This document shows positions 1-64,000 of a stretch of 64,000 bases of DNA, piece after piece. Below the pieces are notes generated by a model. That model did no database searches, was not told the origin of the DNA, and saw only the letters and a list, made by a program, of their open reading frames with translations. The DNA comes from a bacterium. Lineage in GTDB: Bacteria; Patescibacteriota; Minisyncoccia; UBA6257; MFKM01. Position 1 is the stretch's first letter. Each line of letters begins with the position of its first letter. The position numbers were made by a program, and so were the translations under genes. The stretch spans positions 65,324 through 129,323 of the forward strand of contig JAUYAV010000019.1 of NCBI GenBank assembly GCA_030693325.1, given 5' to 3'.

Positions 1-48
1 AGACAAAAAGGCCTATGACAAGCAGGTGAATTTGATAGAATAAAAAAA

Positions 49-123
49 GCCGGGTTAGCTCAGTGGCAGAGCGCTTCCCTGAAGAGGAAGGCGTACCCAG
101 TTCGATTCTGGGACCCGGCACCA
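49..123 (+). tRNA. tRNA-Phe (anticodon GAA), CCA encoded
   Basis: Cloverleaf folds by hand: acceptor GCCGGGT/ACCCGGC, anticodon loop CTGAAGA, T-loop TTCGATT, CCA at 121-123. Confidence 0.85.
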
Positions 124-130
124 ATAAAAA

Positions 131-158
131 AGTCCCGATAAAAACGGGACTTTAAAAA
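131..158 (+). terminator. Rho-independent terminator hairpin (gtcccg..cgggac followed by T/A run); reads as a hairpin on both strands
   Basis: 6-bp GC-rich stem, 7-nt loop, then T run. Confidence 0.55.
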
Positions 159-275
159 TGGTGGGGGAGCGTGAATCAGAACGTCTTTTCTTTCCTAAGG
201 GAAAGGAAGTGCGCCGATGGCGGCAAAAAATAAATTTTCCATCGGTTTTCAAACCTTAGGGAAGAAAGCTCCCCC
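159..275 (-). other. Rod-like structured element; on the minus strand it reads 5'-GGGGGAG...CTCCCCC-A-CCA-3' (tRNA-like acceptor pairing plus CCA) enclosing nested stems
   Basis: 7-bp terminal pairing GGGGGAG/CTCCCCC, inner stem TTTCTTCCCTAAGG/CCTTAGGAAAGAAA, apical hairpin CCGATGG/CCATCGG; no tRNA cloverleaf, not tmRNA or SRP-like. Confidence 0.25.
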
Positions 276-367
276 AAAAAAGAACATATTTTCAAAGAGC
301 GTACTTTTACGTAGGTTAAACAATTTTTTTATTCTTGTCAATTCTGTTAATATATTTATATTGAAGC

Positions 368-440
368 CGCCCCTATAGTTCAACGGATAGAATGCAAGCT
401 TGCGGAGCTTGAAATGTAGGTTCGATTCCTACTGGGGGCA
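368..440 (+). tRNA. tRNA-Arg (anticodon GCG); no CCA encoded
   Basis: Acceptor GCCCCTA/TGGGGGC, anticodon stem CAAGC/GCTTG, loop TTGCGGA, T-arm GTAGG-TTCGATT-CCTAC. Confidence 0.7.
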
Positions 441-447
441 CAAAATT

Positions 448-484
448 AAAAGGCGATGCCTGGCGCCAGGCATCGCCTTTTAAT
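448..484 (+). terminator. Strong rho-independent terminator (GGCGATGCCTGG/CCAGGCATCGCC perfect stem, then T run)
   Basis: 11-12 bp perfect GC-rich stem followed by TTTTAATTTTT. Confidence 0.7.
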
Positions 485-493
485 TTTTATCAG

Positions 494-533
494 TGCTCCC
501 GAGAGGATTTGAACCTCTAACCCTTACGGGAAA
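494..533 (-). pseudogene. 3' portion of a tRNA-Leu-like gene (variable arm, T-arm, acceptor 3' strand CGGGAGC, discriminator A). It is not joined to any 5' half here.
   Basis: 31 nt are identical to the intact tRNA-Leu(CAG) at 57851-57881. Its acceptor strand is complementary to the 5' fragment at 1333-1339. Confidence 0.6.
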
Positions 534-548
534 CCCCGCACAAGTGAG

Positions 549-630
549 TGGGCGAGGCGGGATTCGAACCCGCACTCCTTTCGGAACACGGTTCTAAGCC
601 GTGCGCCTATACCAATTCGGCTACTCGCCC
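549..630 (-). tRNA. tRNA-Leu (anticodon UAG), type II with long variable arm
   Basis: Acceptor GGGCGAG/CTCGCCC, anticodon stem CACGG/CCGTG, loop CTTAGAA, variable hairpin TCC-GAAA-GGA, T-arm GCGGG-TTCGAAT-CCCGC. Confidence 0.85.
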
Positions 631-1292
631 AAAAATTGCTTAGCTATTACATATTTTCTTTCCAAATAATTCTCTACTTTAGGATAATACATAAAATTTA
701 ATAATTTAATAGAGTCGGCTTTCGCATAAGCTAATACATAAATATCACTTTTCATTTCAATCCACCCTCCTTTAATTTTAAATTGATTGAAAATTTTATT
801 CTTTATCCAATTTAAAAATAATGGACTTGCCGAAAATAATCTGGTTCGTAGTTGAATATGTTTACTTTCGGGATGCGAAGCGATACTAATATTTCCGTCA
901 CCATCAATACACCCTCTAAGAAAATCAGCAAAATATTCGTCGGGTATATTTAGAGAGCCGATGGTCTTTGATTTAGCGGGGGTTAATCCTAATGATAATA
1001 AAAATTCATAAAAATTTTTGTCACCAAATTGGACTTGAAAATATTTTTTAATTTTTGATTTTTCACGGGTTTTACGCCCAATTCTATTTTTAAGCCCCAA
1101 GCATTTTTTAAAAGTTAAAATCATATCTTTGTCCTTTGAAGTCATGTTTAAATGCCGACCGTCTTTAGATAAATTCCCATCGGTTGCGATAAGGCCTATT
1201 GCATAAGCAAAGTTAGGAGACCATTCTATTAGTACTTTGTTTAATCGTTTCATTATTATGTCAATTATACTAAACCACATAGCGTTTGCCAA
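621..1292 (-). CDS. Double-motif LAGLIDADG homing endonuclease (223 aa; TTG start at 1292, or the internal ATG four codons later)
   Basis: Two motifs: YAIGLIATDGNLS and FLRGCIDGDGNIS. The stop codon TAG is nt 8-10 of tRNA-Leu(UAG). Confidence 0.85.
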   Translation of the reverse strand: MANAMWFSIIDIIMKRLNKVLIEWSPNFAYAIGLIATDGNLSKDGRHLNMTSKDKDMILTFKKCLGLKNRIGRKTREKSKIKKYFQVQFGDKNFYEFLLSLGLTPAKSKTIGSLNIPDEYFADFLRGCIDGDGNISIASHPESKHIQLRTRLFSASPLFLNWIKNKIFNQFKIKGGWIEMKSDIYVLAYAKADSIKLLNFMYYPKVENYLERKYVIAKQFLGE

Positions 1293-1313
1293 TGTTCGAG
1301 TGTTTTAATTATT

Positions 1314-1339
1314 GTGCCTGCCAGTTCCGCCACGGGAGC
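1314..1339 (-). pseudogene. 5' portion of a tRNA-Leu-like gene (acceptor GCTCCCG, then TG and the D-arm 5' part) lying directly upstream of the LAGLIDADG ORF
   Basis: 15 nt (tgccagttccgccac) are identical to intact tRNA-Leu(CAG). Its acceptor is perfectly complementary to the 3' fragment at 495-501. Confidence 0.55.
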
Positions 1340-1458
1340 TTTAATTTGACAATTTATAAATTTTATGCTATTTTTATAACTGTTTCAAGATGAGAATGTT
1401 TTTTATTTTGAAACGAGTTCTTTAATAATTTTATAAAAGAAAAACTGTAAAAGAAAGG

Positions 1459-2541
1459 ATGGTGGTTGAAATGGGTATTTTTTTAATGTTTTTGTGGATA
1501 GCAGTAGGACTGAGTATTTGGTTTCAAGGATTAAGGAAGATTCCAGCTGACCCGCCATGCGTTGCCTTGATTACTTTTTTCGGGAAACCTATTCCAGAAT
1601 ACAAAGAGGCAGGATGGCGATTCTTTTTTCTGTACCCATTTATTTTTGGATACATCCTGATAGATGTTTCCAAAAAAAATAGCACGGAAAAAGAAATATC
1701 TAGCCAATTGGTAAGGGCTCCGGATTTTGCGGAATTTTTAGTGCCCTTAGAAATCACCTGGACTCCAATGAAAGATGGACAGGCTTTGATAGAATATATC
1801 AAGTCAAAAAAAGAAAAAGGAGTCTGGGAGATTTTGGCCGGTATTGTGGCTCAGCGTCTCCGGGAGTGGGCTATTTCTTCAATTGAAGGACCACAAGATG
1901 GGGAAGCATTACTAAAAGCCGGAGATGATGCCGTAGCTATTTTAATAAAGGCAATCGCTGGCAACGCTTTGTCCCCAATTCCCGGGCCATTTCCTACCCA
2001 AATTCTCCTGCATTATTTTAAAGTTCCTCGGCCTTCGGTTAGGCCGGAAGAGAAAAAAATTGCTGGAAAAAATTGGGAAAAATTGGAAGAGGAATTACGG
2101 AAACTACCACCGGGGTTGGTTACAACTATCAAAACTGAAGTGGAAAAAAGAAGGGATGGAATCAACGATATTAGGAACGGCAACGGGAAACAGGCTATTT
2201 CGCATTTAGGAATAGAGCTGAAAAGGTTAAACATCGGAGAAATAAAGGCCACCGGGAAATATGGTGAATCCCTGGAGTCAAAAGCAAAGGAGGAGCGGGA
2301 GAGAAAATCCGAAACATTAGAAATCCAACATGTTGCTGACACCGTTGATAGATTAAAAAAACAGTTGGGAGTTTCCAATGAAACGGCCTTAGAAATTCTC
2401 CAGACCGAACGCGGCAAGGTGACAAAGAGCATCAGCGAGAATAAATGGAATATTTCGCCGGAAACCAGGGCGATGATTGAAAAAATCGCGCCAGAAATAT
2501 TAGCTGGGTTTCTGAAAAAGTTTACGAAAGGAGGTAAATAA
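1459..2541 (+). CDS. SPFH/band-7 (stomatin/HflK-like) membrane protein with coiled-coil C-terminus
   Basis: N-terminal TM segment, then an SPFH-like pattern (FGKPIPEYKEAGWRFFFLYPFI...VDVS...LVRAPDF). Confidence 0.5.
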   Translation: MVVEMGIFLMFLWIAVGLSIWFQGLRKIPADPPCVALITFFGKPIPEYKEAGWRFFFLYPFIFGYILIDVSKKNSTEKEISSQLVRAPDFAEFLVPLEITWTPMKDGQALIEYIKSKKEKGVWEILAGIVAQRLREWAISSIEGPQDGEALLKAGDDAVAILIKAIAGNALSPIPGPFPTQILLHYFKVPRPSVRPEEKKIAGKNWEKLEEELRKLPPGLVTTIKTEVEKRRDGINDIRNGNGKQAISHLGIELKRLNIGEIKATGKYGESLESKAKEERERKSETLEIQHVADTVDRLKKQLGVSNETALEILQTERGKVTKSISENKWNISPETRAMIEKIAPEILAGFLKKFTKGGK

Positions 2542-2542
2542 A

Positions 2543-2947
2543 TTGGCTGACGGATCTGCAGCGAAAGATAAGGGAGTTTCTAAATGGCTTTGGTGGATTC
2601 CGGTTTTACTAGCAGTAATCGGATTAGTGACAATAATAGGTGTCTCGAATTCGAAACGGACCGTCGGTTCTACTTCCTACCGGATTGCGGCTGACACTCA
2701 AAACATCTGGCCTCGCATTGGAGAAACAGTGAAAGTAAAAATCTATCCCGATCGTTTGTCAGGATGGATTAATCTTCCTCCGGGCAGGAAATTCGTAATT
2801 GATGCCCCAGGGGAAATTGAATATTTTTTTTGGACTGGCGAACGTATTCTTATCAAAAATAAGAATACGGAATGGTTAGGGAAAGTTCCTAACTGTTCTT
2901 TCCGACTCCGAGGAACAGCAGGCGAAGCCACTATCAGTATTCAGTAA
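2543..2947 (+). CDS. Small membrane protein, possibly an NfeD-like partner of the SPFH protein (TTG start, translationally coupled)
   Basis: SD sequence aaaggaggt; start 2 nt after the upstream stop; N-terminal TM segment. Confidence 0.35.
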   Translation: MADGSAAKDKGVSKWLWWIPVLLAVIGLVTIIGVSNSKRTVGSTSYRIAADTQNIWPRIGETVKVKIYPDRLSGWINLPPGRKFVIDAPGEIEYFFWTGERILIKNKNTEWLGKVPNCSFRLRGTAGEATISIQ

Positions 2948-2951
2948 CTAA

Positions 2952-2990
2952 AGCCCCGTTAGATAAATTATCTAACGGGGCTTCTTTTTA
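2952..2990. terminator. Bidirectional terminator between convergent genes (agccccgttagata/tatctaacggggct stem)
   Basis: 14-bp perfect stem, 3-nt loop, T run. Confidence 0.65.
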
Positions 2991-3012
2991 CTAAAAATTA
3001 TTTAATTAAAGT

Positions 3013-3354
3013 TTAGGCACCGATTAATTGTCGGACGATGAATTCAACGCCTTTGGCGATTAAACCGACACCGATTGCCACGGCCGCGTAAATCAACTGA
3101 TTCGCGGCTGATTTGGTTTTTTCAGGATCTCCGGCGCTACCCAGATAACTGAAAGCCGCCATCATAATGAAGATTACAGCAAGAAGCAAAAGAATGGTGA
3201 AAATCCAATTGATGACGGTATTAAGAATGCGGAGGATGTCTTCAATATGAGTGATCGGAGTCGGGGCCGTCTGGATGCCTTGGGCTAAAACTAAAGTCGG
3301 CAAACCGATTAAAGATATTAACAAAATAGCGCTTTTTAATTGTTTTATTTTCAT
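3013..3354 (-). CDS. TrbC/VirB2-like small pilin-family membrane protein (paralog 3 of 3)
   Basis: Signal peptide, then hydrophobic helix, an SAGDPEK loop and a second hydrophobic helix; tandem paralogs. Confidence 0.45.
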   Translation of the reverse strand: MKIKQLKSAILLISLIGLPTLVLAQGIQTAPTPITHIEDILRILNTVINWIFTILLLLAVIFIMMAAFSYLGSAGDPEKTKSAANQLIYAAVAIGVGLIAKGVEFIVRQLIGA

Positions 3355-3385
3355 ATTTTATTTTTGTCTTTCGACCTTTTTACTA

Positions 3386-3754
3386 TTAACCGCCTAAAAG
3401 TTGCTGGATGATCGAGGTGATTCCCCAGGATATCAAGATTATACCATAACCGACGCAAGTCCAGAGAATCATTTGCTGAGCGCTTTTTATATTTTCGGGA
3501 TTATCACCGGCCGTTAAAATTTTAAAAGCGGCAAAAAGAATCATTATGGTGACAATCGGCGGAGCGATATAAACGCTCAAAGAGTAAGCGATACTGTTGA
3601 TTATCTGGCTGATACTTTCCACTCCCAAAGGATTAGGAATGGTAAAGCCGCCTCCTTGGTTGCCGCTTGGCGTTGTGCCCCCAGAGCGAGTCTGCGCCAA
3701 AACTTTATTAATCCCAAAAACAGCCGCGTATATTTTTATTAAAAGATAATTCAT
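3386..3754 (-). CDS. TrbC/VirB2-like small pilin-family membrane protein (paralog 2 of 3)
   Basis: Same architecture with a TAGDNPEN loop. Confidence 0.45.
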   Translation of the reverse strand: MNYLLIKIYAAVFGINKVLAQTRSGGTTPSGNQGGGFTIPNPLGVESISQIINSIAYSLSVYIAPPIVTIMILFAAFKILTAGDNPENIKSAQQMILWTCVGYGIILISWGITSIIQQLLGG

Positions 3755-3769
3755 AATCTTATTTTAACA

Positions 3770-4102
3770 TTAACACTTAATCGTGTACCATGGCCAGTTG
3801 AGTCCACCGGTCATTAAATTGAGAAAAGTGTTAAGAATCACCCAGGCGCTTAGCATAATGACTATTCCGATAATCGCCGAAAAAATGATACCCTGACTTT
3901 CTTTGAGTTTACTCGGATTGCCGCTGTTTATTATCATCATTATTCCGCCGAAAATTATAAAGGCAACGGCCAAAGGAAAGGCGATGTCTTGCGTCAAAAA
4001 ATTAATTATTTTTTGTCCAAATTGTAAAAAATCGCACCAAGTGCAACTGGTTCCGGAGCATTCGGGCGCAAGTTTAGCGAAAAATAAAACATTCAATAAC
4101 AT
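3770..4102 (-). CDS. TrbC/VirB2-like small pilin-family membrane protein (paralog 1 of 3)
   Basis: Same architecture (NSGNPSK loop); its start abuts the stop of the SBP gene. Confidence 0.45.
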   Translation of the reverse strand: MLLNVLFFAKLAPECSGTSCTWCDFLQFGQKIINFLTQDIAFPLAVAFIIFGGIMMIINSGNPSKLKESQGIIFSAIIGIVIMLSAWVILNTFLNLMTGGLNWPWYTIKC

Positions 4103-5413
4103 TTATCGTTGCATTAATTGGGTAATTTGGGCTTCAGCTTGGTTAATGGCGCTTTTCGCCGTTTGTTTGCCGCTTATCACTGATTCTATCATATCCGAAA
4201 AAATTGTTTCTATTTGGTCGCTGTCAATTTGGGGCCAGGATTTGGCGGTCAGGGCCTGTTTGGCAAAAACGCCTAACGCCGAGTCATTGATATATTTTTG
4301 AATCAGAGATCTTAAGGCCGGCGGATTATTGGTTTGCTGGAGATAGTTTTCCGCGTTGGTTTGATTGGTTGTTAAAAGAAGAATGAAATCCCAGGCTAAA
4401 TCCGAATTGGAACTTTTATTGGAAACTGTATAGCCCCGGTAATTGGCGTAATTTACCGGGTTTGTTTGGTCGTTTTGAGGCGCCGGCGCCACGGCGAAAT
4501 TCAAAAAAGGATTTTTGGTTTTAATATATGAAAGCTGATAGGCATAATTGAAAATCATCGCAACCGAACCTTCGGCAAAAGCATCCAGGGAATAATGAAG
4601 AGTATCGTTCCAGGCATAATCAAAATTTATTGGATTAGTGAAATGGGTGTAAAAATTCAAAGCGGTTAAGCCCGGTGAACTGCCGCCGGTCGTAGTTTGG
4701 CTGAAAGTGGCTCGGGTGAAATTACTGTCAACCATCTGGGCGCCGGCTTGAAGCATTAAAAGATTTAAAAGGTCGGTTGCTCGGTTGATGCTTTTATCAG
4801 AACCGCCGATGGCGGCTCCGGCCCGGCTGATTTTTCCGATTTTATCCAGAACTCTTACCGCGGGAATAATGTTTTGAAATTCCGTCCAGTTGGTCGGGAC
4901 CAAAGCTATTCCGCTTTGATTAAAAATGTCTTTGTTGTAAATAAGCGTTATAGTGTCGATAGAAAGAGGAAAAGCGTAGATAAGTTTGTTGTCGGTAAAA
5001 TCTTCTTTGACCACTTCGGGGAAAAGCTGGTCTGTGTAAGTTGCCAGGTTCAATTTTTCCTGGGGCAAAGGTGAAATTTTATCATAATGTTTCGGCAGCC
5101 AGGTGTTATGAATCATAAAAATATCCGGCCCTTTGCCGGCCGCCAAAGCGTTAATTAATTCATTTTCGTAAGTACCGGGGTCAAACTGGCGATAATTTAT
5201 CCTGATTCCGGAATGAAGATTCTGGAATTGATCAATAACGTTTCGGTAAGCGCTTTTTTGGTCATATACCCCCCAAAATTCTAAAGTGGCTTGAAGTTTT
5301 GTTTTAGTTGCCGGCCGCATTCCCGGAATAACCCCCAAAAAGACGAGAATAAAAAATAAAATTACAACTCCGACGACACTGACGATGATTAATTGATTGC
5401 GAGATAATTTCAT
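4103..5413 (-). CDS. Extracellular solute-binding protein, family 1 (sugar ABC-type SBP); no permease or ATPase adjacent
   Basis: N-terminal TM/signal segment and SBP_bac_1-like sequence. Confidence 0.65.
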   Translation of the reverse strand: MKLSRNQLIIVSVVGVVILFFILVFLGVIPGMRPATKTKLQATLEFWGVYDQKSAYRNVIDQFQNLHSGIRINYRQFDPGTYENELINALAAGKGPDIFMIHNTWLPKHYDKISPLPQEKLNLATYTDQLFPEVVKEDFTDNKLIYAFPLSIDTITLIYNKDIFNQSGIALVPTNWTEFQNIIPAVRVLDKIGKISRAGAAIGGSDKSINRATDLLNLLMLQAGAQMVDSNFTRATFSQTTTGGSSPGLTALNFYTHFTNPINFDYAWNDTLHYSLDAFAEGSVAMIFNYAYQLSYIKTKNPFLNFAVAPAPQNDQTNPVNYANYRGYTVSNKSSNSDLAWDFILLLTTNQTNAENYLQQTNNPPALRSLIQKYINDSALGVFAKQALTAKSWPQIDSDQIETIFSDMIESVISGKQTAKSAINQAEAQITQLMQR

Positions 5414-5451
5414 TATATTGATTTTAAATTATTTATTAAATTATTGCGAGG

Positions 5452-5515
5452 TCTTAATTACTCAATTACTTAATTACCGTAATTACAGTAATTGCGGTAA
5501 TTACTGTAATTATTT
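5452..5515. repeat. Tandem array of about 7 units of the palindromic octamer GTAATTAC (period 8-9 bp); copy A of three in the window
   Basis: cttaattactcaattacttaattaccgtaattacagtaattgcggtaattactgtaattatt. Confidence 0.85.
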
Positions 5516-7931
5516 ATATTGTAATCATTCCCACTAATTTGTCGCCTGGATCAAGGTTCATGATTTTTACGCCTTGAGTGGCCCGGCCTACCAAGCGAAT
5601 ACTGCTAATTTCGGTTTTCAAGATTTGGCCTTTCGCGGAAATCGCCAAAATTTCTTCGGCTTCGTCAATGATTTGTCCGGCGATTATCGGCCCGGTTTTG
5701 GAAGTGATTTTGGCGGTTTTAATTCCCGAACCGGAACGGCTCTGAATTCGGTATTGTTTTATGCTGGTTTGTTTGGCGAACCCGTTAGCCATCACCACTA
5801 ACAATCGCTGGTCTTTCGCTTCTTTTTTAATTATATCAATTCCGCTGACAAAATCGCCTTTTTTAAGTCTGATGGCTTTTACTCCGCTGGCGGTTCGGCC
5901 CATAGCTCGGACTTGTTTTTCGGGAAAACGGATAGCCTGCCCCAAAGCCGTGGCTAAAATAATTTCATCATGGCCGGAGGAAAGTTTAACCCATTTCAAA
6001 AGATCGTCTTTTTTGAGGTTAATGGCGATTAAGCCGTTGCGGCGGATGTTGGCGAAATCATCCGGCGTTGATTTTTTAATAACCCCGTTTTTGGTGGCCA
6101 TTACCAGAAACGCCGAGGCGTGATTTTTAGGATAACTGATTATGGCGCTGATTTTTTCTTCGGTCGAGAGGTCTAAGAAATTATAAATTGATTTGCCTTT
6201 GGATGTTCGGCTTGCTTGGGGAATTTCATAGGCCTTGGTTTGAAAAACCCGGCCGCGGTCGGTGAAAAACAAAACGCTGTCGTGGCTTTTGGCCGTCAGA
6301 ATTTGAGTGATAAAATCTTCTTCTTTCAGATCAAAGCCGATAAGTCCTTTGCCGCCGCGTTTCTGGCTCCGGAAACTGTCTGGCGCCAATCGTTTAATGT
6401 AACTGGCTTGGCTTAAAGTGATAATATTGTCTTCCTGGGGGATGAGATCTTCCTCGCGATATTCTTTGACTTCGGTGCTGATGATTTTGCTCCGCCGCGG
6501 ATTGTCAAAATTATTTTTTAATTCGGTTAATTCGGTTTTGATGATTTTCAAAATTTCTTTGGGATTTTTCAAAATGAATTGGAGGTCGGCAATCAGTTTC
6601 TTTTTTTCTTTTAATTCGTCTTCAAGTTTTTGGCGTTCCAGGGCGGCCAGGGTTTGAAGCCGCATTTCTAAAATAGCGTTGGCTTGAATGTCGCTGAATT
6701 TGAATTTTTTAACCAGATTTTCGCGGGCGGTTTCGCGGTCTTTTGATTTTTTAATAGTAGCGATGACTTCGTCTATTGAATCCAGGGCTTTTACTAAGCC
6801 GGTCAGAATATGCGCCCGTTCCTCGGCTTTTTTTAAATCAAACTCGGTTCTTTTTTTAATGACCTCCTGGCGGTATTTTATCCAGGCGCCAAGAATGTCT
6901 TTCAGGGACAACACTCGCGGTTGAATACCGTCAACCAAAGCCAGCATATTCAAATAAAACTCTTTTTGAAGGTCGGTGTGTTTGTAAAGAAAATTAAGAA
7001 TTTTTTGGGGATTAACGTCGCTTTTCAATTCAATGACGATTCTCAGCCCTTCTCTGTCGCTTTCATCTCTAATATCTTTAATGCCTTCAATTTTTTTATC
7101 CTGGACAAGGTCGGCGATTTTAATGATGAGCTCTGACTTATTCACCTGATAAGGAATCTCGGTGATTATAATGTCAAACTGTTTTTCTTTGCGTTCCTGA
7201 ATATCAGCCCTTGCCTGCATAGTGACTGAGCCCTTGCCCAAAGCATAGGTTTCGGCGATTGATTTGTTATAAATATAGCCGCCGGTCGGGAAATCAGGAC
7301 CAGGCACGATTTTTACCAAATCTTTTATTTCGGCCTGGGGATTATCAATTAAATATTTGGTCGCCTCAATTATTTCTCCTAAATTGTGGGGCGGGATATT
7401 AGTCATCATCCCGACAGCGATGCCGTAGGTTCCGTTGACCAAAAGATTCGGGAATTTGGCGGGCAGGACTTTCGGCTCCAGCCGGGTATTGTCATAATTC
7501 GGCTGCCAATCAACAGTTTCTTTCTCAATATCAACTAATAATTCTTCGGCAATTTTTGAAAGCTTAGCTTCGGTGTACCGGTAAGCCGCCGCGGAATCTC
7601 CGTCAATAGAACCGAAGTTTCCCTGTCCGTTAATTAACGGGTATCTTTGGGAAAAATCTTGGGCCATCCGTACTAAGGCATCGTAAACCGCAATATCGCC
7701 GTGAGGGTGATAACGGCCCAAAACCGAACCGATGATCGTGGCTGATTTCCGGAATTTGGCATCGCTTCTCAGGCCGTCTTCAAGCATGGCGTAGAGAATC
7801 CGGCGATGAACCGGTTTTAATCCGTCTCTGACGTCAGGCAAGGCCCGCGAAATAATAACTGAAAGGGCGTAATCCAAATAACATTCCTGAAGTTCGCTGG
7901 TAATTTCTTTTTTTTCTATTTTTTCCGGCAT
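5514..7931 (-). CDS. gyrA: DNA gyrase subunit A
   Basis: [21 protein letters not shown] and [18 protein letters not shown]. Confidence 0.95.
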
Positions 7932-7938
7932 ATTTTAT

Positions 7939-8301
7939 TTATTGAGTTGAAGTGGCATTTAAGATTCCCGGGGAACTGGTTGTGAAATTAGGGTTATCGG
8001 TTTCAACGGAGATTTTGCGAGCCGCGGTGATCAATTCTTTTATTTGGCCGACAATTGTTTTAAAACCGGTTATAAAAACTTGCCAGGAGGATTCTTTTGG
8101 CGTTTGAGCCGAAGATTGATTATCAGCCGGTTCGGTTGCCGCGGCCTGGTCCGAGTTAATAATTGTTTTATTAAAATAAATCGCCCAGAAGCTGATTATT
8201 AAAATCATAGCGATAGCGCTTAAAATAAAAAGCCAGTGTTTTTTTTTGGTTTCATCGGCCGCTTGAATATTTTGAAGGATTTTTCTTAAATTTTTAAGCA
8301 T
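7939..8301 (-). CDS. Hypothetical membrane protein
   Basis: ORF with an N-terminal TM helix. Confidence 0.4.
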   Translation of the reverse strand: MLKNLRKILQNIQAADETKKKHWLFILSAIAMILIISFWAIYFNKTIINSDQAAATEPADNQSSAQTPKESSWQVFITGFKTIVGQIKELITAARKISVETDNPNFTTSSPGILNATSTQ

Positions 8302-8879
8302 CCGATTATTAGTTTTTCCTTGGAAAGATCTTTTTTGCCGATGGTCAGTTTTTCCTGGGGTTCCACGCCGTTTTGGCCCAGTTCTTCAAGAAAAGATTTT
8401 ATATCCTTGAAATTTTCAAAAAGAGTCGGGACAATCAAACTCGGTTTTAACTGCCGGATTAATTTAGCCGCCGCCGCTTTCTCAATGAACGGCTTGCCGC
8501 CGGCCGGCACGAAAATAATATCAGCGTCTTCCAGGTATTCCTGGATTTTTTTGATTTCATTTTCTTCGGCCAGATGACCCAATAAAACAATTTTAAGGTC
8601 GTCAATTTCTATTGAATAAACCGACCTCAAATCTTTACCCGGTAAAGACCAGCCATTTATAGAAACATTTTTAATTTCGTATTCCCCGGGATAACTGATT
8701 TCAAAGGCCTCGGCCGGCTTGTTCTGTTCATTTGACAAGGGAGCGATGGTTTTGATAATAATATCGGCTCGGCCCCGAAAAGGAGCGAGATCGCCTTCCT
8801 TTTCAAAAGGGTCGGTGACAATAACCAAATCTCCGCTCTGGAGTTTAAAACAATTTTTTCCGTACCAAGTAATGACCAT
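8286..8879 (-). CDS. MBL-fold metal-dependent hydrolase-like protein (UPF0173-like)
   Basis: MVITWYGKNCFKL N-terminus typical of the family. Confidence 0.55.
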   Translation of the reverse strand: MVITWYGKNCFKLQSGDLVIVTDPFEKEGDLAPFRGRADIIIKTIAPLSNEQNKPAEAFEISYPGEYEIKNVSINGWSLPGKDLRSVYSIEIDDLKIVLLGHLAEENEIKKIQEYLEDADIIFVPAGGKPFIEKAAAAKLIRQLKPSLIVPTLFENFKDIKSFLEELGQNGVEPQEKLTIGKKDLSKEKLIIGCLKI

Positions 8880-8966
8880 AATTTTATTTAGAACTTTTAT
8901 TATATTGTATCCTTACTTGCTTTTCAACTAAAGATTGTTAGAATTAGTCATTAGACGTCAAAAAAT

Positions 8967-10052
8967 ATGCCCAACAATCAAAAAATTAATGTCATTGACC
9001 AATTAACGAAGGCCGACCCGAATCTGATTTCCTTGCTGAAAATCGGCGATTTGATTGAAGGCCAAGTTCTCAAAAAAGAACCGAAAAGGTTGTTTTTGGA
9101 TTTGGGGAAATACGGCACTGGGATCGTTTACGGAGTGGAATTCATCAACGCCAAAAATATCATCAAAAAACTCAATCCCGGTGATCCGGTAAAAGCGAAA
9201 ATTTTAGATTTGGATAATGATTCGGGTTATCTTGAATTGTCCTTGACCGAAGCGGGCAAATATAAAGTTTGGGAGGAATTGGGAGATTTAAAAGATCAAG
9301 ATGAGCCCATAAAAATTAAAGTGACCGGTTTTAACAGCGGCGGTTTAATGACGGAAATGAACGGACTGGCGGCTTTCCTCCCGGTTTCTCAATTAAGCAA
9401 CGAACATTACCCGAGAGTTGAAGACGGCGATAAAAAGAAAATCGCCGAAGAATTGAAAAAAATAGTCGGGCAGGAACTGATGGTGAAAATTATTGATTTT
9501 AATCCGCGCACCGGAAAACTGATAATTTCCGAACGGGAAGTGGTTGACAGACCGTCTAAGGCCTCATTGGAAAAATACGAGGCGGGACAGATAATTGACG
9601 GAATTATTTCCGGCGTGGCTGATTTTGGCGCCTTTGTTAAATTTGCCGATAATCCGGCGATAGAAGGATTGATTCATATTTCCGAATTAGACCACCGTTT
9701 AATTGATAACCCCAAAGAAATTGTTAAGGTTGACGATGCGGTCAAAGCCAAAATTATTGACATTAAAAACGGGAAAATTTTTCTTTCTCTCAAAGCATTG
9801 AAGCCCAATCCCTGGGATTCGGTTGAAGAAAAATATAAAACCGGCCAGGAAGTTATGGGCGTTGTTTCTAAATTTACGCCTTTCGGAGCGTTTATAAATC
9901 TTGATAATGAAATTCACGGCTTGCTTCATGTTTCCGAATTCGGCAGCGTTGAGGAGATGAAAAAGCAATTGGAAATCGGTAAAACTCAAAAATTTGTCAT
10001 CGGTTTGATCAATCCGCAGGAAAAAAGATTGATTCTCAAATTAGTTAAATAA
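8967..10052 (+). CDS. rpsA: 30S ribosomal protein S1 (4 S1 domains)
   Basis: Repeated S1 motifs (GAFVKF...GLIHISEL; GAFINL...GLLHVSEF). Confidence 0.8.
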   Translation: MPNNQKINVIDQLTKADPNLISLLKIGDLIEGQVLKKEPKRLFLDLGKYGTGIVYGVEFINAKNIIKKLNPGDPVKAKILDLDNDSGYLELSLTEAGKYKVWEELGDLKDQDEPIKIKVTGFNSGGLMTEMNGLAAFLPVSQLSNEHYPRVEDGDKKKIAEELKKIVGQELMVKIIDFNPRTGKLIISEREVVDRPSKASLEKYEAGQIIDGIISGVADFGAFVKFADNPAIEGLIHISELDHRLIDNPKEIVKVDDAVKAKIIDIKNGKIFLSLKALKPNPWDSVEEKYKTGQEVMGVVSKFTPFGAFINLDNEIHGLLHVSEFGSVEEMKKQLEIGKTQKFVIGLINPQEKRLILKLVK

Positions 10053-10073
10053 GGGCTTAGCAGTTTCATCATA

Positions 10074-11909
10074 ATGAAGGCATTTTCTAAAAATATTTTT
10101 TGGGCGATTATTACTTTAATAGTAATATCGTTGCTTTTTTCTTTATTTGCTCAAACGGCTAAAGCGCCGCAGTTTGTCACTTTAAACGATTTGGCTTCAA
10201 AGATTAACGCCGGCGAGGTGAGTAAAATTTCCGTTAATGAAAATGATCTGGCCGTTGATTTAAAAAACGGAGATAAATTAATTTCCAAAAAAGAAACCGA
10301 ATCCGGGCTTTCTGAAACTTTGAAAAATTTCGGGGTTGACCCGGCGGCTTTGCGCCAGGTGTCCCTGGAAGTTAAAGAGGCCTCCGGTTTCAAATTCTGG
10401 ATTAATCTTTTGGTGCCGATAGTTTTGCCGCTGTTGATTATCGGATTTATTTTTTGGCTGATGTTTAAGCAGGCGAGAAGCGGCGCCAACCAGGTCTTCA
10501 GTTTCGGCCGCGCCAACGTGAAAGTTTTCGCGCCTTTCAAAGACCGGATAACCTTTGAAGATGTCGCCGGATTGAAAGAAGCCAAGCAGGAATTGATGGA
10601 GGTGATTGATTTTTTGAAGAATCCAAAAAAATATTTGGAAATCGGCGCCCGCATTCCCCGCGGAATTTTACTGCTGGGTTTGCCGGGAACGGGTAAAACT
10701 TTAATCGCCCGGGCGACAGCCGGCGAAAGTAATGTGCCTTTTTTTCATATGTCGGCCTCGGAATTCGTGGAAATGTTTGTCGGTGTCGGCGCCAGTCGCG
10801 TCCGCGATCTCTTTTCCATCGCCAAAAAAAGCGCTCCTTGTATTGTTTTTATAGACGAAATTGACGCTGTCGGCCGGGAAAGGGGAGCCGGCTTGGGCGG
10901 CGGTCACGATGAAAGAGAACAGACCCTCAATCAGATATTGGTGGAGATGGACGGGTTTGATCGTGAAACCAACGTTATTATTTTGGCGGCGACCAACCGG
11001 CCCGATATTTTAGACCCGGCCCTGTTGCGGCCCGGCCGTTTTGACCGCCGCGTGATTTTGGATATGCCCGATATCAATGACCGCGAAGCGATTTTAAAAA
11101 TTCACTGCAAGGGAAAATCCTTGGGCAAAGATATTGATTTGAGGCAGGTGGCTATCCGCACCCCGGGTTTTTCCGGAGCGGATTTAGCCAATCTAACCAA
11201 CGAAGCCGCTATTTTGGCCGCCCGCCAGAATAAACATTTTATCAGTCAGGAAGATTTGTTTAATTCCATTGAAAAAGTCATTCTCGGCCCGGAACGCCGC
11301 ACCCGGGCGATTTCCGTGAAAGAAAAAGAATTAATCGCTTATCACGAAGCCGGCCACGCTTTAGTGGCGTCCGGTCTTAAAGACAGCGATCCGGTTCAAA
11401 AGGTTTCAATCATCAGCCGCGGCTTGGCTGGCGGTTATACTTTAAAATTGCCAATAGAGGAAAGAAGAATAGAAACCAAGTCCCAGTTTTTGGCGGAATT
11501 AGCGGTTTTATTCGGCGGTTATCTTTCCGAATCAATTGTTTTCGGCGACATCAGCACCGGCGCTTCCAACGATTTGAAACAAGCCACTGATTTGGCGAAA
11601 AAATTGGTTACCCGCTATGGGATGAGTGAAAAATTAGGGCCGCGGACTTTCGGCAAGACAGAAGAAATGATATTTTTGGGCCGCGAAATCACCACCGAAA
11701 AAGATTACTCGGAGGAATTGGCCAAAAAAATCGACGATGAAGTTGAAGCTTTAATTGAGCGGGCTATCAAAGCCGCCAAAAAAATTCTTTCTTCCCAAAG
11801 GAAAGCCCTGGATGCTATAGCTAAAACTCTGCTCCAAAAAGAAAGCATTGAGCGTGAGGAATTTGACAGGATAATCAAGAGTTTCAAAATCCAGCCCATA
11901 AAAGTATAA
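10074..11909 (+). CDS. ftsH: ATP-dependent zinc metalloprotease FtsH
   Basis: Walker [15 protein letters not shown] region, HEAGHAL zinc motif. Confidence 0.95.
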
Positions 11910-11910
11910 A

Positions 11911-12843
11911 ATGTCTAAAATCAGAGTTGGTGTTTTGAGAGGCGGCCCTTCGGCCGAGTATGAAATTTCTCTTTTGACCGGTGAAAATGTTTTAAAAAAT
12001 ATTCCTTCGGATAAATACGAAGCCATTGATATTTTAATTTCCAAAAATGGCCAATGGCCGGAAATGCCGGCTGTGGATGTAATTTTTAACGCTCTCCACG
12101 GCGAATATGGCGAAGACGGTCAGGCACAGACAGTTTTAGAAAAAATGGATTTGCCTTATACCGGCTCCGGGATTATTGCTTCGGCTTTGGCGATGGATAA
12201 ATGGGCTTCGCAAAAATTATTCCGCCAAGCCGGATTAAAAACGCCGCCGGCAATAGAGATGGAAAAATTATTTTTAGATTCAATAGTTAAGCCTGAATTT
12301 GATTTACCTTGGGTAGTGAAACCGGCCGGCCGCGGTTCTTCGGTGGGGATTTCTTTGATTAATGACGAAAAAGAATTTCAGCCGGCTTTGGATAAGGCGT
12401 TTCAATACGATGATTTGGTTTTGACGGAGAAATTTATCAGAGGCAAAGAAATTACCTGCGGCATTCTGGAAAATTTTAACGGGGAAAAATATTTTGCCCT
12501 GCCGGTAGTGGAAATTGTTCCGCCGTCTGACAAAACTTTTTTTGATTCTCAATGTAAATATGACGGCACGAGCCAAGAAATTTGCCCCGGCCGGTTTGAT
12601 GAAAAAACCGCTTTGGCGATTCAGGAGGCCGCTATTTCGGCTCATCAGGCGTTGGGTTGCCGCGATTATTCCCGGACTGATATGATTGTAGCTGAAAATG
12701 GCATTTATATTTTAGAAGTTAATACCCTCCCCGGGTTAACCAAGGAATCACTTTTTCCAAAAGCCGCGGCGGCCGCCGGTTGTTCCTTTGACCGATTATT
12801 AGAGCATCTGATAACATTAGCTTTAAAGAGAAAGGATATATAG
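11911..12843 (+). CDS. ddl: D-alanine--D-alanine ligase
   Basis: KIRVGVLRGGPSAEYEISL N-terminus and ATP-grasp motifs. Confidence 0.9.
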   Translation: MSKIRVGVLRGGPSAEYEISLLTGENVLKNIPSDKYEAIDILISKNGQWPEMPAVDVIFNALHGEYGEDGQAQTVLEKMDLPYTGSGIIASALAMDKWASQKLFRQAGLKTPPAIEMEKLFLDSIVKPEFDLPWVVKPAGRGSSVGISLINDEKEFQPALDKAFQYDDLVLTEKFIRGKEITCGILENFNGEKYFALPVVEIVPPSDKTFFDSQCKYDGTSQEICPGRFDEKTALAIQEAAISAHQALGCRDYSRTDMIVAENGIYILEVNTLPGLTKESLFPKAAAAAGCSFDRLLEHLITLALKRKDI

Positions 12844-12924
12844 TTTAGTTGGTTCTTTTAAAATATTGATGTTATAATGAACCAATGAACTACTATATTT
12901 ATATAATAATTACAAGGTTCAATT

Positions 12925-13599
12925 ATGGCACGATTTAAAGATCACGAAAAAGCGCTAAATTTAAGAAGGCAGGGAATGAGTTATAGCCAGATTAAGAAAT
13001 TGCTGAAAGTAAGCAAGGGCACTTTGAGTGTTTGGCTAAGAGATTATCCTCTATCAAAACAAAGGATAAGGGAGCTAAGAGATTGGAATGAACAAAGAAT
13101 TGAAAGGTGCAGAGAAACAAAACAAAGGAAGAAAGAAAAGAGACTTAAGGATGTTTATGAATTACAGGAAAAAATTCTTTTGCCCTTAAAAAGTAAAGAG
13201 ATTTTTATGATGGGTCTAGGTCTTTATTGGGGAGAAGGCACTAAACATAGAGCAGGTTGTCTTTCTGTTTCAAATACCGACCCGTCTATTATTAGATTTT
13301 TTATTTGCTGGCTTAATAAGAGTTTAAATGTTTCTAGAAATAAAATGAAAGTAGCTCTGCAATTATATAGCGATATGAATATTGATAAAGAGATGCGGTA
13401 TTGGTCAGAAACTTTAAAAATTCCCCTTCCTCAATTCGTAAAGCCGTATATTAAAAAAACTTCCAGTAAAAATATAAATCATAAAGGGGGCTTTGGACAC
13501 GGAACTTGTAATTTAAGGACAAATAACACTTCACTTTCCGAGAAAATTATTATGGGATTGAAAGTAATTTCGGATAAATATGGTCAAAGGGGCGTGTAG
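12925..13599 (+). CDS. HTH plus single LAGLIDADG-like domain protein (degenerate motif GLGLYWGEGTK); homing-endonuclease-like
   Basis: N-terminal HTH (MSYSQIKKLLKVSKGTLSVWL). C-terminal region is similar to the second domain of the 621-1292 endonuclease (DPSIIRFFICWLNKSL vs SPLFLNWIKNKI). Stop TAG is nt 8-10 of tRNA-Ile. Confidence 0.45.
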   Translation: MARFKDHEKALNLRRQGMSYSQIKKLLKVSKGTLSVWLRDYPLSKQRIRELRDWNEQRIERCRETKQRKKEKRLKDVYELQEKILLPLKSKEIFMMGLGLYWGEGTKHRAGCLSVSNTDPSIIRFFICWLNKSLNVSRNKMKVALQLYSDMNIDKEMRYWSETLKIPLPQFVKPYIKKTSSKNINHKGGFGHGTCNLRTNNTSLSEKIIMGLKVISDKYGQRGV

Positions 13600-13661
13600 C
13601 TCAGTGGTAGAGCGCTACTCTTATAAAGTAGAAGTCGCAGGTCCGATCCCTGCCACGCCCA
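13590..13661 (+). tRNA. tRNA-Ile (anticodon UAU)
   Basis: Acceptor GGGCGTG/CACGCCC, D-arm GCTC-AGTGGTA-GAGC, anticodon stem CTACT/AGTAG, loop CTTATAA, T-arm GCAGG-TCCGATC-CCTGC. Confidence 0.8.
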
Positions 13662-13795
13662 CAAAATTAAAAATTTTTTAGAGGTTGACATTAGAAATTC
13701 TTTTGCTAAGATAGGGTCTTTCACGCTCTTTAAAAACATATTGTTCTGCTTTTCGCTTTTAGCAGACGATTAAAATTAGGAAAGGGGGATATACG

Positions 13796-14098
13796 TTGTA
13801 TCGGGGAAAGCGTTGTTTTAACAATTCTTACAAGAATCGGAGGGGGGAAATGTGTCATCAGCAAACGCTTACTAGGGGAAACAGCTCGGACGTTTCTTGC
13901 GGCCAGCCGGTATTTTTAGCCAAATTGATTCATTCTATCAGTCAGGCGGTAATTTTTGAGGTATGGTATTGCCCCTTGGGTAGAGGTTTGGTTGATTGGA
14001 AAAAAGGCGGGAAATGTACAGTATTAGGAATATATTTTGGAGATTTAGTTCGGGCTTTAGAATTCAGCAAAGATAAAGAATATGAATTTATCCGATGA
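13796..14098 (+). CDS. Hypothetical small Arg/Cys-rich protein (TTG start)
   Basis: Strong SD aaagggggata 7 nt upstream; terminator downstream. Confidence 0.3.
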   Translation: MYRGKRCFNNSYKNRRGEMCHQQTLTRGNSSDVSCGQPVFLAKLIHSISQAVIFEVWYCPLGRGLVDWKKGGKCTVLGIYFGDLVRALEFSKDKEYEFIR

Positions 14099-14126
14099 TT
14101 TCCCAAATAAAAATTTCTAAAAGCGA

Positions 14127-14166
14127 AAATCCCCGTCAGCGAATTTGCTGATGGGGATTTTTATTT
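14127..14166 (+). terminator. Rho-independent terminator (atccccgtcagc/gctgatggggat)
   Basis: 12-bp stem followed by TTTTTATTT. Confidence 0.65.
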
Positions 14167-14197
14167 AATACATCTGAATTGGTGGGGGAGTCGACCC

Positions 14198-14323
14198 CGT
14201 TAGAAGTCTTGAATAGAAAAAATTTATTAAATTTTTTCTACCTGGCGCCTGCCAGGGCTAATCTCAAACCATTATCAATTTACCTATTTTATAGCACATC
14301 GGCTCAGGGCAGACTTCTAACGG
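14198..14323. repeat. Perfect 14-bp inverted repeat (ccccgttagaagtc ... gacttctaacgggg) enclosing about 98 nt that contain a small CCTGGC/GCCAGG hairpin
   Basis: Exact reverse-complement pair; no ORF inside. Confidence 0.5.
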
Positions 14324-14522
14324 GGTTGACAAATTTAATGATTTTGGCATTATTAATCTATTGTTTTTGTTCTTTAAAATAATTAATAATTTTTCCTCTG
14401 GAATTTGTTTTCTAAACAAGGAAGGTTGGTAAATCAAGAAAGGAGGCAGGTTTGATAAAAAGGAGGTTGCCACGGAATAAGCGCTATACCAATCATCACA
14501 ATAAGCACAAAAAGGGGGGGAT

Positions 14523-14786
14523 ATGTGCAGAAAAATCACAGAGCAAGGTCACTCAATCAGCCAGGCGCATGATTACGGTCCGGCCATCGGGACGGTACAT
14601 TTTTTGAACATCAAGAAAGAACCCGAGATGCTTCAATCATGTTCCGGTTGCGGCTTGATCACCAAGTACAATATGTCTCTGGAGGAGTTGCTGGCCGATT
14701 TTACAAAGCGGGGCATTAAATTTAACTTTGTCCCTAGTAGAAAGGTTAATCTGAAGGTCGTGTCTAAAGAGCTCGTTTTAGCCTAG
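14523..14786 (+). CDS. Hypothetical small protein with CSGCG motif
   Basis: SD aaaggggggg before ATG; stem-loop terminator at about 14815-14850. Confidence 0.4.
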   Translation: MCRKITEQGHSISQAHDYGPAIGTVHFLNIKKEPEMLQSCSGCGLITKYNMSLEELLADFTKRGIKFNFVPSRKVNLKVVSKELVLA

Positions 14787-14895
14787 TCAAAAATAAAAAG
14801 GAGGAAAAAATTTTAAAGGCGGATCATCTTTTGACCCGCCTTTTTATTATTTGTCTGATTTTTTAATCTAATTTAAACTTTTTAAGTTGTAAGTT

Positions 14896-15834
14896 TTAAT
14901 GGCGCCGGCGAGCGTGGAACGTCTGGTGGATTTCTTTGAGTTCTTTATTGGTTAAATGAGTATAAATCTGAGTAGTGGAAACATTGGCGTGCCCCAGCAG
15001 TTCCTGAACTGAACGCAAATCCGCGCCGTTAATCAGAAGGTCGGTGGCATAAAGATGGCGAATCATATGAGGCGTTACTCTTTCCTGGATTCCGGCTTTG
15101 CGGGCGTAGTAATCAATCAATCTTTGAACCGTCCGCGGGATAATCCGGCCGATGATTTTCGCCTGCCTGCCGGCAGGCAGGGTTCTTTGACGGCCGCTTA
15201 AGCTGATAAATAACGCTTCTTCGGTGTCGGCTTTTTTATCTCTTTTTTCCAGATAATTTTTAATCGCTTTTTTGGCGTCTGGAGAAAGAAAAACAATCCT
15301 CAATTTATCGCCCTTGCCCCTGATAGTGATTTCTCCCCGGTCAAAATTCAGATGACGATTGAGCGAGCAAAGTTCGGACAAACGCAGGCCGGTGGAAAAA
15401 AACATTTCCAAAATCGCTTTGTCCCGAAGGCCGCGCAGATCTATGCCGTCCGTTGATTTTAAAAGCCGTTCCAAATCCGAATAATCAATGATTTCAATTT
15501 GTCTTTGCGGTATTTTCGGCAGTTCAATTTTTTCCGGCGCCAAGACATTAAAATCTCTTTTGATTAAATATTTAAGAAAGTTCCGCAGAGCGATAATGTA
15601 GTAGGCCTGGGTATTTTTTTTAATGGGTTCGTCCCGCGGAGTTTTGGTCCGGGCTAAAACTAAACGGAAATCCCGGACCCGGTCAGCCGTGATGTCTTCT
15701 TCGGTTTTGATGCCGCCGGATTTGATAAAAATTTTGAGATAATGCTCGTAATTCACCCGGGTTTTCGGCGACCGGTTTTTTTCGATTTCCAGATAATTCA
15801 GGTAATCTTCCAAAAGCTTTTCAATAGCGACCAT
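14896..15834 (-). CDS. Tyrosine site-specific recombinase, XerC/XerD/integrase family
   Basis: C-terminal catalytic region RHLYATDLLINGADLRSVQELLGHANVSTTQIYTHL; N-terminal core-binding domain. Confidence 0.85.
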   Translation of the reverse strand: MVAIEKLLEDYLNYLEIEKNRSPKTRVNYEHYLKIFIKSGGIKTEEDITADRVRDFRLVLARTKTPRDEPIKKNTQAYYIIALRNFLKYLIKRDFNVLAPEKIELPKIPQRQIEIIDYSDLERLLKSTDGIDLRGLRDKAILEMFFSTGLRLSELCSLNRHLNFDRGEITIRGKGDKLRIVFLSPDAKKAIKNYLEKRDKKADTEEALFISLSGRQRTLPAGRQAKIIGRIIPRTVQRLIDYYARKAGIQERVTPHMIRHLYATDLLINGADLRSVQELLGHANVSTTQIYTHLTNKELKEIHQTFHARRRH

Positions 15835-15856
15835 TGCCTAAATTATACTATCAATC

Positions 15857-15945
15857 TGTCGCAAAATGAAGTTTTTCAAACAGATATACATCTGTCTTAA
15901 AAACTTGCGCTCATTTTGCAACAGCACAGCCGTCGCAAAATGAGC
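15857..15945. promoter_or_regulatory. Cluster of repeated or palindromic motifs upstream of the recombinase gene: GTCGCAAAATGA twice, its inverse once, and ACAGAT-ATAC-ATCTGT
   Basis: gctcattttgc (15910-15920) pairs with gcaaaatgagc (15935-15945); a direct copy at 15859-15870; palindrome at 15881-15896. Confidence 0.4.
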
Positions 15946-15957
15946 TAATGCGGTATT

Positions 15958-15986
15958 TGACAAATTTATAGAAGTTTGCTATAATT
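15958..15986 (+). promoter_or_regulatory. Consensus sigma70-type promoter TTGACA-17-TATAAT
   Basis: Exact -35 and -10 hexamers with 17-nt spacer, about 50 nt upstream of the 16038 ORF. Confidence 0.6.
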
Positions 15987-16037
15987 ACTTTAATAAAGAG
16001 TTAGTACATTAAAAACAAAATTAATAAGGGAGGAAAT

Positions 16038-16166
16038 ATGAGGGAAAAGACGGCAGTAACATTAGTAGTTCTGGCTGTTCTGTTCGTAGTTTTTCTTTGG
16101 GGAGGGGCTTTTTTGGGATATCGTAAAATCTGTTCCAATTATGCGAAAGCCATTCAGAAACCGTAA
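16038..16166 (+). CDS. Small membrane peptide (42 aa)
   Basis: SD aagggagg before ATG; single TM helix; downstream of the consensus promoter. Confidence 0.35.
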   Translation: MREKTAVTLVVLAVLFVVFLWGGAFLGYRKICSNYAKAIQKP

Positions 16167-16195
16167 ACGCATCAATTATAAAAAAGGAGAAAAAA

Positions 16196-16477
16196 ATGAA
16201 AGAGAAATTGATTGCTATATTTGTTATTCTGTCTTTGGTTTTTGCTTTCGGATTTGTTTTAAACAATGCGTTAGGCCATTACGACCCGCCCACGAAAGTT
16301 AAATGGGTGGAATATACGGTATCTAAGGATACGTACTTGTCGCAAGTAGCGGGCGCGTTGAGCAATAAACTCGGAAAACACCCGGGTACGTTAGTGAAGG
16401 TTATGTATGAGAAAAATAATCTAAGCGATTATCATCTCAGCAAAGGAACTACGATTTTTATCCCCATCCCAATTTAA
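16196..16477 (+). CDS. LysM-domain membrane protein
   Basis: TM helix then a LysM-like pattern (VEYTVSKDTYLSQVAG...GTTIFIP). Confidence 0.5.
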   Translation: MKEKLIAIFVILSLVFAFGFVLNNALGHYDPPTKVKWVEYTVSKDTYLSQVAGALSNKLGKHPGTLVKVMYEKNNLSDYHLSKGTTIFIPIPI

Positions 16478-16500
16478 AATAATTTCCCCCCAGCAGTAAG

Positions 16501-16537
16501 CCGAGGCGAACTTTTATAGTTCTCCTCGGTTTTTTTA
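16501..16537. terminator. Terminator hairpin between convergent genes (ccgagg...cctcgg then T7)
   Basis: Stem plus TTTTTTT. Confidence 0.5.
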
Positions 16538-16544
16538 TTGGAAT

Positions 16545-16820
16545 TTAAAAAGGCAGATCCTCCGGCTTAATGTCATTTTCCGGAGGTAATGATATTTTTG
16601 AAGTTTTGGTCGTTATTTCTTTATTTACCTCTTTTTGAATTTGCTGAAATTCATTTTCAATTTCAGAAAGACGGGCTTTGCAGTCCTTAACAAGTTTCGC
16701 TCCTTCCTTGACCTTTTCCAGTCCGGCTTCAACGTCAACTTCTTCCTGATGCTCAAACCAGGATACGATTTCGTTCAACTTATTAAGCGATTTTTTTAAA
16801 TTAAATTTTTCGTCAGCCAT
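16545..16820 (-). CDS. xseB: Exodeoxyribonuclease VII small subunit
   Basis: Size and helical XseB-like sequence; located downstream of xseA. Confidence 0.8.
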   Translation of the reverse strand: MADEKFNLKKSLNKLNEIVSWFEHQEEVDVEAGLEKVKEGAKLVKDCKARLSEIENEFQQIQKEVNKEITTKTSKISLPPENDIKPEDLPF

Positions 16821-16823
16821 AAT

Positions 16824-18089
16824 TTATTTATTCAAATTATTAATTGTTTTAACTTCTGAATCAAAATTGCCGTCTTCTATCCGGACATTGACCATCTGTC
16901 CTTTTTTAATCTGGTCTGTTTTTCTGACTAAATTCCCGTTCATACTGACAATACTATATCCTAATTTCAGCTGTCGCATGGGATTATGAGAAGCTATAAG
17001 TTTTTCGGATGAAGTAATCGCCAGGCCGGTATCCTTAATTAATAATATCATACGCTTGGGAATCGCCCTTGCGTATTCCGCGACATTTTTATTTATTTCC
17101 GAAATTCTCAATTTTATGGAAACAAACAATTGTTTTAAAATTTCTTCCGCTTTATTGAAATTATCAAAAATTATTTGGAAATTTGTTTTTACCACATCAA
17201 AAGATCCGGCTACTTTTAAATTCATGGCTGATAAAATGTTTTGGTAGCAACTGAAAATTTTTTCCTTATTTAATTCCAACCCGGCGATTGCTTCCTGCCA
17301 CGGTTTATTTAACGCCTGGGCCGCCATTGAGGGGGTTGAAACCATTTTATCCGCGGCCAGGCCGATAAGACTTATGTCTTTTTCGTGCCCGACGCCCACA
17401 AGCACGGGAACCGGAAAATTAACGATTTCCCGCACCAGGGTTTCGTTATTAAACGGAAGCAGTGATTCCAAAGAGCCGCCACCGCGGATTAATACAAGCA
17501 CTTCAATATCGCTGTTTTTGAGCGTTTGTACGGCATTAAGTAATTCCGGAACCGCAAGCTGGCCTTCTACGCGGGAATCTACGAATACAATCTTGAAACC
17601 AAACTGGCCAAGGTTCACCTGAAAATCGCCTATGGCCGCGCCGTCTTTTGACGTAATAAGCCCGATTTTTTGCGGCAATAGCGGGAGAGAACGCTTTCTG
17701 TCTTCTTTAAAAATTCCTTCCTTCTCAAGCCGCAACTTGAGTTCGTCATACGCTTTCTTGAGCTGTCCTTCCCCGACCAATTCAATTGTTTGAGTAGTTA
17801 AAGAAAGCCTGCCAAGCGGTTTATAAACACCCGGCGTTCCCGATACGATTATTTCAATTCCGATATCAAGCTTCACCCCGCTGACGGCATAATCGCGCTT
17901 CCACATAAAACAATTAAGGATTGCGGGATGGTCTTTATTCTTATCTTTTATTTTAAAAAATAAATAACTTCTGTCAGGATATATCTGCGCTTCCGTGACT
18001 TCTCCGATTATCCGAGCGTTAAAATTCGCCAGCCCGTCATTTATGGTATCCAGGTAATCATTGACAGATAAATAATTTTTAGTGTTCAT
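16824..18089 (-). CDS. xseA: Exodeoxyribonuclease VII large subunit
   Basis: N-terminal OB-fold pattern LSVNDYLDTIN...YLFFKIKD. Confidence 0.9.
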   Translation of the reverse strand: MNTKNYLSVNDYLDTINDGLANFNARIIGEVTEAQIYPDRSYLFFKIKDKNKDHPAILNCFMWKRDYAVSGVKLDIGIEIIVSGTPGVYKPLGRLSLTTQTIELVGEGQLKKAYDELKLRLEKEGIFKEDRKRSLPLLPQKIGLITSKDGAAIGDFQVNLGQFGFKIVFVDSRVEGQLAVPELLNAVQTLKNSDIEVLVLIRGGGSLESLLPFNNETLVREIVNFPVPVLVGVGHEKDISLIGLAADKMVSTPSMAAQALNKPWQEAIAGLELNKEKIFSCYQNILSAMNLKVAGSFDVVKTNFQIIFDNFNKAEEILKQLFVSIKLRISEINKNVAEYARAIPKRMILLIKDTGLAITSSEKLIASHNPMRQLKLGYSIVSMNGNLVRKTDQIKKGQMVNVRIEDGNFDSEVKTINNLNK

Positions 18090-18135
18090 CTAATAATAAG
18101 CAATTTTGAATCTATTTTTAAACGCCTCGCTTTAA

Positions 18136-18561
18136 TTACCACCCCGCCGGCTTACAGGCTTCATCAACCACCTCTTCCAGGCCTTTGTCGTTGCCGAATA
18201 TTTGGTCAAGAGTGTCCGTGTTCAAAGTCCCTTTAGGGAAATAACAGTCAAGATTCAGGGCATCGTTTAATTTTCTTTGGAAATGGCACTTTTCGTTTTC
18301 TATTCCCAGGATTGTTATCTCAATAGCCGTCGTGCCGTCAGTGCTTATCATTTTAGTGGTTACCGGCAGGCATCCGTTCATTCTGTTTATAAAACACCCC
18401 GGATCTGCCGCTTTGCCGCAATCAACCATTTTATTTTCGGTTGCGGGCGTTTGCGTTTTTTCGTCCGCGCCCTTATTCCCGGTTAAAAAGAATATACCCC
18501 CGCCGACAATGATTAAAACTAAAATAGCGATAATAATGTATAAACCTTTTTTGTTCGTCAT
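18136..18561 (-). CDS. Hypothetical exported Cys-containing protein
   Basis: N-terminal TM or signal segment. Confidence 0.4.
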   Translation of the reverse strand: MTNKKGLYIIIAILVLIIVGGGIFFLTGNKGADEKTQTPATENKMVDCGKAADPGCFINRMNGCLPVTTKMISTDGTTAIEITILGIENEKCHFQRKLNDALNLDCYFPKGTLNTDTLDQIFGNDKGLEEVVDEACKPAGW

Positions 18562-18669
18562 ACTATTATTTTAACAGATTAAGGCAAAAATTATTACTAA
18601 AACAAGCAAAACTATGCCCCCAAATATAGTTTTAACTATACGAACTCTTTGATACTAAATATTTTTATG

Positions 18670-18758
18670 CGGAGGCGACAGGATTCGAACCTGTGAAGGG
18701 TTTTAAGGCCCTTAACACATTAGCAGTGTGTTGCTTTCAGCCGCTCAGCCACGCCTCC
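18670..18758 (-). tRNA. tRNA-Ser (anticodon GCU), type II
   Basis: Acceptor GGAGGCG/CGCCTCC, anticodon loop CTGCTAA, long variable arm, T-loop TTCGAAT. Confidence 0.8.
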
Positions 18759-18849
18759 AGATTTTTAAGAATAAAGAATTATGAAGCAAGAATCAAGTAG
18801 TAAGCGGTTGTTTTTATAGGTTTTATATGCTAATTTTTAATACATAACA

Positions 18850-20322
18850 ATGATGGAAAACAACCAAAAAAATGAAAAACCTAGGCCGCCCATCGTAGTT
18901 GTGATGGGGCACGTTGACCACGGCAAAACCAGTTTGCTGGATTATATCCGCAAGACAAATGTCACGGCCAGAGAAGCCGGCGGCATCACCCAATCAGTCG
19001 GCGCTTACGAAATTGAGCATAACGCCAAAAAAATAACTTTTATTGACACGCCCGGTCACGAGGCCTTTTCCAAAATGCGCACCCGAGGCGCCCAGGCGGC
19101 GGATTTGGCAATTCTGGTGGTGGCTGGTGATGAAGGAGTGAAGCCCCAAACCAAAGAGGCTTTGAGCCAGATTCAGGCCGCCAAGCTTCCTTTCATAGTA
19201 GCCATTAATAAAATTGATAAGCCAGATATTAATTTGGAAAAAGTCAAAAACGAATTACTGACTGCCGGTATTCTGCTTGAAGGTTATGGCGGCGATGTTT
19301 CCTGGCAGGCGATTTCCGCCAAAACCGGCCAGGGCGTTCAGGAATTACTCGATTTAATTTTACTGGCCGCGGAAATGGAAAATTTAAAATACGACCCCCA
19401 GGTTCAGGCCAAAGGAATAATAGTGGAGGCCTTACGTGATAATCGTCGGGGCATAGTAGTCAGCGTTATTGTTGAAAATGGAACTTTGAAGTTGGGCGAA
19501 AATATCACCACGCCTACCGCCAGCGGCAAAATAAAATCTTTGAAAAATTTTTTGGGCGCGGATGTGAAATTTTTGGAGCCGAGCGCTCCGGCTTTGATTT
19601 TAGGCTTTGATTCTTTGCCGCAAATAGGGGAGGAATTTTTGACTGGAGAAATAAATTTCAATTTGATGGAAATGCCTTTGCCGGTGGCAAAAAAAGCGTT
19701 GGCGGCCAAAGGAGAAAATTCGGATAAAATCAAAGTTGTTTTAAAAGCGGATAACTCCGGCAGTTTGGAAGTGTTAAGCGATATCATTAAAGCCATTCCT
19801 TCAGCCAAGCCCGTTGTAATTTTAGGCCAAAGCGTGGGAAGGATTAATGAAGGAGATTTTAGACTGGCTGTCGGCAATCAAGCTTTGATTATCGGTTTTA
19901 AGACGAAATTAGATCCAACCGCCGATAGTTTGCAAAAACTTTCTCCGATAACAATCATCAGTTCGGATATTATTTACGAATTAGTGAAAAAATTTGAAGA
20001 TTATCTGGATTCTTTCAGAGAGCCGGATGCCGTCGGCGAATTGGAGGTGTTGGCCGTTTTTGGGAAATCGGAAAAAAACTCGTCTGCCGGCAAGCAAGGC
20101 AAACAAACAGTTGGCGGAAAAATTATCAAGGGTTTAATAAAAAATCAGCAGAAATTTGAAGTTTGGCGAAACGAACAAAGTTTCGTCAAAGGCCGGATTT
20201 TGAATCTTCAGGAACAGAGAAAAGACGTTGCTGAAGCGGGGACGGGCAAGGAAGTTGGTCTTATGGTGGAGGCCGGTGATATAATAAAAGTCGGCGACAA
20301 GCTGAAATTTTTCGTCCAATAA
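18850..20322 (+). CDS. infB: Translation initiation factor IF-2 (short form lacking N-terminal region)
   Basis: G domain VVVMGHVDHGKTSLLD, DTPGHEAF, NKID. Confidence 0.9.
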   Translation: MMENNQKNEKPRPPIVVVMGHVDHGKTSLLDYIRKTNVTAREAGGITQSVGAYEIEHNAKKITFIDTPGHEAFSKMRTRGAQAADLAILVVAGDEGVKPQTKEALSQIQAAKLPFIVAINKIDKPDINLEKVKNELLTAGILLEGYGGDVSWQAISAKTGQGVQELLDLILLAAEMENLKYDPQVQAKGIIVEALRDNRRGIVVSVIVENGTLKLGENITTPTASGKIKSLKNFLGADVKFLEPSAPALILGFDSLPQIGEEFLTGEINFNLMEMPLPVAKKALAAKGENSDKIKVVLKADNSGSLEVLSDIIKAIPSAKPVVILGQSVGRINEGDFRLAVGNQALIIGFKTKLDPTADSLQKLSPITIISSDIIYELVKKFEDYLDSFREPDAVGELEVLAVFGKSEKNSSAGKQGKQTVGGKIIKGLIKNQQKFEVWRNEQSFVKGRILNLQEQRKDVAEAGTGKEVGLMVEAGDIIKVGDKLKFFVQ

Positions 20323-20328
20323 TATTTT

Positions 20329-20622
20329 ATGAGAACTTATCGCGATTTGCGGGTAGCTAATTTAATCCAGGAGGAGTTGGGAAAAATAATTTTGAGAGAA
20401 ATGGAATTTCCGGTTTCAACCCTGGTTACCATTACCAACGTGGAGGTTTTGAGGGATTTGAGTCAGGCGAAAATAAAACTGGGAGTCATTCCAGCAAGTG
20501 AAGCCCTGAAAGTTTTGGAAATTTTGAGCAGTTATCGGCCGCTACTTCAAGGAATGTTACTTAGAAAAATCAATATCAAACCGATGCCAAGGATTGAATT
20601 TTTGTTGGATAATAGCAATTAG
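20329..20622 (+). CDS. rbfA: Ribosome-binding factor A
   Basis: RbfA-like sequence immediately after infB. Confidence 0.8.
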   Translation: MRTYRDLRVANLIQEELGKIILREMEFPVSTLVTITNVEVLRDLSQAKIKLGVIPASEALKVLEILSSYRPLLQGMLLRKINIKPMPRIEFLLDNSN

Positions 20623-20644
20623 TTTGAAATTAAAATATTATCAA

Positions 20645-20716
20645 GGCCTGGTTGCTAAGTGGTAAAGCAGAGGTCTGCAAAACCTCTATACGGGAGTTCG
20701 ATTCTCCCCCAGGCCT
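20645..20716 (+). tRNA. tRNA-Cys (anticodon GCA)
   Basis: Acceptor GGCCTGG/CCAGGCC, anticodon stem GAGGT/ACCTC, loop CTGCAAA, T-arm GGGAG-TTCGATT-CTCCC. Confidence 0.8.
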
Positions 20717-20730
20717 CAAAATTGAAAATT

Positions 20731-20812
20731 GCCCGGGTGGCGGAATGGTATACGCGCAACACTTAAAATGTTGTGGCCTCAGGTCATGCGGGTTCGACTC
20801 CCGCCCCGGGCA
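20731..20812 (+). tRNA. tRNA-Leu (anticodon UAA), type II
   Basis: Acceptor GCCCGGG/CCCGGGC, anticodon stem CAACA/TGTTG, loop CTTAAAA, T-arm GCGGG-TTCGACT-CCCGC. Confidence 0.85.
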
Positions 20813-20820
20813 CAAATTTT

Positions 20821-21726
20821 ATGAACCAAAACCAGTTTTTAGAATCTTATTCAAAATTTCTTCAGAAATTTTTGAAGCTACAAAAGCCGCCCCGCTTAGC
20901 GGGGCAATGGTCGCGCTTAGCGCGACCGCTCAAGGTGGTTTTTGACTGCTCTAACGGAGTGGCGGGTTTGGTTTTAAAAAAAATAAAGAGTCCTCTAAAT
21001 TCAAAATTCATAATTTTAAATTCTGAGCCCGATGGCGATTTTCCAGCTCACGGGCCGAATCCGTCAAAACCCGGAGCCACAAAACAATTACAAGCCGCTG
21101 TTAAAAAACATAAAGCCGACTTGGGAATAATTTTTGACGCTGATGGCGATCGGATGCTTTGCGTTGATAACAAGAGCCGTTTTGTTGACCCCGAAGTTAG
21201 CGCCCGGCTTTTGATTTGGCATTTGAAACCCAAGAAAATAATTATTGATACGACAACCGGCTGGCTCGTCAAAAAACTAGCAACCTATAACCAAAAACTT
21301 ATAACTTCCAAAGTCGGCCAATATTTTATCAAGCAAAAAATGCGGGCCGAGAACGCCGATTTCGGCGCCGAGCGTTCCGGACATTATTACTTCAGGGAAT
21401 TTTTCGGTTTGGATTCCGGAATTTTGGCGGCGATTGAAGTCATTAATGCCGTTTCCGAATTACCTTACAAACTTTCAGATTTCGTTGATTTTTTGCCGCA
21501 ATATTATCGTTCCGAAATAGATATCAGCGTCAATCAGCGTAATCAGCGTCAATCAGCGTTATTGTTAAAAAAAATAGAACAAACTTATAAAAACCAAGCC
21601 CTTAAAATTTCCCGTCTTGACGGCTTGACTATGGAATTCGCCGATTGGTGGTTTAATCTTCGTTTTTCCCAAACCGAACCGTTGTTGAGATTGAATATTG
21701 AGGCCTTAGAAAAATCTAAAGTTTAA
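20821..21726 (+). pseudogene. Phosphohexomutase (PGM/PMM family) fragment covering domains II-IV only; the catalytic-Ser domain I is absent
   Basis: DADGDR metal loop, GAERSGH sugar loop and R.S.TEP phosphate loop are present; no TASHNP region; ORF begins right after the tRNA pair. Confidence 0.6.
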
Positions 21727-21812
21727 AAGGAAATTTCTGAAAATAAGCCGGATTTTTACTTTGACAGAGGTCTTTTTTCGCTTATAATACAGGCAAATAT
21801 TTAACATGTTTT

Positions 21813-22358
21813 ATGGACCAGATTGTTTTTGATATTGAGACAAAAAATTCTTTTGCTGACGTTGGCGGCCAGGAAAATCTTAAAAAACTGGACGTTTCCG
21901 TAGTCGGCCTTTACTCATATAAAGATGACGCTTATTCCTGTTTTGACGAAACCGAATTGGAAAAAGTGAAAGAAGTTTTCAAACGGAGCGATTTGCTTAT
22001 CGGTTTTGCCGTCAAACGTTTTGATTTGCCGGTTTTGGAAAAATATTTTTTTCCGAAAGGCGACTTTGATTTTTATAATATTTCCTGTTTTGATATTTTG
22101 GAAAAAATAGAGGCATCGCTGGGCCATCGGGTTAAGCTTGATGACTTGGCCAAAGCCAATTTAGGAATAGGCAAGACCGCCGTTGGTTTGGAAGCGATTG
22201 AATTTTACCGGAACGGAGAGATAGAAAAATTAAAGCAATATTGTCTTAATGACGTTAAAATAACCAAGGAACTTTACGAAATGTTGAAAAACCAGGGGCA
22301 TCTTTGGATCCCCCAAAGATTTCCAGGAAAAATGGTAAAATGGGAATATCAGATTTAA
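21813..22358 (+). CDS. RNase H-fold DEDDy-type 3'-5' exonuclease family protein
   Basis: IVFDIETKN, then a YCLNDV motif. Confidence 0.5.
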   Translation: MDQIVFDIETKNSFADVGGQENLKKLDVSVVGLYSYKDDAYSCFDETELEKVKEVFKRSDLLIGFAVKRFDLPVLEKYFFPKGDFDFYNISCFDILEKIEASLGHRVKLDDLAKANLGIGKTAVGLEAIEFYRNGEIEKLKQYCLNDVKITKELYEMLKNQGHLWIPQRFPGKMVKWEYQI

Positions 22359-22391
22359 TTTTAAAATTGAAAATTTTAATTCAGTCAAATT

Positions 22392-25004
22392 ATGAATAAT
22401 TTCAATCGTTTCACCATAAAAGCCCAGGAGGCCTTACAAAACGCCCAGGATTTAGCCGGCCGTTTTAATCATGGGGAACTTAAAGCTCTTCATCTTTTGT
22501 CCAGTTTGATAAGCGAAGAACAGAGTTTAGTGAGGCCGATGATGGTCCGGGCTAATGTCAACTTGGCGGCTTTGGAAAAAAGCTTGGAAGAAAAACTGGC
22601 CCGTCTGCCAAAAATTTTTAGCGGCTCCAATGTCGGTCAGCTTTATCTTTCCCAGGAATCAATGCGGATTTTGGACCGCGCCGGCGAAATCGCCCGCCAG
22701 CAAAAAGATGAATTTATTTCCTGCGAGCATTTGCTTTTAGCGGTTTTAGATGTTCCCTCGGCGGCTCAATCACTATTGAGCGAATTTGGCGTTCACCGGG
22801 AAATGCTTTTGAGAGTTTTAGCCCAACTGCGCGGTTCGGTCAGAATTACCGACGAAACGCCGGAAACCAAATTTCAGGTTTTGGAAAAATATGCCGTCAA
22901 TTTAACCGAGCAAGCCCGGCAGGGGAAGCTGGATCCGGTTATCGGCCGCGAAGAAGAATTGAGGCGGTTAATCCAGGTTCTATCCCGCCGCAAAAAAAAC
23001 AATCCGGTGCTCATCGGCGAGTCCGGCGTGGGGAAAACCGCCGTCATTGAAGGTTTAGCTCAGAGGATTATCAAAGGCGAAGTCCCCGAAGGTTTGAAAA
23101 ACAGGGAAATTATTATGTTGGATTTAGGGTCTCTAATCGCCGGCACCAAGTTTCGCGGCGAATTTGAAGATCGGCTCAAGGCGTTTATTCAGGAAATCAA
23201 AAATGCCAGCGGCCGCTATATTCTTTTTATAGATGAGATTCATATGATTGTCGGCGCCGGCGCAGCCGAAGGCGCGGTTGACGCTTCCAATCTTTTGAAA
23301 CCCTCTTTGGCCCGGGGCGAACTTCACGCCATTGGCGCGACTACTATCAAGGAATATCAAAAATATATTGAACGGGACGCGGCTTTGGAACGCCGTTTCC
23401 AGCCGGTGATGGTTGAAGAACCGAGCTTGGAAGACAGCATCGCCATTCTCCGCGGGATTAAAGAAAAATATGAAATTCATCACGGAATTGAAATCAGCGA
23501 TGAAGCTATTATTTCCGCCGTTAATCTTTCGGCCCGTTATATCACTGACAGATTTTTGCCGGATAAAGCTATTGATTTGATTGACGAAGCGGCGGCGGCC
23601 CGTCATTTGGAAACAGACAGCTTGCCGGCGGAAATTGACCTTTTGCGCCACGGCATCACCCGTTTGGAAATTGAGCAGAAATCCGCCAAACCGGCGCGCC
23701 AAAAAATTATTGTCAAAGAATTGAAAAAACTCAAAGCGGAAAATGACGATCTTTCCGGCCGCTGGCACGCGGAAAAAATTAATCTGGAAAATTTTCATAA
23801 TCTTCGGCGCAAAATTGACGAATTGGAAAATTCGGCGGCGTTAGCCGAGAGAGAAGGCAACTTGGAAAGAGTGGCTCAGATTCGTTACGGAGAGTTGCCG
23901 GCCGCTAAGCAGGAATATCAAATTTTTGAGAAAAAATATTTTTCCAAAAAACATCAGGAAAAATTCATTAAAGAATACATTGATGCCGAAGACGTGGCGG
24001 CGGTGGTTTCGCGCTGGACAGGCATCCCCATTAACCGGATGCTGGAATCGGAAATGACCAAACTTTCCAGGATTGAAGAAGTGCTTTCCGAAAGAGTGGT
24101 CGGCCAGTCGGTCGCCATAGAAGCCGTGAGCCGGGCTTTGCGCCGCGCTCGAGCCGGCTTGTCTGATGAATTCAAGCCCCTGGGTTCTTTTATGTTTCTT
24201 GGGCCGACCGGTGTCGGGAAAACCGAACTGGCTAAAACTTTGTCTGAATTTATGTTTAACGACGAGAAGGCCCTGGTTCGGATTGATATGTCCGAATATA
24301 TGGAACGGCATTCGGTCAGCCGGCTGATTGGTTCGCCGCCGGGTTATGTCGGCTATGAAGAAGGAGGCCAATTGACTGAAACCGTCCGCCACCGGCCTTA
24401 CAGCCTGATTCTTTTTGACGAAATTGAGAAAGCCAATCCGGAGGTCTTCAATATTTTGCTTCAGATTTTGGATAACGGCCGCTTAACTGACGGCAAGGGA
24501 AAAATCGTCAACTTCAAGAATTGTATTATCATTTTGACTTCCAATGTTGGCAGTGAATTTTTCCGCCAGATGTCCTATTTGGGATTCAGTTCGGGCGGAG
24601 AAAACGAAACTAATTTAGAATCCCAGGAAGAAAATTTCCGGGATAAAGTCAAAGAATCATTGCGGCAAACTTTCAAACCCGAATTTCTCAACCGCCTGGA
24701 CGAGGTTATTATTTTCAATTCGCTTCGCCAGAAAGATATTGCTAAAATTGTTGATATTCAGCTGGAACAAGTCAAAGAAAAATTAGCCGAACGCCGGATT
24801 AAACTGACCGTTGACCCTTCTCTTAAAAAATATCTGATTGACAATGGCTTTGATCCGGAATACGGCGCTCGGCCGATTAAGCGCTTGATTCAAAAAATTA
24901 TTCTTGATAATCTGGCCGATAAAATTATTAAAGGTGATGTTAAAAATGGTCAAAAAATTAAACTCTCTTTTCGCCAGCAAGCTGTGGAAGTCAGTACTTC
25001 TTAA
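22392..25004 (+). CDS. clpB: Chaperone ClpB (two AAA+ modules plus middle coiled-coil)
   Basis: Clp N-domain, two Walker A motifs ([16 protein letters not shown]), M-domain. Confidence 0.95.
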
Positions 25005-25086
25005 GAGTTCCCTTATCGGGTTCGGCTTGTTTGGAATCTATTTTTTTAATTTTTCCTTCTCGGCTTTTTTATTTTTTTCTTTTTTG

Positions 25087-25710
25087 ATGGCCGGAATTTA
25101 TTTCTCACAGCTGCCGGAAAGGGGCCAGTTCAGAATCTCTTTTTTGGTTTTGACTTTGACGGCGCTATTGGCCTTTTATTTTTTTGCCGATAGTTTTTAT
25201 TTGGCGTTTTTCGGCTGTCTGATTTTCAGTTTTTTGTTTTATTTGCTTTTGGGGCTTACGGATTTTATTTTTGAGAATCGCCGGGCAGTCTATCTTTTTT
25301 TTAATACCTGTCTTTTTCTGGCCGTTTTTTCGCTTTTTTTCGGCGCCGACAAATCAAAACATTTTTTACTTATTAACGCCTTGCTCTTTTCGGCGATTTT
25401 TCTGCTCTTTAAAGAATGTTTCGGGTTTTTGCGGTCAGCCAGTCATCGCTTGCCTTTTATTGTTCATAATCCGCGATTCATTTCCCTGGTTTTCTCTTTT
25501 TTGGGACTGGAATTGTTTTGGGCTATCAACCTTTTGCCTATCGGGTTCATTAATTCAGCTATCCTTTTAACGCTTTTTGTTTTTTTAATGCGCGATTTTG
25601 TCCTGATTTATTTTTCCGGACGCCTCAACCGGCGATTTTTTGCCAATCACTTTTTAATTTTTATTATTTTGGTTATTTTTATTTTTGCTAATTCAAAGTG
25701 GAGCATATAA
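25087..25710 (+). CDS. Phe-rich polytopic membrane protein (start ambiguous; the track ORF begins at 24904 inside clpB)
   Basis: Multiple TM helices; first ATG after the clpB stop is at 25087. Confidence 0.4.
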   Translation: MAGIYFSQLPERGQFRISFLVLTLTALLAFYFFADSFYLAFFGCLIFSFLFYLLLGLTDFIFENRRAVYLFFNTCLFLAVFSLFFGADKSKHFLLINALLFSAIFLLFKECFGFLRSASHRLPFIVHNPRFISLVFSFLGLELFWAINLLPIGFINSAILLTLFVFLMRDFVLIYFSGRLNRRFFANHFLIFIILVIFIFANSKWSI

Positions 25711-25759
25711 GTTAAATTTTAAATTGAGAATTTAAAATTGTTAATGTATAATATAAGTA

Positions 25760-27124
25760 ATGCCTAAGAATTTTTTTCAGCCCAAAAAACATACGCAATC
25801 AGTTTCCGATATTATTCCGACTCCAAGGCCGAAAAATGAAGCGAGACCGAAAGAGAGAGAAGTAAATAATGAAATTGAAGTTGAGCAGGAGATTATTACG
25901 GTAGCCAGGGATTCTTATCAGTATCAGGAAATTCCGGACCAGGGAAACCTCCCGACAAAAAGCAAGCTTCCCAGATGGCCATTTGCTTTGATTTTATCAA
26001 CCGCCATTTTAGCAGGCTTGTTTTATCTTGGTTGGAAAGTTTTGCCGCGATTGGAAATCAAGGTTTCTGTCAGAAAATATCCGGCGGCTTTTAACGAAGC
26101 CATTGATGCCAGCAAAAATTTTACTTCCAGTCAAACTAACGCAAGTTCAACTCCGATTAAACTGCCGGCCGAATTATTTTCCGCCAGCAGCACTTTGCCG
26201 ATGTTTTTTCCGGCCTCTGGTAAAGAGCAAGTCTCAAACAAAGCTCAAGGCAAAATCACTATTTATAACAGTTATAGTTCTGACCCCCAAAATTTAGTGA
26301 TCAACACCCGTTTTCTAACGCCGGATAATAAAATTTTTCATTTGAGTAAAGCTGTTACCGTTCCGGGCGCCAAAATTCAGGAGGGGAAAATTATTCCTTC
26401 TTCCATTGAAACCAATGTTGTCGCGGACCAAGCCGGGAAAGACTATAATATTGAGCCGGTGGTTAAATTCACCATCCCCGGGTTTAAAGGTTCTCCAAAA
26501 TATGAGGGCTTTTACGCCAGTTCAGTCCAGCCGATGACCGGCGGTTATGTCGGCGAGATTGCGGTTCCGACAGACAAAGACATCAGCGATGCGAAAGCTA
26601 AAATCAGACAGACCCTGGAGTATAGTTTAAAAATAAATATTTTTTCTCAAATTCCCAAAGATTTCAAAATTATTGACGGTTCTTCGGATTTTGAAATTTT
26701 AAAGGAAACCATTGGAAAGGTGGATATAAACAATAACAATAATTTCAGCATTGTTCTCCAGGCCCAGATGAAGGTAATCACTTTTAAGGAAAAAGATTTG
26801 AAAGATATTTTAACTATAAAATCTTTATCCAAATTAGCCGCCGGGGATTACGAAGTGGCGGACTTTAATATTGAATACGGGGTTCCGCGTTCGGATTTTA
26901 ATAAAGGAGAAATGTCTTTTCCCGTCAAAGGCCAGATAATATTTAAGAGAAAAATTGACATTAATAATCTTCGCCAGCAGATTTTGGGCAAAAATGATCT
27001 CGCCCTTAAAACCTTATTCCTCAATTTGCCCGATATAATTGAGAAAGCCGAGTTTTCTTTCTGGCCCAGATACGTCAAAACAGCGCCTAATAAAATTAAT
27101 AAGACAAAAATTATTCTTCAATAA
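25760..27124 (+). CDS. Hypothetical single-pass membrane protein with large extracytoplasmic domain
   Basis: TM segment near residue 85. Confidence 0.4.
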   Translation: MPKNFFQPKKHTQSVSDIIPTPRPKNEARPKEREVNNEIEVEQEIITVARDSYQYQEIPDQGNLPTKSKLPRWPFALILSTAILAGLFYLGWKVLPRLEIKVSVRKYPAAFNEAIDASKNFTSSQTNASSTPIKLPAELFSASSTLPMFFPASGKEQVSNKAQGKITIYNSYSSDPQNLVINTRFLTPDNKIFHLSKAVTVPGAKIQEGKIIPSSIETNVVADQAGKDYNIEPVVKFTIPGFKGSPKYEGFYASSVQPMTGGYVGEIAVPTDKDISDAKAKIRQTLEYSLKINIFSQIPKDFKIIDGSSDFEILKETIGKVDINNNNNFSIVLQAQMKVITFKEKDLKDILTIKSLSKLAAGDYEVADFNIEYGVPRSDFNKGEMSFPVKGQIIFKRKIDINNLRQQILGKNDLALKTLFLNLPDIIEKAEFSFWPRYVKTAPNKINKTKIILQ

Positions 27125-28356
27125 TTCTGGTTAAGAATGACTTTTAGAAATTGATTGTCTTTAAGAAAATAAAGATTATTTTCTTTATCAAAAGCGAAGC
27201 TTTCAATATTTTCCCCTAAAACCCACCAGTTGGCCGGCGGTCGGCTATCTACTTCGGCGGCTATTATTTTGTCGGAATAATTTATAATCAAGTGGCCAAG
27301 AATTTTAGGCAGCCAATCAAAATCAAGCGGCTTGCTGTTTATTGAAAGATTGAGTTTGAATTTTTCGCCTGCGGTTATTTTGAAATCCTGATGATAATCT
27401 TCCAAAAAAATAATTTCTATTTCTCCATCCCTGGTGAGCGCGGCTATTTTTTTGCTGTCGGGCGAAAATTTAAAATCCTTAATTCCCTCTTCTTTATCAG
27501 CATCAATAATCTGTTTTAATTCTTTTTGTGTTCGGTTGTAAACAAACAAATTTCCTTTATTGTCCAGAAGGGCGATCCGGATGTTTGATTTTGAGAAAGC
27601 GATTTTTTCCGTTTCATTCAGGAGTTTGAAGGGGATTTTTTCGGTGATTTTACGGGAATCCAGATTATAAATTTGGAGATTATCTTGCCAGTCAAAAAAG
27701 GCGATTTCGGAATTACTGATGACCAGAGCTTTCACGGGATTAAGAGTTAAAATTTCCAAAGAAAAATTTTGGCGGTCTAAAATATAGACGGCTTTTTGAG
27801 TAGTAATGATGGATTTTGAAGTATTAAAAGGATAGGAAATTATTTGAGTTACCGGAACTTCGCCGGGCATTTTCAGCTGTTTTTGTTTCAAAGAATTGAA
27901 TATTTTTTTAATTTCCTCTTTTTTATTTTCGGTAAGCCAGAATTTTTCCGCTTCTGGCCGGCTGACTGTTTCAGTGGGAATTTTTTTTGGAAAAAGAAAA
28001 ATTTTGCTGGCGCCGGAAATAAGTCCGGCTTCAACCGTTAAGCTTTTTTTCCAGGAGCCGAAATTTTCTTTCAAAATTTCAATCTGATAATTGCCCGGTA
28101 AAAGTCCTTTGATTAATTCACTGCCGCCGTTGCCGAACATATCGCGTTTCGGGCTGTAGGATTTGCCGTTGATTTTTATCTGGGCGTCAGCCGGCCAGAT
28201 TTTTAAAAAAACGGCGCCGGTTTTTTTAAAAGTAAAAAAATCGTTGGCAGTCGGATTGAGCGACCAGCCGAAAGAATAAAAAAGAAACCCGCCGGCGGCC
28301 AGAAAAAACCCCAGAACCAGGCAATAAAGAATCAATTTCCTTGTTTTTTTAGTCAT
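27118..28356 (-). CDS. PEGA-domain exported protein with probable beta-propeller region
   Basis: N-terminal TM segment; PEGA-like LKIWPADAQIKINGKSY...GNYQIEILKENF. Confidence 0.4.
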   Translation of the reverse strand: MTKKTRKLILYCLVLGFFLAAGGFLFYSFGWSLNPTANDFFTFKKTGAVFLKIWPADAQIKINGKSYSPKRDMFGNGGSELIKGLLPGNYQIEILKENFGSWKKSLTVEAGLISGASKIFLFPKKIPTETVSRPEAEKFWLTENKKEEIKKIFNSLKQKQLKMPGEVPVTQIISYPFNTSKSIITTQKAVYILDRQNFSLEILTLNPVKALVISNSEIAFFDWQDNLQIYNLDSRKITEKIPFKLLNETEKIAFSKSNIRIALLDNKGNLFVYNRTQKELKQIIDADKEEGIKDFKFSPDSKKIAALTRDGEIEIIFLEDYHQDFKITAGEKFKLNLSINSKPLDFDWLPKILGHLIINYSDKIIAAEVDSRPPANWWVLGENIESFAFDKENNLYFLKDNQFLKVILNQNY

Positions 28357-28381
28357 AAGTTCTTATTATTATACTATAAAA

Positions 28382-29644
28382 ATGGAACACTTCATTATTA
28401 AAGGCGGCCGCTCTTTGGCCGGAGAAATAGAAGTCAGCGGTTCTAAAAACGCTTTTTTGCCGATTTTAGCCGCCACTCTTTTAACAACCGAACCCTGCCG
28501 GATAGAAAATATCCCTTTAATCCAAGACGGGGAAAACGCTTTGATTATTCTTCAGGGCTTGGGAGTAAAAATAAATCGCCAGGGCAAAAAAGTTTTGATT
28601 GATTCCTCGGGCTTAAATTCTTTTATGCCGTCCGCGGAAATTGTCAGAAAATTCCGCGGTTCAATTTTACTGGCCGGCGCTTTATTGGGCCGCTTTGGAA
28701 AAGTGGTAATGCCTTATCCCGGCGGCGATATCATCGGTAGCCGGCCGCTTGATGTTCATTTGGAAGCCTTCAGGGCTTTGGGGGCTGAGATTAGCGAGAC
28801 CCAGGAGCATTTTTTGAAAATTGAAGTGCCTAAATTAATCGGGGCAAAAATTACGCTTTCCGAAATCAGCGTCACTGCTACCGAAAACGCCCTTTTAGCC
28901 GGCGTTTTGGCCGAGGGAGAAACCATTATCAAATTAGCCGCCACCGAGCCTCACGTTCAGGATTTGGCGAATTTTTTGAATAAAATGGGCGCTAAAATTG
29001 AAGGCGCGGGCACTAATACGATTCGCATCCGGGGCGTAAAAAAACTTCACGGTGCCGAGCACGCCATTATTCCGGATTCAGACGAAGCGATGGGGTTGGC
29101 GGTTTTAGCCGCCGCCACCCGCAGTGATGTTTTGATAAAAAAAATAGAACCGGAATTTTTAGATTCCGGTTTGCAGAAACTGAAAGCGATGGCGGTCAAT
29201 TTTGAATTGGGCCAAGATTGGCTTCATATAAAAAAACCAATCGGGCTTTATCAATCTTCAAAAATTCAATCCGGTCTTTATCCGAAATTAATGACCGACC
29301 AGATTCCGCCATTGGCGGTTTTAGCCACCCAGGCCTCGGGTGTCAGTTTGATTCACGAATGGATGTATGAAAGCCGTTTGGGTTATGTTAATGAATTGAT
29401 AAAAATGGGGGCGAACGCGGTTCTTTTAGATCCGCATCGGGCTCTGATAATCGGGCCGACTCCTTTGCGCGGTAACGAAATAAAAGCCCTGGATGTGCGC
29501 TCTGGAATGACTATGATTATCGCCGCTTTGGTGGCGGAAGGGGAATCAGTTTTAAACGAGGCGTTCCACATTGATAGGGGTTATGAAAAAATTGAAGAGC
29601 GGCTCCAAAAACTGGGAGCGGATATCGTGAGAAAAACTGCTTAA
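28382..29644 (+). CDS. murA: UDP-N-acetylglucosamine 1-carboxyvinyltransferase
   Basis: Classic MurA N-terminus IKGGRSLAGEIEVSGSKNA. Confidence 0.95.
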   Translation: MEHFIIKGGRSLAGEIEVSGSKNAFLPILAATLLTTEPCRIENIPLIQDGENALIILQGLGVKINRQGKKVLIDSSGLNSFMPSAEIVRKFRGSILLAGALLGRFGKVVMPYPGGDIIGSRPLDVHLEAFRALGAEISETQEHFLKIEVPKLIGAKITLSEISVTATENALLAGVLAEGETIIKLAATEPHVQDLANFLNKMGAKIEGAGTNTIRIRGVKKLHGAEHAIIPDSDEAMGLAVLAAATRSDVLIKKIEPEFLDSGLQKLKAMAVNFELGQDWLHIKKPIGLYQSSKIQSGLYPKLMTDQIPPLAVLATQASGVSLIHEWMYESRLGYVNELIKMGANAVLLDPHRALIIGPTPLRGNEIKALDVRSGMTMIIAALVAEGESVLNEAFHIDRGYEKIEERLQKLGADIVRKTA

Positions 29645-29700
29645 TTTTTTTCCAGCCAAATCTTTCCCTCATTCATGCGCCCCTCAGAGAATAAGAAGGA

Positions 29701-29838
29701 TTTTCGCAATTGCCTTTCAGAACCAGAATAATTTTGCTCCAGCGGCAAAATTTTCTTTGCCCTCGGCGTCCAAACTCCGCTTTGGCGGAGACCAATCTTT
29801 GGACGCCTGCGGGATATTCTTCAAGGCAATTGCGAAAG
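29701..29838. other. Highly structured about 140-nt element in the murA-mreB spacer, with nested inverted repeats. It is a candidate cis-regulatory RNA or MITE-like hairpin.
   Basis: ttttcgcaattgcctt pairs with aaggcaattgcgaaag; ggcgtccaaa pairs with tttggacgcc; ctccgc-tttg-gcggag; ggcaaa-attttc-tttgcc. Confidence 0.4.
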
Positions 29839-29892
29839 TCTTAGCCTCTCACTATTTGACCTCTTGGTTTATTTATTTTATGCTGACTTTAA

Positions 29893-30900
29893 ATGATTAC
29901 TCGCAAACTCGGCATTGATTTAGGAACAACCAATACTTTGGTTTTTGTTCCGGGCAAGGGATTGGTGATTAACGAGCCCACGGTGGTGGCTTTAAGTAAG
30001 CCGTCCAACGCCGTGCTGGCGGTCGGCTTGGAAGCGAAAGAAATGGTAGGCCGGACGCCTGGCGATATCGTCACTTATCGGCCGTTGAAAGACGGCGTGA
30101 TTGCCGAATATTACATCACCAAAACGATGCTGGAATATTTTATTTCCAAAGCCATCGGCCGTTTTAATATTTTCAAACCTGAAGTGGTCATCTCGGTTGC
30201 CGCCGGCATTACTTCAACCGAAAAACGGGCGGTGATGAACGCCGCGCGCGAAGCCGGCGCCAAGGAAGTTTATTTGGTTAAAGAACCTCTTTTAGCCGCG
30301 TTAGGGGCCAATATTCCGATAAATTCTTCTTCAGGAAATATGATTATCAATCTGGGCGGCGGCACAACCGAAACGGCGGTTATCTCTTTGGGCGGCATCG
30401 TGACTTGGGCCAGCCGCCGGGTGGCGGGCAATCATTTTGACCAGGCCATTATGGATTACATTAAAAAGAAATATGCTTTAGCCATCGGAGAATCCACCGC
30501 GGAAACCATTAAAATTGAAATCGGATCCGCCCTGACCAACCCCGTTAAATTGACTATGCAAATCCGGGGCCGCGATCTGATTACCGGTTTGCCCAAAGAT
30601 TTAACTATTAATTCCAACGAAATCGTTGAAGCTATCAACCCCCATCTTGATGATATTGTTGATTCAGTGCAGGCAGTTTTCAATGAGACACCCCCGGAAT
30701 TGGTGGCTGATATTATGGAAAAAGGGATTATTGTTTCCGGCGGAACGGCTCAGCTCCGGAATATTGATGAATTTTTCCGAAGAAACCTGGGAGTAGCCAC
30801 GTATATTGCCGAAGATCCTTTTTATTGCGTGGCTAAGGGAACGTCAGTAATTTTAGAGCATCTGGATATTTATAAAAGAACACTGCTTTCTAAACTTTAA
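29893..30900 (+). CDS. mreB: Rod shape-determining protein MreB (copy 1)
   Basis: GIDLGTTNTLVFV actin-fold N-terminus. Confidence 0.9.
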   Translation: MITRKLGIDLGTTNTLVFVPGKGLVINEPTVVALSKPSNAVLAVGLEAKEMVGRTPGDIVTYRPLKDGVIAEYYITKTMLEYFISKAIGRFNIFKPEVVISVAAGITSTEKRAVMNAAREAGAKEVYLVKEPLLAALGANIPINSSSGNMIINLGGGTTETAVISLGGIVTWASRRVAGNHFDQAIMDYIKKKYALAIGESTAETIKIEIGSALTNPVKLTMQIRGRDLITGLPKDLTINSNEIVEAINPHLDDIVDSVQAVFNETPPELVADIMEKGIIVSGGTAQLRNIDEFFRRNLGVATYIAEDPFYCVAKGTSVILEHLDIYKRTLLSKL

Positions 30901-31676
30901 TGCTGTACGGCCTGGAAGACAAAATTGAATTATTTAAAAGATTAATCAAAGAGAATAATTTACGGCAGTCCTATTTATTTTTTGGCGAACCGCAAATCGG
31001 CAAGTTCACTTTCGCCGGCGCTTTGGTAAATTTTTTGGAAAATGGCGAATTTGTTTCGCCGACTGGCGCCCGCCCGCTGATTGACGCTAAATTTTTTACG
31101 CCTGACGAATCCGGTTCCATCGGCATTGACGCTGTCCGGGAATTAAAAAAATTTCTTTATCAGCGGCCGGTTGTTTCTGCCTACCGGAGCGCGGTTTTTG
31201 ATTCGGCTGAATCTTTAACTCCCGAAGCCCAGAACGCTTTATTGAAAATTATTGAAGAGCCGCCTCAATCTTCTTTGATTATTTTTATCGCCGCCGAGAC
31301 CTCGGCTTTTCCTCCGACCCTGGCCTCAAGGTTCGTCAAAGTTTATTTTCCGCGGCTTAAACAAAAATCAATTGAAAAATATTTGAAAGAAAAATTAAAG
31401 ATTGATGCAAGCCGGGCGGCTTTGACAGCCGGGCAATCTTTCGGCAGAATTGGGAGAGCAATTCAATCGCTTCAAACACCATCTTCAAAAACTGATTCCG
31501 AACCGGAATCCCTTTCAAAATATCTTGAAAAATTAATTTTGTCCTTGCGCAAAAATATTTTGAAAAATTCATCAAAATTAAACTGGCTTTTAGAAAGAGA
31601 AGAATTGGTGAAGAGATATAATTTGAATCCAAAATTGCAATATAAAGCTATTCAACAGATAATAAATCATGAATAA
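30900..31676 (+). CDS. holB: DNA polymerase III subunit delta'-like
   Basis: Degenerate AAA+ P-loop GEPQIGKF; LLKIIEEPP box. Confidence 0.65.
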   Translation: MLYGLEDKIELFKRLIKENNLRQSYLFFGEPQIGKFTFAGALVNFLENGEFVSPTGARPLIDAKFFTPDESGSIGIDAVRELKKFLYQRPVVSAYRSAVFDSAESLTPEAQNALLKIIEEPPQSSLIIFIAAETSAFPPTLASRFVKVYFPRLKQKSIEKYLKEKLKIDASRAALTAGQSFGRIGRAIQSLQTPSSKTDSEPESLSKYLEKLILSLRKNILKNSSKLNWLLEREELVKRYNLNPKLQYKAIQQIINHE

Positions 31677-32625
31677 AGCATTCCCTGTAATAATTTGCGT
31701 AGCGACTCTTGGAATTGTCTTATACACATTGCCACAATTCACGGCTTTTTTCGGTTTTGATTCTCTTATTCAAACCAAGCTTTCGCCGATAGTTTTTGTT
31801 TCCAATGATAACGGGAAAAATTTTAATCAAACTTATTGGGCTGGAAATTTTACTCCGACGGTTTATGATTTTGAAACCGACGGGCAAAATTTTTCTTTCG
31901 CTTATGCCGCCACCGACCAGGGGCTTTTTATGAGTCGCGACGAGGGCAATCATTGGTATTCCTATTCTGATTTGGAGGGTCAATTAACCAAAGCCGCGGT
32001 CTATCAGATACAGCAAGCCGTTGCCAAACCAGACCGGTTTTTTATTTCTCTTTTCAAAAACGGCCAAGGGGGAATTTATCAAACCGACGACCGTTTCTTC
32101 ACTCTGAAAAAAATTTTTGACACCAAAGAAGCGGTGGCTTATAAATTAACTTCTTCCGGCGACAATCTTTATTTCGGGCTTTCCGATGGCAGAGTAATCA
32201 GCTATTCCTTAAATGATTCAGGATTCAGATTATTGGCCGCTTTAGGGTCGCCGATTACCGATGTGGTTGTAAATGGCTCCACTACAATTTATGCGGCCAC
32301 CAGAGCTAAAGAAATTTGGAAAGGCAGTGTTTCGGGAAACGATTTCGCCCTTTTGCGCGAACAACAACCAAGCCAGTCGGCTTATACCGCTTCTTTGCTT
32401 GGAGCTAATTTAACGACCGTTGTCGCCAAAAATCCCATCAAAACCATTTTGCCGGACAGTCAAGGTAATATTTATTTAGCCGCGGCTGACAAGCTTTATA
32501 AGAGCGTCAATTCCGGCAAGAACTGGCAGCTGATTTTAGACGTGCCCAACCGTCAGATTTCTTCTCTTAACCTGGGAAGTAATGGCCGGATTATAGTAGG
32601 CACCGGAGACGGAAATAGTTTATAA
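31669..32625 (+). CDS. Exported BNR/Asp-box repeat (Ycf48-like beta-propeller) protein
   Basis: Signal peptide; Asp-box-like SRDEGNHW and SVNSGKNW. Confidence 0.45.
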   Translation: MNKAFPVIICVATLGIVLYTLPQFTAFFGFDSLIQTKLSPIVFVSNDNGKNFNQTYWAGNFTPTVYDFETDGQNFSFAYAATDQGLFMSRDEGNHWYSYSDLEGQLTKAAVYQIQQAVAKPDRFFISLFKNGQGGIYQTDDRFFTLKKIFDTKEAVAYKLTSSGDNLYFGLSDGRVISYSLNDSGFRLLAALGSPITDVVVNGSTTIYAATRAKEIWKGSVSGNDFALLREQQPSQSAYTASLLGANLTTVVAKNPIKTILPDSQGNIYLAAADKLYKSVNSGKNWQLILDVPNRQISSLNLGSNGRIIVGTGDGNSL

Positions 32626-32633
32626 TAAATGTA

Positions 32634-33182
32634 ATGATAGGAATTCTGGAAAAATTTAAAAAAGGAACAGTTTTATTAATTGAAAATTTCAAAAAAGAAA
32701 TAATCGTTGTCCGGGGCAACCGGCCCAGCCCGGCCTTGGTGGAAAATTTGAAAGTTGATTATTTCGGCCAATCTCTTTTAATTAAGCAATTGGGCTCTAT
32801 CAGTATCATTCCGCCGCGGGAAATTGACATTAATGTCTGGGATAAAAACGCCATTCCCGGCGTTGTTAAGGCCGTTGAAAATTCGGGTTTATCGGCTAAT
32901 TACACAGACAAGCTCATCAGAATCAATTTGCCGCCTTTGAATGAAGAACGGCGCCAGGAATTGGTAAAAGCCGTTAAAAAAATCGGAGAAACTTTCAAAA
33001 TTCAGTTGAGAAATAATCGCGATGAAGTCAATAAAGAAATTGGGCGTTCATTTGACGCTAAAGAATTAAATGAAGACCAGAAATTCAAACTCAAAGAAGA
33101 AATTCAGAAAAACGTTGACTCGGTCAATCAGGAAATAGAAAATATTTTGGATAAAAAAATTAAAGAACTGGAGGAGGTTTAA
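32634..33182 (+). CDS. frr: Ribosome recycling factor
   Basis: RRF family sequence. Confidence 0.85.
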   Translation: MIGILEKFKKGTVLLIENFKKEIIVVRGNRPSPALVENLKVDYFGQSLLIKQLGSISIIPPREIDINVWDKNAIPGVVKAVENSGLSANYTDKLIRINLPPLNEERRQELVKAVKKIGETFKIQLRNNRDEVNKEIGRSFDAKELNEDQKFKLKEEIQKNVDSVNQEIENILDKKIKELEEV

Positions 33183-33222
33183 TTACGGTAATTACAGTAA
33201 TTGCTGTAATTGAGTAATTAGC
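33180..33222. repeat. GTAATTAC tandem array, copy B
   Basis: taattacggtaattacagtaattgctgtaattgagtaattag. Confidence 0.85.
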
Positions 33223-33257
33223 CAATTGAAATTTAGGCAATAAATTAATAAATAACC

Positions 33258-34271
33258 ATGACTATCATCTTATCTATATTTTTTCTTTCAATAATTTTAT
33301 TTTCCCACGAGCTGGGGCATTTTTTACTGGCTAAAATCTGTAAAGTGCCGGTGGAGGAATTCGGGTTTGGTTTTCCGCCGAGAATTTTTGCTAAAAAAAT
33401 CGGCGAAACCGAATATAGTTTAAATTGGCTGCCCTTTGGCGGTTTTAATAAAATTAATGGAGAAAGTTTTGAGAGCCAGCCCGCCGGTCGCCGCGTGCTG
33501 ATTTTAATCGGTGGTATCTTGGTCAATATTATTTTGGGCTGGGTGTTTTTTGTTTTTGTTTTCATGATTGGCAGTAAACCCTTAGTGTTGATTGCTGACA
33601 TCGCTTCCGATTCGCCAGCGGCTTCAGCCGGGATTCAACAAAACGATGAAGTTCTCTCTATAATTTATCAAAATGAAACCTTAAACGCTCCTTTTTCCAG
33701 CCAGCAGTTTATTGATTTTGTCAGTCCCTATAAGGGAGAAATTTTTACCTTAAAAATAAATCGCGAAGGAAAAAATATGGATATTTTAGTGGGTAGCCGT
33801 AAAAATCCGCCGGCCGGCGAAGGGTCAATAGGCGTGACTCTTGTTGACGCCGGTACGCCGGCGCTGCCTTTTGTTAAAAGTTTATGGGAAGCGGCCAAAT
33901 ACACCGGCCAGGTCATCGGGTTGAGTTTCTATAGTTTATATTGGCTAGTTAGCAAGATTTTCACAAAACCGGAACTTCTTGACGCTTTAATTGGTCCGGT
34001 GGGTGCCGTGGCTTTGGCGGCCCAAATGGGCAAAATCGGGTTTGGTTATCTTTTGCAGATTATGGCTTTTCTGTCTTTGGGCTTTGCAGTATTCAATATT
34101 CTTCCTTTTCCGGGCTTGGACGGCGGCCATTTGCTTTTTGTCTTGATTGAAAAATTCAAAGGTTCGCCGATTCCGGCTCGGATAAGAAATTCAATTAATA
34201 CTTTTGGTTTTGGCTTTCTTTTGCTTTTGATGGTTTTTATAATGTTCAAGGATATAAAGGGGTTGTTCTAA
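33258..34271 (+). CDS. rseP: Site-2 protease, M50 zinc metalloprotease RseP-like (with PDZ)
   Basis: HELGHFLLAK plus a PDZ-like segment. Confidence 0.8.
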   Translation: MTIILSIFFLSIILFSHELGHFLLAKICKVPVEEFGFGFPPRIFAKKIGETEYSLNWLPFGGFNKINGESFESQPAGRRVLILIGGILVNIILGWVFFVFVFMIGSKPLVLIADIASDSPAASAGIQQNDEVLSIIYQNETLNAPFSSQQFIDFVSPYKGEIFTLKINREGKNMDILVGSRKNPPAGEGSIGVTLVDAGTPALPFVKSLWEAAKYTGQVIGLSFYSLYWLVSKIFTKPELLDALIGPVGAVALAAQMGKIGFGYLLQIMAFLSLGFAVFNILPFPGLDGGHLLFVLIEKFKGSPIPARIRNSINTFGFGFLLLLMVFIMFKDIKGLF

Positions 34272-34298
34272 TTTTTTTGTCATTCTAAGGTATTCTAA

Positions 34299-34321
34299 AA
34301 TCGCCAAGCAGGCGATTTTTT
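34299..34321 (+). terminator. Weak terminator hairpin (aatcgcc/ggcgatt then T6)
   Basis: 7-bp stem, T run. Confidence 0.4.
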
Positions 34322-34364
34322 GGTAGAATACAAAAAGTAGGAAATCTTATATAATAAAATTTAT

Positions 34365-35618
34365 ATGTATCAATCAAAATTATTTTTTAAAACCCAAAAA
34401 GAATATCCCAAAGATGAAACTAGCTTGAACGCTCGGCTTTTAATCCGGGCGAATTTTGTTGATAAATTAATGGCCGGTGTTTACACTTTTTTGCCTTTGG
34501 GCTGGCGGGTAATGAAAAAAATTGAAAACATCATTCGCGAGGAAATAAACGCCATCGGCGGCCAGGAACTTTTTATGCCGTCTTTGCAACCCAAAGAAAA
34601 CTGGATGACGACCGGACGCTGGGAAACAATGGATGATTTGTACAAGGTTAAAGATAAAAGCGAACGGGAATTCGCGCTGGGGCCCACTCATGAAGAAATA
34701 ATTTCGCCGCTCGTTAAAAAATTCATTAATTCCTATAAAGACCTGCCGATTTATCTTTATCAGTTTCAAAATAAATTTAGAATGGAATTGCGCGCTAAAT
34801 CCGGCTTGATTCGCGGCCGGGAATTTCTTATGAAAGACCTTTATTCTTTTCATTTATCCCAGGAAGATCTTGACGATTATTATCAAAAGGCGGCCGAGGC
34901 CTATAAAAAAATTTTTAAACGGGTTGGAATCGGCGACAAAACTTTTATAACCGTTGCTTCCGGCGGCAGTTTTTCCAAATATTCCCACGAATTTCAGACA
35001 ATCAGCCCGGCCGGCGAAGACGAAATTTATATTTGCGATAAATGCGATTTAGCCGTAAATAAAGAAATAAAAACCGAAAATGAAAAATGCCAGGGTTGCG
35101 GAGGAAAAGATTTTCGCCAGGAAAAAGCGATAGAAGTCGGCAATATATTTAAACTGGGAACAAAATACAGCGCTCCGTTTATTTTGTCCGTTAAAGACGA
35201 AAAAGGGGAGAATAAAACAGTAATTATGGGCTGTTATGGTATTGGTTTGTCGCGCTTGATGGGAACTATTGTTGAAGCCCATAATGACGAGAAAGGCATT
35301 ATCTGGCCCGAAGAAATCGCTCCGTTTGACGTTCATCTTTTGGAAATCGGCGAGGCCAAAAAACCTCTCCGGGCGTTCGCGGAAAAAATTTATCAGGGTT
35401 TGGAAAAAGCCGGGTTTGAAGTATTATATGATGACCGCGAGGGAGTTTCGGCCGGCGAAAAATTCACCGATGCCGACCTTATCGGCATTCCATGGCGTTT
35501 GGTAGTCAGCGAAAAAACTTTGGCCAATGACAAAGTGGAAATTAAAATGAGAGATAAAAAGGAAGTTGAAATTTTGACTTTAGAGCAAATTATTAAGAAA
35601 ATAAATAAAGATAAATAA
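34365..35618 (+). CDS. proS: Prolyl-tRNA synthetase (short form without editing insertion)
   Basis: Class II motifs; LGPTHEE; 417 aa. Confidence 0.85.
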   Translation: MYQSKLFFKTQKEYPKDETSLNARLLIRANFVDKLMAGVYTFLPLGWRVMKKIENIIREEINAIGGQELFMPSLQPKENWMTTGRWETMDDLYKVKDKSEREFALGPTHEEIISPLVKKFINSYKDLPIYLYQFQNKFRMELRAKSGLIRGREFLMKDLYSFHLSQEDLDDYYQKAAEAYKKIFKRVGIGDKTFITVASGGSFSKYSHEFQTISPAGEDEIYICDKCDLAVNKEIKTENEKCQGCGGKDFRQEKAIEVGNIFKLGTKYSAPFILSVKDEKGENKTVIMGCYGIGLSRLMGTIVEAHNDEKGIIWPEEIAPFDVHLLEIGEAKKPLRAFAEKIYQGLEKAGFEVLYDDREGVSAGEKFTDADLIGIPWRLVVSEKTLANDKVEIKMRDKKEVEILTLEQIIKKINKDK

Positions 35619-36619
35619 TGTTAAGAATTTTTCAAAAAAATATTGGCATTGATTTGGGCACGGCAAACACCAGAGTTTACCTGGCCAATAAAGGTATCGT
35701 TTTAAACGAGCCGTCAATTGTCGCTTTCAATAATCGGACCAATCGGGTGATTGCCGTCGGCGAGTCGGCTCGGAAAATGTTCAGCCGGACGCCCGTCCAT
35801 ATCAGCGCCGTCAAACCGTTGGTTAACAGCGTCATTTCCGATTTTGACATTACCCAGGAAATGATCCGCCAGTTTTTGAAAAACATGCCTTGGTCTTTAG
35901 CCACCCGGATTATCGCCAGTATCCCCACTAATTTGACGGAAGTGGAGCAAAAATCCGTGGAGGATATTTTCAAAAATGCCGGAGCCAGCAGCGTCTTTTT
36001 AGTGCCCCAGCCGGTGGCGGCGGCGTTGGGTTCCCGTTTGGAAATCAACGAACCCACCGCCCGTTTGATAGTGGATATCGGCGCGGGCGTGACCGGCGTG
36101 GCTATTCTTTCAATGAATGGCTTGGTGGTTTCCGAGCGTCTGAAAGTGGCCGGCGATCAGTTTAACGAGGAAATCATAAAATTCGTTCGTGATGAATTTA
36201 AGTTGATTATCGGAGAACCCACCGCCGAAGAAATAAAACTTGGCGTAGGTTCGGCTATGCCCCAGTCGGAAAAACTGGAAGTGGTGGCGCGAGGTCGGGA
36301 TATTTCAAGCGGCTTGCCTAAAGAAATCGTGGTGAAGGACACCCAGATCAGAGCCGCCCTTAATCGTTCTTTGCGGACAATAGCGGAAACAGTCAAAAAA
36401 GTGATCGAATCGGCGCCGGCGGAATTGGTGGGGGATATTTATAAAAACGGCATTTATCTTTGCGGCGGCGGCAGTCTATTAAGAGGAATTGATGAATTTT
36501 TCCGGAAGGAAATCGCGGTTAATGTCCAAATAGTGGACGATCCTCTGAATTGTTTGGTTCGTGGCACTGGCTTGATCGCGGAAAATTTTGAAAAGTATCA
36601 GGACTTGTTGCTCTCATAA
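35618..36619 (+). CDS. mreB: Rod shape-determining protein MreB (copy 2, in the mreBCD-PBP2 operon)
   Basis: IGIDLGTANTRVY. Confidence 0.9.
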   Translation: MLRIFQKNIGIDLGTANTRVYLANKGIVLNEPSIVAFNNRTNRVIAVGESARKMFSRTPVHISAVKPLVNSVISDFDITQEMIRQFLKNMPWSLATRIIASIPTNLTEVEQKSVEDIFKNAGASSVFLVPQPVAAALGSRLEINEPTARLIVDIGAGVTGVAILSMNGLVVSERLKVAGDQFNEEIIKFVRDEFKLIIGEPTAEEIKLGVGSAMPQSEKLEVVARGRDISSGLPKEIVVKDTQIRAALNRSLRTIAETVKKVIESAPAELVGDIYKNGIYLCGGGSLLRGIDEFFRKEIAVNVQIVDDPLNCLVRGTGLIAENFEKYQDLLLS

Positions 36620-37284
36620 TGACCAAAAAATATATTATATTTTTTTTGCTTTTAGCAGTTTTATTTTTGTTTTTTTTCTATCAAAAAAACATTTTTTTCG
36701 GCTTGGATAAAATAAATCTTTCAAGTCAGATTTTGACCGATTTGCGGTTGGAAAATCAGGGCTTGCGGCAGGAAGTTAATGATTTAAAAAATAAATTAAA
36801 TCTAAAATCCCAGCCGTATCTTACGGCCCAGGTTTATTTGCGCTACCCTTTTGACGACAATCAGACGTTGATTGTTGATGTTGGCTCTAAAGATGGAGTC
36901 AAGGTCGGTTGGCCGGTTTTAACGGTGGAAAATTATTTTTTGGGGAAAATTATAAATGTGAAAGCTGATGTCAGTGAGGTTCGGACAATTTTTTCGCCCG
37001 ATTGGAAAAGCGAGGTTAAGATTGGAGAGATGAGAGTTGAAGCGGTTTTAGTCGGCGGCCGCCAGCCGATTCTGCAGCTCATTCCGGCCGATTCCAAAAT
37101 AAATCTCGGCGATGCAGTCACCAGCGCTTCTCCTGATTTGCCTTTGGGTCTTTTCGTGGGCAAGGTATCGGAAATAACCCCTCGACCCGCCGCTTCTTTA
37201 CAACAGGCGAAATTAATAACCGATTACGACCCGAATAAACTGGGAAAGGTTTTAATCATATCCGGTTATGAAGGAATCAACTAA
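36619..37284 (+). CDS. mreC: Rod shape-determining protein MreC
   Basis: TM segment, coiled coil and beta domain; operon position. Confidence 0.7.
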   Translation: MTKKYIIFFLLLAVLFLFFFYQKNIFFGLDKINLSSQILTDLRLENQGLRQEVNDLKNKLNLKSQPYLTAQVYLRYPFDDNQTLIVDVGSKDGVKVGWPVLTVENYFLGKIINVKADVSEVRTIFSPDWKSEVKIGEMRVEAVLVGGRQPILQLIPADSKINLGDAVTSASPDLPLGLFVGKVSEITPRPAASLQQAKLITDYDPNKLGKVLIISGYEGIN

Positions 37285-37762
37285 CACGCTTAGCGTCCTT
37301 AAAATATTATCTTGGGCTTTTTTTATTATCTTGGCTTTCGTCTTCCAAGCCAGTCATTTTCTCGCCGTCAGAGGGATTAATCCCAATTTGATTCTTCTGA
37401 TTATTATCTTGGGCGTAATTTTGGAAAGGAAATTTTTAGGATTTTTATTTTTTATTTTTACAGTTATTTTACTGTCGTTTGTTTTTTTGCCTTTCTGGCC
37501 GAAAGGAATTTTTATTGCGGCGGGTTTGGGCTTAGCGGCTTTTCTGCTCAAAAAATTCCTGACCGGAAATGTGTTTTTTGATTCCTTGATTCTGATTTTT
37601 TCGGGAACTTTAGGATTTTATTTGATAATAAATTTCCATTATCTGATTTCTAATCCGATAGCCATTATCGCGGAGCTGTTTTATAATATGACCCTGGGAA
37701 TTTCAGCGATTTTTTTAATTACAAACTTTTTTTATGAAAAAGAAAACCGAATTAAATCTTGA
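37268..37762 (+). CDS. mreD: Rod shape-determining protein MreD
   Basis: Polytopic small membrane protein in mreBCD context. Confidence 0.6.
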   Translation: MKESTNTLSVLKILSWAFFIILAFVFQASHFLAVRGINPNLILLIIILGVILERKFLGFLFFIFTVILLSFVFLPFWPKGIFIAAGLGLAAFLLKKFLTGNVFFDSLILIFSGTLGFYLIINFHYLISNPIAIIAELFYNMTLGISAIFLITNFFYEKENRIKS

Positions 37763-39533
37763 AGATATTTTAACCGACAGGGCGGCGGTGAATGATTTAT
37801 TGGAGGTACCGGTCAAGCCGGTCGTTTTTAGAATTTGTTTCTTGGTTATTCTTTTGGCGGTTTTAACAGCCGCCAGCCGCCTTTTTTCTTTAAATGTTTT
37901 TAAAGCGGATTTTTATCAGCGGCGCGCTTTGGCCAACATCAGCGAGATTGACGTTCAGAAATCCGAACGGGGGATAATTTTTGACCGCTACGGCAAACCC
38001 TTGGTTAAGAACAAACCGATTTTTAACGCGGTTTTAGTGCCTTCGCAATTGCCAAAAGACGGGACAGAGAAAAAAACGGCTTTAAACAAAATCGCCGAGA
38101 TTTTAAATTTGGCGACTGGAGCTTTGGATAAAATTTTTAAGGAATCCGACCTGGAATTCGCCAATCGGATTTTATTGGCTAGTGATTTGCCCCAAAGCAA
38201 GGCTGTTGCCTTACAAGGCGCTAATTTAGCCGGATTACAAATTGAAAACGATTGGCAAAGGGATTACCAGGGTTCTGAGGCTTTCAGTCATTTATTGGGC
38301 TATGTCGGTTTGGTCACCAAAAACGACCTTACTATTGACCCTGATTTAGTGAGCGATGACTTGGTGGGTAAAAGCGGTTTGGAGGCCTATTATGATAATC
38401 AATTAAGAGGCGAAAACGGCATGATAACCAGTTTTAGAAACGCCAAAGGGAAAATTTTGGCTGAAAATTTGACCAAACAATCGGAACCCGGTCAGCCGTT
38501 GAAAACTTTTATTGACGCCGATCTTCAAAATTATTTTTATAATCGCTTAAAGCAAGAATTAAAAAAATTAGGCCGGGATATCGGAGTGGGGATAGCTATT
38601 GACCCGAGAAACGGCGAGATTTTGGCTATGGTCAGCGTGCCGGGGTTTGATGCTAACGATATTGTTGATTCTTTAAATCAGCCGAATCAGCCGTTTTTCA
38701 ACCGGGCCATCGCCGGCCTTTACGCTCCGGGCTCAACAATTAAACCTTTGGTAGCCGTCGCCGCTCTTAATGAAAAAATTATTGACACCAAAAAAGAAAT
38801 TTTTTCCTCCGGCCGGATTGAAATTCCCAATCCTTATCATCCCGACCAGCCGAGTGTTTTTTTGGACTGGAAAGCGAACGGCTGGGTTAATCTTTATTCA
38901 GCCATAGCGCGTTCTTGCAATATTTATTTTTACGCTTTGGGCGGCGGCTTGGAAGACATTAACGGTTTGGGAATTACCAAACTCCGCGATTATTGGCAGC
39001 GTTTCGGTTTGGGCGCTAAAACCAATATTGATTTAGTCGGCGAAAAAGCGGGAGTTCTGCCAGTGCCTTCTTCTGATTGGCGGTTGGGCGACACCTACAA
39101 CGTAAGCATCGGCCAAGGCGACCTTTTAGTCACTCCTTTGCAGTTAGTTAATCACATTACAGCTATTGCCAATGGCGGTAAAATATACCAGCCTCGGATA
39201 GCTCAAACCGAATCAAAAACAATTGAAGACCTTAGTTATTTAAAAGCGGATTTTTCCGAGGTGGAAAAAGGAATGATTGATGCCACTCAAAAGCCCTACG
39301 GCACGGCTTATCTTTTAAATGATTTGCCTTTTGTGACGGCCGCTAAAACCGGAACCGCCCAGATTAATTTCAATACCAAAGTCAACGCTTTGTTTGTCGG
39401 TTATGGTCCAGTGCCAGACCCGCAGGTAGCTATTATGGTTTTAGTGGAAAATGCCAGGGAAGGCAGTTTGAACGTTGTTCCTATAGCCAAGGATGTTTTT
39501 AGGTGGTATTATGAAAACCGAATTATTAAATAA
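37734..39533 (+). CDS. mrdA: Penicillin-binding protein 2 (transpeptidase)
   Basis: SxxK motif (GSTIKP); operon context. Confidence 0.9.
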   Translation: MKKKTELNLEDILTDRAAVNDLLEVPVKPVVFRICFLVILLAVLTAASRLFSLNVFKADFYQRRALANISEIDVQKSERGIIFDRYGKPLVKNKPIFNAVLVPSQLPKDGTEKKTALNKIAEILNLATGALDKIFKESDLEFANRILLASDLPQSKAVALQGANLAGLQIENDWQRDYQGSEAFSHLLGYVGLVTKNDLTIDPDLVSDDLVGKSGLEAYYDNQLRGENGMITSFRNAKGKILAENLTKQSEPGQPLKTFIDADLQNYFYNRLKQELKKLGRDIGVGIAIDPRNGEILAMVSVPGFDANDIVDSLNQPNQPFFNRAIAGLYAPGSTIKPLVAVAALNEKIIDTKKEIFSSGRIEIPNPYHPDQPSVFLDWKANGWVNLYSAIARSCNIYFYALGGGLEDINGLGITKLRDYWQRFGLGAKTNIDLVGEKAGVLPVPSSDWRLGDTYNVSIGQGDLLVTPLQLVNHITAIANGGKIYQPRIAQTESKTIEDLSYLKADFSEVEKGMIDATQKPYGTAYLLNDLPFVTAAKTGTAQINFNTKVNALFVGYGPVPDPQVAIMVLVENAREGSLNVVPIAKDVFRWYYENRIIK

Positions 39534-39541
39534 TTTTTATT

Positions 39542-40000
39542 ATGACAAGAGTTTATTTAACTAGAGAACGGCTAGTGGAGCTGAAAAATGAATTGGTTGA
39601 TTTGAAAACCAACGCCCGGAAAGAAATATCCGAGCGGCTTAAACAAGCCAAAGAAATGGGAGATCTTTCGGAGAATTCGGAATTTACCAGCGCCCGCGAA
39701 GACCAGGTGCTATTAGAGCATCGGATCGGCCAGCTGGAAGAAATGATTCGCGAAGCGGCTTTAATTCACAAACCCAGCCAAAGCGATACAGTCAAGATCG
39801 GTTCCACTATTAAAGTCCAAAAGGGTAACCAGTTTTTTACTTACACCATCGTTGGCCCCGAAGACAGCAAGCCAGGCAAAGGCCTGATTTCCAACGAATC
39901 GCCTTTAGGCAAAGCATTTTTAGGGAAAAAATCAGATGATATAGTAAAAGCGCAGACCCCGGTTGGACTGGCTGAATATAAAATCATAAAAATAGGATAA
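39542..40000 (+). CDS. greA: Transcription elongation factor GreA
   Basis: GreA N-terminal coiled coil (DLSENSEF). Confidence 0.9.
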   Translation: MTRVYLTRERLVELKNELVDLKTNARKEISERLKQAKEMGDLSENSEFTSAREDQVLLEHRIGQLEEMIREAALIHKPSQSDTVKIGSTIKVQKGNQFFTYTIVGPEDSKPGKGLISNESPLGKAFLGKKSDDIVKAQTPVGLAEYKIIKIG

Positions 40001-40019
40001 AAATTCAAATATTGAATTC

Positions 40020-41435
40020 ATGTTAGAAGATATTATCAAAGAAAGACGCAGAAAATTAGAAAAAATTCTCAAACAAGGAGTTAATCCTTATCCTTCTTCG
40101 GCAAAGCGGACGGCTTTAACAGCTGAAGTTTTGGAAAATTTTAATCGTTGGGAGAAAAGCAAAAAGATTTTATTTTTGGTCGGGCGGTTGCGGGCTTGGC
40201 GCGATCAGGGCGGAATAATTTTTGCCAACTTGGAAGATGAAACCGGCCGATTCCAATTGGTATTTAACGAAAAGCAAACCAAACAATTTGTTTCTTTTAA
40301 AGAAACTTTGGACATTGGTGATTTTGTTGAAGTTTCAGGCAAACTTTTCAAAACCAAAAGAGGGGAGAAAAGTTTGGCCGTGAATTCCGGCCGGATTATC
40401 AGTAAAAGTTTAAGGCCTTTGCCGACCGAATGGTTCGGTCTTAAAGACGCCGAAGAGCGTTTTCGCCGCCGCTATCTTGATTTACTTTTGAATCCCGAAG
40501 TTAAAACCCGTCTGCAAAAACGCTCGGAGATAACCGGCGAACTCCGGAAATTGCTTTGGGCTGATGGATTTTTGGAGGTGGAAACGCCGATGCTTCAGCC
40601 AATGCCTGGCGGCGCCAAAGCCAAGCCCTTTAAAACGCGTTGGGAGGCCTTGCGCGAAGACGTTTACTTAAGAATCGCCCCGGAATTGTATCTCAAAAGA
40701 TTATTGGTCGGAGGTTTTGAAAAAATTTTTGAAATCGGCAAGAATTTCCGCAATGAAGGAATAGACCGCGAACATTATCCCGAATTTACCATGTTGGAAC
40801 TTTATTGGGCTTATCAGGATTACAGCTCTTTAATGAAATTCACCAAGAAAATTTTGTTGAAACTGGTCAAGAGTTTGAAATTAAAATCAACGGTTTTTAA
40901 TCATCCGTGGCAGACCTTCACTTTTGATGAAGTTCTGAAAAAATTCACCCCGCACCACTTTATACATAAAAGTGGTGCTGGGTTCATCAAATCTTCGCAA
41001 CGGAGTAATCTTTCAAATCTAAATCCCGAAGAGGCCGCCGAAATTTTCAAAAAAGAAATTTGCCCCAAACTAATCAATCCCACTTTTATTATTGATTATC
41101 CCGCGGCTATTTCCCCCTTGGCCAAATCTTCTTTAAAAGATTCTCATTTGGTTGAAAGATTCCAGTTGGTGGTTAATGGTTGGGAATTGGTTAACGGCTA
41201 TTCTGAGTTGAATAACCCCGAAGAACAGCGTCGCCGCTTGGAAGAACAGGAAAAAAGATATCTGGCCGGCGACCAGGAATTGTCACGGGTTGATCAGGAT
41301 TTTCTTGAGGCCTTGGAATACGGAATGCCGCCGGCCGCCGGCTTGGGCATAGGAATTGACAGATTAGTGGCTATTTTAACGGAAAGTCACGGCATCAGAG
41401 AAATAATCAGTTTCCCGATGCTTAAAGGCAAATAA
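40020..41435 (+). CDS. lysS: Lysyl-tRNA synthetase, class II
   Basis: OB-fold plus class II core. Confidence 0.95.
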   Translation: MLEDIIKERRRKLEKILKQGVNPYPSSAKRTALTAEVLENFNRWEKSKKILFLVGRLRAWRDQGGIIFANLEDETGRFQLVFNEKQTKQFVSFKETLDIGDFVEVSGKLFKTKRGEKSLAVNSGRIISKSLRPLPTEWFGLKDAEERFRRRYLDLLLNPEVKTRLQKRSEITGELRKLLWADGFLEVETPMLQPMPGGAKAKPFKTRWEALREDVYLRIAPELYLKRLLVGGFEKIFEIGKNFRNEGIDREHYPEFTMLELYWAYQDYSSLMKFTKKILLKLVKSLKLKSTVFNHPWQTFTFDEVLKKFTPHHFIHKSGAGFIKSSQRSNLSNLNPEEAAEIFKKEICPKLINPTFIIDYPAAISPLAKSSLKDSHLVERFQLVVNGWELVNGYSELNNPEEQRRRLEEQEKRYLAGDQELSRVDQDFLEALEYGMPPAAGLGIGIDRLVAILTESHGIREIISFPMLKGK

Positions 41436-41451
41436 TAATTTATTTAATTAT

Positions 41452-42774
41452 ATGCTAGACGTAAAATTTATCAGAGACAATCCGGAGTTGGTTAAAGAAG
41501 GAATCGCCAAAAAAAGAGCTGACCCTAAATTGGTGGATTCTTTTTTGCGGCTGGACGAGGACTGGCGGACTAAAGTCGCGGCCATTGACGAATTGCGCTC
41601 GGAGCATAATTTGAATAACACGGAATTGGCCAAACATCAGACCGATGATTTGCTCAGCAAAGCGGAAATTTTAAAAAAACAATTAATCAAACTGGAGGAT
41701 GACAAAAAAGATTTAGAGGAACGCCGTCAAGCCAAGCTTAATTTAATACCCAATTTACCTGATGCCGATGCGCTGTTGGGAAAAAACGAAACCGAAAATC
41801 AAGTTATAAAGGAAGTCGGTAAAAAACCTGAATTTTCCGCCAAAGGCGGATCCGCCGCAGGTGGAGATTTTGTTCCCAAGGATTATCTTTCTTTGGCCGA
41901 GAAACTCGGCATTATTGACGTGAAGCGAGCCGCCAAGGTTTCAGGTAGCCGTTTTGGCTATCTTCTGGGCACGGCCGCTCTTTTGGAGTTCGCTTTAATC
42001 AATTTCGCGATAAAACGCCTTCTTGACGAAGATTTTATTTCCGAAATAATCAAGAAAAATAATCTTAATATTTCCAAAAAGGCCTTTATTCCGGTTATAC
42101 CGCCGGTTTTAATCAACCGGAAATCAATGTGGGGGATGGGCTATCTGGACCAGGCCGCCGATGAAATTTATCATTTGGAAAAAGACGATCTTTATCTAGT
42201 GGGCACTTCGGAACAGTCGCTTGGAACGATGCACCAGGACGAAACTTTTAAAGAAAACGAGTTGCCTAAACGTTATGTCGGATTTTCTACCTGTTTTCGC
42301 CGTGAAGCCGGTTCTTACGGTAAAGATACTAAAGGCATTTTGCGAGTTCATCAGTTTAATAAACTGGAAATGTTCAGTTTCACTACTCCGGAAACTTCCA
42401 AAGAAGAACATAAATTATTTTTGGCGATTGAGGAGGCCTTGATGCAGGAACTGGAAATTCCTTATCGGGTAATGAATATTTGCACCGGCGATTTGGGCGC
42501 GCCGGCCGCTTCAAAATTTGACATTGAAGCGTGGTTCCCGAGCGAGAATATTTACCGCGAAACCCATTCCACTTCCAACTGCACCGATTATCAGGCGCGA
42601 AGATTAAATACCCGTTATAAAAACAAAGCCGGAAAGACGAATTTTGTTCATATGGTAAACGGCACGGTTTTTTCCCAGCGGCCCATCCTCTCCATTATTG
42701 AAAATTATCAAACCAAAGAAGGCGCTATAAACATTCCCAAGGTTTTGAGTTTTTATTTTGAGAAGCTAAAGTAG
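41452..42774 (+). CDS. serS: Seryl-tRNA synthetase
   Basis: N-terminal coiled coil plus class II core. Confidence 0.95.
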   Translation: MLDVKFIRDNPELVKEGIAKKRADPKLVDSFLRLDEDWRTKVAAIDELRSEHNLNNTELAKHQTDDLLSKAEILKKQLIKLEDDKKDLEERRQAKLNLIPNLPDADALLGKNETENQVIKEVGKKPEFSAKGGSAAGGDFVPKDYLSLAEKLGIIDVKRAAKVSGSRFGYLLGTAALLEFALINFAIKRLLDEDFISEIIKKNNLNISKKAFIPVIPPVLINRKSMWGMGYLDQAADEIYHLEKDDLYLVGTSEQSLGTMHQDETFKENELPKRYVGFSTCFRREAGSYGKDTKGILRVHQFNKLEMFSFTTPETSKEEHKLFLAIEEALMQELEIPYRVMNICTGDLGAPAASKFDIEAWFPSENIYRETHSTSNCTDYQARRLNTRYKNKAGKTNFVHMVNGTVFSQRPILSIIENYQTKEGAINIPKVLSFYFEKLK

Positions 42775-42841
42775 GAATTTTTGATAGTTTAATTCTCCTA
42801 GGTAGAGCCACAGCAATGGGTTTGGTCTATATTTCTAGAGC

Positions 42842-42859
42842 GATATACTTAAGTATATC
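42842..42859. promoter_or_regulatory. 18-bp perfect palindrome GATATACTTAAGTATATC (copy 1) at the 3' flank of the TrpR-like gene
   Basis: Exact self-complementary 18-mer. Confidence 0.8.
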
Positions 42860-42866
42860 ATGAAAA

Positions 42867-43256
42867 CTAAATAATGCTTTGGGCGCCTTTATAGCTTGGA
42901 AGCAATGGTTTGTATTTTTTCCCCTTCCTTGCCTCAATATCCAATAATTCTCTTGATTTAAAATTCTTTTTTATGATTCTTTTTCTTGGCTTCTTAAACC
43001 CACTTTTGACAAAACTTATGGTTTTCAAAGTTATGGCCAACTCTCTACTGATTTCTCTATAACTTAATCCTTTCTCCAAAAAATAAAAAATACCCAATCT
43101 TTTTTCAAAGACAATCTTTTCTTGGGGAGTAAAATATTTATCCGAAAAAGCGTCAAATTCTTCATAATTTTTTATATTTTTAATCTCTCGCAAAAACCGC
43201 GTCCAAATATCTTCCTTGAATTTTTTATCAAAATATTTTTTACAGGTCGTGGACAT
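42867..43256 (-). CDS. TrpR/YerC-YecD-like HTH DNA-binding protein
   Basis: FTPQEKIVFEKRLGIFYFLEKGLSYREISRELAITLKTIS matches the Trp-repressor-like fold. Confidence 0.6.
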   Translation of the reverse strand: MSTTCKKYFDKKFKEDIWTRFLREIKNIKNYEEFDAFSDKYFTPQEKIVFEKRLGIFYFLEKGLSYREISRELAITLKTISFVKSGFKKPRKRIIKKNFKSRELLDIEARKGKKYKPLLPSYKGAQSII

Positions 43257-43264
43257 ATTGAAAC

Positions 43265-43675
43265 GATATACTTAAGTATATCACCGTGGCTTAATTTAAG
43301 AATAAAACCCAATCAAATGATGTGTTAAGCGATATACTTAAGTATAACACTGTTGAAAAAAATATAAAATAAAAATAAATAAAAATATCGGATTTGTTCC
43401 AACACCGATAAGTTAATCCAACGCCTTAATCAAATACTCCAATCAAAAAGAGAGTCATATGCTGATATACTTAAGTATATCAGCATTAAAGAGATTTTCT
43501 TCTAGAATTTTTTGAGGGGCCGGAACAATCTAAAAAAGATGATCTAAGTTGGCTGAAAGAGATGGATTTAGAGGATATAAAAACTTAACTTTGGAATAAG
43601 GAGGAATAATCCATTCTTACGAGGTTTAACCTCGTAAGAATCTCTACTCCTACACTGATATACTTAAGTATATCA
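43265..43675. repeat. ORF-free region with four more copies of the GATATACTTAAGTATATC palindrome (43265, 43331 imperfect, 43464, 43656; extended to 22-24 bp in two copies)
   Basis: Copies read directly; the first lies 9 nt upstream of the TrpR-like start codon. Confidence 0.8.
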
Positions 43676-43856
43676 GCTTCGTAGATTACGATGGATTTGC
43701 TCCGACTTTGTCGAGAGTCTCCGACAGGAGTCGCGAGTCATCGGACCTCGATGAAATCGGGACAATTTTGAATCGCTTCTAAACATTATCGAGGTTCGAC
43801 CTCGATAATGTAAAAATTTTTATACTTAAGTCAACTATTGAGATTCAATCTCAATA
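43613..43856. repeat. Three further unrelated perfect hairpins: attcttacgagg/cctcgtaagaat at 43613-43641, cattatcgagg/cctcgataatg at 43784-43810, ctattgagat/atctcaatag at 43834-43856
   Basis: Exact inverted repeats with 3-5 nt loops. Confidence 0.7.
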
Positions 43857-43864
43857 GAAAAATT

Positions 43865-44251
43865 TTATGGGCACCCCGTGATAAGACCATCTTTAATAGT
43901 TGCTTGGCATTTGGTAGTACAAGTGGCATCTGCGCAAAGCCAATATGAAGCGCTATTGGTTAAACCTTGCGTTCCGTCTCCCGAGTAATAATCATTTGCT
44001 CGCAGTGTTCCATTTACTTCTAAAAGATAACTCGGCCCCGCCGTCCCGATGCCGACGTTGCCGTTATCTAATACTGCCATTCTCCATCCACCTGAATAAA
44101 ATCCTGTCCAATCTTCTGCGTCACCTCCACGGCCTATAAAAACTGTATCAGTTGTTGGAGTTCCTGATTCTGTAAACCATATACCACCGCCATTCCCGCC
44201 CGTACCACGAGTCCTTATTCTTCCGACAGTATCTAAAATGTATCCCGGCAC
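43865..44251 (-). CDS. Gly-rich small secreted protein with a GNVGIGT motif and Cys-rich C-terminus (last gene of the pilin operon)
   Basis: Shares the NGNVGIGTAGP repeat with the upstream large protein. Confidence 0.45.
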   Translation of the reverse strand: MPGYILDTVGRIRTRGTGGNGGGIWFTESGTPTTDTVFIGRGGDAEDWTGFYSGGWRMAVLDNGNVGIGTAGPSYLLEVNGTLRANDYYSGDGTQGLTNSASYWLCADATCTTKCQATIKDGLITGCP

Positions 44252-44282
44252 CGTCGTCCCGATGCCGACGTTGCCAGAATTT

Positions 44283-46754
44283 TTAATTAACTTTACAACA
44301 AATAGCTATACACTTATTACCGTACCCGCCACCGCTATAAGTATAGCAATTACAACCATCTGCGACGGGCATGGCAGTTTGGCCTTCTCCTCCTGGAGCA
44401 CATCCTGTTAGGCTATATCCAGCTGGACATGTAGCAGAAGTATAGGTACCTATTGCCGAGTCAGTAGTGACTGCAGTACACGTCAACCCCGTGCCACTCA
44501 ATGTTTTGCTATTAAAACTAGTTGCAATCGCAGCACCGTTTACATCTAACTTCGCCCCCGGACTCGCCGTCCCGATGCCGACGTTGCCGCTAACACTCAA
44601 ATCACTGGCAGTTATCACGCCGTAAGGCGCGGTTGGAGGAGTGAAATTAGAAGTCCAGCGGGCGATGCCCTTGGAGATACGGACTTCGTCTATCCAGCCA
44701 TTAAGATACATTGCTCCACCAGTCGAACCCATAACTAAAACGGATGCAGAATTAGGGAGTGTTCCTAATCCTGTAGTTGTTGATCCTACCTGTATTCCAT
44801 CTTTGAATATTCTTAAATTGTCGCCATTCCTTACAACTGCAAAATGATACCAAACATTAGTTGTATAGGTTACCGCACCTCCTACACTAGCAACTACACC
44901 TGAGTTTATTGAATAAAAAGATATTTGCTCACCACCATATCCTCCAAAATAGAAATATGGGTCAGAAACGCCTTGACCTACAAAGCCAGCCCAACCAGAT
45001 ACACTATTAAATTTTACCCAACTATCAATAGTAAAATCTCCAGTACCAAAATCCCAATCAGCACTATCTGGAACAGTAAGATAATCCGTGCTTCCGTTGA
45101 ACACGGCGCTTTTTGAACCAAACTTATACTGAGCGGTGGTTTGGGTGGCAGAGCCAACAGCGGTAACGGCTTTGCCTGTTGCCGAATCACTGAAGGAAGT
45201 TCCCGAACCCTCCATATGGAGTAATAACTTGTTGTAGCTGTCCGTTGTCTGCAATCCTTGGGGAGCGTTTATCAATCCGGCCACGTCTAATATATAACCC
45301 GGGTTAATTGTCCCGATGCCGACGTTGCCGGAGGAATTTACAACAAGGGCGTCAACTGCAGTAGGCGTAAGATATCTGACGATGACGATGCCTGAACCAC
45401 CAGCATAGCCTGGTGATGTTGCATACCGACCATCACCACCATTTCCACTATTTGCTGCACCTGCCGCAGAACCTCCACCACCATGACCACCTGCTGCATA
45501 GGTTATTGAAGCACCTGAAATAGAGTTCGCTGTCCCATTTCCTCCTACGCCTCCATTATGCAAAGGATTATTTGTTGGAGCCGAACCAACACTTGCTGAC
45601 CCTCCTCCTCCACCGCCACCTGCACCGCCTCCAGCATAACCATTCTGACCACCATTATACCCTTGGCTACCTGTTCCTACAGTTGCTGGACCATAATTGA
45701 AATAACCGGCGCCACCTCCGCTTCCTCCATTAACTCCGTTAGGTAGATTATTATCCTGTCCTGCAATCCACCCAGCCCCTCCACCACCACCGCCATTAGC
45801 AGTAATAGTTGAAAATACGGAATTATTACCAGAAGAACCTTTTACATACGCTCCAACTCCACCTGCACCACCATTACCAACAGTAACTGTGTAAGCTTGC
45901 GCAGTAACTGCTAAAGAAGCATTATATTGATAACCTCCTGCTCCTCCTCCACCCGCACCACCATTACCTGATGAACCTCCACCACCCCCACCTGCTACAA
46001 CAAGAACTTCTACATTTCTAGAAACATTTGGAGTGAAGGTTCCACCAGGATATGTAAAGGTATGAATAGTGTAACCCCCGATATATGTTATTGTTCCACC
46101 AGTAGCAGAAGATGTTGGTGTTACTTTTACATGTAAGGGTCCAGCCGGCGCTGTCGTCCCGATGCCGACGCTGCCGTCATTTAAAATTACCATTTTTCTT
46201 GCATCAGTATCGGCGCTGGCGAATGTTCCAAAAACAATATCATAGCGAGACATAATACCCAAATTTCTTCTACCTGAAGCGTTATAAGAAAATATTGATT
46301 GCCTGAAACTATCATCAGTGCCATCTGTTAAATTTATTACAGCACCCAAGGTAGTCATATCTGGAAAATAACTTGAGCTAACAAACGCACCCGCAGTACT
46401 TCCAATTTGTACTTGTTTGTAAGTATCCCCTTGCACCTGCAACTTTGACAATGGATTCGCCGTCCCGATGCCCACGTTCCCGGCGTTGGTATTGTAGATA
46501 TTAGTGGAAGAAGCGGCCCAACCCACGCCTCCAAGAACAGACCAAGCGCCGCTCGCGTAACCCCGGAAAGCGTTGCTCGCGGTATTGTAGTAGATAGACC
46601 CGTTCTGGGCTCCGGCCACGGGGTCGTTAATCAGCTGGCCCACATTGAGGAGATTGGAAATGTTGATGTCTTTCCATTTGTAAGTGGCATCACCCAGGGA
46701 AAAAGAATTGTTGGTATTGGGAATCAAACTATCGTCAAAGGTGGCGGCGCTCAC
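44283..46754 (-). CDS. Large Gly-rich surface protein with GNVGIGT repeats and a C-terminal LamG/ConA-like lectin domain; probable pilus-associated adhesin
   Basis: About 5 copies of xGNVGIGTxxP; poly-Gly tracts; LamG-like region (WDFGTGDFTIDSWVKF...WYHFAVVRNGDNLRIFKDG); sits immediately after the pilin gene. Confidence 0.55.
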   Translation of the reverse strand: MSAATFDDSLIPNTNNSFSLGDATYKWKDINISNLLNVGQLINDPVAGAQNGSIYYNTASNAFRGYASGAWSVLGGVGWAASSTNIYNTNAGNVGIGTANPLSKLQVQGDTYKQVQIGSTAGAFVSSSYFPDMTTLGAVINLTDGTDDSFRQSIFSYNASGRRNLGIMSRYDIVFGTFASADTDARKMVILNDGSVGIGTTAPAGPLHVKVTPTSSATGGTITYIGGYTIHTFTYPGGTFTPNVSRNVEVLVVAGGGGGGSSGNGGAGGGGAGGYQYNASLAVTAQAYTVTVGNGGAGGVGAYVKGSSGNNSVFSTITANGGGGGGAGWIAGQDNNLPNGVNGGSGGGAGYFNYGPATVGTGSQGYNGGQNGYAGGGAGGGGGGGSASVGSAPTNNPLHNGGVGGNGTANSISGASITYAAGGHGGGGSAAGAANSGNGGDGRYATSPGYAGGSGIVIVRYLTPTAVDALVVNSSGNVGIGTINPGYILDVAGLINAPQGLQTTDSYNKLLLHMEGSGTSFSDSATGKAVTAVGSATQTTAQYKFGSKSAVFNGSTDYLTVPDSADWDFGTGDFTIDSWVKFNSVSGWAGFVGQGVSDPYFYFGGYGGEQISFYSINSGVVASVGGAVTYTTNVWYHFAVVRNGDNLRIFKDGIQVGSTTTGLGTLPNSASVLVMGSTGGAMYLNGWIDEVRISKGIARWTSNFTPPTAPYGVITASDLSVSGNVGIGTASPGAKLDVNGAAIATSFNSKTLSGTGLTCTAVTTDSAIGTYTSATCPAGYSLTGCAPGGEGQTAMPVADGCNCYTYSGGGYGNKCIAICCKVN

Positions 46755-46769
46755 TCTGCCGATGGCGAT

Positions 46770-47243
46770 CTAGAGGGCTCTCGTTATCTGCTGATAGGGA
46801 TTCTGGCTGTTGTAGGTCAAAGAAAGGTTGATCTGGACAATGGCGTGGGCCTGGGGGTTTTCGTATTTGATGGCTTCAAACTGGGCAACCTTCACCTGGC
46901 TGTTGGTCAGGGAGTAGGTTTCTCCCGTGCCCTGCTTCAGATAAATACCATTGGCATCGGAGGAAATAATGGTGGGGTCCAAAGAAGACGAAGCCATTCT
47001 CAAGACCAGACTGGAAGAAGCCACTCCGGCCGGGTTCTCTATATTGGCGCTGTCTCTGACCAATCTTTGAATAGTTGACTGGACAAACGACAATTGCTGG
47101 GTGAGCTCGGAATCAGCCGAGGTCTGGGTCTGGACCCGGGTGAAGGTGATGAGAACTCCGGAGAAGACCCCGACGGAGATGGAGAAGATGGCAGTATAGA
47201 TTAAAAGCTCAATAAGAGTGAAACCTTTTTGAGATTTATTCAT
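46770..47243 (-). CDS. Type IV pilin / pseudopilin (prepilin N-terminal methylation motif)
   Basis: MNKSQKGFTLIELLI class-III signal sequence. Confidence 0.8.
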   Translation of the reverse strand: MNKSQKGFTLIELLIYTAIFSISVGVFSGVLITFTRVQTQTSADSELTQQLSFVQSTIQRLVRDSANIENPAGVASSSLVLRMASSSLDPTIISSDANGIYLKQGTGETYSLTNSQVKVAQFEAIKYENPQAHAIVQINLSLTYNSQNPYQQITRAL

Positions 47244-47338
47244 ATATAGTGGTATTATAACATTTTTTATTTCAAACGTTGATGCGCTTCGCTTTTTATC
47301 TTGGCGTAAAAGGGTTTAAGGGATATTATTAAACAGAG

Positions 47339-48076
47339 ATGCTGAAATTTATAATATTTTTTTCTGTTTTTATTTTGTTAGCCACTGGCGCTATTTATTT
47401 TGTTTTTCATTCCCATTTTTTGAAAGTAGCTGCAGTGGATATTGTCGGTTCGTTAAGAGCTGAAGAAATTAAAGAAGTATTAATTGATAATTTATTAAAA
47501 ACTTCAAAGATTCGCTCCTGGCTCGGTCCGGAAAATCTGCTTTTTTGGCCGTCAAAGATTTCAAACATTCCGGCATCTTTATATTGGCTTTCAGGTTTAA
47601 GTTTAGAAAAAAATTGGCAAGAGAAAATAATTACTCTTAACGCGAAAGAACGCGAGCCCTGGCTCTTGTGGTGTCTGACGGACAGCGGCAATTGTTATTG
47701 GCTTGACGAGCAGGGAATCGTTTTTTCTTCCGCTCCCGAAGCCGAAGGGTTTCTTGTCTCCAAGGTGTCCGAGCAAGGCGACCGCCGACAGCTTTCGCTC
47801 GGCCAGCTATTTTATGATAATTCTCAATTTGCCGAAAATACTTTAGAAATTATTAAACAGATAAAAAATTCTTCATTAGCGGTTTCCAGATTTTCAATTG
47901 AGAACCCGAACTTGGAGGAATTAACCGTTGAAACCACCGGGCCGAAATTATATTTCAGTTTGCGTTTTTTGCCTCAAAATTTTGATAAAGTTTTAAATGA
48001 TTTAATCAATCGACCGAATTTTAGAAAATTGGAATATATTGATTTTCGCGTGGAAAACAGAATATACTATAAATAA
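47339..48076 (+). CDS. FtsQ/DivIB-like (POTRA) membrane protein, tentative
   Basis: N-terminal TM segment then a POTRA-like segment. Confidence 0.3.
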   Translation: MLKFIIFFSVFILLATGAIYFVFHSHFLKVAAVDIVGSLRAEEIKEVLIDNLLKTSKIRSWLGPENLLFWPSKISNIPASLYWLSGLSLEKNWQEKIITLNAKEREPWLLWCLTDSGNCYWLDEQGIVFSSAPEAEGFLVSKVSEQGDRRQLSLGQLFYDNSQFAENTLEIIKQIKNSSLAVSRFSIENPNLEELTVETTGPKLYFSLRFLPQNFDKVLNDLINRPNFRKLEYIDFRVENRIYYK

Positions 48077-48079
48077 CAA

Positions 48080-49870
48080 ATGTCCAAAAAAATTCCTTTT
48101 TTCGTTTTAATTTTAATTCTTGTCGTTTCTTTTTTTGCGATGATTTCCGTATCAAAGCAGGAATCGGCGATAATGGACGAACTAGCTCATATCCCGGCCG
48201 GTTATAGTTATCTGCGCTATCTGGATTTTCGTTTAAACCCCGAACATCCGCCTTTGATAAAAGCGATCTCGGCGATTCCTTTGATGTCTATGGGATTGTC
48301 TTTTCCGGTTACTCAACCGAGTTGGACTGATAATATCAACGACCAATGGGTGGCGGGCAATCAATTCATTTATAAATCCGGCAACGATGCTGATAGGATT
48401 ATTTTCTGGGCGCGGCTTGGGCCGATTCTTTTGACGCTTTTGCTGGTTGTATTGATTTATATTTGGGCCAGGGAATTATTGGGTGGCTGGTGGGGGCTTT
48501 TGCCGGCTTTTCTTTTCGCTTTTTCGCCTACCGTTTTGGCGCACGGCCATTACGTCACCACCGATATCGGAGCGGCTTTCGGCGTAGTTCTGGCGACTTA
48601 TTTTTTCATCAAATTCCTCCTGAAACCCACCGGCAAGTATTTGATTTTCGCCGGCCTGGCTTTCGGCGTGGCTGAATTAATGAAATTTTCAACAGTGCTT
48701 TTAATTCCTTATTTTATTGCGCTGGTTTTAGTTTGGACTATCCGCAAATTGCCCGCGCAGGCAGGCAGAAGATTTTGGCGGAAGCTTCTTTTTTTGGCGG
48801 CTATTTTTGTTATCGGTTACGTTTTGGTTTACTTGGTTTATTTTCTTTTTACCTTGAATTATCCGATTTCCAAACAGGTCGCCGATACCCAATCTATTTT
48901 AACTTCTTTTAAAACTCGCCTGTTTGCCGATATTGACATTAAAATGGCCGGCGATAAATTTCTCCGGCCGCTGGCGCACTATCTTTTGGGCGTGTTAATG
49001 GTCAGCCAACGTTCCGTTGGCGGCAATACCGCTTATTTTCTGGGAGGAATTTCGGCCGCCGGTTGGTGGTATTATTTCCCGGTCGTCTTTTTGTTGAAAG
49101 AGCCGATTCCGTCTCTGATTTTAATTTTCATCGCTCTTATTTTTTGTTTATGGAATTTTATGAGAAGCATCAAGTTTAAAGCTTCATGCTTCATGCTTTA
49201 TGTTTCAAGATTTAAGGATTATCTGGGGACTCATTTGCCGGAATTCGCGATGCTCTTTTTTATTATTTTTTATTGGCTTTACAGCATGCAAGGCAAGTTG
49301 AATATCGGCGTCCGCCATATCCTGCCGACCATGCCTTTTATTTATATTTTGGCGGCCGCCGGATTAAAGAGTTGGGTAAATAATAAATTTTGGAAACATT
49401 CTTTCAAGATTTCCTTGATTTTCGTTTTACTTTTTTGGTATCTTTTGGAAACGATTTTTGCCTATCCTTTTTATCTTTCTTATTTCAATCAATTCGGCGG
49501 TGGCGTTTTCGGAGGATATCGCTATGTGACGGATTCCAATTACGATTGGGGTCAGGATTTGAAGCGATTGACGGTTTTCGTTGAAGAAAAAGGCATTCAA
49601 AAAATTGCCGTTGATTATTTCGGCGGCGGGGATACCAAATATTATTTAGGCGATAAAATGGAAAATTGGTGGTCCAATCGCGGCAATCCTCAAGACATCG
49701 GCATTGAATGGCTGGCTGTTTCTGTTAATACTCTGCAATCGGCTTTGGCCAAAGCCGCCCCTGGTTTTGAAAGAAAATCTGAAGACGAATATCGCTGGCT
49801 GCAGGAAATCAAAAATCCGTTTCAGCCGGATTACCGGATAGGGACATCAATATTCGTTTATAAACTTTAA
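48080..49870 (+). CDS. Polytopic glycosyltransferase, GT39/GT83 family (PMT/ArnT-like)
   Basis: DELAHIPAGYSY...HPPLIK periplasmic loop motif; many TM helices. Confidence 0.6.
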   Translation: MSKKIPFFVLILILVVSFFAMISVSKQESAIMDELAHIPAGYSYLRYLDFRLNPEHPPLIKAISAIPLMSMGLSFPVTQPSWTDNINDQWVAGNQFIYKSGNDADRIIFWARLGPILLTLLLVVLIYIWARELLGGWWGLLPAFLFAFSPTVLAHGHYVTTDIGAAFGVVLATYFFIKFLLKPTGKYLIFAGLAFGVAELMKFSTVLLIPYFIALVLVWTIRKLPAQAGRRFWRKLLFLAAIFVIGYVLVYLVYFLFTLNYPISKQVADTQSILTSFKTRLFADIDIKMAGDKFLRPLAHYLLGVLMVSQRSVGGNTAYFLGGISAAGWWYYFPVVFLLKEPIPSLILIFIALIFCLWNFMRSIKFKASCFMLYVSRFKDYLGTHLPEFAMLFFIIFYWLYSMQGKLNIGVRHILPTMPFIYILAAAGLKSWVNNKFWKHSFKISLIFVLLFWYLLETIFAYPFYLSYFNQFGGGVFGGYRYVTDSNYDWGQDLKRLTVFVEEKGIQKIAVDYFGGGDTKYYLGDKMENWWSNRGNPQDIGIEWLAVSVNTLQSALAKAAPGFERKSEDEYRWLQEIKNPFQPDYRIGTSIFVYKL

Positions 49871-49894
49871 TTTTTTTAAATTTACAATTTATTT

Positions 49895-50902
49895 ATGAAA
49901 CTCTCAATCGGAATCGTCGGCTTGCCTAATGTCGGCAAGTCAACGTTATTCAAATTAATAACAAAACAAGAAGTTAATATCGCCAATTATCCTTTCGCCA
50001 CCATTGACCCGAATGTCGGCGTGGTTCCCGTTCCCGATGAGCGATTGGAAAAATTGGCGAAATTAAGCGCTTCAAAAAAAATTATTCCGGCGGTGGTGGA
50101 ATTTTACGATATTGCCGGCCTGGTCAAAGGCGCCAATAAAGGCGAGGGTTTGGGCAATCAGTTTTTGTCGCACATCAGGGAAGTAAACGCCGTAGTTGAG
50201 GTCGTCAGGTGTTTTCAGTTGGGCGAGATTATCCATGTTGAAAACAGAGTTGATCCCATAAAAGACATGGAAATCGTTAACACGGAACTGATTTTGAAAG
50301 ATTTGGAAATTGTTGAAAAAAGAGCCGCAAAACTGGAAGGGGAAATTAAAACAGGTGGCAATAAAAAAATAAAAGATTTTGAAACGGTTAAAAAAATCCA
50401 AGACGAACTGAATAAAAATATTTTGGCGGTTAATCTTGATAAAGATTTATTAAGCGAACCGGTTATCCAAGAATTGAATCTTTTGACTTCCAAGCCGCAG
50501 ATTTATCTTTTAAACGGCGCGGTTGGAGACGTTTCCGAGGAATTGAAAGCCGGAATTAAATCCCTCAAAGCTGATTATTTAATATCGGATTTGGGCATGG
50601 AGCAAAACGTGAATGACCTAATCAAAAAGGCGTACGAAATTCTCGGGCTAATCAGTTTTTTGACTACCGGCGAAGACGAAACCCGGGCCTGGACCGTCAA
50701 AAAAGGAGCCAAAGCGCCCGAAGCCGCCGGCGTTATTCACACCGATTTTGAAAATAAATTCATCAGAGCTGAAGTGGTTAATTGGGAAAAATTATTGGAA
50801 GCCGGCAGTTGGGTAAAGGCGAAACAAAAAGGCCTGGTTAGGATTGAAGGCAAGGATTATGAAGTTCAGGATGGCGATGTGATGGAAATAAGACATTCTT
50901 AG
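49895..50902 (+). CDS. ychF: Ribosome-binding ATPase YchF
   Basis: IGIVGLPNVGKSTLF...NYPFATIDPNVGVV. Confidence 0.9.
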   Translation: MKLSIGIVGLPNVGKSTLFKLITKQEVNIANYPFATIDPNVGVVPVPDERLEKLAKLSASKKIIPAVVEFYDIAGLVKGANKGEGLGNQFLSHIREVNAVVEVVRCFQLGEIIHVENRVDPIKDMEIVNTELILKDLEIVEKRAAKLEGEIKTGGNKKIKDFETVKKIQDELNKNILAVNLDKDLLSEPVIQELNLLTSKPQIYLLNGAVGDVSEELKAGIKSLKADYLISDLGMEQNVNDLIKKAYEILGLISFLTTGEDETRAWTVKKGAKAPEAAGVIHTDFENKFIRAEVVNWEKLLEAGSWVKAKQKGLVRIEGKDYEVQDGDVMEIRHS

Positions 50903-50949
50903 TTTTGTTTGTCTTGAGTAAATCTCATAATTTTTATATATTTAACGAT

Positions 50950-53900
50950 ATGCTGAAAGACATTAAGAATCTGAAAAATTCCGAGCTTGAAGAAAAAGTT
51001 CTTAAATTCTGGCAGGAAAATAAAATTTTTGAGAAATCCCTGGAGAGACGAGCGAAGAAACCGCTTTTTTCTTTTTATGACGGACCGCCTTTCGCCAACG
51101 GTTTGCCTCACTACGGCCATATTTTAGCCACCGTTATTAAAGACGCTACGACCCGTTTTTGGACAATGGCCGGCTTCAGGGTTGAACGCCGGGTGGGCTG
51201 GGATACTCACGGTTTGCCCGTGGAAACCGAGATTGAAAAACAATTGAATCTCAAGGGCAAAAAAGACATTGAAAAATTCGGCATTGAAAAATTTAACGCC
51301 GCCTGCCGCGATTCGGTTTTCCGTTATAAAAAAGAATGGGAAAAAACTCTTGAAAGAGTCGGCCGCTGGGCTGATTATGGGAACGCTTACGCCACTTTGG
51401 ACAATTCCTACATGGAATCGGTCTGGTGGGTTTTTAAAAAACTTTGGGAACAAAAACTGATTTATAAAGATTTCCGGGTAACGCCGTATTGTTTCCGCTG
51501 TGGCACGCCTTTATCCAATTTTGAAGTAAATCAGGGCTACCGGGAAGCCGAAGACCCATCGGTTTACGTGAAATTTAAAATAAAAAATCCGAAATCTTCA
51601 AAAAACGAATATTTGCTGGTTTGGACGACTACCCCCTGGACATTGCCTGCCAATGCCGCCATTGCCGTTAATCCGGATTTAATTTATACGAAATATTCGG
51701 TGAATGGAGATTATCTTTTTTCTTATAGCGCGCCTCCGGCTTTAACCGGCGTTAAAATTGAAGCTGTTGAAAAAATTTCCGGCAAAAAACTTGCAGGTTT
51801 GGAATACGAGCCGCTTTATAAACTTGCAGGTTCGGAATTTAAAGTTAATGATTGTTATCGGGTTTTGCCGGCTGATTTTATTTCAACCGAAGAGGGGACG
51901 GGGTTGGTTCATATCGCGCCGGCTTTCGGAGAGGAAGACATGAAAGTGGGCAAAAAAAATAATCTTCCGGTTCTAATAACCGTGGATGAAGAGGGGAAAA
52001 TGAAAACGCCGGGTTATTCTTGGAACGGTTTGTTCGTCAAAGAAGCCGATAAAGTCATTTTTGAAGATTTAGAAAAAAGAAATCTTTTGTACAAAAAAGA
52101 AACCGTTCTTCACCAGTATCCTTTTTGCTGGCGCTGTGATTCGCCGTTGCTTTATTATCCTTTAAGCACCTGGTATATCGCCGTTGCCAAAATCAAAAAT
52201 AAATTAATAAAAAATAACAAGAAAATTCATTGGGTGCCGGAGCATATTAAAGAAGGAAGGTTCGGCAAGTGGCTGGCTGAAGCGCGGGATTGGGCTTTTT
52301 CCCGGAATCGTTTCTGGGGCGCGGCGTTGCCGATTTGGCAGTGCCAGTCCTGTCAGCAAAATATCGCCATAGGTTCCCTGAAAGAGTTGGCGCAATCGGC
52401 GGTTAATGCGAATAATCATTATTTTATTTTGCGGCATGGTCAGGCCGAATCAAACCATCATAAAATTATTTCTTGCTGGCCGGAAAAAATAACAGTCAAA
52501 CTTACTGACAAAGGAAGGGAACAAATTGAAAAAATCGCCCAAGTTTTAAACAAAAAAAATATTCAACTTATTTTTTCTTCGGACCTTTTGCGCACCAAAG
52601 AAACCGCCGGGATTGTTTCTAAAAAAATTAATATTCCGGTTAATTTTGACGAACGTTTAAGAGAATATAATGTCGGGGAATTCAACGGGCAACCGATAGA
52701 AAAATTCAACGATTTTATGGGCGAGAAAATAAATTTATTTTCTAAAACTCCCGAAGGAGGAGAGAATTTAAGCGATATTAGGAAACGGATGATGGATTCT
52801 ATTTTGGAATTGGAAAAAAAATATAAAAATAAAAATATTTTGATTGTCAGCCACGGCGATCCGCTCTGGATTTTGGAAGGAGCCAGCCAGGGGCTCAACG
52901 AGAAAGAGCTTGTAAAATCAATGGAAAATTACATTAAAGTAGGCGAACTGCGGGAAATCAAACTTTCCAATTTACCTTATGACGGGGAAGGGAAATTAGA
53001 TTTACATCGCCCTTATATAGACAAAATAGAATTGCGGTGTCCCGAATGTGAAGGCCGGGCCAAGCGTGTTTCGGAGGTTTTTGACTGCTGGTTTGAATCC
53101 GGCTCCATGCCTTACGGCCAATGGCATTATCCTTTTGAGAATAAAAATTTGGTGGAAAAAACTTTTCCCGCTGATTTCATCGCTGAAGGCCTGGACCAAA
53201 CCCGGGGCTGGTTTTACACTCTTCATGTTTTAGCCGGCGCTTTATTTAATAAACCGGCTTTTAAAAACGTAGTTGTTAACGGACTTGTTTTAGACGCCCG
53301 TGGAATGAAATTAAGCAAAAAACTGCGCAACTACGCCGAACCGGAAATAATTTTTGATAAATACGGGGCTGACGCTTTGCGTTATTTTCTTCTGAGCTCC
53401 ACTCAAATCGGCGAGGATTATCAGTTTTCCGAAAAAGGCGTGGCAGAAATTTTCCGGAAGGTGATTGATAAATTCAGGAATGTTTTCAATTTTTATCAGC
53501 TATACGCGGGGAATATCCGCATAAATCCCTGCCTGCCTGCCTGCAGAAGCGTTTCTTTATTGGATAAATGGATTTTAGCCCGGCTCAACGAAGTCATCTT
53601 AAAAATGACCGAAAAAATGGAGGCCTATGAACTTACCGATGCCACCAGAATTCTTATGGAATTTATTGACGACCTTTCAAATTGGTTTGTCAGGCGTTCC
53701 CGGAAAAGATTTTCGGGTGAAGATTCCAAACAGGCCTCGGCCGTGCTTGGTTATATAATTTTGGAAACCAGCAAATTAATGGCGCCTTTCGCCCCGTTTA
53801 TTAGCGAGGCGATTCATATGACTTTGACGCAAAATTCGGTTCATCTTGAAGATTGGCCCAAAGCTGATAAAAATCTGATTGATAAGAATTTGTTGGAATC

Positions 53901-54054
53901 AATGGTTGAAGTGCGGCGGTTGGCCAGTTTGGCTTTAGCCAAGAGATTGGAAGCCGTAATAAAAGTGAGACAGCCGCTGGCGTCATTAAAACTCAAAAAC
54001 TCAAAAACTCAAAAACAGCAAAGGACTATTAGATATTTTGAAAGACGAAATTAA
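50950..54054 (+). CDS. ileS: Isoleucyl-tRNA synthetase, main part. It contains an inserted histidine-phosphatase (PGAM-like) domain at about 52400-53000 and is frameshifted at its 3' end. A TTG at 50905 is an alternative start.
   Basis: PFANGLPHYGH (HIGH motif), KLSKKL (KMSKS motif), Zn knuckles; inserted RHG...SHGD block. Confidence 0.9.
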   Translation: MLKDIKNLKNSELEEKVLKFWQENKIFEKSLERRAKKPLFSFYDGPPFANGLPHYGHILATVIKDATTRFWTMAGFRVERRVGWDTHGLPVETEIEKQLNLKGKKDIEKFGIEKFNAACRDSVFRYKKEWEKTLERVGRWADYGNAYATLDNSYMESVWWVFKKLWEQKLIYKDFRVTPYCFRCGTPLSNFEVNQGYREAEDPSVYVKFKIKNPKSSKNEYLLVWTTTPWTLPANAAIAVNPDLIYTKYSVNGDYLFSYSAPPALTGVKIEAVEKISGKKLAGLEYEPLYKLAGSEFKVNDCYRVLPADFISTEEGTGLVHIAPAFGEEDMKVGKKNNLPVLITVDEEGKMKTPGYSWNGLFVKEADKVIFEDLEKRNLLYKKETVLHQYPFCWRCDSPLLYYPLSTWYIAVAKIKNKLIKNNKKIHWVPEHIKEGRFGKWLAEARDWAFSRNRFWGAALPIWQCQSCQQNIAIGSLKELAQSAVNANNHYFILRHGQAESNHHKIISCWPEKITVKLTDKGREQIEKIAQVLNKKNIQLIFSSDLLRTKETAGIVSKKINIPVNFDERLREYNVGEFNGQPIEKFNDFMGEKINLFSKTPEGGENLSDIRKRMMDSILELEKKYKNKNILIVSHGDPLWILEGASQGLNEKELVKSMENYIKVGELREIKLSNLPYDGEGKLDLHRPYIDKIELRCPECEGRAKRVSEVFDCWFESGSMPYGQWHYPFENKNLVEKTFPADFIAEGLDQTRGWFYTLHVLAGALFNKPAFKNVVVNGLVLDARGMKLSKKLRNYAEPEIIFDKYGADALRYFLLSSTQIGEDYQFSEKGVAEIFRKVIDKFRNVFNFYQLYAGNIRINPCLPACRSVSLLDKWILARLNEVILKMTEKMEAYELTDATRILMEFIDDLSNWFVRRSRKRFSGEDSKQASAVLGYIILETSKLMAPFAPFISEAIHMTLTQNSVHLEDWPKADKNLIDKNLLESMVEVRRLASLALAKRLEAVIKVRQPLASLKLKNSKTQKQQRTIRYFERRN

Positions 54055-54388
54055 CGTCAAAGAAATTATTTTTGATTCCGAAATAAAAGAGGAATTGGAA
54101 TTGGACACCAAAATAACGCCAGAGTTGAAAGCGGAAGGTGTTTTAAGGGATTTGACCCGGCTGGTTCAGGGTTTGCGCCAGGACGCCGGCTATCAGCCGA
54201 AGGACAAAATTATTTTGATGATTGAAGCCCCGGCGGAACTAAAAGAGATTTTGGAAAAGAATAATGTTTTTCTCAAAAAAGAAATCAACGCCCATGATAT
54301 TGAGCTAAGACATTCGGACAAGTTTGACGCGGAATCAAGCACTAAAATGAACGACTGGCAGATTTGGCTGGGAGTAAGAAAAATTTAA
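54038..54388 (+). CDS. ileS: IleRS C-terminal domain in the +1 frame (continuation of ileS after a frameshift at the AAAACTC x3 repeat)
   Basis: ELDTKITPELKAEGVLRDLTRLVQGLRQDAGYQPKDKI is the conserved IleRS C-terminal region. Confidence 0.75.
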   Translation: MKDEINVKEIIFDSEIKEELELDTKITPELKAEGVLRDLTRLVQGLRQDAGYQPKDKIILMIEAPAELKEILEKNNVFLKKEINAHDIELRHSDKFDAESSTKMNDWQIWLGVRKI

Positions 54389-54410
54389 GAAATTTTATTG
54401 TTTTGTTTTC

Positions 54411-54444
54411 ATTCAGGTACTATCACGCGTGATAGTACCTGAAT
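54411..54444. promoter_or_regulatory. 34-bp perfect palindrome with core ACTATCACGCGTGATAGT, at the 3' flank of the second TrpR-like gene (likely also the ileS terminator)
   Basis: attcaggtactatcacgcgtgatagtacctgaat. Confidence 0.8.
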
Positions 54445-54454
54445 TTATACTATT

Positions 54455-54892
54455 TTATCCCTGGTAATTTAAAAATTTCCATCTTTTGCCGCCTTTGGTT
54501 GGAAAAGGGAAATTAAGCCAATAATCTAAGATTGTTTTTTGCGGCGGTAATCCTTTTTTGTGTTTTTCTATTTTTTCGCTTTTGCTTTTTTTGGCGTAAT
54601 AACGATTGCTTTGATAGCCGGATTGTTTTTCAATGCTCTTTTTAAGAGCGCTAATAGTGCTTGGAGAAATCCATAAAATTTCTTCTATTTCTTTATAGGA
54701 TTTTCCGGCTTTTATCATCGCCAGAGCCGTTAATCTTTTTATAATTAATTTTTTTTCGTTGGCGCTTAGTAAATTATCTAAAAAATTCTTTAATTGTTTT
54801 TCAGACCTCGCTCTTTCGGCATTTTCCAAAAATTTGGACCAAAGGAAATCCTCCCATTCTTTTCTTGATTTAAATTCAGAGATTTTTTTCAT
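54455..54892 (-). CDS. TrpR/YerC-YecD-like HTH DNA-binding protein (paralog 2)
   Basis: LLSANEKKLIIKRLTALAMIKAGKSYKEIEEILWISPSTIS. Confidence 0.6.
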   Translation of the reverse strand: MKKISEFKSRKEWEDFLWSKFLENAERARSEKQLKNFLDNLLSANEKKLIIKRLTALAMIKAGKSYKEIEEILWISPSTISALKKSIEKQSGYQSNRYYAKKSKSEKIEKHKKGLPPQKTILDYWLNFPFPTKGGKRWKFLNYQG

Positions 54893-54945
54893 AGATATTG
54901 TTCGGTCTATTTTAGCTAATTTTAAGATAAAATTTATTTTTATTC

Positions 54946-54967
54946 AAACTATCACGCGTGATAGTTT
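54946..54967. promoter_or_regulatory. Second copy of the ACTATCACGCGTGATAGT palindrome, about 55 nt upstream of the TrpR-like paralog 2 start
   Basis: aaactatcacgcgtgatagttt. Confidence 0.8.
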
Positions 54968-55074
54968 ATTTGAGGGGCGTTTAAGAAATTTTATTTCGAG
55001 GTGTTTAAAAAAGCCGAAAACCCGAATTGTTTTTTGGCTTTTAGTTGATTTGGCGAGTCGCTCACTCTAGGGGT

Positions 55075-56064
55075 TTATTGGCGATACATTGCCCTTTTAA
55101 CGAGTTGCAGAGTTTCTTGGGCGTTAGCTCGGGCGATTTTGGCGCCTTCTTCCAGTATAGATGAGATGAACGAATTATTTTGAGACATCTCGCTTTTTTT
55201 AGCCTGAAATTCGGCCAAGAAATTATTAGTGATACGAATAAAAAGTTGCTTGAATTGTCCCATCACCGGTTTGCCTTTTTTGTGTTCCTTAATTAGAGAA
55301 TCTATTTCTTCTTTTTCTTGATCATTTTTACATAAACTTTTAGCAACAAGGATGTGACTTTCCAGTTTTTCGTTCATTGCTCCTTCGAATGCGGTTTCCG
55401 CGCCTTTAATTTTTCTGGCAACGGTTTTTGCGTCATCCGTAAGAAAAATGGCTCCTTCCGGAGAGCTTTTGCTCATTTTCCCTTCTCCTTTTAAAGAAAG
55501 GATTTTAAGCGCGTCTATTTGAAGGGGTTGTGGAAGCGGGAAAATTTTTCCATATTTTTTATTAAACCTTCTAGCGAGTTCTCGGCTCACTTCTAAGTGC
55601 GCGAGCTGGTCTTTTCCGACTGGAATTTTTTCTGCTCGCTGAAGCAATATGTCGGCAGTCATCATTACCGGATAAAGAAGGAGAAATGTATTCGCTGTTT
55701 CCGGTCGCACGTTGGCTTTTAATTTTTCTTTGAGGGTGGGGACTCTTAAAAGTTCAGACACGTTTATTAAACGAGATAGAAACATAGTCAAAACAGATAC
55801 CTCGTTTTCAATATCAGATTGTAAAAAGATTTTAGTTTTATCGGGATTTATTCCGAACGCGATGTAATCAGCAACAACTTCATTGACAAATTTTTTTGCA
55901 TTGGCCGGTTCATTGTCGGTTATGGCGTGAAGGTCGGCGACAAAAACCAAAGGGGATCGGCCTTTGTTTTGGAGTTCAACAATAGGTTTAATCGCTCCAA
56001 GATAATTGGCGATCGTCAAATCGCCAGTTGGGCGAATGCCTGTCAAAATTTCAATTTTAGTCAT
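55075..56064 (-). CDS. trpS: Tryptophanyl-tRNA synthetase
   Basis: HIGH-type N-terminus and KMSKS. Confidence 0.95.
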   Translation of the reverse strand: MTKIEILTGIRPTGDLTIANYLGAIKPIVELQNKGRSPLVFVADLHAITDNEPANAKKFVNEVVADYIAFGINPDKTKIFLQSDIENEVSVLTMFLSRLINVSELLRVPTLKEKLKANVRPETANTFLLLYPVMMTADILLQRAEKIPVGKDQLAHLEVSRELARRFNKKYGKIFPLPQPLQIDALKILSLKGEGKMSKSSPEGAIFLTDDAKTVARKIKGAETAFEGAMNEKLESHILVAKSLCKNDQEKEEIDSLIKEHKKGKPVMGQFKQLFIRITNNFLAEFQAKKSEMSQNNSFISSILEEGAKIARANAQETLQLVKRAMYRQ

Positions 56065-56070
56065 TGTTTT

Positions 56071-57768
56071 TTATACTTCTATCACTACCGGTAAAATCAT
56101 CGGCCGTCTCTTGGTTTTATTATACAGAAACTGGCCGATTTGGTCACGAATAAGGGATTTGAAATAATCGGCATCCAAGGGCTGGCGGGGCAGGCGGCTA
56201 ATCATTCCGCGGATATTGCGTCTGATTTCTTCAAGAAGCGTCTGGTTTTCCCGCAGATAAATAAATCCTCGTGAAATAATGTCGGGATTTTTTATCAGCT
56301 GGTTGGTGCGGCGATCAATAGTGGTGATAATAACAACCATTCCTTCTTGAGCCAGAACCTTCCGGTCGCGGAGAACTACTTCGCCGACATCTCCGACACC
56401 CAAACCGTCAACCAGAACATAGGAGACAGGAACTTCTTCTTTGGTTATATGAGCTTGGTCGGGGGAAAATTCCATCACCTGGCCGTTGGAGGGCAGGAAA
56501 GTATTTTTTGCCGGGATCCCGGCTTGTTGGGCCACTTCAATGTTAGTGGCTCTCATGAAAAAATAGCCATAAATCGGAACGAAAAATTTTGGGTTTATAA
56601 GCTTGGTTGTCATTTTCAGTTCTTCCTGGGGAGCATGGCCGCTGGAGTGAATGTCTATTATTTTTGAATAATAAACTTTAGCTCCTTGACGGCAGATGCC
56701 ATCTTTGAGCGTTTGAACGCCTCTCTCATTGCCGGGGATAACCGAGGCCGAGAGAATAACGGTATCGGTTGATTTCAAACTGACAGACCGGTGTTCGCCG
56801 TTGATAATTTTGATTAAGCCGGCGTTGGGTTCTCCCTGGGCTCCGGTGCTTAAAATCATAATTTTATCATCGGGGTGCTTTCTAACTTCTTCTATGGGGA
56901 TAATCAGGCCTTTCCTGGCTTTGATGTAGCCGAGATTTTGGGCGATTTCAACATTACTTCGCATTGAATAGCCGTTTAAAGCCACTTTCCGGCCGAGGCG
57001 GTCGGCGATTTTTATTATTTCATCAATGCGGTTAATTAATGAGGCGAAAAGGGCGATAATGATTCTTCCCGAGGCCTTTTTGAAAAGTTCTTCTAAATTT
57101 TTTTCCACTATTCTTTCGGAAAGTGAATATCCCGGCTCTTCGGCGTTGGTGCTTTCCAAAAAGAGGGTATGAATTTTTTGGTCGCCGATTTTTTTAAGTT
57201 CGGCCAATCCTTTAGGCTGGCCATCTTTGTCGTAATCAAATTTATAATCACCGACGTAAGCCATTTTTCCTACGGGAGTGGTTAAAACAAAACCAAAAGT
57301 ATCGGGAATGTTGTGGGCAACGCCGAAAAATTCGGCTGAAAAATATTTGGAGAATTCAATTTTGTCTTTGTCTTTTATCAGCTGGAAATTAAGTTTGGCC
57401 GCTTTGGGAAATTCCCCCTGCCTTTTATTGATAATTTCCTTGGTAAGCGCGGCGGCGTACATCGGGGGATTGCCGAGTTTTTCCATTAAATAAGGAATGC
57501 CCCCAATGTGATCATAATGAGCGTGAGTGATGAAGACGGCTTTAATGTTTTGTTTGCGCTCTTCAAGGTAGGTGGTGTTGGGAATAATGAAGTCAATGCC
57601 CGGAGTTTCTTCTTCGGGGAACTGGAATCCCACATCAACCACGATTATTTCGTTGCGATATTCAAAAAAAGTCATATTCCGGCCGACTTCTTCCAAACCG
57701 CCCAAAGCCGCCCAGCGAAGGGGTTCTTCGCGGGATTCCTCTTTTTTTACTATTTTTGCTTTTATCAT
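56071..57768 (-). CDS. rnj: Ribonuclease J (MBL plus beta-CASP)
   Basis: HAHYDHIGG and beta-CASP region. Confidence 0.9.
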   Translation of the reverse strand: MIKAKIVKKEESREEPLRWAALGGLEEVGRNMTFFEYRNEIIVVDVGFQFPEEETPGIDFIIPNTTYLEERKQNIKAVFITHAHYDHIGGIPYLMEKLGNPPMYAAALTKEIINKRQGEFPKAAKLNFQLIKDKDKIEFSKYFSAEFFGVAHNIPDTFGFVLTTPVGKMAYVGDYKFDYDKDGQPKGLAELKKIGDQKIHTLFLESTNAEEPGYSLSERIVEKNLEELFKKASGRIIIALFASLINRIDEIIKIADRLGRKVALNGYSMRSNVEIAQNLGYIKARKGLIIPIEEVRKHPDDKIMILSTGAQGEPNAGLIKIINGEHRSVSLKSTDTVILSASVIPGNERGVQTLKDGICRQGAKVYYSKIIDIHSSGHAPQEELKMTTKLINPKFFVPIYGYFFMRATNIEVAQQAGIPAKNTFLPSNGQVMEFSPDQAHITKEEVPVSYVLVDGLGVGDVGEVVLRDRKVLAQEGMVVIITTIDRRTNQLIKNPDIISRGFIYLRENQTLLEEIRRNIRGMISRLPRQPLDADYFKSLIRDQIGQFLYNKTKRRPMILPVVIEV

Positions 57769-57843
57769 ATATAATTTTTTATTTTCGACTTTAATTATTA
57801 ATTGGTGGCACGCTTAGCGTGCCCGATAACAACGCTTAGCGTT

Positions 57844-57925
57844 GTGCCCCTGAGAGGATTTGAACCTCTAACCCTTACGGGATAGCGTTCTGAACGCTAC
57901 GCGTATGCCAGTTCCGCCACAGGGG
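57844..57925 (-). tRNA. tRNA-Leu (anticodon CAG), type II
   Basis: Acceptor GCCCCTG/CAGGGGC, anticodon stem TAGCG/CGCTA, loop TTCAGAA, variable hairpin CCC-GTAA-GGG, T-arm AGAGG-TTCAAAT-CCTCT. Confidence 0.85.
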
Positions 57926-57939
57926 CTTGTATAAAATTG

Positions 57940-58530
57940 TTAATTATTGCTTTTCAGAAATTTCAAGTCTTGGGGCATTGATTTCAAGGGTTTTTTAATT
58001 TCCATTTTTGGGGTTTTTTTATATTTTTCATTTTCAAGCCAGCCGTTTTTGGTGTAGTGATAACAAGCTCCTTGTTTTTCTTCCATTTCTTTATAGATAT
58101 TTTTATTTTTTTCAGGAACCCAGTTCCCAAGTTCCAGAATTTTTTCAGAGGGATTTATGGAAATGATGTAATAGCCCGCCGGATCAAGCACAAAATCTCC
58201 TTTTTTGGCTTTTATGGCTATCACATCTTTAACTTTCCCGTTTGTCATCTTTTGCAGTAAAAATATCGCTTCGCCCTTTAAGACCGTATAGATTTCTAGA
58301 TATCCATTTGAATTGCGGTTGCCTTTGGTTTTTACAAATTCTTCACCCAGCATTTTGGGAGGAATAACGGTAATGTCATATCGCCAGCCGTTTTTTATTT
58401 TTAGCCCCCGATACATTTCATAGATGGGAAATTTTTCCGGATTTTTGATTTTTTTAAACCATTCCTGGTCGCGGATGACCGATTTCATTTCATTAAGAAA
58501 TCGGATGTCGGCTTTTTTATTTTTTTTCAT
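57940..58530 (-). CDS. Cupin-fold protein resembling archaeal-type glucose-6-phosphate isomerase (cPGI), with apparently non-conserved metal-binding His positions
   Basis: From recalled cPGI alignment: TKGNRNSNGYLEIYTVLKGEAIFLLQ aligns to a GHFH...E...LLQ core; size about 190 aa. Confidence 0.4.
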   Translation of the reverse strand: MKKNKKADIRFLNEMKSVIRDQEWFKKIKNPEKFPIYEMYRGLKIKNGWRYDITVIPPKMLGEEFVKTKGNRNSNGYLEIYTVLKGEAIFLLQKMTNGKVKDVIAIKAKKGDFVLDPAGYYIISINPSEKILELGNWVPEKNKNIYKEMEEKQGACYHYTKNGWLENEKYKKTPKMEIKKPLKSMPQDLKFLKSNN

Positions 58531-58540
58531 ATATATTTTT

Positions 58541-58583
58541 AATTACTGTAATTGCAGTAATTACGGTAATTACAGTAATTATT
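58541..58583. repeat. GTAATTAC tandem array, copy C
   Basis: aattactgtaattgcagtaattacggtaattacagtaattatt. Confidence 0.85.
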
Positions 58584-60120
58584 TTAATACCCAGGCTGTT
58601 TCCACGTACCAATTTTTGACATTTTGGAAGCGGTCGCTGGCGGTAGTCAAAAATTTATCCGTGAATCCGCCGAGATCGGGGATGCTGACATAAAGATAAT
58701 TCGGGGAGTATAGCGGTATGGCCGGCAGATCTTGAGCAATGATAGTTTCCAGATTTTTTAATTTTGCCTGGCGTTCGGCCGGGTCGGCGGTTTGGCGGAT
58801 TTCTTCTATTAGTTTATCGGCCTTCGGATTGCCATAAATCGCCAAATTAAGTCCGGGATAAAATTTTTGGGAAGAATGCCAAAAAGAAAACAAGTCTTCT
58901 TTGTTTGCGGGATTGATTCCGAAAAGAATCATTTCGTAGTCGCGCGACCGGATCACTTGGTTGATAATGTCGTCGGGGTTTAAAACAATCAAACTGAGAT
59001 TTACGCCTATTGCCGCCCATTCTTCTTTGATGATTTCGGCCGTGTTAATCAGGAAATCAATTTGTGGGACAATTAAGTAGAACTCTAATTTTTTATCCAT
59101 AATAGCCGTTAAGTCCGGAGCGCCGGTGGTCTCCAGAGGTTCGCCGGCTTCCATCGCTTCGCCGTTAAATACTTTTTGGATAATCTGTTTTTTATCAATG
59201 ACTTGGGTTAAAGCCAAACGGATATTTTTGTTTTTGAGATTGGAATTGATGTTCTGATTGAAAAACACGGCGTAATAATTGGACATGACGACACTTTTGA
59301 TGTTGTGATTAAGCGATAAATCTTTAATTTTTGCCGGGTTAAGACCGCCGAAACCGTCAATTTCGCGGCGGTTGAAAGCGCTGATTAAATCGTCTTCATT
59401 TTTATAAAATTTAAAAATGAATTTTTGGATGTAGGGTTTTTTACTGGAATAATTTTCATTGACCACGAGCTGGTACTGGGTGATAAATCCGTCTTTTCTT
59501 TTGGCGAAGCGGTCGTATTTATAAGGGCCGCTGCCCACCGGCTCCAGATTGTAATTTGAAAGCCGGAGATTGGCCGCCGGAATTTTCCCAAAAATATGCT
59601 GGGGGATAATCGGCAGATTATGAAGATTGTCGCCAAAAAAAACATAGGGATTGCGGAGGATAAACCGGACCTGAAGCTCGCTGATTCTTTCAGTCACAAT
59701 GCCTTGCCAGGTTTGGAAAAGCGGGGAACGGGCATCGGGATCCTGGATGGTTTTAAGGGTGAAAATAATATCGTCGCTCGTCAGGGGTTGGCCATCGCTC
59801 CAAAGCAAATTCTGTTTAAGTTTGACCAAATAATTGGTTCCTTCTTCAATTTGATAGTCGCTGATTAAATCCGAGAGCGGGCTGTAAATCAAAGAGGCAA
59901 TATCGCGATCAGTTTCATTGCCGGAAATTATCGGGTTGATAAAAGTGGGTTGGCCGGCCTTCCCTTCAGTGTATTGTCCTCCTTTTTTAGGGGTTAAGTC
60001 AATTCTTTCCTGAATATTAAGCGCCAACCAGAAAAATGAAGAAATCAGAAAAACCAAAATTGCCACAATAAAGATATTGCGTTCAAATTGCGTGAATGAA
60101 CTTATGATTTTTTTGAACAT
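58579..60120 (-). CDS. ABC-type substrate-binding protein, family 5 (oligopeptide/dipeptide-like)
   Basis: N-terminal TM segment; SBP_bac_5-like sequence. Confidence 0.7.
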   Translation of the reverse strand: MFKKIISSFTQFERNIFIVAILVFLISSFFWLALNIQERIDLTPKKGGQYTEGKAGQPTFINPIISGNETDRDIASLIYSPLSDLISDYQIEEGTNYLVKLKQNLLWSDGQPLTSDDIIFTLKTIQDPDARSPLFQTWQGIVTERISELQVRFILRNPYVFFGDNLHNLPIIPQHIFGKIPAANLRLSNYNLEPVGSGPYKYDRFAKRKDGFITQYQLVVNENYSSKKPYIQKFIFKFYKNEDDLISAFNRREIDGFGGLNPAKIKDLSLNHNIKSVVMSNYYAVFFNQNINSNLKNKNIRLALTQVIDKKQIIQKVFNGEAMEAGEPLETTGAPDLTAIMDKKLEFYLIVPQIDFLINTAEIIKEEWAAIGVNLSLIVLNPDDIINQVIRSRDYEMILFGINPANKEDLFSFWHSSQKFYPGLNLAIYGNPKADKLIEEIRQTADPAERQAKLKNLETIIAQDLPAIPLYSPNYLYVSIPDLGGFTDKFLTTASDRFQNVKNWYVETAWVLK

Positions 60121-60202
60121 GCTAAATTACTAAAAATTGAAATTTATCCGGCTTCGCCAGATCTCGCGTAGCGAGAGAAATTGAAAATTTATACCAAGCC
60201 TT

Positions 60203-60415
60203 TTACTTTATTAAACTCAGGAGAGCTAAAACGATAAAGACAACAGCTAAAACAATGGTGCCGTAGAAAATAATTTTTTCCAATCCTCGCCGGGTCTGAT
60301 AAGAACCGGATTCGCCGCCACCCAAAATTCCCGACAAACCTGAAGAACGTTCCTGAAGCAGGATGAAAATTATCAATAAAACAGCAACGATTATCTCTAA
60401 TAAAGAAAGAAACAT
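60203..60415 (-). CDS. secG: Preprotein translocase subunit SecG
   Basis: LLQ...GLSG..GGG...RRG.E motif pattern. Confidence 0.7.
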   Translation of the reverse strand: MFLSLLEIIVAVLLIIFILLQERSSGLSGILGGGESGSYQTRRGLEKIIFYGTIVLAVVFIVLALLSLIK

Positions 60416-60433
60416 ATTAAATAATAAAATAAA

Positions 60434-60793
60434 TTAGTCGCCTAATTTGGTTGAGAGATTAACCAGGATATTAATGAAACTGATAATCAAAGTAGCGAGA
60501 ATAAGCGGACTTGGTCCATTTATAGTAAGGCTTGCGCTGAATTTGTCAAGAACATAGAGGATGCCGGCGTTCATAGCGATCGCCAAAAGTCCGAAAGTTA
60601 AAGCTATTAAAGGGGCGAGAATAAGTTTCAGGAGCGGCCGGATGAAGGTGTTGCATAAAGTAAGGATAGCCGCCGCGATTACAAGGTCGGTCAGATTTCC
60701 TTCAAAAATAAAACCGCTGACAAAATGAGCCGCAATCAGAATCGCGATGGCATTAACGATAATGAATAAAATTATTTTTCCTATGAATTTCAT
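60434..60793 (-). CDS. 4-TM holin-like family membrane protein (Phage_holin_4_2-like)
   Basis: IRPLLKLILAPLIALTFGLLAIAMNAGIL pattern. Confidence 0.4.
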   Translation of the reverse strand: MKFIGKIILFIIVNAIAILIAAHFVSGFIFEGNLTDLVIAAAILTLCNTFIRPLLKLILAPLIALTFGLLAIAMNAGILYVLDKFSASLTINGPSPLILATLIISFINILVNLSTKLGD

Positions 60794-62370
60794 GCCGTTA
60801 AAAATGGTAAAAGATTATTGCCGGTCATTTCTTTCGGTTTAGGCAGCCCCATCAAAGCCAGAATAGTGGGAGCGACATCAGCCAAGGTGCCGAGAATCTG
60901 GGTTTCTGTCTTCCGGATTTCAGCTTCGGTTTTTATTTTTTCAAATTCTTTTCCTATCAAATAAAAAGGTACGGGATTAGGATCATGCTTCGTTTCCGGT
61001 AAGCCGGTCAACGGGTCAAGCATCTTTTCAATATTACCATGGTCGGAAGTAATAATCATTGTTGTATCGGGCTGGGCCATCACCGCTTTCAAAAGCCGGC
61101 TGATTTCCCGGTCAATAATCTCAATGGCTTTTACGGCGGCTTCATAATTTCCGGTATGCCCCATCGTGTCCGGATTGGCGTAATTGACCAGAATAAAATT
61201 ATAAGCACCTTCGCCGACTGAGCTGATTGTTCTGTCGGTGATGGTTTTAGCCATCATTTCCGGAAATTGATCGTAACGGGGCGCGTTGAGTGAAGGAACA
61301 AGGATGCGGAATTCATTGGGAAAAGGTTCTTTGCGGTAGCCGTTGAAGAAAAAAGTCACGTGAGCGTATTTTTCGGTTTCGGCGATGCGGAGCTGTATCT
61401 TATTGTTATCGGACAAAATTTTACCGAGAGTTTCACTGGTTGATTCCGGCGGAAAAATAGCCGGCAAATTAAATTTTTCATCATAGCGGGTCATAGTAAC
61501 AAGATGAAGGTTGGAGAATTTTTTGACTGGAAAATTCGGGAAGTCCGATTCGGCGAAAGCAGAAACGATTTGGCGCGGACTTTCTTCCCGGAATTCAAAA
61601 AATATGACGGCATCATTGTCCTGGATGAAATGGCCTGCCTGACCGGTAGGCAGGGGCGAGCCAATGATGGTCGGCTCAACGAAATCATCGGTAAGGTTTC
61701 GGTTATAAGTTTCAGTCAGTAATTCCTGATAATTATCGGCGGTTCTCCCTTCGCCGGTTAAGATTTTATAAACTTTTTCGGTTCGGTCCCAGTGCTTGGC
61801 GCGGTCTAAAGCGTAAAAACGGCCGGAAAGGCTGGCGATAACGCCCCGGTTTTTTTCCTGGATGACTTTTTCCAGATTTTTGAGAAGTTCAGGAGCGGAT
61901 TCCGGCGGGCTGTCGCGGCCGTCGGTAAAAAGCTGGAGATAAAGCCGGTCAAAATTTTCTCTTTTGGCGAATTCCAGAAGAGCGGCTAAATGTTCAAAAG
62001 AAGAATGGACATTGCCGCTGGTTAGAAGGCCGACCAAATGAATGTTGGAATTATTTTTTTGGGCGTGAGTGAAGGCGTTTTTCAGAATTTGGTTTTGGAA
62101 AAAACTGCCGTCTTTGATCGCCAAAGAAATTCTGGGGAAATGTTGATAAAGAATTTTTCCGGCTCCCAAAGTAAGGTGTCCTACCTCGCTGTTGCCTTCT
62201 TCTCCCCAAGGCAGGCCAATGCCGATACCCGAAGCATGAAGACAGCCGATAGGAAATCTTTTTTTGATATCTTGGATATTTTGGGGGTTAACTTTATAGA
62301 TAGGATTGCTTTCATCATGAGCCCCGATTCCCCAGCCATCTAAAATAACTAATAAAACATTTCTTTTCAT
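60790..62370 (-). CDS. gpmI: 2,3-bisphosphoglycerate-independent phosphoglycerate mutase
   Basis: LLVILDGWGIG...GNSEVGHLTLGAG. Confidence 0.9.
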   Translation of the reverse strand: MKRNVLLVILDGWGIGAHDESNPIYKVNPQNIQDIKKRFPIGCLHASGIGIGLPWGEEGNSEVGHLTLGAGKILYQHFPRISLAIKDGSFFQNQILKNAFTHAQKNNSNIHLVGLLTSGNVHSSFEHLAALLEFAKRENFDRLYLQLFTDGRDSPPESAPELLKNLEKVIQEKNRGVIASLSGRFYALDRAKHWDRTEKVYKILTGEGRTADNYQELLTETYNRNLTDDFVEPTIIGSPLPTGQAGHFIQDNDAVIFFEFREESPRQIVSAFAESDFPNFPVKKFSNLHLVTMTRYDEKFNLPAIFPPESTSETLGKILSDNNKIQLRIAETEKYAHVTFFFNGYRKEPFPNEFRILVPSLNAPRYDQFPEMMAKTITDRTISSVGEGAYNFILVNYANPDTMGHTGNYEAAVKAIEIIDREISRLLKAVMAQPDTTMIITSDHGNIEKMLDPLTGLPETKHDPNPVPFYLIGKEFEKIKTEAEIRKTETQILGTLADVAPTILALMGLPKPKEMTGNNLLPFLTA

Positions 62371-62372
62371 TT

Positions 62373-63779
62373 TTAAGAAGCGTTAAGAATATCAATATCC
62401 TGTTGGAATTCGTTGGCCTGTTTAACCACGTTATATCCGTAAACATCAAGACAGACATAACGGTTCCATCTCCCGCCGCAATAATATTTGGCGGCCGCTT
62501 TTTTTTCGTTGGCGGTTGCGCCGGCATCCTTTAGATAAAGCGCCGCGGCGATAAAAGCGTCGGCGTTATTCCAGGGGTTGGCAATGCTGCGTCCCAAAAT
62601 GTTGCTGATGTCGGCTTTATAGATATTCCAGGTTGATGGCATAAATTGCGCCGGTCCCATCGCGCCGCCGTAAGTCCCGTCTTGATTGGGGCAGGAAATT
62701 TGAACCGAATCGGGACTGATATTAAGCGATTGGAGAATTGAGAGAAAAACTGGAATTTCTTTGGGGTTCATTGCCGTTGTCCCGCCTTTCATGATTTGGT
62801 TATAAGCGCAACGGCCGACATTTTGTCCCAGGGCGGATTCCCGGTCTAAAATCGCCAGGATGAAAGCGGCTCTCACTCCGGTGACGTCCTGGGCCGCCTT
62901 TGCCAGGGTATAGGCCTTGTCAAAAGTCAGCTCCCCGCCGCCTAATAATTCAAAGATTTGGTTTTTAACTTGAGTGGCTGTTTTTTTGGTTTCGGTAACC
63001 AGTTTTTGGTAAATAGATTCTTTGCCCTTAGTGTCAGTAAGGATTTTATTTTTTTCAGACTGGGTTTGCTGAATGGTTTGTTTTTGACTGGCTTGGTAAG
63101 CCTTCAGAGCTTCGGCGTCGCTTTTTTCCAGCCCCAATTGCTCTTTCTGGTCTAAAAGGTCGTTTTTCAGTTGGATTACGCTGCTTAGCGTTGCCTGAAA
63201 ATTATCTTGGATAAGAGCTAAATCATTCAGATTCCCGAAAAAATCCGAAAGGCGGGGGCTGGTAAGAAAAATTTCCATTAAACTTTGGTTTTCGCTTTCA
63301 TAAATATTTTGAAGTACCTGGGAAAGGGCATTTTTGTCGGAGTTGATGCTTTGTTCAACTGAGCCGATCTTTGCTTGGGTATCGCCAATCTGCTGATTGA
63401 GTTTTGTTAAATTCAGATTAGCGGCTTTGATTTGGAGATTAAGTTTGGCGATCCGGGAGTCCAAAGTCGAGATTTCGCCTTTAAGGGTCTGGCCCTGTTT
63501 TTGATATTGAGTGATGGTATTTTCGTAATCGGATATTTGTTTTTCCAGTTGCGCCAACTGACTTTCCAATTCTTGTCTTTGTTGTTCTGTTTGGGCGTTT
63601 TGAGCCGCAAATGTCAAAGAAGGGGAGTTATAAACTGGCGCATAGACAAAACTGAAAAGAAAAAAACTGATTGCCAGTAAAATAATCGCGGATTTTAAAA
63701 TCCGGGTGAGAGGAAAGCGAAATTGACGATAATAGGAGAGATTAAGAATTAAAGGTTTTTTGTTGGTAATATCGCGCAT
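62373..63779 (-). CDS. Coiled-coil protein with C-terminal MltB/SLT-like lytic transglycosylase domain
   Basis: N-terminal TM segment, about 250-aa coiled coil, GAMGPAQFMPSTW. Confidence 0.55.
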   Translation of the reverse strand: MRDITNKKPLILNLSYYRQFRFPLTRILKSAIILLAISFFLFSFVYAPVYNSPSLTFAAQNAQTEQQRQELESQLAQLEKQISDYENTITQYQKQGQTLKGEISTLDSRIAKLNLQIKAANLNLTKLNQQIGDTQAKIGSVEQSINSDKNALSQVLQNIYESENQSLMEIFLTSPRLSDFFGNLNDLALIQDNFQATLSSVIQLKNDLLDQKEQLGLEKSDAEALKAYQASQKQTIQQTQSEKNKILTDTKGKESIYQKLVTETKKTATQVKNQIFELLGGGELTFDKAYTLAKAAQDVTGVRAAFILAILDRESALGQNVGRCAYNQIMKGGTTAMNPKEIPVFLSILQSLNISPDSVQISCPNQDGTYGGAMGPAQFMPSTWNIYKADISNILGRSIANPWNNADAFIAAALYLKDAGATANEKKAAAKYYCGGRWNRYVCLDVYGYNVVKQANEFQQDIDILNAS

Positions 63780-63911
63780 ATTAAATTCAAAAATAAATCT
63801 TTCTCTGCCTTTTCCTATATTTTATCAGTTTATCCTCAATAAACAAACCAAGATAAAAGCCGTTTTGCGGCCGGGAAAGATGGAGGAAAATATTGATTGC
63901 GATTTCTGAAT

Positions 63912-64000
63912 TTATTTTTTGGGACTTTCTTTCGGAGTAACGGGGGCTTCATTTTTAGTCGGAGTGCCCGGTGTTTCAGCGGTTGCGGCTTCCTCTGCCG
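63912..64000 (-). CDS. C-terminal end of a gene continuing beyond the window (Pro/Thr/Glu-rich tail)
   Basis: In-frame stop at 63912-63914 on minus; partial. Confidence 0.25.
   Translation of the reverse strand, partial: AEEAATAETPGTPTKNEAPVTPKESPKK

Follow-up and report, generated by a model that had tools for sequence, protein, structure and literature searches.

What is the role of a stretch of DNA that holds no long open reading frame (ORF) and is rich in palindromes? This question is raised by positions 43260-43860 of the window, by which we mean the whole 64-kb stretch of CPR (Patescibacteria) DNA that was analyzed here. A sequence-only reading had offered three candidates for this region: a control region with multiple operators for the adjacent TrpR-like protein, a cluster of small RNAs, or a replication or partition site. 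Our analyses favor the first of these, as judged from the TrpR fold of the protein, the dyads that bracket its gene, and the joint change of palindrome and protein. The 18-bp dyads are probably the cognate operators of the TrpR-fold protein encoded beside them, and the pairing of such a protein with its own palindrome appears to be widespread in the CPR and previously undescribed. A full-text literature search for the motif, for CPR together with Trp repressor, and for palindromic regulators yielded no relevant paper.

Dyads bracketing a TrpR-like gene

The 18-mer GATATACTTAAGTATATC occurs exactly at 42842, 43265, 43464, and 43657, and a copy with one mismatch (...TATAAC) begins at 43331. These five copies and one half-site all fall within 42842-43834 (0.02 predicted from shuffles), and no further copy was found anywhere else in the 64-kb window. 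The four copies counted previously in 43260-43860 are the same four found here, whereas the copy at 42842, downstream of the gene, had been missed. Start-to-start spacings within 43260-43860 are 66, 133, and 193 nt, which agrees with the lower end of the range given before (66-191 bp) but not with its upper end. Two copies are indeed extended into longer palindromes, although these measure 28 and 22 bp rather than 22-24 bp. The rejection of CRISPR also stands, as the spacing is irregular (66, 133, 193, and 162 nt), the repeat is perfectly palindromic, and no cas gene is nearby.

The gene that these dyads bracket (42867-43256, minus strand) encodes a TrpR-family protein of 129 aa. On its downstream side, the exact dyad O_D (42842-42859) occupies the gap between this gene and serS, which converge, and begins 8 nt beyond the stop codon; this position is also kept in the related loci L009, L052, L053, and L057. 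The proximal dyad O1 (43265-43282) lies 8 nt upstream of the ATG and reads TGATATACT toward the gene, which constitutes an extended -10-like element; it is invariant in L009, L053/54, and L057 though its flanks diverge. Farther upstream, the mismatched dyad O2 (GATATACTTAAGTATAAC, 43331-43348), which is also carried by L053/L054, coincides with a promoter-like site on the minus strand (-35 TTTATA, 16-nt spacer, TG, -10 TATACT). Dyad O3 lies within the 28-bp perfect palindrome ATGCTGATATACTTAAGTATATCAGCAT (43459-43486) and is kept, flanks included, in L009 and L053/54, while O4 lies within a 22-bp perfect palindrome (43655-43676); both have TG-extended -10-like elements on both strands. The half-site TATACTTAAGT (43821-43834, with the partial copy at 43821-43831), which is TTGACTTAAGTATA when read on the minus strand, shares bases with a -35-like TTGACT.

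In relatives whose protein is 82-91% identical, the dyads are invariant islands in fast-diverging noncoding DNA. Comparison with related genomes, a check proposed along with the sequence-only reading, thus bears out conservation of the dyads but not of the sequence between them, barring one small hairpin (TATCGG-N13-CCGATA, 43386-43410) that is the sole non-dyad element conserved in all four compared relatives. The space between dyads holds cargo in some of these genomes: L009 has HicAB there, and L053 has a ParE-type module. A TG-extended TATACT points toward the gene in the window, L009, and L053. The resemblance to a -10 element is lost in the L067-type site, and therefore promoter function would not be general to the sites of this family.

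Several lines of evidence assign the protein to the TrpR fold. It matches the Pfam family PF01371 (Trp_repressor) with 36.3 bits (cut-off 27), and its AF2 model (mean pLDDT 81, exceeding 90 for residues 11-80) consists of five helices, including a helix-turn-helix, and a disordered basic C-terminal tail after them. The best 29 Foldseek matches in the PDB are all TrpR or TrpR-like (probability 0.93-1.00), and hhalign aligned the family profile with E. coli TrpR over residues 13-90 with a probability of 95%. Clustering at 50% identity divides the family into 263 clusters; in the sampling so far it is CPR-restricted, and a metagenome scan that used a 6-sequence alignment found it at 3 loci. Its basic tail (...YKGKGRWRF) is conserved in an alignment of 32 sequences.

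This protein is not assigned to a characterized group of TrpR-family regulators. It does not reach the equivalog level of TIGR01321 (trp operon repressor; 16.2 bits versus a cut-off of 67.25) or the threshold of TIGR02531 (YerC/YecD; 23.1 bits versus 42.2), and one database source labels a close homolog “uncharacterized protein YerC.” By the hhalign alignment, T44 and R54 of the E. coli corepressor pocket are retained as T43 and R53, while the places of R84 and S88 are taken by F82, which hardly varies across the family, and by G86, respectively. The L-tryptophan pocket made up of these four E. coli residues is not intact in the protein, and neither the window nor any of 30 or more CPR loci has a trp or aro gene beside a dyad.

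Co-variation of palindrome and protein

The window encodes a second TrpR-family paralog (145 aa, 54455-54892, minus strand; PF01371, 41.2 bits) that is bracketed by its own palindrome with the core CTATCACGCGTGATAG (bracketed unit 54411-54967). The upstream copy (22 bp, 54946-54967) lies 53 nt before the ATG, and the downstream copy (34 bp, 54411-54444) lies 10 nt past the stop codon. Including this paralog, nine further homolog types have their own, different perfect palindrome near their own gene. Palindromes are present on both sides of the gene in all homolog types except L066, which has upstream copies only, and most site types are known only as the bracketing pair.

The residues that precede the protein motif TIS(F) change together with the palindrome. 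They are TLK for type 1 (the window and its relatives; GATATACTTAAGTATATC) and also for L070 (GTTATACTTAAGTATAAC), TAN for L069 (GATATAGTATACTATATC), SSN for L059 (GATATAGTTAACTATATC), SLS for L058 (GATAGTGTTAACACTATC), SSS for L067/68 (CTTTGATTAATCAAAG), TDR for L071 (TACTATATCATGATATAGTA, 4 copies), SRT for L072 (GGTTCATTTAACTGAACC), and SPS for the window paralog at 54455-54892 (ACTATCACGCGTGATAGT). The second and third of these residues align by hhalign with E. coli TrpR I79-A80, which we take from the TrpR-operator literature to be operator-specificity positions, and it is the equivalents of these two positions that vary along with the palindrome. The site types are 18 bp long and mostly centered on TTAA, as in the E. 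coli trp operator, and the center of every type is self-complementary (TTAA, TATA, CATG, or CGCG). Self-complementary centers fit a two-fold symmetric protein on duplex DNA, whereas an RNA loop needs none. The architecture of the sites matches that of an approximately 18-bp two-fold symmetric operator, the site co-varies with the protein in 10 types, and we consider this co-variation to be the decisive evidence in favor of the operator proposal.

The sequence analysis therefore supports the operator proposal through the site statistics, the TrpR fold, the retention of sites between diverged flanks, and the co-variation of site and protein. Protein binding, dimer stoichiometry, repression, looping, and promoter activity are predictions that follow from this proposal. 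Most likely, the TrpR-fold protein would bind the dyads as a symmetric dimer, as E. coli TrpR does on its operator. One operator (O1) would lie over the promoter of the repressor gene itself and another just past its stop codon, with four more full or partial sites occupying the upstream noncoding DNA. With O1 and O2 occupied, the repressor gene would no longer be transcribed (autorepression), while O_D, which is 423 bp away, and the distal sites might serve as auxiliary operators through looping or cooperative capture. Alternatively or additionally, O_D and the distal sites could be roadblocks that insulate the small gene from its neighbors. Some distal dyads are perhaps repressible promoters for short transcripts that would end at perfect hairpins. 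A conserved operator directly after the stop codon would be unusual for an autoregulated repressor.

Other elements share the ORF-free stretch with the dyads. In all, 23 perfect hairpins or palindromes (arm of at least 9, loop of at most 5) were counted in the window, compared to about 3.6 in first-order Markov simulations, and 7 of the 23 fall in 42842-43857, which is 1.6% of the window. The three additional perfect hairpins described earlier are all present, at 43613-43641 (ATTCTTACGAGGTT-A-AACCTCGTAAGAAT; 14+1+14, or a 13-bp stem with a 3-nt loop), 43783-43811 (ACATTATCGAGGT-TCG-ACCTCGATAATGT; 13-bp stem, 3-nt loop; terminator-like on the plus strand by scan), and 43835-43857 (CTATTGAGATT-C-AATCTCAATAG; 11+1+11, or a 10-bp stem with a 3-nt loop). 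The last of these sits just beyond the 3' end of a surface-protein/pilin-like operon on the minus strand (43865-47243). The other two are versions of a single motif, pal2 (CGAGGTYNRACCTCG), which is confined to these two hairpins in the window (0.01 expected), and therefore the description of the three as unrelated was wrong. The pal2 palindrome abuts the -35 element of toxin-antitoxin operon promoters in relatives. A pal2 match in L058 lies inside a coding region and was set aside as probably due to chance.

The A/T-rich tract and the GC-richer segment with GAGTC/TCGAG repeats that had been noted were also recovered. The former includes a pure A/T run of 33 nt (43356-43388) that directly precedes, in the reading direction of the gene, the promoter-like site of O2; it is kept in L053/L054 and missing from L009 and L057. 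We suggest that it would be a UP element or a -35 region rather than an unwinding element. The latter (43690-43770) lies between O4 and pal2, has structure predicted on both strands, and is without homologous sequence in any retrieved related locus. It could represent either cargo or a relic, or else a short transcript. No ORF of at least 60 aa lies within 43260-43860, as had been stated, and a 68-aa TTG ORF (43122-43328), antisense to the TrpR-like gene, extends 69 nt into this interval. Nor did the interval contain a plausible ORF that combines a ribosome-binding site with a standard start codon. The genes neighboring the locus are serS, a lysS/asnS-type synthetase gene, greA, and the pilin-like/LamG surface-protein operon.

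Dispersed dyads and alternative explanations

A first alternative, which is compatible with predicted operators, is that the region comprises repressor-controlled short transcription units encoding small RNAs or micro-peptides. TG-flanked dyads would be bidirectional extended -10 promoters and perfect hairpins would be transcript ends, as from O3 to 43613-43641 (about 165 nt) or from O4 to 43783-43811 (about 145 nt). We regard this as a tentative possibility because several dyads look like TG-extended -10 promoters that precede a hairpin, with TGnTATACT present on both strands of O3 and O4. The plus-strand terminator-like flag on the hairpin at 43783-43811 fits this arrangement, as do the real cargoes between dyads in L009 (HicAB) and L053 (ParE-type). 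In L053, a dyad at position 1056 of that locus (in a 36-bp palindrome) is immediately upstream of a 29-codon ORF whose GGAG ribosome-binding site belongs to the palindrome arm. Folding z-scores for 43675-43815 are -4.0 and -4.8, although these are due mainly to perfect hairpins, including the pal2 hairpin. Only tRNAs reach the gathering score in a search of Rfam 15 with gathering and permissive thresholds, and the best matches in 42750-43950 are eukaryotic miRNA and snoRNA models (E values 0.4-9). Also against this alternative, two of the three hairpins lack a U-tract, 43260-43860 holds no plausible ORF, and the sequence between dyads is unconserved even at 82-91% protein identity. For the cluster of small RNAs suggested earlier, we found no positive support: the Rfam result, the lack of conservation between dyads, and the hairpin-driven z-scores count against it, while the promoter-then-hairpin arrangement keeps it a candidate.

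The distribution of the dyad beyond this locus, which the sequence-only reading had missed, raises a different alternative. At least 13 CPR MAGs carry the exact 18-mer at scattered intergenic sites, beside unrelated housekeeping genes, with about 2-6 contigs per MAG holding an exact copy. The type-1 motif was found in Paceibacteria, Wolfebacteria, Colwellbacteria, and Saccharibacteria MAGs. Dispersed dyads occur in convergent, tandem, and divergent gaps alike, and only about 45% of them have a gene start within 150 nt, so that they do not look like a classical regulon. An all-against-all BLAST of 61 flanking proteins likewise gave no recurrent neighbor family other than the TrpR-like gene itself. 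DNA-uptake and repair genes (comEC, comFC, ruvB, and MPG) do adjoin dyads, but not clearly above their share of CPR genomes, and are no more than a lead. In IMG/VR, the 18-mer matches only within a phage tRNA-Ser, at its variable arm, and this match is unrelated to the dyad.

Dispersed dyads are often embedded in perfect palindromes of 24-46 bp. At 22 of 67 CPR sites there are at least 4 extra, perfectly complementary flanking bases whose sequence differs between sites, and a protein-binding site alone does not explain this flank palindromy. The stems consist entirely of Watson-Crick pairs and end abruptly; only 10 of the 67 first mismatches are G:T, and no pairing resumes beyond the mismatch. 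Gene-adjacent sites have no stem extension. In the closest MAG (L026, L036), dispersed sites are located in segments that the window lacks at the orthologous positions, and one such segment (1.1 kb, in L036) is flanked by a 10-bp direct repeat with no terminal inverted repeats seen at its ends. Arrays of dyad-plus-spacer units occur on at least three contigs of one MAG, contigs frequently end at dyads, and tandem arrays in relatives have a period of about 70-80 bp.

Dispersed 18-mers, long palindromes, and arrays at contig breaks therefore make a REP-like self-spreading module a live rival, although on balance we consider it rather unlikely. The unit of palindrome, small helix-turn-helix (HTH) gene, and palindrome would be a present or recent mobile or selfish cassette, solitary palindromes and arrays would be its dispersed derivatives, and the ORF-free stretch would be an accumulation of copies and cargo remnants rather than a tuned control region. 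Consistent with this explanation, the gene neighborhood differs in every lineage (serS/pilin operon, recR/grpE, map, parAB, M16 peptidase/rpe), and dyads are found in indel segments between close relatives. The L058 unit lies exactly between two comEC ORFs that overlap by 4 nt in L040. Type-1 gene DNA is 76-80% identical among Saccharibacteria-labeled MAGs, Colwellbacteria-labeled MAGs, and the window, compared to 65-68% between the window and housekeeping genes of other CPR loci, although this high identity may reflect a short, lysine-rich, strongly constrained gene. The orientation-agnostic, intergenic placement of the dyads within perfect palindromes that show no G:T excess also fits. Template switching at quasi-palindromes is a known mutational process, however, and could generate the flank palindromy passively.

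The protein itself argues against mobility. Its only DNA-binding fold is of the TrpR type, with no HUH, tyrosine, serine, or DDE catalytic motif and no conserved nucleophile; the 32-sequence alignment likewise has no HUH motif and no conserved Tyr, and only TrpR/HTH matches were found. No recombinase recurs as a neighbor, and no integrase or transposase was found near the gene in 12 loci. Moreover, the IMG/VR protein scan gave no relative of the protein, and the fact that most site types are seen solely as a bracketing pair speaks against dispersal. There is a small chance that the TrpR-like gene with its bracketing palindromes is a self-propagating, REPtron-like operator-repressor module of CPR bacteria; alternatively, the protein-site pair might be a CPR-specific, genome-wide roadblock or architectural system. 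In the former case, a plain DNA-binding protein would replace the transposase, and palindromes would self-seed intergenically, grow into long palindromes and arrays, and mark hypervariable, cassette-bearing regions.

Another alternative is that the palindromes act as RNA or single-stranded stem-loops, whether as terminators, as stabilizers, or as structures bound by the basic, Trp-containing protein tail, whose conservation would fit such a role. Flanks co-vary to lengthen the stem at a third of CPR sites, A-run/T-run flanks resemble those of bidirectional terminators at L004, L030, L041, and L050, and many sites are at 3' ends or between convergent genes. Nevertheless, selection on stems at the RNA level was rejected, given the lack of both a G:T excess and pairing beyond the first mismatch. 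The self-complementary centers, the absence of stem extension at gene-adjacent sites, and the sites in divergent promoter regions (L006, L019, L043) are also at odds with stem-loops, and the lineage has ordinary intrinsic terminators unrelated to dyads (e.g., AAAATCGCC-AAGCA-GGCGATTTT at 34297-34319). We therefore judge this explanation to be improbable.

The least credible candidate, with only a very slight chance of being correct, is a replication origin or a centromere-like partition site with iteron-like dyads and an A/T unwinding element. Several copies of one binding motif beside a 33-nt A/T run, the tandem arrays in relatives, and one homolog 0.6 kb from parA-parB would suit it, and TrpR shares a structural superfamily with DnaA domain IV. 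However, cumulative GC skew climbs from 0 to 2.03 over the window on both sides of the locus without a switch, its only dip being local to minus-strand surface-protein genes at 44-46 kb; no DnaA-box-like 9-mer is present in 42800-43900; the DnaA box TTATCCACA (up to 1 mismatch) is missing between 38131 and 50733 and is not enriched in the window (17 versus 13.8 expected); and no adjacent dnaA, dnaN, rep, parA, parB, ParM, or TubZ gene was found in the window. Two origins or centromeres would also be oddly close, given the second paralog with its own bracket pair 11 kb away, and the L067 gap beside parA has tRNA-like genes (by eye) and only the bracket pair. An integron cassette array (attC/CALIN) is likewise disfavored: attC sites are imperfect, with extrahelical bases and R''/R' cores, whereas the palindromes here are perfect, 18-46 bp long, and without RYYYAAC/GTTRRRY cores, and no integrase was found in the window region or related loci.

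Significance and relation to known systems

To our knowledge, CPR bacteria have very few transcription factors and essentially none with a known binding site. If the dyads are operators, this locus offers a candidate CPR factor together with its exact 18-bp predicted site. The ten protein/palindrome pairs would form a natural specificity panel whose co-varying residues map to TrpR I79-A80, and the two paralogs, each with its own site, would provide an in-genome control. The motif is sometimes beside comEC, comFC, and pilin-type genes and thus could open a route into CPR regulation. Furthermore, the post-stop operator, the growth of perfect palindromes, and the arrays at contig breaks bear on how sites and palindromes proliferate in small genomes, and these same features may explain recurrent assembly breaks in CPR MAGs.

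Some features of this system recall the stoperators of cluster A mycobacteriophages. In L5 and Bxb1, many sites for one repressor are spread over short gaps between genes, from where they could stop transcription, and the sites described here may likewise be roadblocks. Stoperators are asymmetric, oriented with transcription, and carried by a phage genome, whereas the present sites are symmetric and chromosomal, and no relative of the protein was found in viral contigs (IMG/VR). The resemblance to REP/RAYT systems (REPtrons) lies in a small gene flanked by palindrome copies and in dispersal of the same hairpin-capable palindrome between genes, preferentially away from promoters. However, RAYTs are HUH/Y1 transposase homologs rather than TrpR-fold HTH proteins, REPs number in the hundreds rather than a handful of copies per MAG, and REPs are imperfect and species-specific, whereas this 18-mer is exact across classes of CPR.

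The lac, gal, and deo systems also pair a primary operator at the promoter with an identical auxiliary operator a few hundred base pairs away. The predicted operators O1 and O_D are 423 bp apart, center to center, and lac O2 is 401 bp downstream of O1. Looping and the tetramerization that it requires are only hypothetical for the present protein, and we know of no report that TrpR itself loops DNA. Nor do we know of a report of the bracket architecture for YerC/YecD or HisR of Firmicutes, which are likewise small TrpR-family helix-turn-helix proteins. HisR is reported to bind palindromic operators that lie upstream of his genes (PMC9413887). Unlike YerC/YecD, the protein described here is not an equivalog by TIGR02531 and belongs to a family that is CPR-restricted as sampled.

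A close parallel is E. coli TrpR, even though the protein is not its orthologue and no trp genes are near. It differs in having Phe and Gly in place of R84 and S88, which contact corepressor and DNA, and in its extra basic C-terminal tail; the operator past the stop codon, the operator arrays, and the copies dispersed in long palindromes likewise have no counterpart in the TrpR system. The E. coli operator consensus is GTACTAGTTAACTAGT(AC) (PMC2811016). Both systems have a perfect or near-perfect 18-bp palindrome centered on TTAA, and the L059-type site has an identical central 10 bp (TAGTTAACTA). The operator overlaps a -10-like promoter sequence in each case. E. coli trpR is autoregulated, and the repressor gene described here is likewise predicted to carry its own operator. 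The two proteins share the same fold by Pfam PF01371, Foldseek, and hhalign, and the residues that co-vary with the CPR palindromes align with I79-A80 of the E. coli repressor.

Palindromes in the ORF-free region

The window has a GC content of about 41% and tightly packed genes like those of Patescibacteria (CPR), and contigs of a 'Candidatus Paceibacterota' MAG (JAVHOD) match it at 81-93% nucleotide identity. An exact 18-bp perfect palindrome, GATATACTTAAGTATATC, occurs in these 64 kb at 42842 (O_D), 43265 (O1), 43464 (O3), and 43657 (O4), and with one mismatch at 43331 (O2). Shuffled sequences predict 0.02 copies, and the remainder of the window has none. A half-site of this dyad, TATACTTAAGT, is located at 43821.

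The sequence-only reading described 43260-43860 as an ORF-free stretch packed with palindromes, and we confirmed this: the region holds dyads, hairpins, and a pure A/T run (43356-43388) and lacks any internal ORF of at least 60 aa. The reported stem lengths required small corrections. The O3 and O4 dyads sit within longer perfect palindromes of 28 bp (43459-43486) and 22 bp (43655-43676). Three further perfect hairpins (43613-43641, 43783-43811, and 43835-43857) had been called unrelated. This was mistaken, because the first two are variants of one motif, pal2 (CGAGGTYNRACCTCG), that within the window is found only here. The whole window carries 23 perfect hairpins versus about 3.6 in Markov simulations, and 7 of the 23 fall within this 1 kb.

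Other long perfect palindromes are present elsewhere in the window, at 2951-2983, 5480-5512, and 442-487. The last of these (46 bp, AAAATTAAAAGGCGATGCCTGGCGCCAGGCATCGCCTTTTAATTTT) lies between tRNA-Arg and a convergent tRNA-Leu and looks like a bidirectional terminator. At 13590-13662, ARAGORN also called a tRNA-Ile whose anticodon, TAT, bacteria seldom use.

The TrpR-like family and its predicted sites

The gene beside the dyads (42867-43256, minus strand) encodes a 129-aa protein that matches Pfam Trp_repressor above threshold and scores under the NCBIfam cut-offs of both TrpR proper and YerC/YecD. An AlphaFold2 model built from a family alignment of 32 sequences (pLDDT 81) has five helices and a disordered basic tail, and TrpR or TrpR-like structures account for all of its best PDB matches. 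Furthermore, hhalign aligned E. coli TrpR and the family profile with a probability of 95%. A HMMER search of 1.8 billion representative proteins yielded 263 family clusters, mostly of 120-135 aa, that share the features MxxxSKKYF, EKRL, SYREI, and TISFVKxGFKK; most members add the tail P-YKGKGRWRF. A close database homologue is annotated simply as 'Trp family transcriptional regulator' or 'uncharacterized protein YerC', and we found no paper that mentions either the motif or this family of CPR proteins. In a Colwellbacteria MAG (locus L038, 5234-5584), a TrpR-like gene of the window's kind (type 1) is broken across two reading frames, reflecting either a pseudogene or a sequencing error, and is preceded by an intact dyad.

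More distant family members each have a different perfect palindrome near the gene, on both sides. The locus L059 (32% identity to the query) carries one copy of GATATAGTTAACTATATC 49 nt upstream and the other, itself a 40-bp perfect palindrome, 96 nt downstream, and L058 (44%) has ..TGATAGTGTTAACACTATCA.. upstream and CTGTTAGTGTTAACACTAACAG 12 nt past the stop codon. Homologous loci L067/L068 place CTTTGATTAATCAAAG 37 nt upstream with a second copy over the stop codon, L069 has GATATAGTATACTATATC on both sides, and L071 has two upstream and two downstream copies of TACTATATCATGATATAGTA. An upstream site is paired with a second copy 5 nt past the stop codon in L070 (TGTTATACTTAAGTATAACA) and 3 nt past it in L072 (GGTTCATTTAACTGAACC). 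The exception is L066 (50%), which carries the type-1 dyad in three upstream copies.

The window itself contains a paralogue (54455-54892, minus strand, 145 aa) that scores 41 bits against PF01371 and matches the family at 99% in hhalign. On one side it adjoins the 3' region of ileS and on the other a class I Trp/Tyr-type tRNA synthetase gene (55075-56064). The paralogue is bracketed by perfect palindromes of 22 bp and 34 bp (within 54411-54967) that share the core CTATCACGCGTGATAG, whose only two copies in the window are these. Neither paralogue's site is found beside the other paralogue's gene in the window, and this second pair is an internal control for the pairing of site and protein.

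Three residues ahead of the conserved TIS(F) in the recognition helix vary together with the site. The residues TLK pair with sites GATATAC/GTTATAC, both TAN and SSN pair with GATATAG, and SLS, SSS, TDR, SRT, and SPS pair with the remaining site cores. The second and third of these residues align (hhalign) to I79-A80 of E. coli TrpR, the positions that determine its operator specificity. The center of every site type is self-complementary and therefore fits a two-fold symmetric dimer on duplex DNA. We regard the joint change of palindrome and protein across homologues as strong indirect evidence for reading the dyads as operators of the TrpR-like protein; binding of the protein to them is a prediction.

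Close relatives and predicted regulation

We compared the locus with fetched loci whose proteins are 72-91% identical (L009, L053-55, L056, and L057). O_D, O1, and O3 are invariant among them, the sequence between dyads diverges fast, and the sole other conserved element is a small hairpin, TATCGG...CCGATA. Additional dyads differ in count and placement: four upstream and two downstream of the gene in L053, five and one in L057, and one upstream with at least four downstream in L056, where a period of about 70 bp runs into the contig end. The one-mismatch O2 and the A/T run are common to the window and L053/L054 only. For the distal part of the window's region, 43490-43860, none of the fetched loci has a counterpart. 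Its space is filled by a HicAB module in L009, whereas L053 has a ParE-type module together with a 29-codon ORF there. Together with the site-protein co-variation and the TrpR fold, the invariance of the dyads supports the initial suggestion of a multi-operator control region.

These two different toxin-antitoxin operons, HicAB in L009 and the ParE-type one in L053, have a promoter module of about 55 nt in common, in which pal2 (TTATCGAGGTCGAACCTCGATAA; L009 1184-1204, L053 about 1120-1145) is followed by TTGACT, 17 nt, and TGTGATAAnAT. The window retains two pal2 copies (43783-43811 and 43613-43641) and lacks the toxin-antitoxin genes. Directly upstream of the dyad region is a variable surface-protein operon composed of a 128-aa ORF (43865-44251), an 823-aa Gly-rich/LamG ORF on the same strand 31 nt away (44283-46754), and a pilin-like gene (46770-47243). 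The first two ORFs share the repeat ggcaccgtcgtcccgatgccgac with a surface-protein gene in L036, a locus from another genome.

O1 ends 8 nt upstream of the ATG of the TrpR-like gene and, read towards it (TGATATACT), has a TG-extended -10 and no good -35, likewise in L009 and L053. O2 coincides with a promoter-like site (TTTATA, a 16-nt spacer, TG, and TATACT) whose upstream region is the A/T run. The run is accordingly easier to interpret as DNA upstream of a promoter than as an unwinding element. With O1 and O2 occupied, the TrpR-like gene would be repressed, resulting in autoregulation. O_D starts 8 nt past the stop codon; serS and the TrpR-like gene converge here, and O_D lies in the gap that separates them. 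This nearly universal downstream site could take part in looping over 423 bp, act as a roadblock or insulator that separates convergent genes, or serve as an operator of the next gene; the geometry is compatible with all three. The last option applies in L058, where the downstream site is 25 nt upstream of a comEC C-terminal ORF.

Short repressor-controlled transcripts, possibly the small RNAs suggested initially, could also arise at O3 and O4, since both have TG-extended -10-like elements on both strands followed by perfect hairpins. However, these have no Rfam match, and the inter-dyad sequence is not conserved.

Dispersed copies and comparison with known systems

Exact copies of the 18-mer turned up in 52 loci when one genome per species was scanned. 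Of these loci, 30 belong to 13 MAGs labeled Parcubacteria, Paceibacterota, Wolfebacteria, Colwellbacteria, Saccharibacteria, or Patescibacteria, and a single MAG has as many as six such contigs. With CPR contributing an estimated 1% or so of the bases searched, the 18-mer is very strongly enriched in this group. In five IMG/VR viral contigs (among L060-L065; e.g., L064 3983-4080), it forms the long variable arm of a tRNA that by eye reads as tRNA-Ser (anticodon GCT); the hairpin seems to recur there by coincidence and to have no relation to the CPR element.

Dispersed dyads are almost all intergenic, beside unrelated housekeeping genes, in convergent, tandem, and divergent gaps alike, and for only about 45% of them is there a gene start no more than 150 nt away. 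At 22 of 67 CPR sites, the palindrome gains at least 4, and up to 14, mutually complementary bases per side (chance about 0.4%) in a site-specific sequence, such as caggt/acctg, cagac/gtctg, or attcc/ggaat; dyads touching the TrpR-like gene have no such extension. The extensions stop abruptly, with no excess of G:T at the first mismatch, which points to palindromes generated or maintained at the DNA level, not RNA stems. Template switching at quasi-palindromes is one known mechanism for making palindromes and may operate here.

Two of the dispersed dyads of the closest MAG are in segments that the window lacks at the orthologous places. One 1.1-kb segment (L036 904-2011), bounded by the direct repeat tcaagacaaa, contains a 38-codon ORF and a gene for a Gly-rich surface protein in addition to its dyad. 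The window lacks this segment at 50902-50950, between the upstream gene and ileS, which are about 45 nt apart there. Either the relative gained the segment by an insertion that duplicated its target, or the window lost it by a deletion between the repeats. The entire palindrome-gene-palindrome unit of L058 lies between two comEC ORFs that overlap by 4 nt in L040, a further fetched locus. Both loci have comEC divided in two, with a DUF4131+Competence ORF and a separate metallo-beta-lactamase ORF (L058 1453-4323; L040 4898-7227). Two type-1 dyads precede the first comEC half in L040, and a dyad adjoins a ComFC-like gene in the locus L045.

Dyad-plus-spacer arrays occur on at least three contigs of one MAG. 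Very often, a contig end is no more than a few hundred bases from a dyad or array (L009, L012, L020, L026, L035, L052, L053, L055, and L056), which suggests assembly breaks from repeats, long palindromes, or population variability. The contig L047 (JAUYBE010000015.1, 2680 bp) has a 141-nt terminal overlap, giving a circular or tandem 2539-bp unit. On it are a single dyad, a 96-aa ORF, and a gene for a 600-aa beta-helix protein whose C-terminal domain is of the phage-depolymerase type. An excised circle, a tandem duplication, and an assembly artefact are all candidate explanations for this contig.

The operator model leaves the dispersed dyads, flank palindromy, indel placement, and arrays unaccounted for. 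These features and the comEC-located unit resemble REP elements with a RAYT gene, and the main rival reading is accordingly that gene and palindromes form a self-spreading module. We consider this unlikely. The TrpR-like protein has no catalytic motif, recombinases are not recurrent nearby, and relatives of the protein were not found in IMG/VR viral contigs.

An origin or partition site, proposed earlier, is not supported: cumulative GC skew climbs on both sides of the locus, DnaA-box-like 9-mers are absent from 38.1-50.7 kb, and there are no adjacent dnaA, rep, or par genes. CRISPR was rightly dismissed given the irregular spacing, palindromic repeats, and absence of cas genes, and integron attC sites do not fit perfect palindromes without an integrase.

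The locus is of an ordinary kind, a repressor with its own predicted operators. Several of its features are unusual and apparently undescribed: the family extends across CPR, the gene has its presumed cognate palindrome on both sides, specificity variants occur naturally, the putative operators form arrays, and dispersed copies sit within long perfect palindromes. In its working, it would resemble a TrpR-type repressor-operator pair, and the protein belongs to that superfamily by sequence and fold. The E. coli trp operator (consensus GTACTAGTTAACTAGT(AC); PMC2811016) is likewise 18 bp and TTAA-centered, and its central 10 bp are identical to those of the L059-type site. The CPR protein differs from TrpR proper in its sub-equivalog score, in having Phe/Gly as the R84/S88 equivalents, and in lacking nearby trp genes, and it is not an equivalog of YerC/YecD.

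Follow-up and report, generated by a model that had tools for sequence, protein, structure and literature searches.

Few enzymes have been studied as thoroughly as the aminoacyl-tRNA synthetases, whose accessory domains usually point to extra functions such as editing, tRNA capture, or signaling. The CP1 editing domain of class Ia synthetases, which hydrolyzes aminoacyl esters, is ancient and universal in isoleucyl-, leucyl-, and valyl-tRNA synthetases (IleRS, LeuRS, and ValRS). Synthetases are known to be favored hosts of inserted domains (PMC13114784). The name and zinc motif of a second subdomain, CP3, are taken here from the description of Thermus IleRS (PMC7191050). A full-text literature search returned no description of an IleRS with an inserted histidine phosphatase, and this architecture apparently lacks a published description.

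We analyzed the ileS gene in a 64-kb stretch of DNA from a bacterium of the candidate phyla radiation, referred to below as the window, and collected its features in Table 1. The mechanically called ileS open reading frame starts at a TTG at 50905 and ends at 54054 (1,049 aa), and the NCBI MAG protein P0121 is 100% identical to the window's IleRS. Pfam matched tRNA-synt_1 (E value of 1.6e-128), Anticodon_1, and His_Phos_1 within this frame, and the best solved relatives in a PDB search were 1ILE, 9W01, 8C8U, and 7D5C. Based on the Pfam and PDB matches, the window's IleRS with its insert is a type-2 enzyme, with the HIGH signature, a KMSKS-type loop, an anticodon-binding domain, DUF5915, and best matches to IleRS. 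The synthetase side of the protein looks normal, as it has the CP1 editing domain, CP3, and a C-terminal domain in addition to HIGH, KLSKK, and the anticodon-binding domain. The initial annotation, made from the sequence alone, had reported HYGH and KMSKS motifs; the first is present, but the second loop reads KLSKK. The other motifs that it quoted (CQSC, LRHGQAESN, VSHGDPL, RCPEC, and DCWFESGSMPY) are all present and in frame.

The CP3 subdomain has two zinc-binding CxxC pairs, as in Thermus IleRS, and the CPEC of the second pair aligned with the Thermus CAC in the alignment to 1ILE. Among 96 homologues, C465, C697, and C700 are invariant and C468 is kept in at least 90%. Near the 3' end of ileS, an A5 run apparently carries an additional A, a frameshift that brings the main open reading frame to a stop at 54054. 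The C-terminal domain detached by this shift lies within a single protein in 94 of 95 aligned homologues.

Table 1. Features of the ileS gene and its inserted phosphatase domain (window coordinates)
Feature	Position	Strand	Basis or remark
ileS main reading frame	50950..54054	+	1,034 aa from ATG at 50950
HIGH signature, HYGH	51109..51120	+	Sequence motif
First CxxC (CQSC) of CP3 zinc knuckle	52342..52353	+	Aligns with Thermus CQAC 461-464
N-terminal linker AQSAVNANN, CP3 to phosphatase	52390..52416	+	Alignment, models
Histidine-phosphatase (branch 1) domain	52408..52959	+	Pfam match 52423-52896, structure model
RHG: Arg and nucleophile His	52432..52440	+	Invariant in one alignment, 99% of 384 domains
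Second phosphate-binding Arg (LLRTKE)	52591..52593	+	Conservation across domains
Catalytic acid Glu (RLRE)	52663..52665	+	Aligned with Glu of PhoE DERLRE
Second catalytic His (VSHGD)	52852..52854	+	100% of 384 domains
C-terminal linker KLSNLPYDGEGKLDL, back into CP3 (DLHRPYID)	52960..53004	+	Alignment, models
Second CxxC (CPEC) of CP3 zinc knuckle	53038..53049	+	Alignment to Thermus IleRS
DCWFESGSMPY, opens second half of Rossmann fold	53083..53115	+	Motif, alignment
KMSKS-type loop, KLSKK here	53308..53322	+	Motif, alignment
ACTCAAAA x3	53991..54015	+	A5 run with one extra A
Detached IleRS C-terminal domain, DUF5915	54038..54388	+, +1 frame	Pfam E value of 4.4e-20

The initial annotation had claimed that a block of about 200 aa, identified as a histidine phosphatase of the phosphoglycerate mutase-like type, interrupts IleRS in frame, and both parts of this claim are borne out. 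Alignment with canonical type-2 IleRS, the check it had proposed, delimited an insert of about 198 aa (query residues 85 to 282, which are unmatched to Thermus thermophilus IleRS in the 1ILE alignment). The insert separates, in frame, the two CxxC pairs that make up the CP3 zinc knuckle and sits between Thermus residues 480 and 488, where it takes the place of a loop of about 7 residues (481 to 487). The phosphatase domain proper, about 185 aa, falls within a short CP3 surface loop. Neither junction of the insert (...AQSAVNANN and ...GKLDLHRP) contains a stop codon or frameshift. The His_Phos_1 match (PF00300; residues 507 to 664 of the 1,049-aa frame) has an E value of 2.9e-35 and a score of 122.1 bits (Pfam gathering threshold, 21.7), far beyond chance. 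No second phosphatase copy was found in the window by tblastn.

An AlphaFold model of the domain, likewise proposed as a check, showed a histidine-phosphatase fold (alpha/beta, phosphoglycerate mutase-like) with a pLDDT of 92.9, and Foldseek matched it to GpgP, PspA, and PhoE (E values of 1e-13 to 2e-15 and TM scores of 0.75 to 0.78). We checked five catalytic-core residues: the Arg and His of RHG, the Arg of LRT, the Glu/Asp acid, and the second His. Across 384 homologous domains from every insertion site, at least 99% retain each of these residues, and the acid position is Glu or Asp in 99.7%. The sequences compared are very divergent, with a mean column identity of 43%. The counter-case named in the initial annotation, an ordinary insertion without the RHG or second His, does not apply, as both are kept in at least 99% of these domains. 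The insert is a complete histidine phosphatase domain, predicted from its sequence to be active. The N-terminal linker has a pLDDT of 72 when the domain is modeled alone; in the full-length model (pTM of 0.86), pLDDT is 94 to 97 over both linkers. The confident linkers of the full-length model suggest that the phosphatase is docked on the synthetase rather than floppy.

Sub-family assignment was judged by the curated (equivalog) cutoffs of NCBIfam. The domain scored below the cutoffs for the mutase families (dPGM_arch, 101.7 versus 225; TIGR01258, 36.7 versus 81.7; GpmB, 62.6 versus 261) and for CobC (87.1 versus 162.9), PspA (76.4 versus 350), and SixA (33.3 versus 74.5). Identities as dPGM, GpmB, CobC, PspA, or SixA were rejected on this basis. 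The domain is phosphatase-like by these profile scores, none of which reaches a curated family cutoff, be it for mutases, CobC, PspA, or SixA. By analogy with its relatives, the expected chemistry would be phosphomonoester hydrolysis via a phospho-histidine intermediate.

The initial annotation had also called for a survey of orthologues in related lineages, and the same insertion was present in 119 of the 120 closest IleRS proteins. It occurs in at least 150 IleRS clusters at 50% identity, and a separate query gave a further 117 matches with both domains, nearly all of them absent from the first list. Judged by these searches, a phosphatase within IleRS is a common feature of Patescibacteria, and this genome is not an isolated case. 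Many of the phosphatase-carrying proteins are labeled merely "class I tRNA ligase family protein" at NCBI. The insertion sites include CP3 (site A), an adjoining site (A'), a position after HYPF in Peregrinibacteria (site B), and the anticodon-binding domain (site C), and some IleRS proteins have two phosphatase copies. Based on these alignments, IleRS has acquired the same domain in at least four different loops. The use of sites in both CP3 and the distant anticodon-binding domain speaks against a single fixed placement of the phosphatase with respect to the active site. At least one close IleRS, P0232, lacks both an insert and an immediately upstream phosphatase gene, so the partnership between IleRS and the phosphatase is not universal. 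In a rare paralogue clade (n = 3 sequences), the only one found with decayed synthetase motifs among those checked, the nucleophile His has given way to Pro, Ser, or Ala.

Sister lineages encode the same phosphatase, about 188 aa long, as a gene of its own immediately upstream of ileS. We sampled 80 genomes from a species-representative collection, of which 57 had the insert and 23 had a stand-alone phosphatase gene. In all 23 of the latter, ileS lies downstream on the same strand (within 90 nt in 20), and argS lies upstream in all 21 with upstream sequence. The cluster order is argS-HP-ileS-small protein-recO, with genes that usually overlap or are closely spaced. By sequence, the insert is orthologous to this free-standing phosphatase of sister Patescibacteria. 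Transfer between free gene and insert may have gone in either direction; in a neighbor-joining tree, for which sampling was biased, all 114 free copies and 26 inserts fall on one side of a split. Clustering of 142 open reading frames downstream of ileS gave recO, a small basic protein that matched no Pfam family, and a DUF7619/DUF11 protein, but no pathway clue. A link to glycolysis (ileS-glycerate kinase-PPDK-enolase) was rejected, as it was seen at one phosphatase-less locus and did not recur among 80 loci.

From the upstream stand-alone gene, the several insertion sites within IleRS, and the joint decay of both enzymes, we infer that the phosphatase is a fixed partner of IleRS in Patescibacteria. 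The explanation that we favor, with moderate confidence, is that the polypeptide comprises two enzymes and that the phosphatase is an obligate partner, hydrolyzing a phosphomonoester whose turnover matters while IleRS works. The phosphatase would be produced in amounts equal to those of IleRS and held beside it. As a weak guess, the substrate may be of the nucleotide type, either a 2'/3'-phosphorylated nucleotide or the phosphorylated 3' end of tRNA(Ile). A tandem duplication of the 5' segment of HP-ileS and a later in-frame deletion may have given rise to the fusions; these steps would place the neighboring gene in whichever permissive loop the breakpoint hit. A gene that is a neighbor in some genomes, an insert at four or more places in others, and sometimes present in two copies bears a classic mark of functional partnership. 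A second, apparently active enzyme of an unrelated superfamily is tied to IleRS in much of the candidate phyla radiation. Its substrate could reveal a new need of translation, or of nucleotide or tRNA upkeep, in these reduced, mostly uncultured bacteria.

Conserved adjacency and fusion can be explained by co-expression alone. In that case, a housekeeping enzyme of the argS-ileS operon, such as a PhoE-, PspA-, or small-dPGM-like metabolic phosphatase in streamlined genomes, would have become trapped inside ileS with no biochemical link to aminoacylation. This fits the best family and structure matches, namely phosphatases that act on small molecules and a model for small archaeal dPGM, as well as the geometrically non-equivalent insertion sites and the close relative that does without an insert or adjacent copy. 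However, we consider it rather unlikely, as co-expression alone would have to account for at least four separate sites and double copies that are all in one host protein, linkage of the free gene to ileS in 23 of 23 cases, loss of the nucleophile exactly in the synthetase-dead paralogue, and linkers that are confidently modeled in the full-length protein.

The partnership could also go further, with the phosphatase being a working part of isoleucine charging that removes a phosphate blocking or corrupting aminoacylation from tRNA(Ile), a nucleotide, or another intermediate. We know of no step in isoleucine charging that requires a phosphatase, and we regard this stronger version as quite unlikely. 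If true, it would represent a previously undescribed, phosphate-directed quality-control or repair step within a synthetase, acquired independently at several loops and provided by a separate subunit in sister lineages.

A more specific proposal is tRNA-end repair, in which the domain would free the CCA end of tRNA(Ile) of a 3'- or 2'-phosphate (or pyrophosphate) and so allow charging, as a defense against toxins acting on tRNA ends. Toxins of the RelA/SpoT-homologue type pyrophosphorylate this end. Indirectly consistent with such a role, the domain is attached to an enzyme that binds tRNA, its insertion sites fall in two regions that face the tRNA (catalytic body and anticodon-binding domain), and its catalytic residues are strictly conserved. 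Nevertheless, this proposal has little chance of being right: to our knowledge, no histidine phosphatase acts on RNA ends, the nearest structures are all small-molecule enzymes, there is no evident reason why IleRS alone would need repair, and no toxin or repair genes were found among the open reading frames downstream of ileS.

We give very little credence to a catalytically irrelevant module, in which the phosphatase fold would be a scaffold for dimerization or a tRNA-binding surface. Histidine phosphatases commonly dimerize, some IleRS proteins carry two copies, and the domain is predicted to be docked, but such strict retention of the catalytic residues in domains this divergent would be unexpected for a mere scaffold. 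An artifact is practically excluded, even though the insert has lower GC (0.364 versus 0.426) and GC3 (0.367 versus about 0.45) than the rest of ileS: an assembly chimera is ruled out because hundreds of independent assemblies (NCBI, JGI, ENA, and Logan), with sequences of 48 to 79% identity, share these junctions, and an intein or mobile element is ruled out, in agreement with the stable insertion first proposed, by unbroken junctions, a full phosphatase fold, the lack of any Hint, endonuclease, or transposase Pfam domain in the ileS frame, and the lack of splice-junction residues (N-terminal Cys/Ser/Thr; C-terminal His-Asn followed by Cys/Ser/Thr) at either junction.

Among known systems, the inserted domain most resembles PhoE/YhfR of B. 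stearothermophilus (1EBB and 1H2E), the phosphoserine phosphatase PspA of H. thermophilus (4IJ5/4IJ6), and the mycobacterial glucosyl-3-phosphoglycerate phosphatase Rv2419c (4PZ9 and 6S2Q). It has the same fold, a similar size (about 190 to 210 aa), and the same catalytic residues (the RHG His, two Arg, Glu, and a second His). Unlike these enzymes, to which it is just 21 to 24% identical, it is embedded in or encoded beside an aminoacyl-tRNA synthetase. A CobC/PhoE-like phosphatase is also fused to a nucleic-acid-handling enzyme in the RNase H/acid phosphatase of the Rv2228c type (NF005567, the third-best NCBIfam match at 87 bits, far under its cutoff of 326), but that fusion is end to end rather than internal and the partner enzyme is different. 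The host aligns on both sides of the insert with the IleRS of Thermus (1ILE/1JZQ) and IleRS2 of Priestia megaterium (8C8U), including both CP3 CxxC pairs, DxWFxSG, DQTRGWF, and the KMSKS-type loop. Of the solved IleRS structures matched in the PDB search, none aligns across the insert, and the Thermus loop of about 7 residues is here an enzyme domain of about 198 aa. As a hydrolytic domain looped out of the synthetase body, the insert is comparable to the CP1 editing domain, but it is lineage restricted and comes from an unrelated superfamily, and its predicted substrates are phosphate esters.

The annotated region of the window lies in a single ileS reading frame (see table). Translation most likely begins at the ATG at 50950, since NCBI protein P0121 matches the window isoleucyl-tRNA synthetase (IleRS) at 100% identity over 1034 aa. 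Pfam recognized a class I synthetase catalytic domain (E 1.6e-128) and an anticodon-binding domain in the 1049-aa ORF. The motifs quoted in the initial annotation are all present and in frame (HYGH, CQSC, LRHGQAESN, VSHGDPL, RCPEC, and DCWFESGSMPY), with one correction: the KMSKS loop exists, but its sequence is KLSKK. In an alignment with Thermus thermophilus IleRS (1ILE), a type-2 enzyme, the flanks cover residues 397-480 and 488-595, leaving query residues 85-282 without a counterpart; the insert thus measures about 198 aa and stands in place of a loop of about 7 residues. This loop sits between the two CxxC pairs of the CP3 subdomain, which bears a zinc-binding motif in Thermus IleRS (PMC7191050). 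Base composition differs between the insert (52390-53010; GC 0.364, GC3 0.367) and the remaining ileS (GC 0.426, GC3 about 0.45). Despite its lower GC, the insert is old in this lineage.

Near its 3' end, the ileS frame is disrupted (53991-54054) within three copies of ACTCAAAA, where a surplus A in an A5 run terminates the main ORF at 54054 and detaches the DUF5915 domain, which lies within one protein in 94/95 aligned IleRS homologues. A homopolymer error is the most likely cause, and a truly split IleRS the less probable one. Two genes on the opposite strand follow.

Features of ileS and related loci (window coordinates unless an L number, a locus from another genome with its own coordinates, is given; P numbers are IleRS-type database proteins; HP, histidine phosphatase)
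Feature	Position	Strand	Remarks
ileS ORF	50905..54054	+	single long ORF holding the annotated region
His_Phos_1	52423-52896	+	residues 507-664 of the 1049-aa ORF; Pfam E 2.9e-35, 122 bits vs cutoff 21.7
DUF5915 C-terminal domain of IleRS	54038-54388	+	detached; separate 116-aa ORF, +1 frame
Trp_repressor-family protein	54455-54892	-	Pfam E 1.8e-10
Tryptophanyl-tRNA synthetase-like, by eye	55075-56064	-	adjoins Trp_repressor-family gene; KMSKS present
Site A	between IGSxxEL and DLHRPYID		247 proteins, plus 7 truncated ones compatible; by far most frequent
Site A'	between DLHK..D and RxPEVLDCWFESG		
Site B	after HYPF, before FPADFIAEGxDQTRGWF		sole site in P0362, P0372, P0387
Site C	between WNAYxFFxTYAxID and LDxWIxSEL		anticodon-binding domain; sole site in P0374
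CYTH (triphosphate tunnel) domain gene, Staskawiczbacteria	L003 6570-7160; L040 5561-6148		separates free HP from ileS
ORF between HP gene and ileS	L041 5573-6556		
IleRS-like paralogue	L066 7089-10118		tandem, behind normal ileS
P0232 and following genes	L090 1139-8888		
P0374	L091 5001-8822		1273 aa

That the insert is a PGAM-like histidine phosphatase, as initially proposed, is borne out by the Pfam match and by fold. A PDB sequence search with the insert found PhoE/YhfR (1EBB, 1H2E; E 2e-13), as well as the phosphoserine phosphatase PspA, glucosyl-3-phosphoglycerate phosphatase, dPGMs, TIGAR, and CobC. An AlphaFold model of the insert (112 sequences; pLDDT 92.9, pTM 0.89) has as Foldseek neighbours Rv2419c GpgP, PspA, PhoE, a riboflavin-pathway histidine phosphatase, TIGAR, and CobC, at TM 0.75-0.78 and 21-24% identity. 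The insert belongs to no NCBIfam family: the top model, a small archaeal dPGM, scored 101.7 bits against a cutoff of 225, CobC came second (87 against 163), and PspA, GpmB, and SixA fell far under their cutoffs. Among 384 domains extracted with an HMM built from 113 free-standing homologues, the Arg of RHG is kept in 381, the nucleophile His in 380, the Arg of LRT in 382, and the second His in all 384, with Glu or Asp as the acid in 383. A functional enzyme would be expected to show such conservation; a scaffold would not. Judged by sequence, the insert is a complete histidine phosphatase, its catalytic set intact, within CP3 of a type-2 IleRS. In the full-length model (1034 aa, 96 homologues; pLDDT 89.9, pTM 0.86), both linkers score 94-97, up from 61-72 in the model of the insert by itself, and this rise suggests that the HP domain packs against the IleRS body rather than dangling.

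An assembly chimera is rejected, as the same two junctions recur in partial IleRS fragments from other assemblies (40-75% identity, searched with the insert plus short flanks) and in hundreds of independently assembled sequences. The initial annotation had also argued against an intein, and Pfam found no Hint or endonuclease domain in the window ORF. IleRS with inserted HP is widespread in Patescibacteria. With the whole protein as query, PF00133 and PF00300 occurred together in 119 of the 120 best IleRS matches, which are 48-79% identical and mostly about 1120-1200 aa long; those with a named source belong to Jorgensen-, Colwell-, Wolfe-, and Nealsonbacteria, Paceibacterota, and Parcubacteria. 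When 1.84 billion representatives of 50%-identity clusters were scanned in full with HMMER, using a 335-aa junction segment, at least 150 proteins came up, most aligning as one unbroken stretch; a separate query added at least 117 further two-domain matches, nearly all new relative to the first list.

We sorted about 265 long proteins by HP position relative to fixed IleRS motifs. To judge by amino-acid context, the four sites (A, A', B, and C) are undoubtedly distinct loops; the motif comparison shows several independent insertion sites. Five proteins carry two HP copies: at A and B (P0369), A and C (P0261, P0352), or A and A' (P0340, P0354). NCBI labels two of the three site-B-only proteins Peregrinibacteria. 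P0374, from a 268-kb contig (GCA_021733565.1), has HP only in the anticodon-binding domain and uvrB, uvrC, and mgtC as neighbours; on this protein, the architecture may extend beyond Patescibacteria. In a comparison that included P0261, P0340, P0354, and P0374, the strand ahead of RHG distinguishes two types of inserted HP, "NNxYFILRHG", shared by the window insert and free-standing genes, and "RFTKVTxxRHG"; two or more source lineages may lie behind them. In a rough neighbour-joining tree, one split separates 235 site-A inserts from the remaining 26, which share their side with all 114 free copies; because sampling was biased, we infer no direction of transfer from it.

Most matches to the insert are free-standing Patescibacteria proteins of about 188 aa, about 50% identical to it, whose genes lie between argS and ileS, overlapping them or only a few bases away. 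We sorted 80 loci from a species-representative genome collection by tblastn, and HP was inside ileS in 57 and a free gene in 23. In all 23, ileS lies downstream on the same strand, at most 90 nt away in 20 and separated by one additional gene in three. argS is upstream of free HP in 21/21 loci with upstream sequence (within 125 nt in 19); for the inserted form, it is upstream on the same strand in 39/57 (within 163 nt in 28). On its 3' side, ileS is followed by the gene of a small basic protein and by recO. In the unfused IleRS proteins, the CP3 loop is ordinary and short. The insert and the ileS-linked gene of sister lineages are the same protein.

Some loci depart from this order. The intervening ORF of L041 opens with a copy of the IleRS N terminus (MSIDFPKIEKKILKFWQENKI), followed by about 300 aa without a Pfam match, and may be an insertion into the ileS 5' end with target duplication. 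At one locus only, stop and start codons overlap along a run of genes in which P0232, the closest insert-free IleRS, is followed by glycerate kinase, pyruvate phosphate dikinase, and enolase. Pyruvate phosphate dikinase uses up AMP and PPi, the by-products of aminoacylation.

The L066 paralogue seems to have no CP1 editing domain, its HIGH region is degenerate (NINH), and neither DQTRGWF nor KMSKS was found in its sequence. Its HP has RPG in place of RHG, and of its only two relatives found (P0393 and P0344), one has RSS and the other RAG (three clusters altogether). The nucleophile His, kept in 99% of copies elsewhere, is thus Pro, Ser, or Ala in the only clade with decayed synthetase motifs (n=3). 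The paralogue looks like a double pseudo-enzyme, and the joint decay, in this small sample, fits HP catalysis mattering only alongside an active synthetase.

We infer that HP is an obligate partner of IleRS and that its catalysis matters to the working of IleRS. The adjacent gene would be the source of the insert: HP and the 5' portion of ileS, for instance, could have been duplicated in tandem, with an in-frame deletion afterwards. Such duplications do happen at this locus, as the second, tandem ileS copy in L066 shows. The main rival, a housekeeping phosphatase caught first in the operon and later in the gene, remains plausible: the insertion sites are geometrically non-equivalent, and P0232, a close relative, has neither the insert nor an HP gene immediately upstream. 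As to the substrate, we have a weak preference for one of nucleotide type or for a phosphorylated tRNA end; to our knowledge, no aminoacylation step requires a phosphomonoesterase.

The sequences are already public, with automatic domain labels. Full-text literature searches, together with term look-ups in a paper on a synthetase database and in a survey of domain insertions, turned up no account of a histidine phosphatase within or beside IleRS. New here are an apparently unreported catalytic domain inserted in a synthetase and a clear predicted functional coupling that can be tested.
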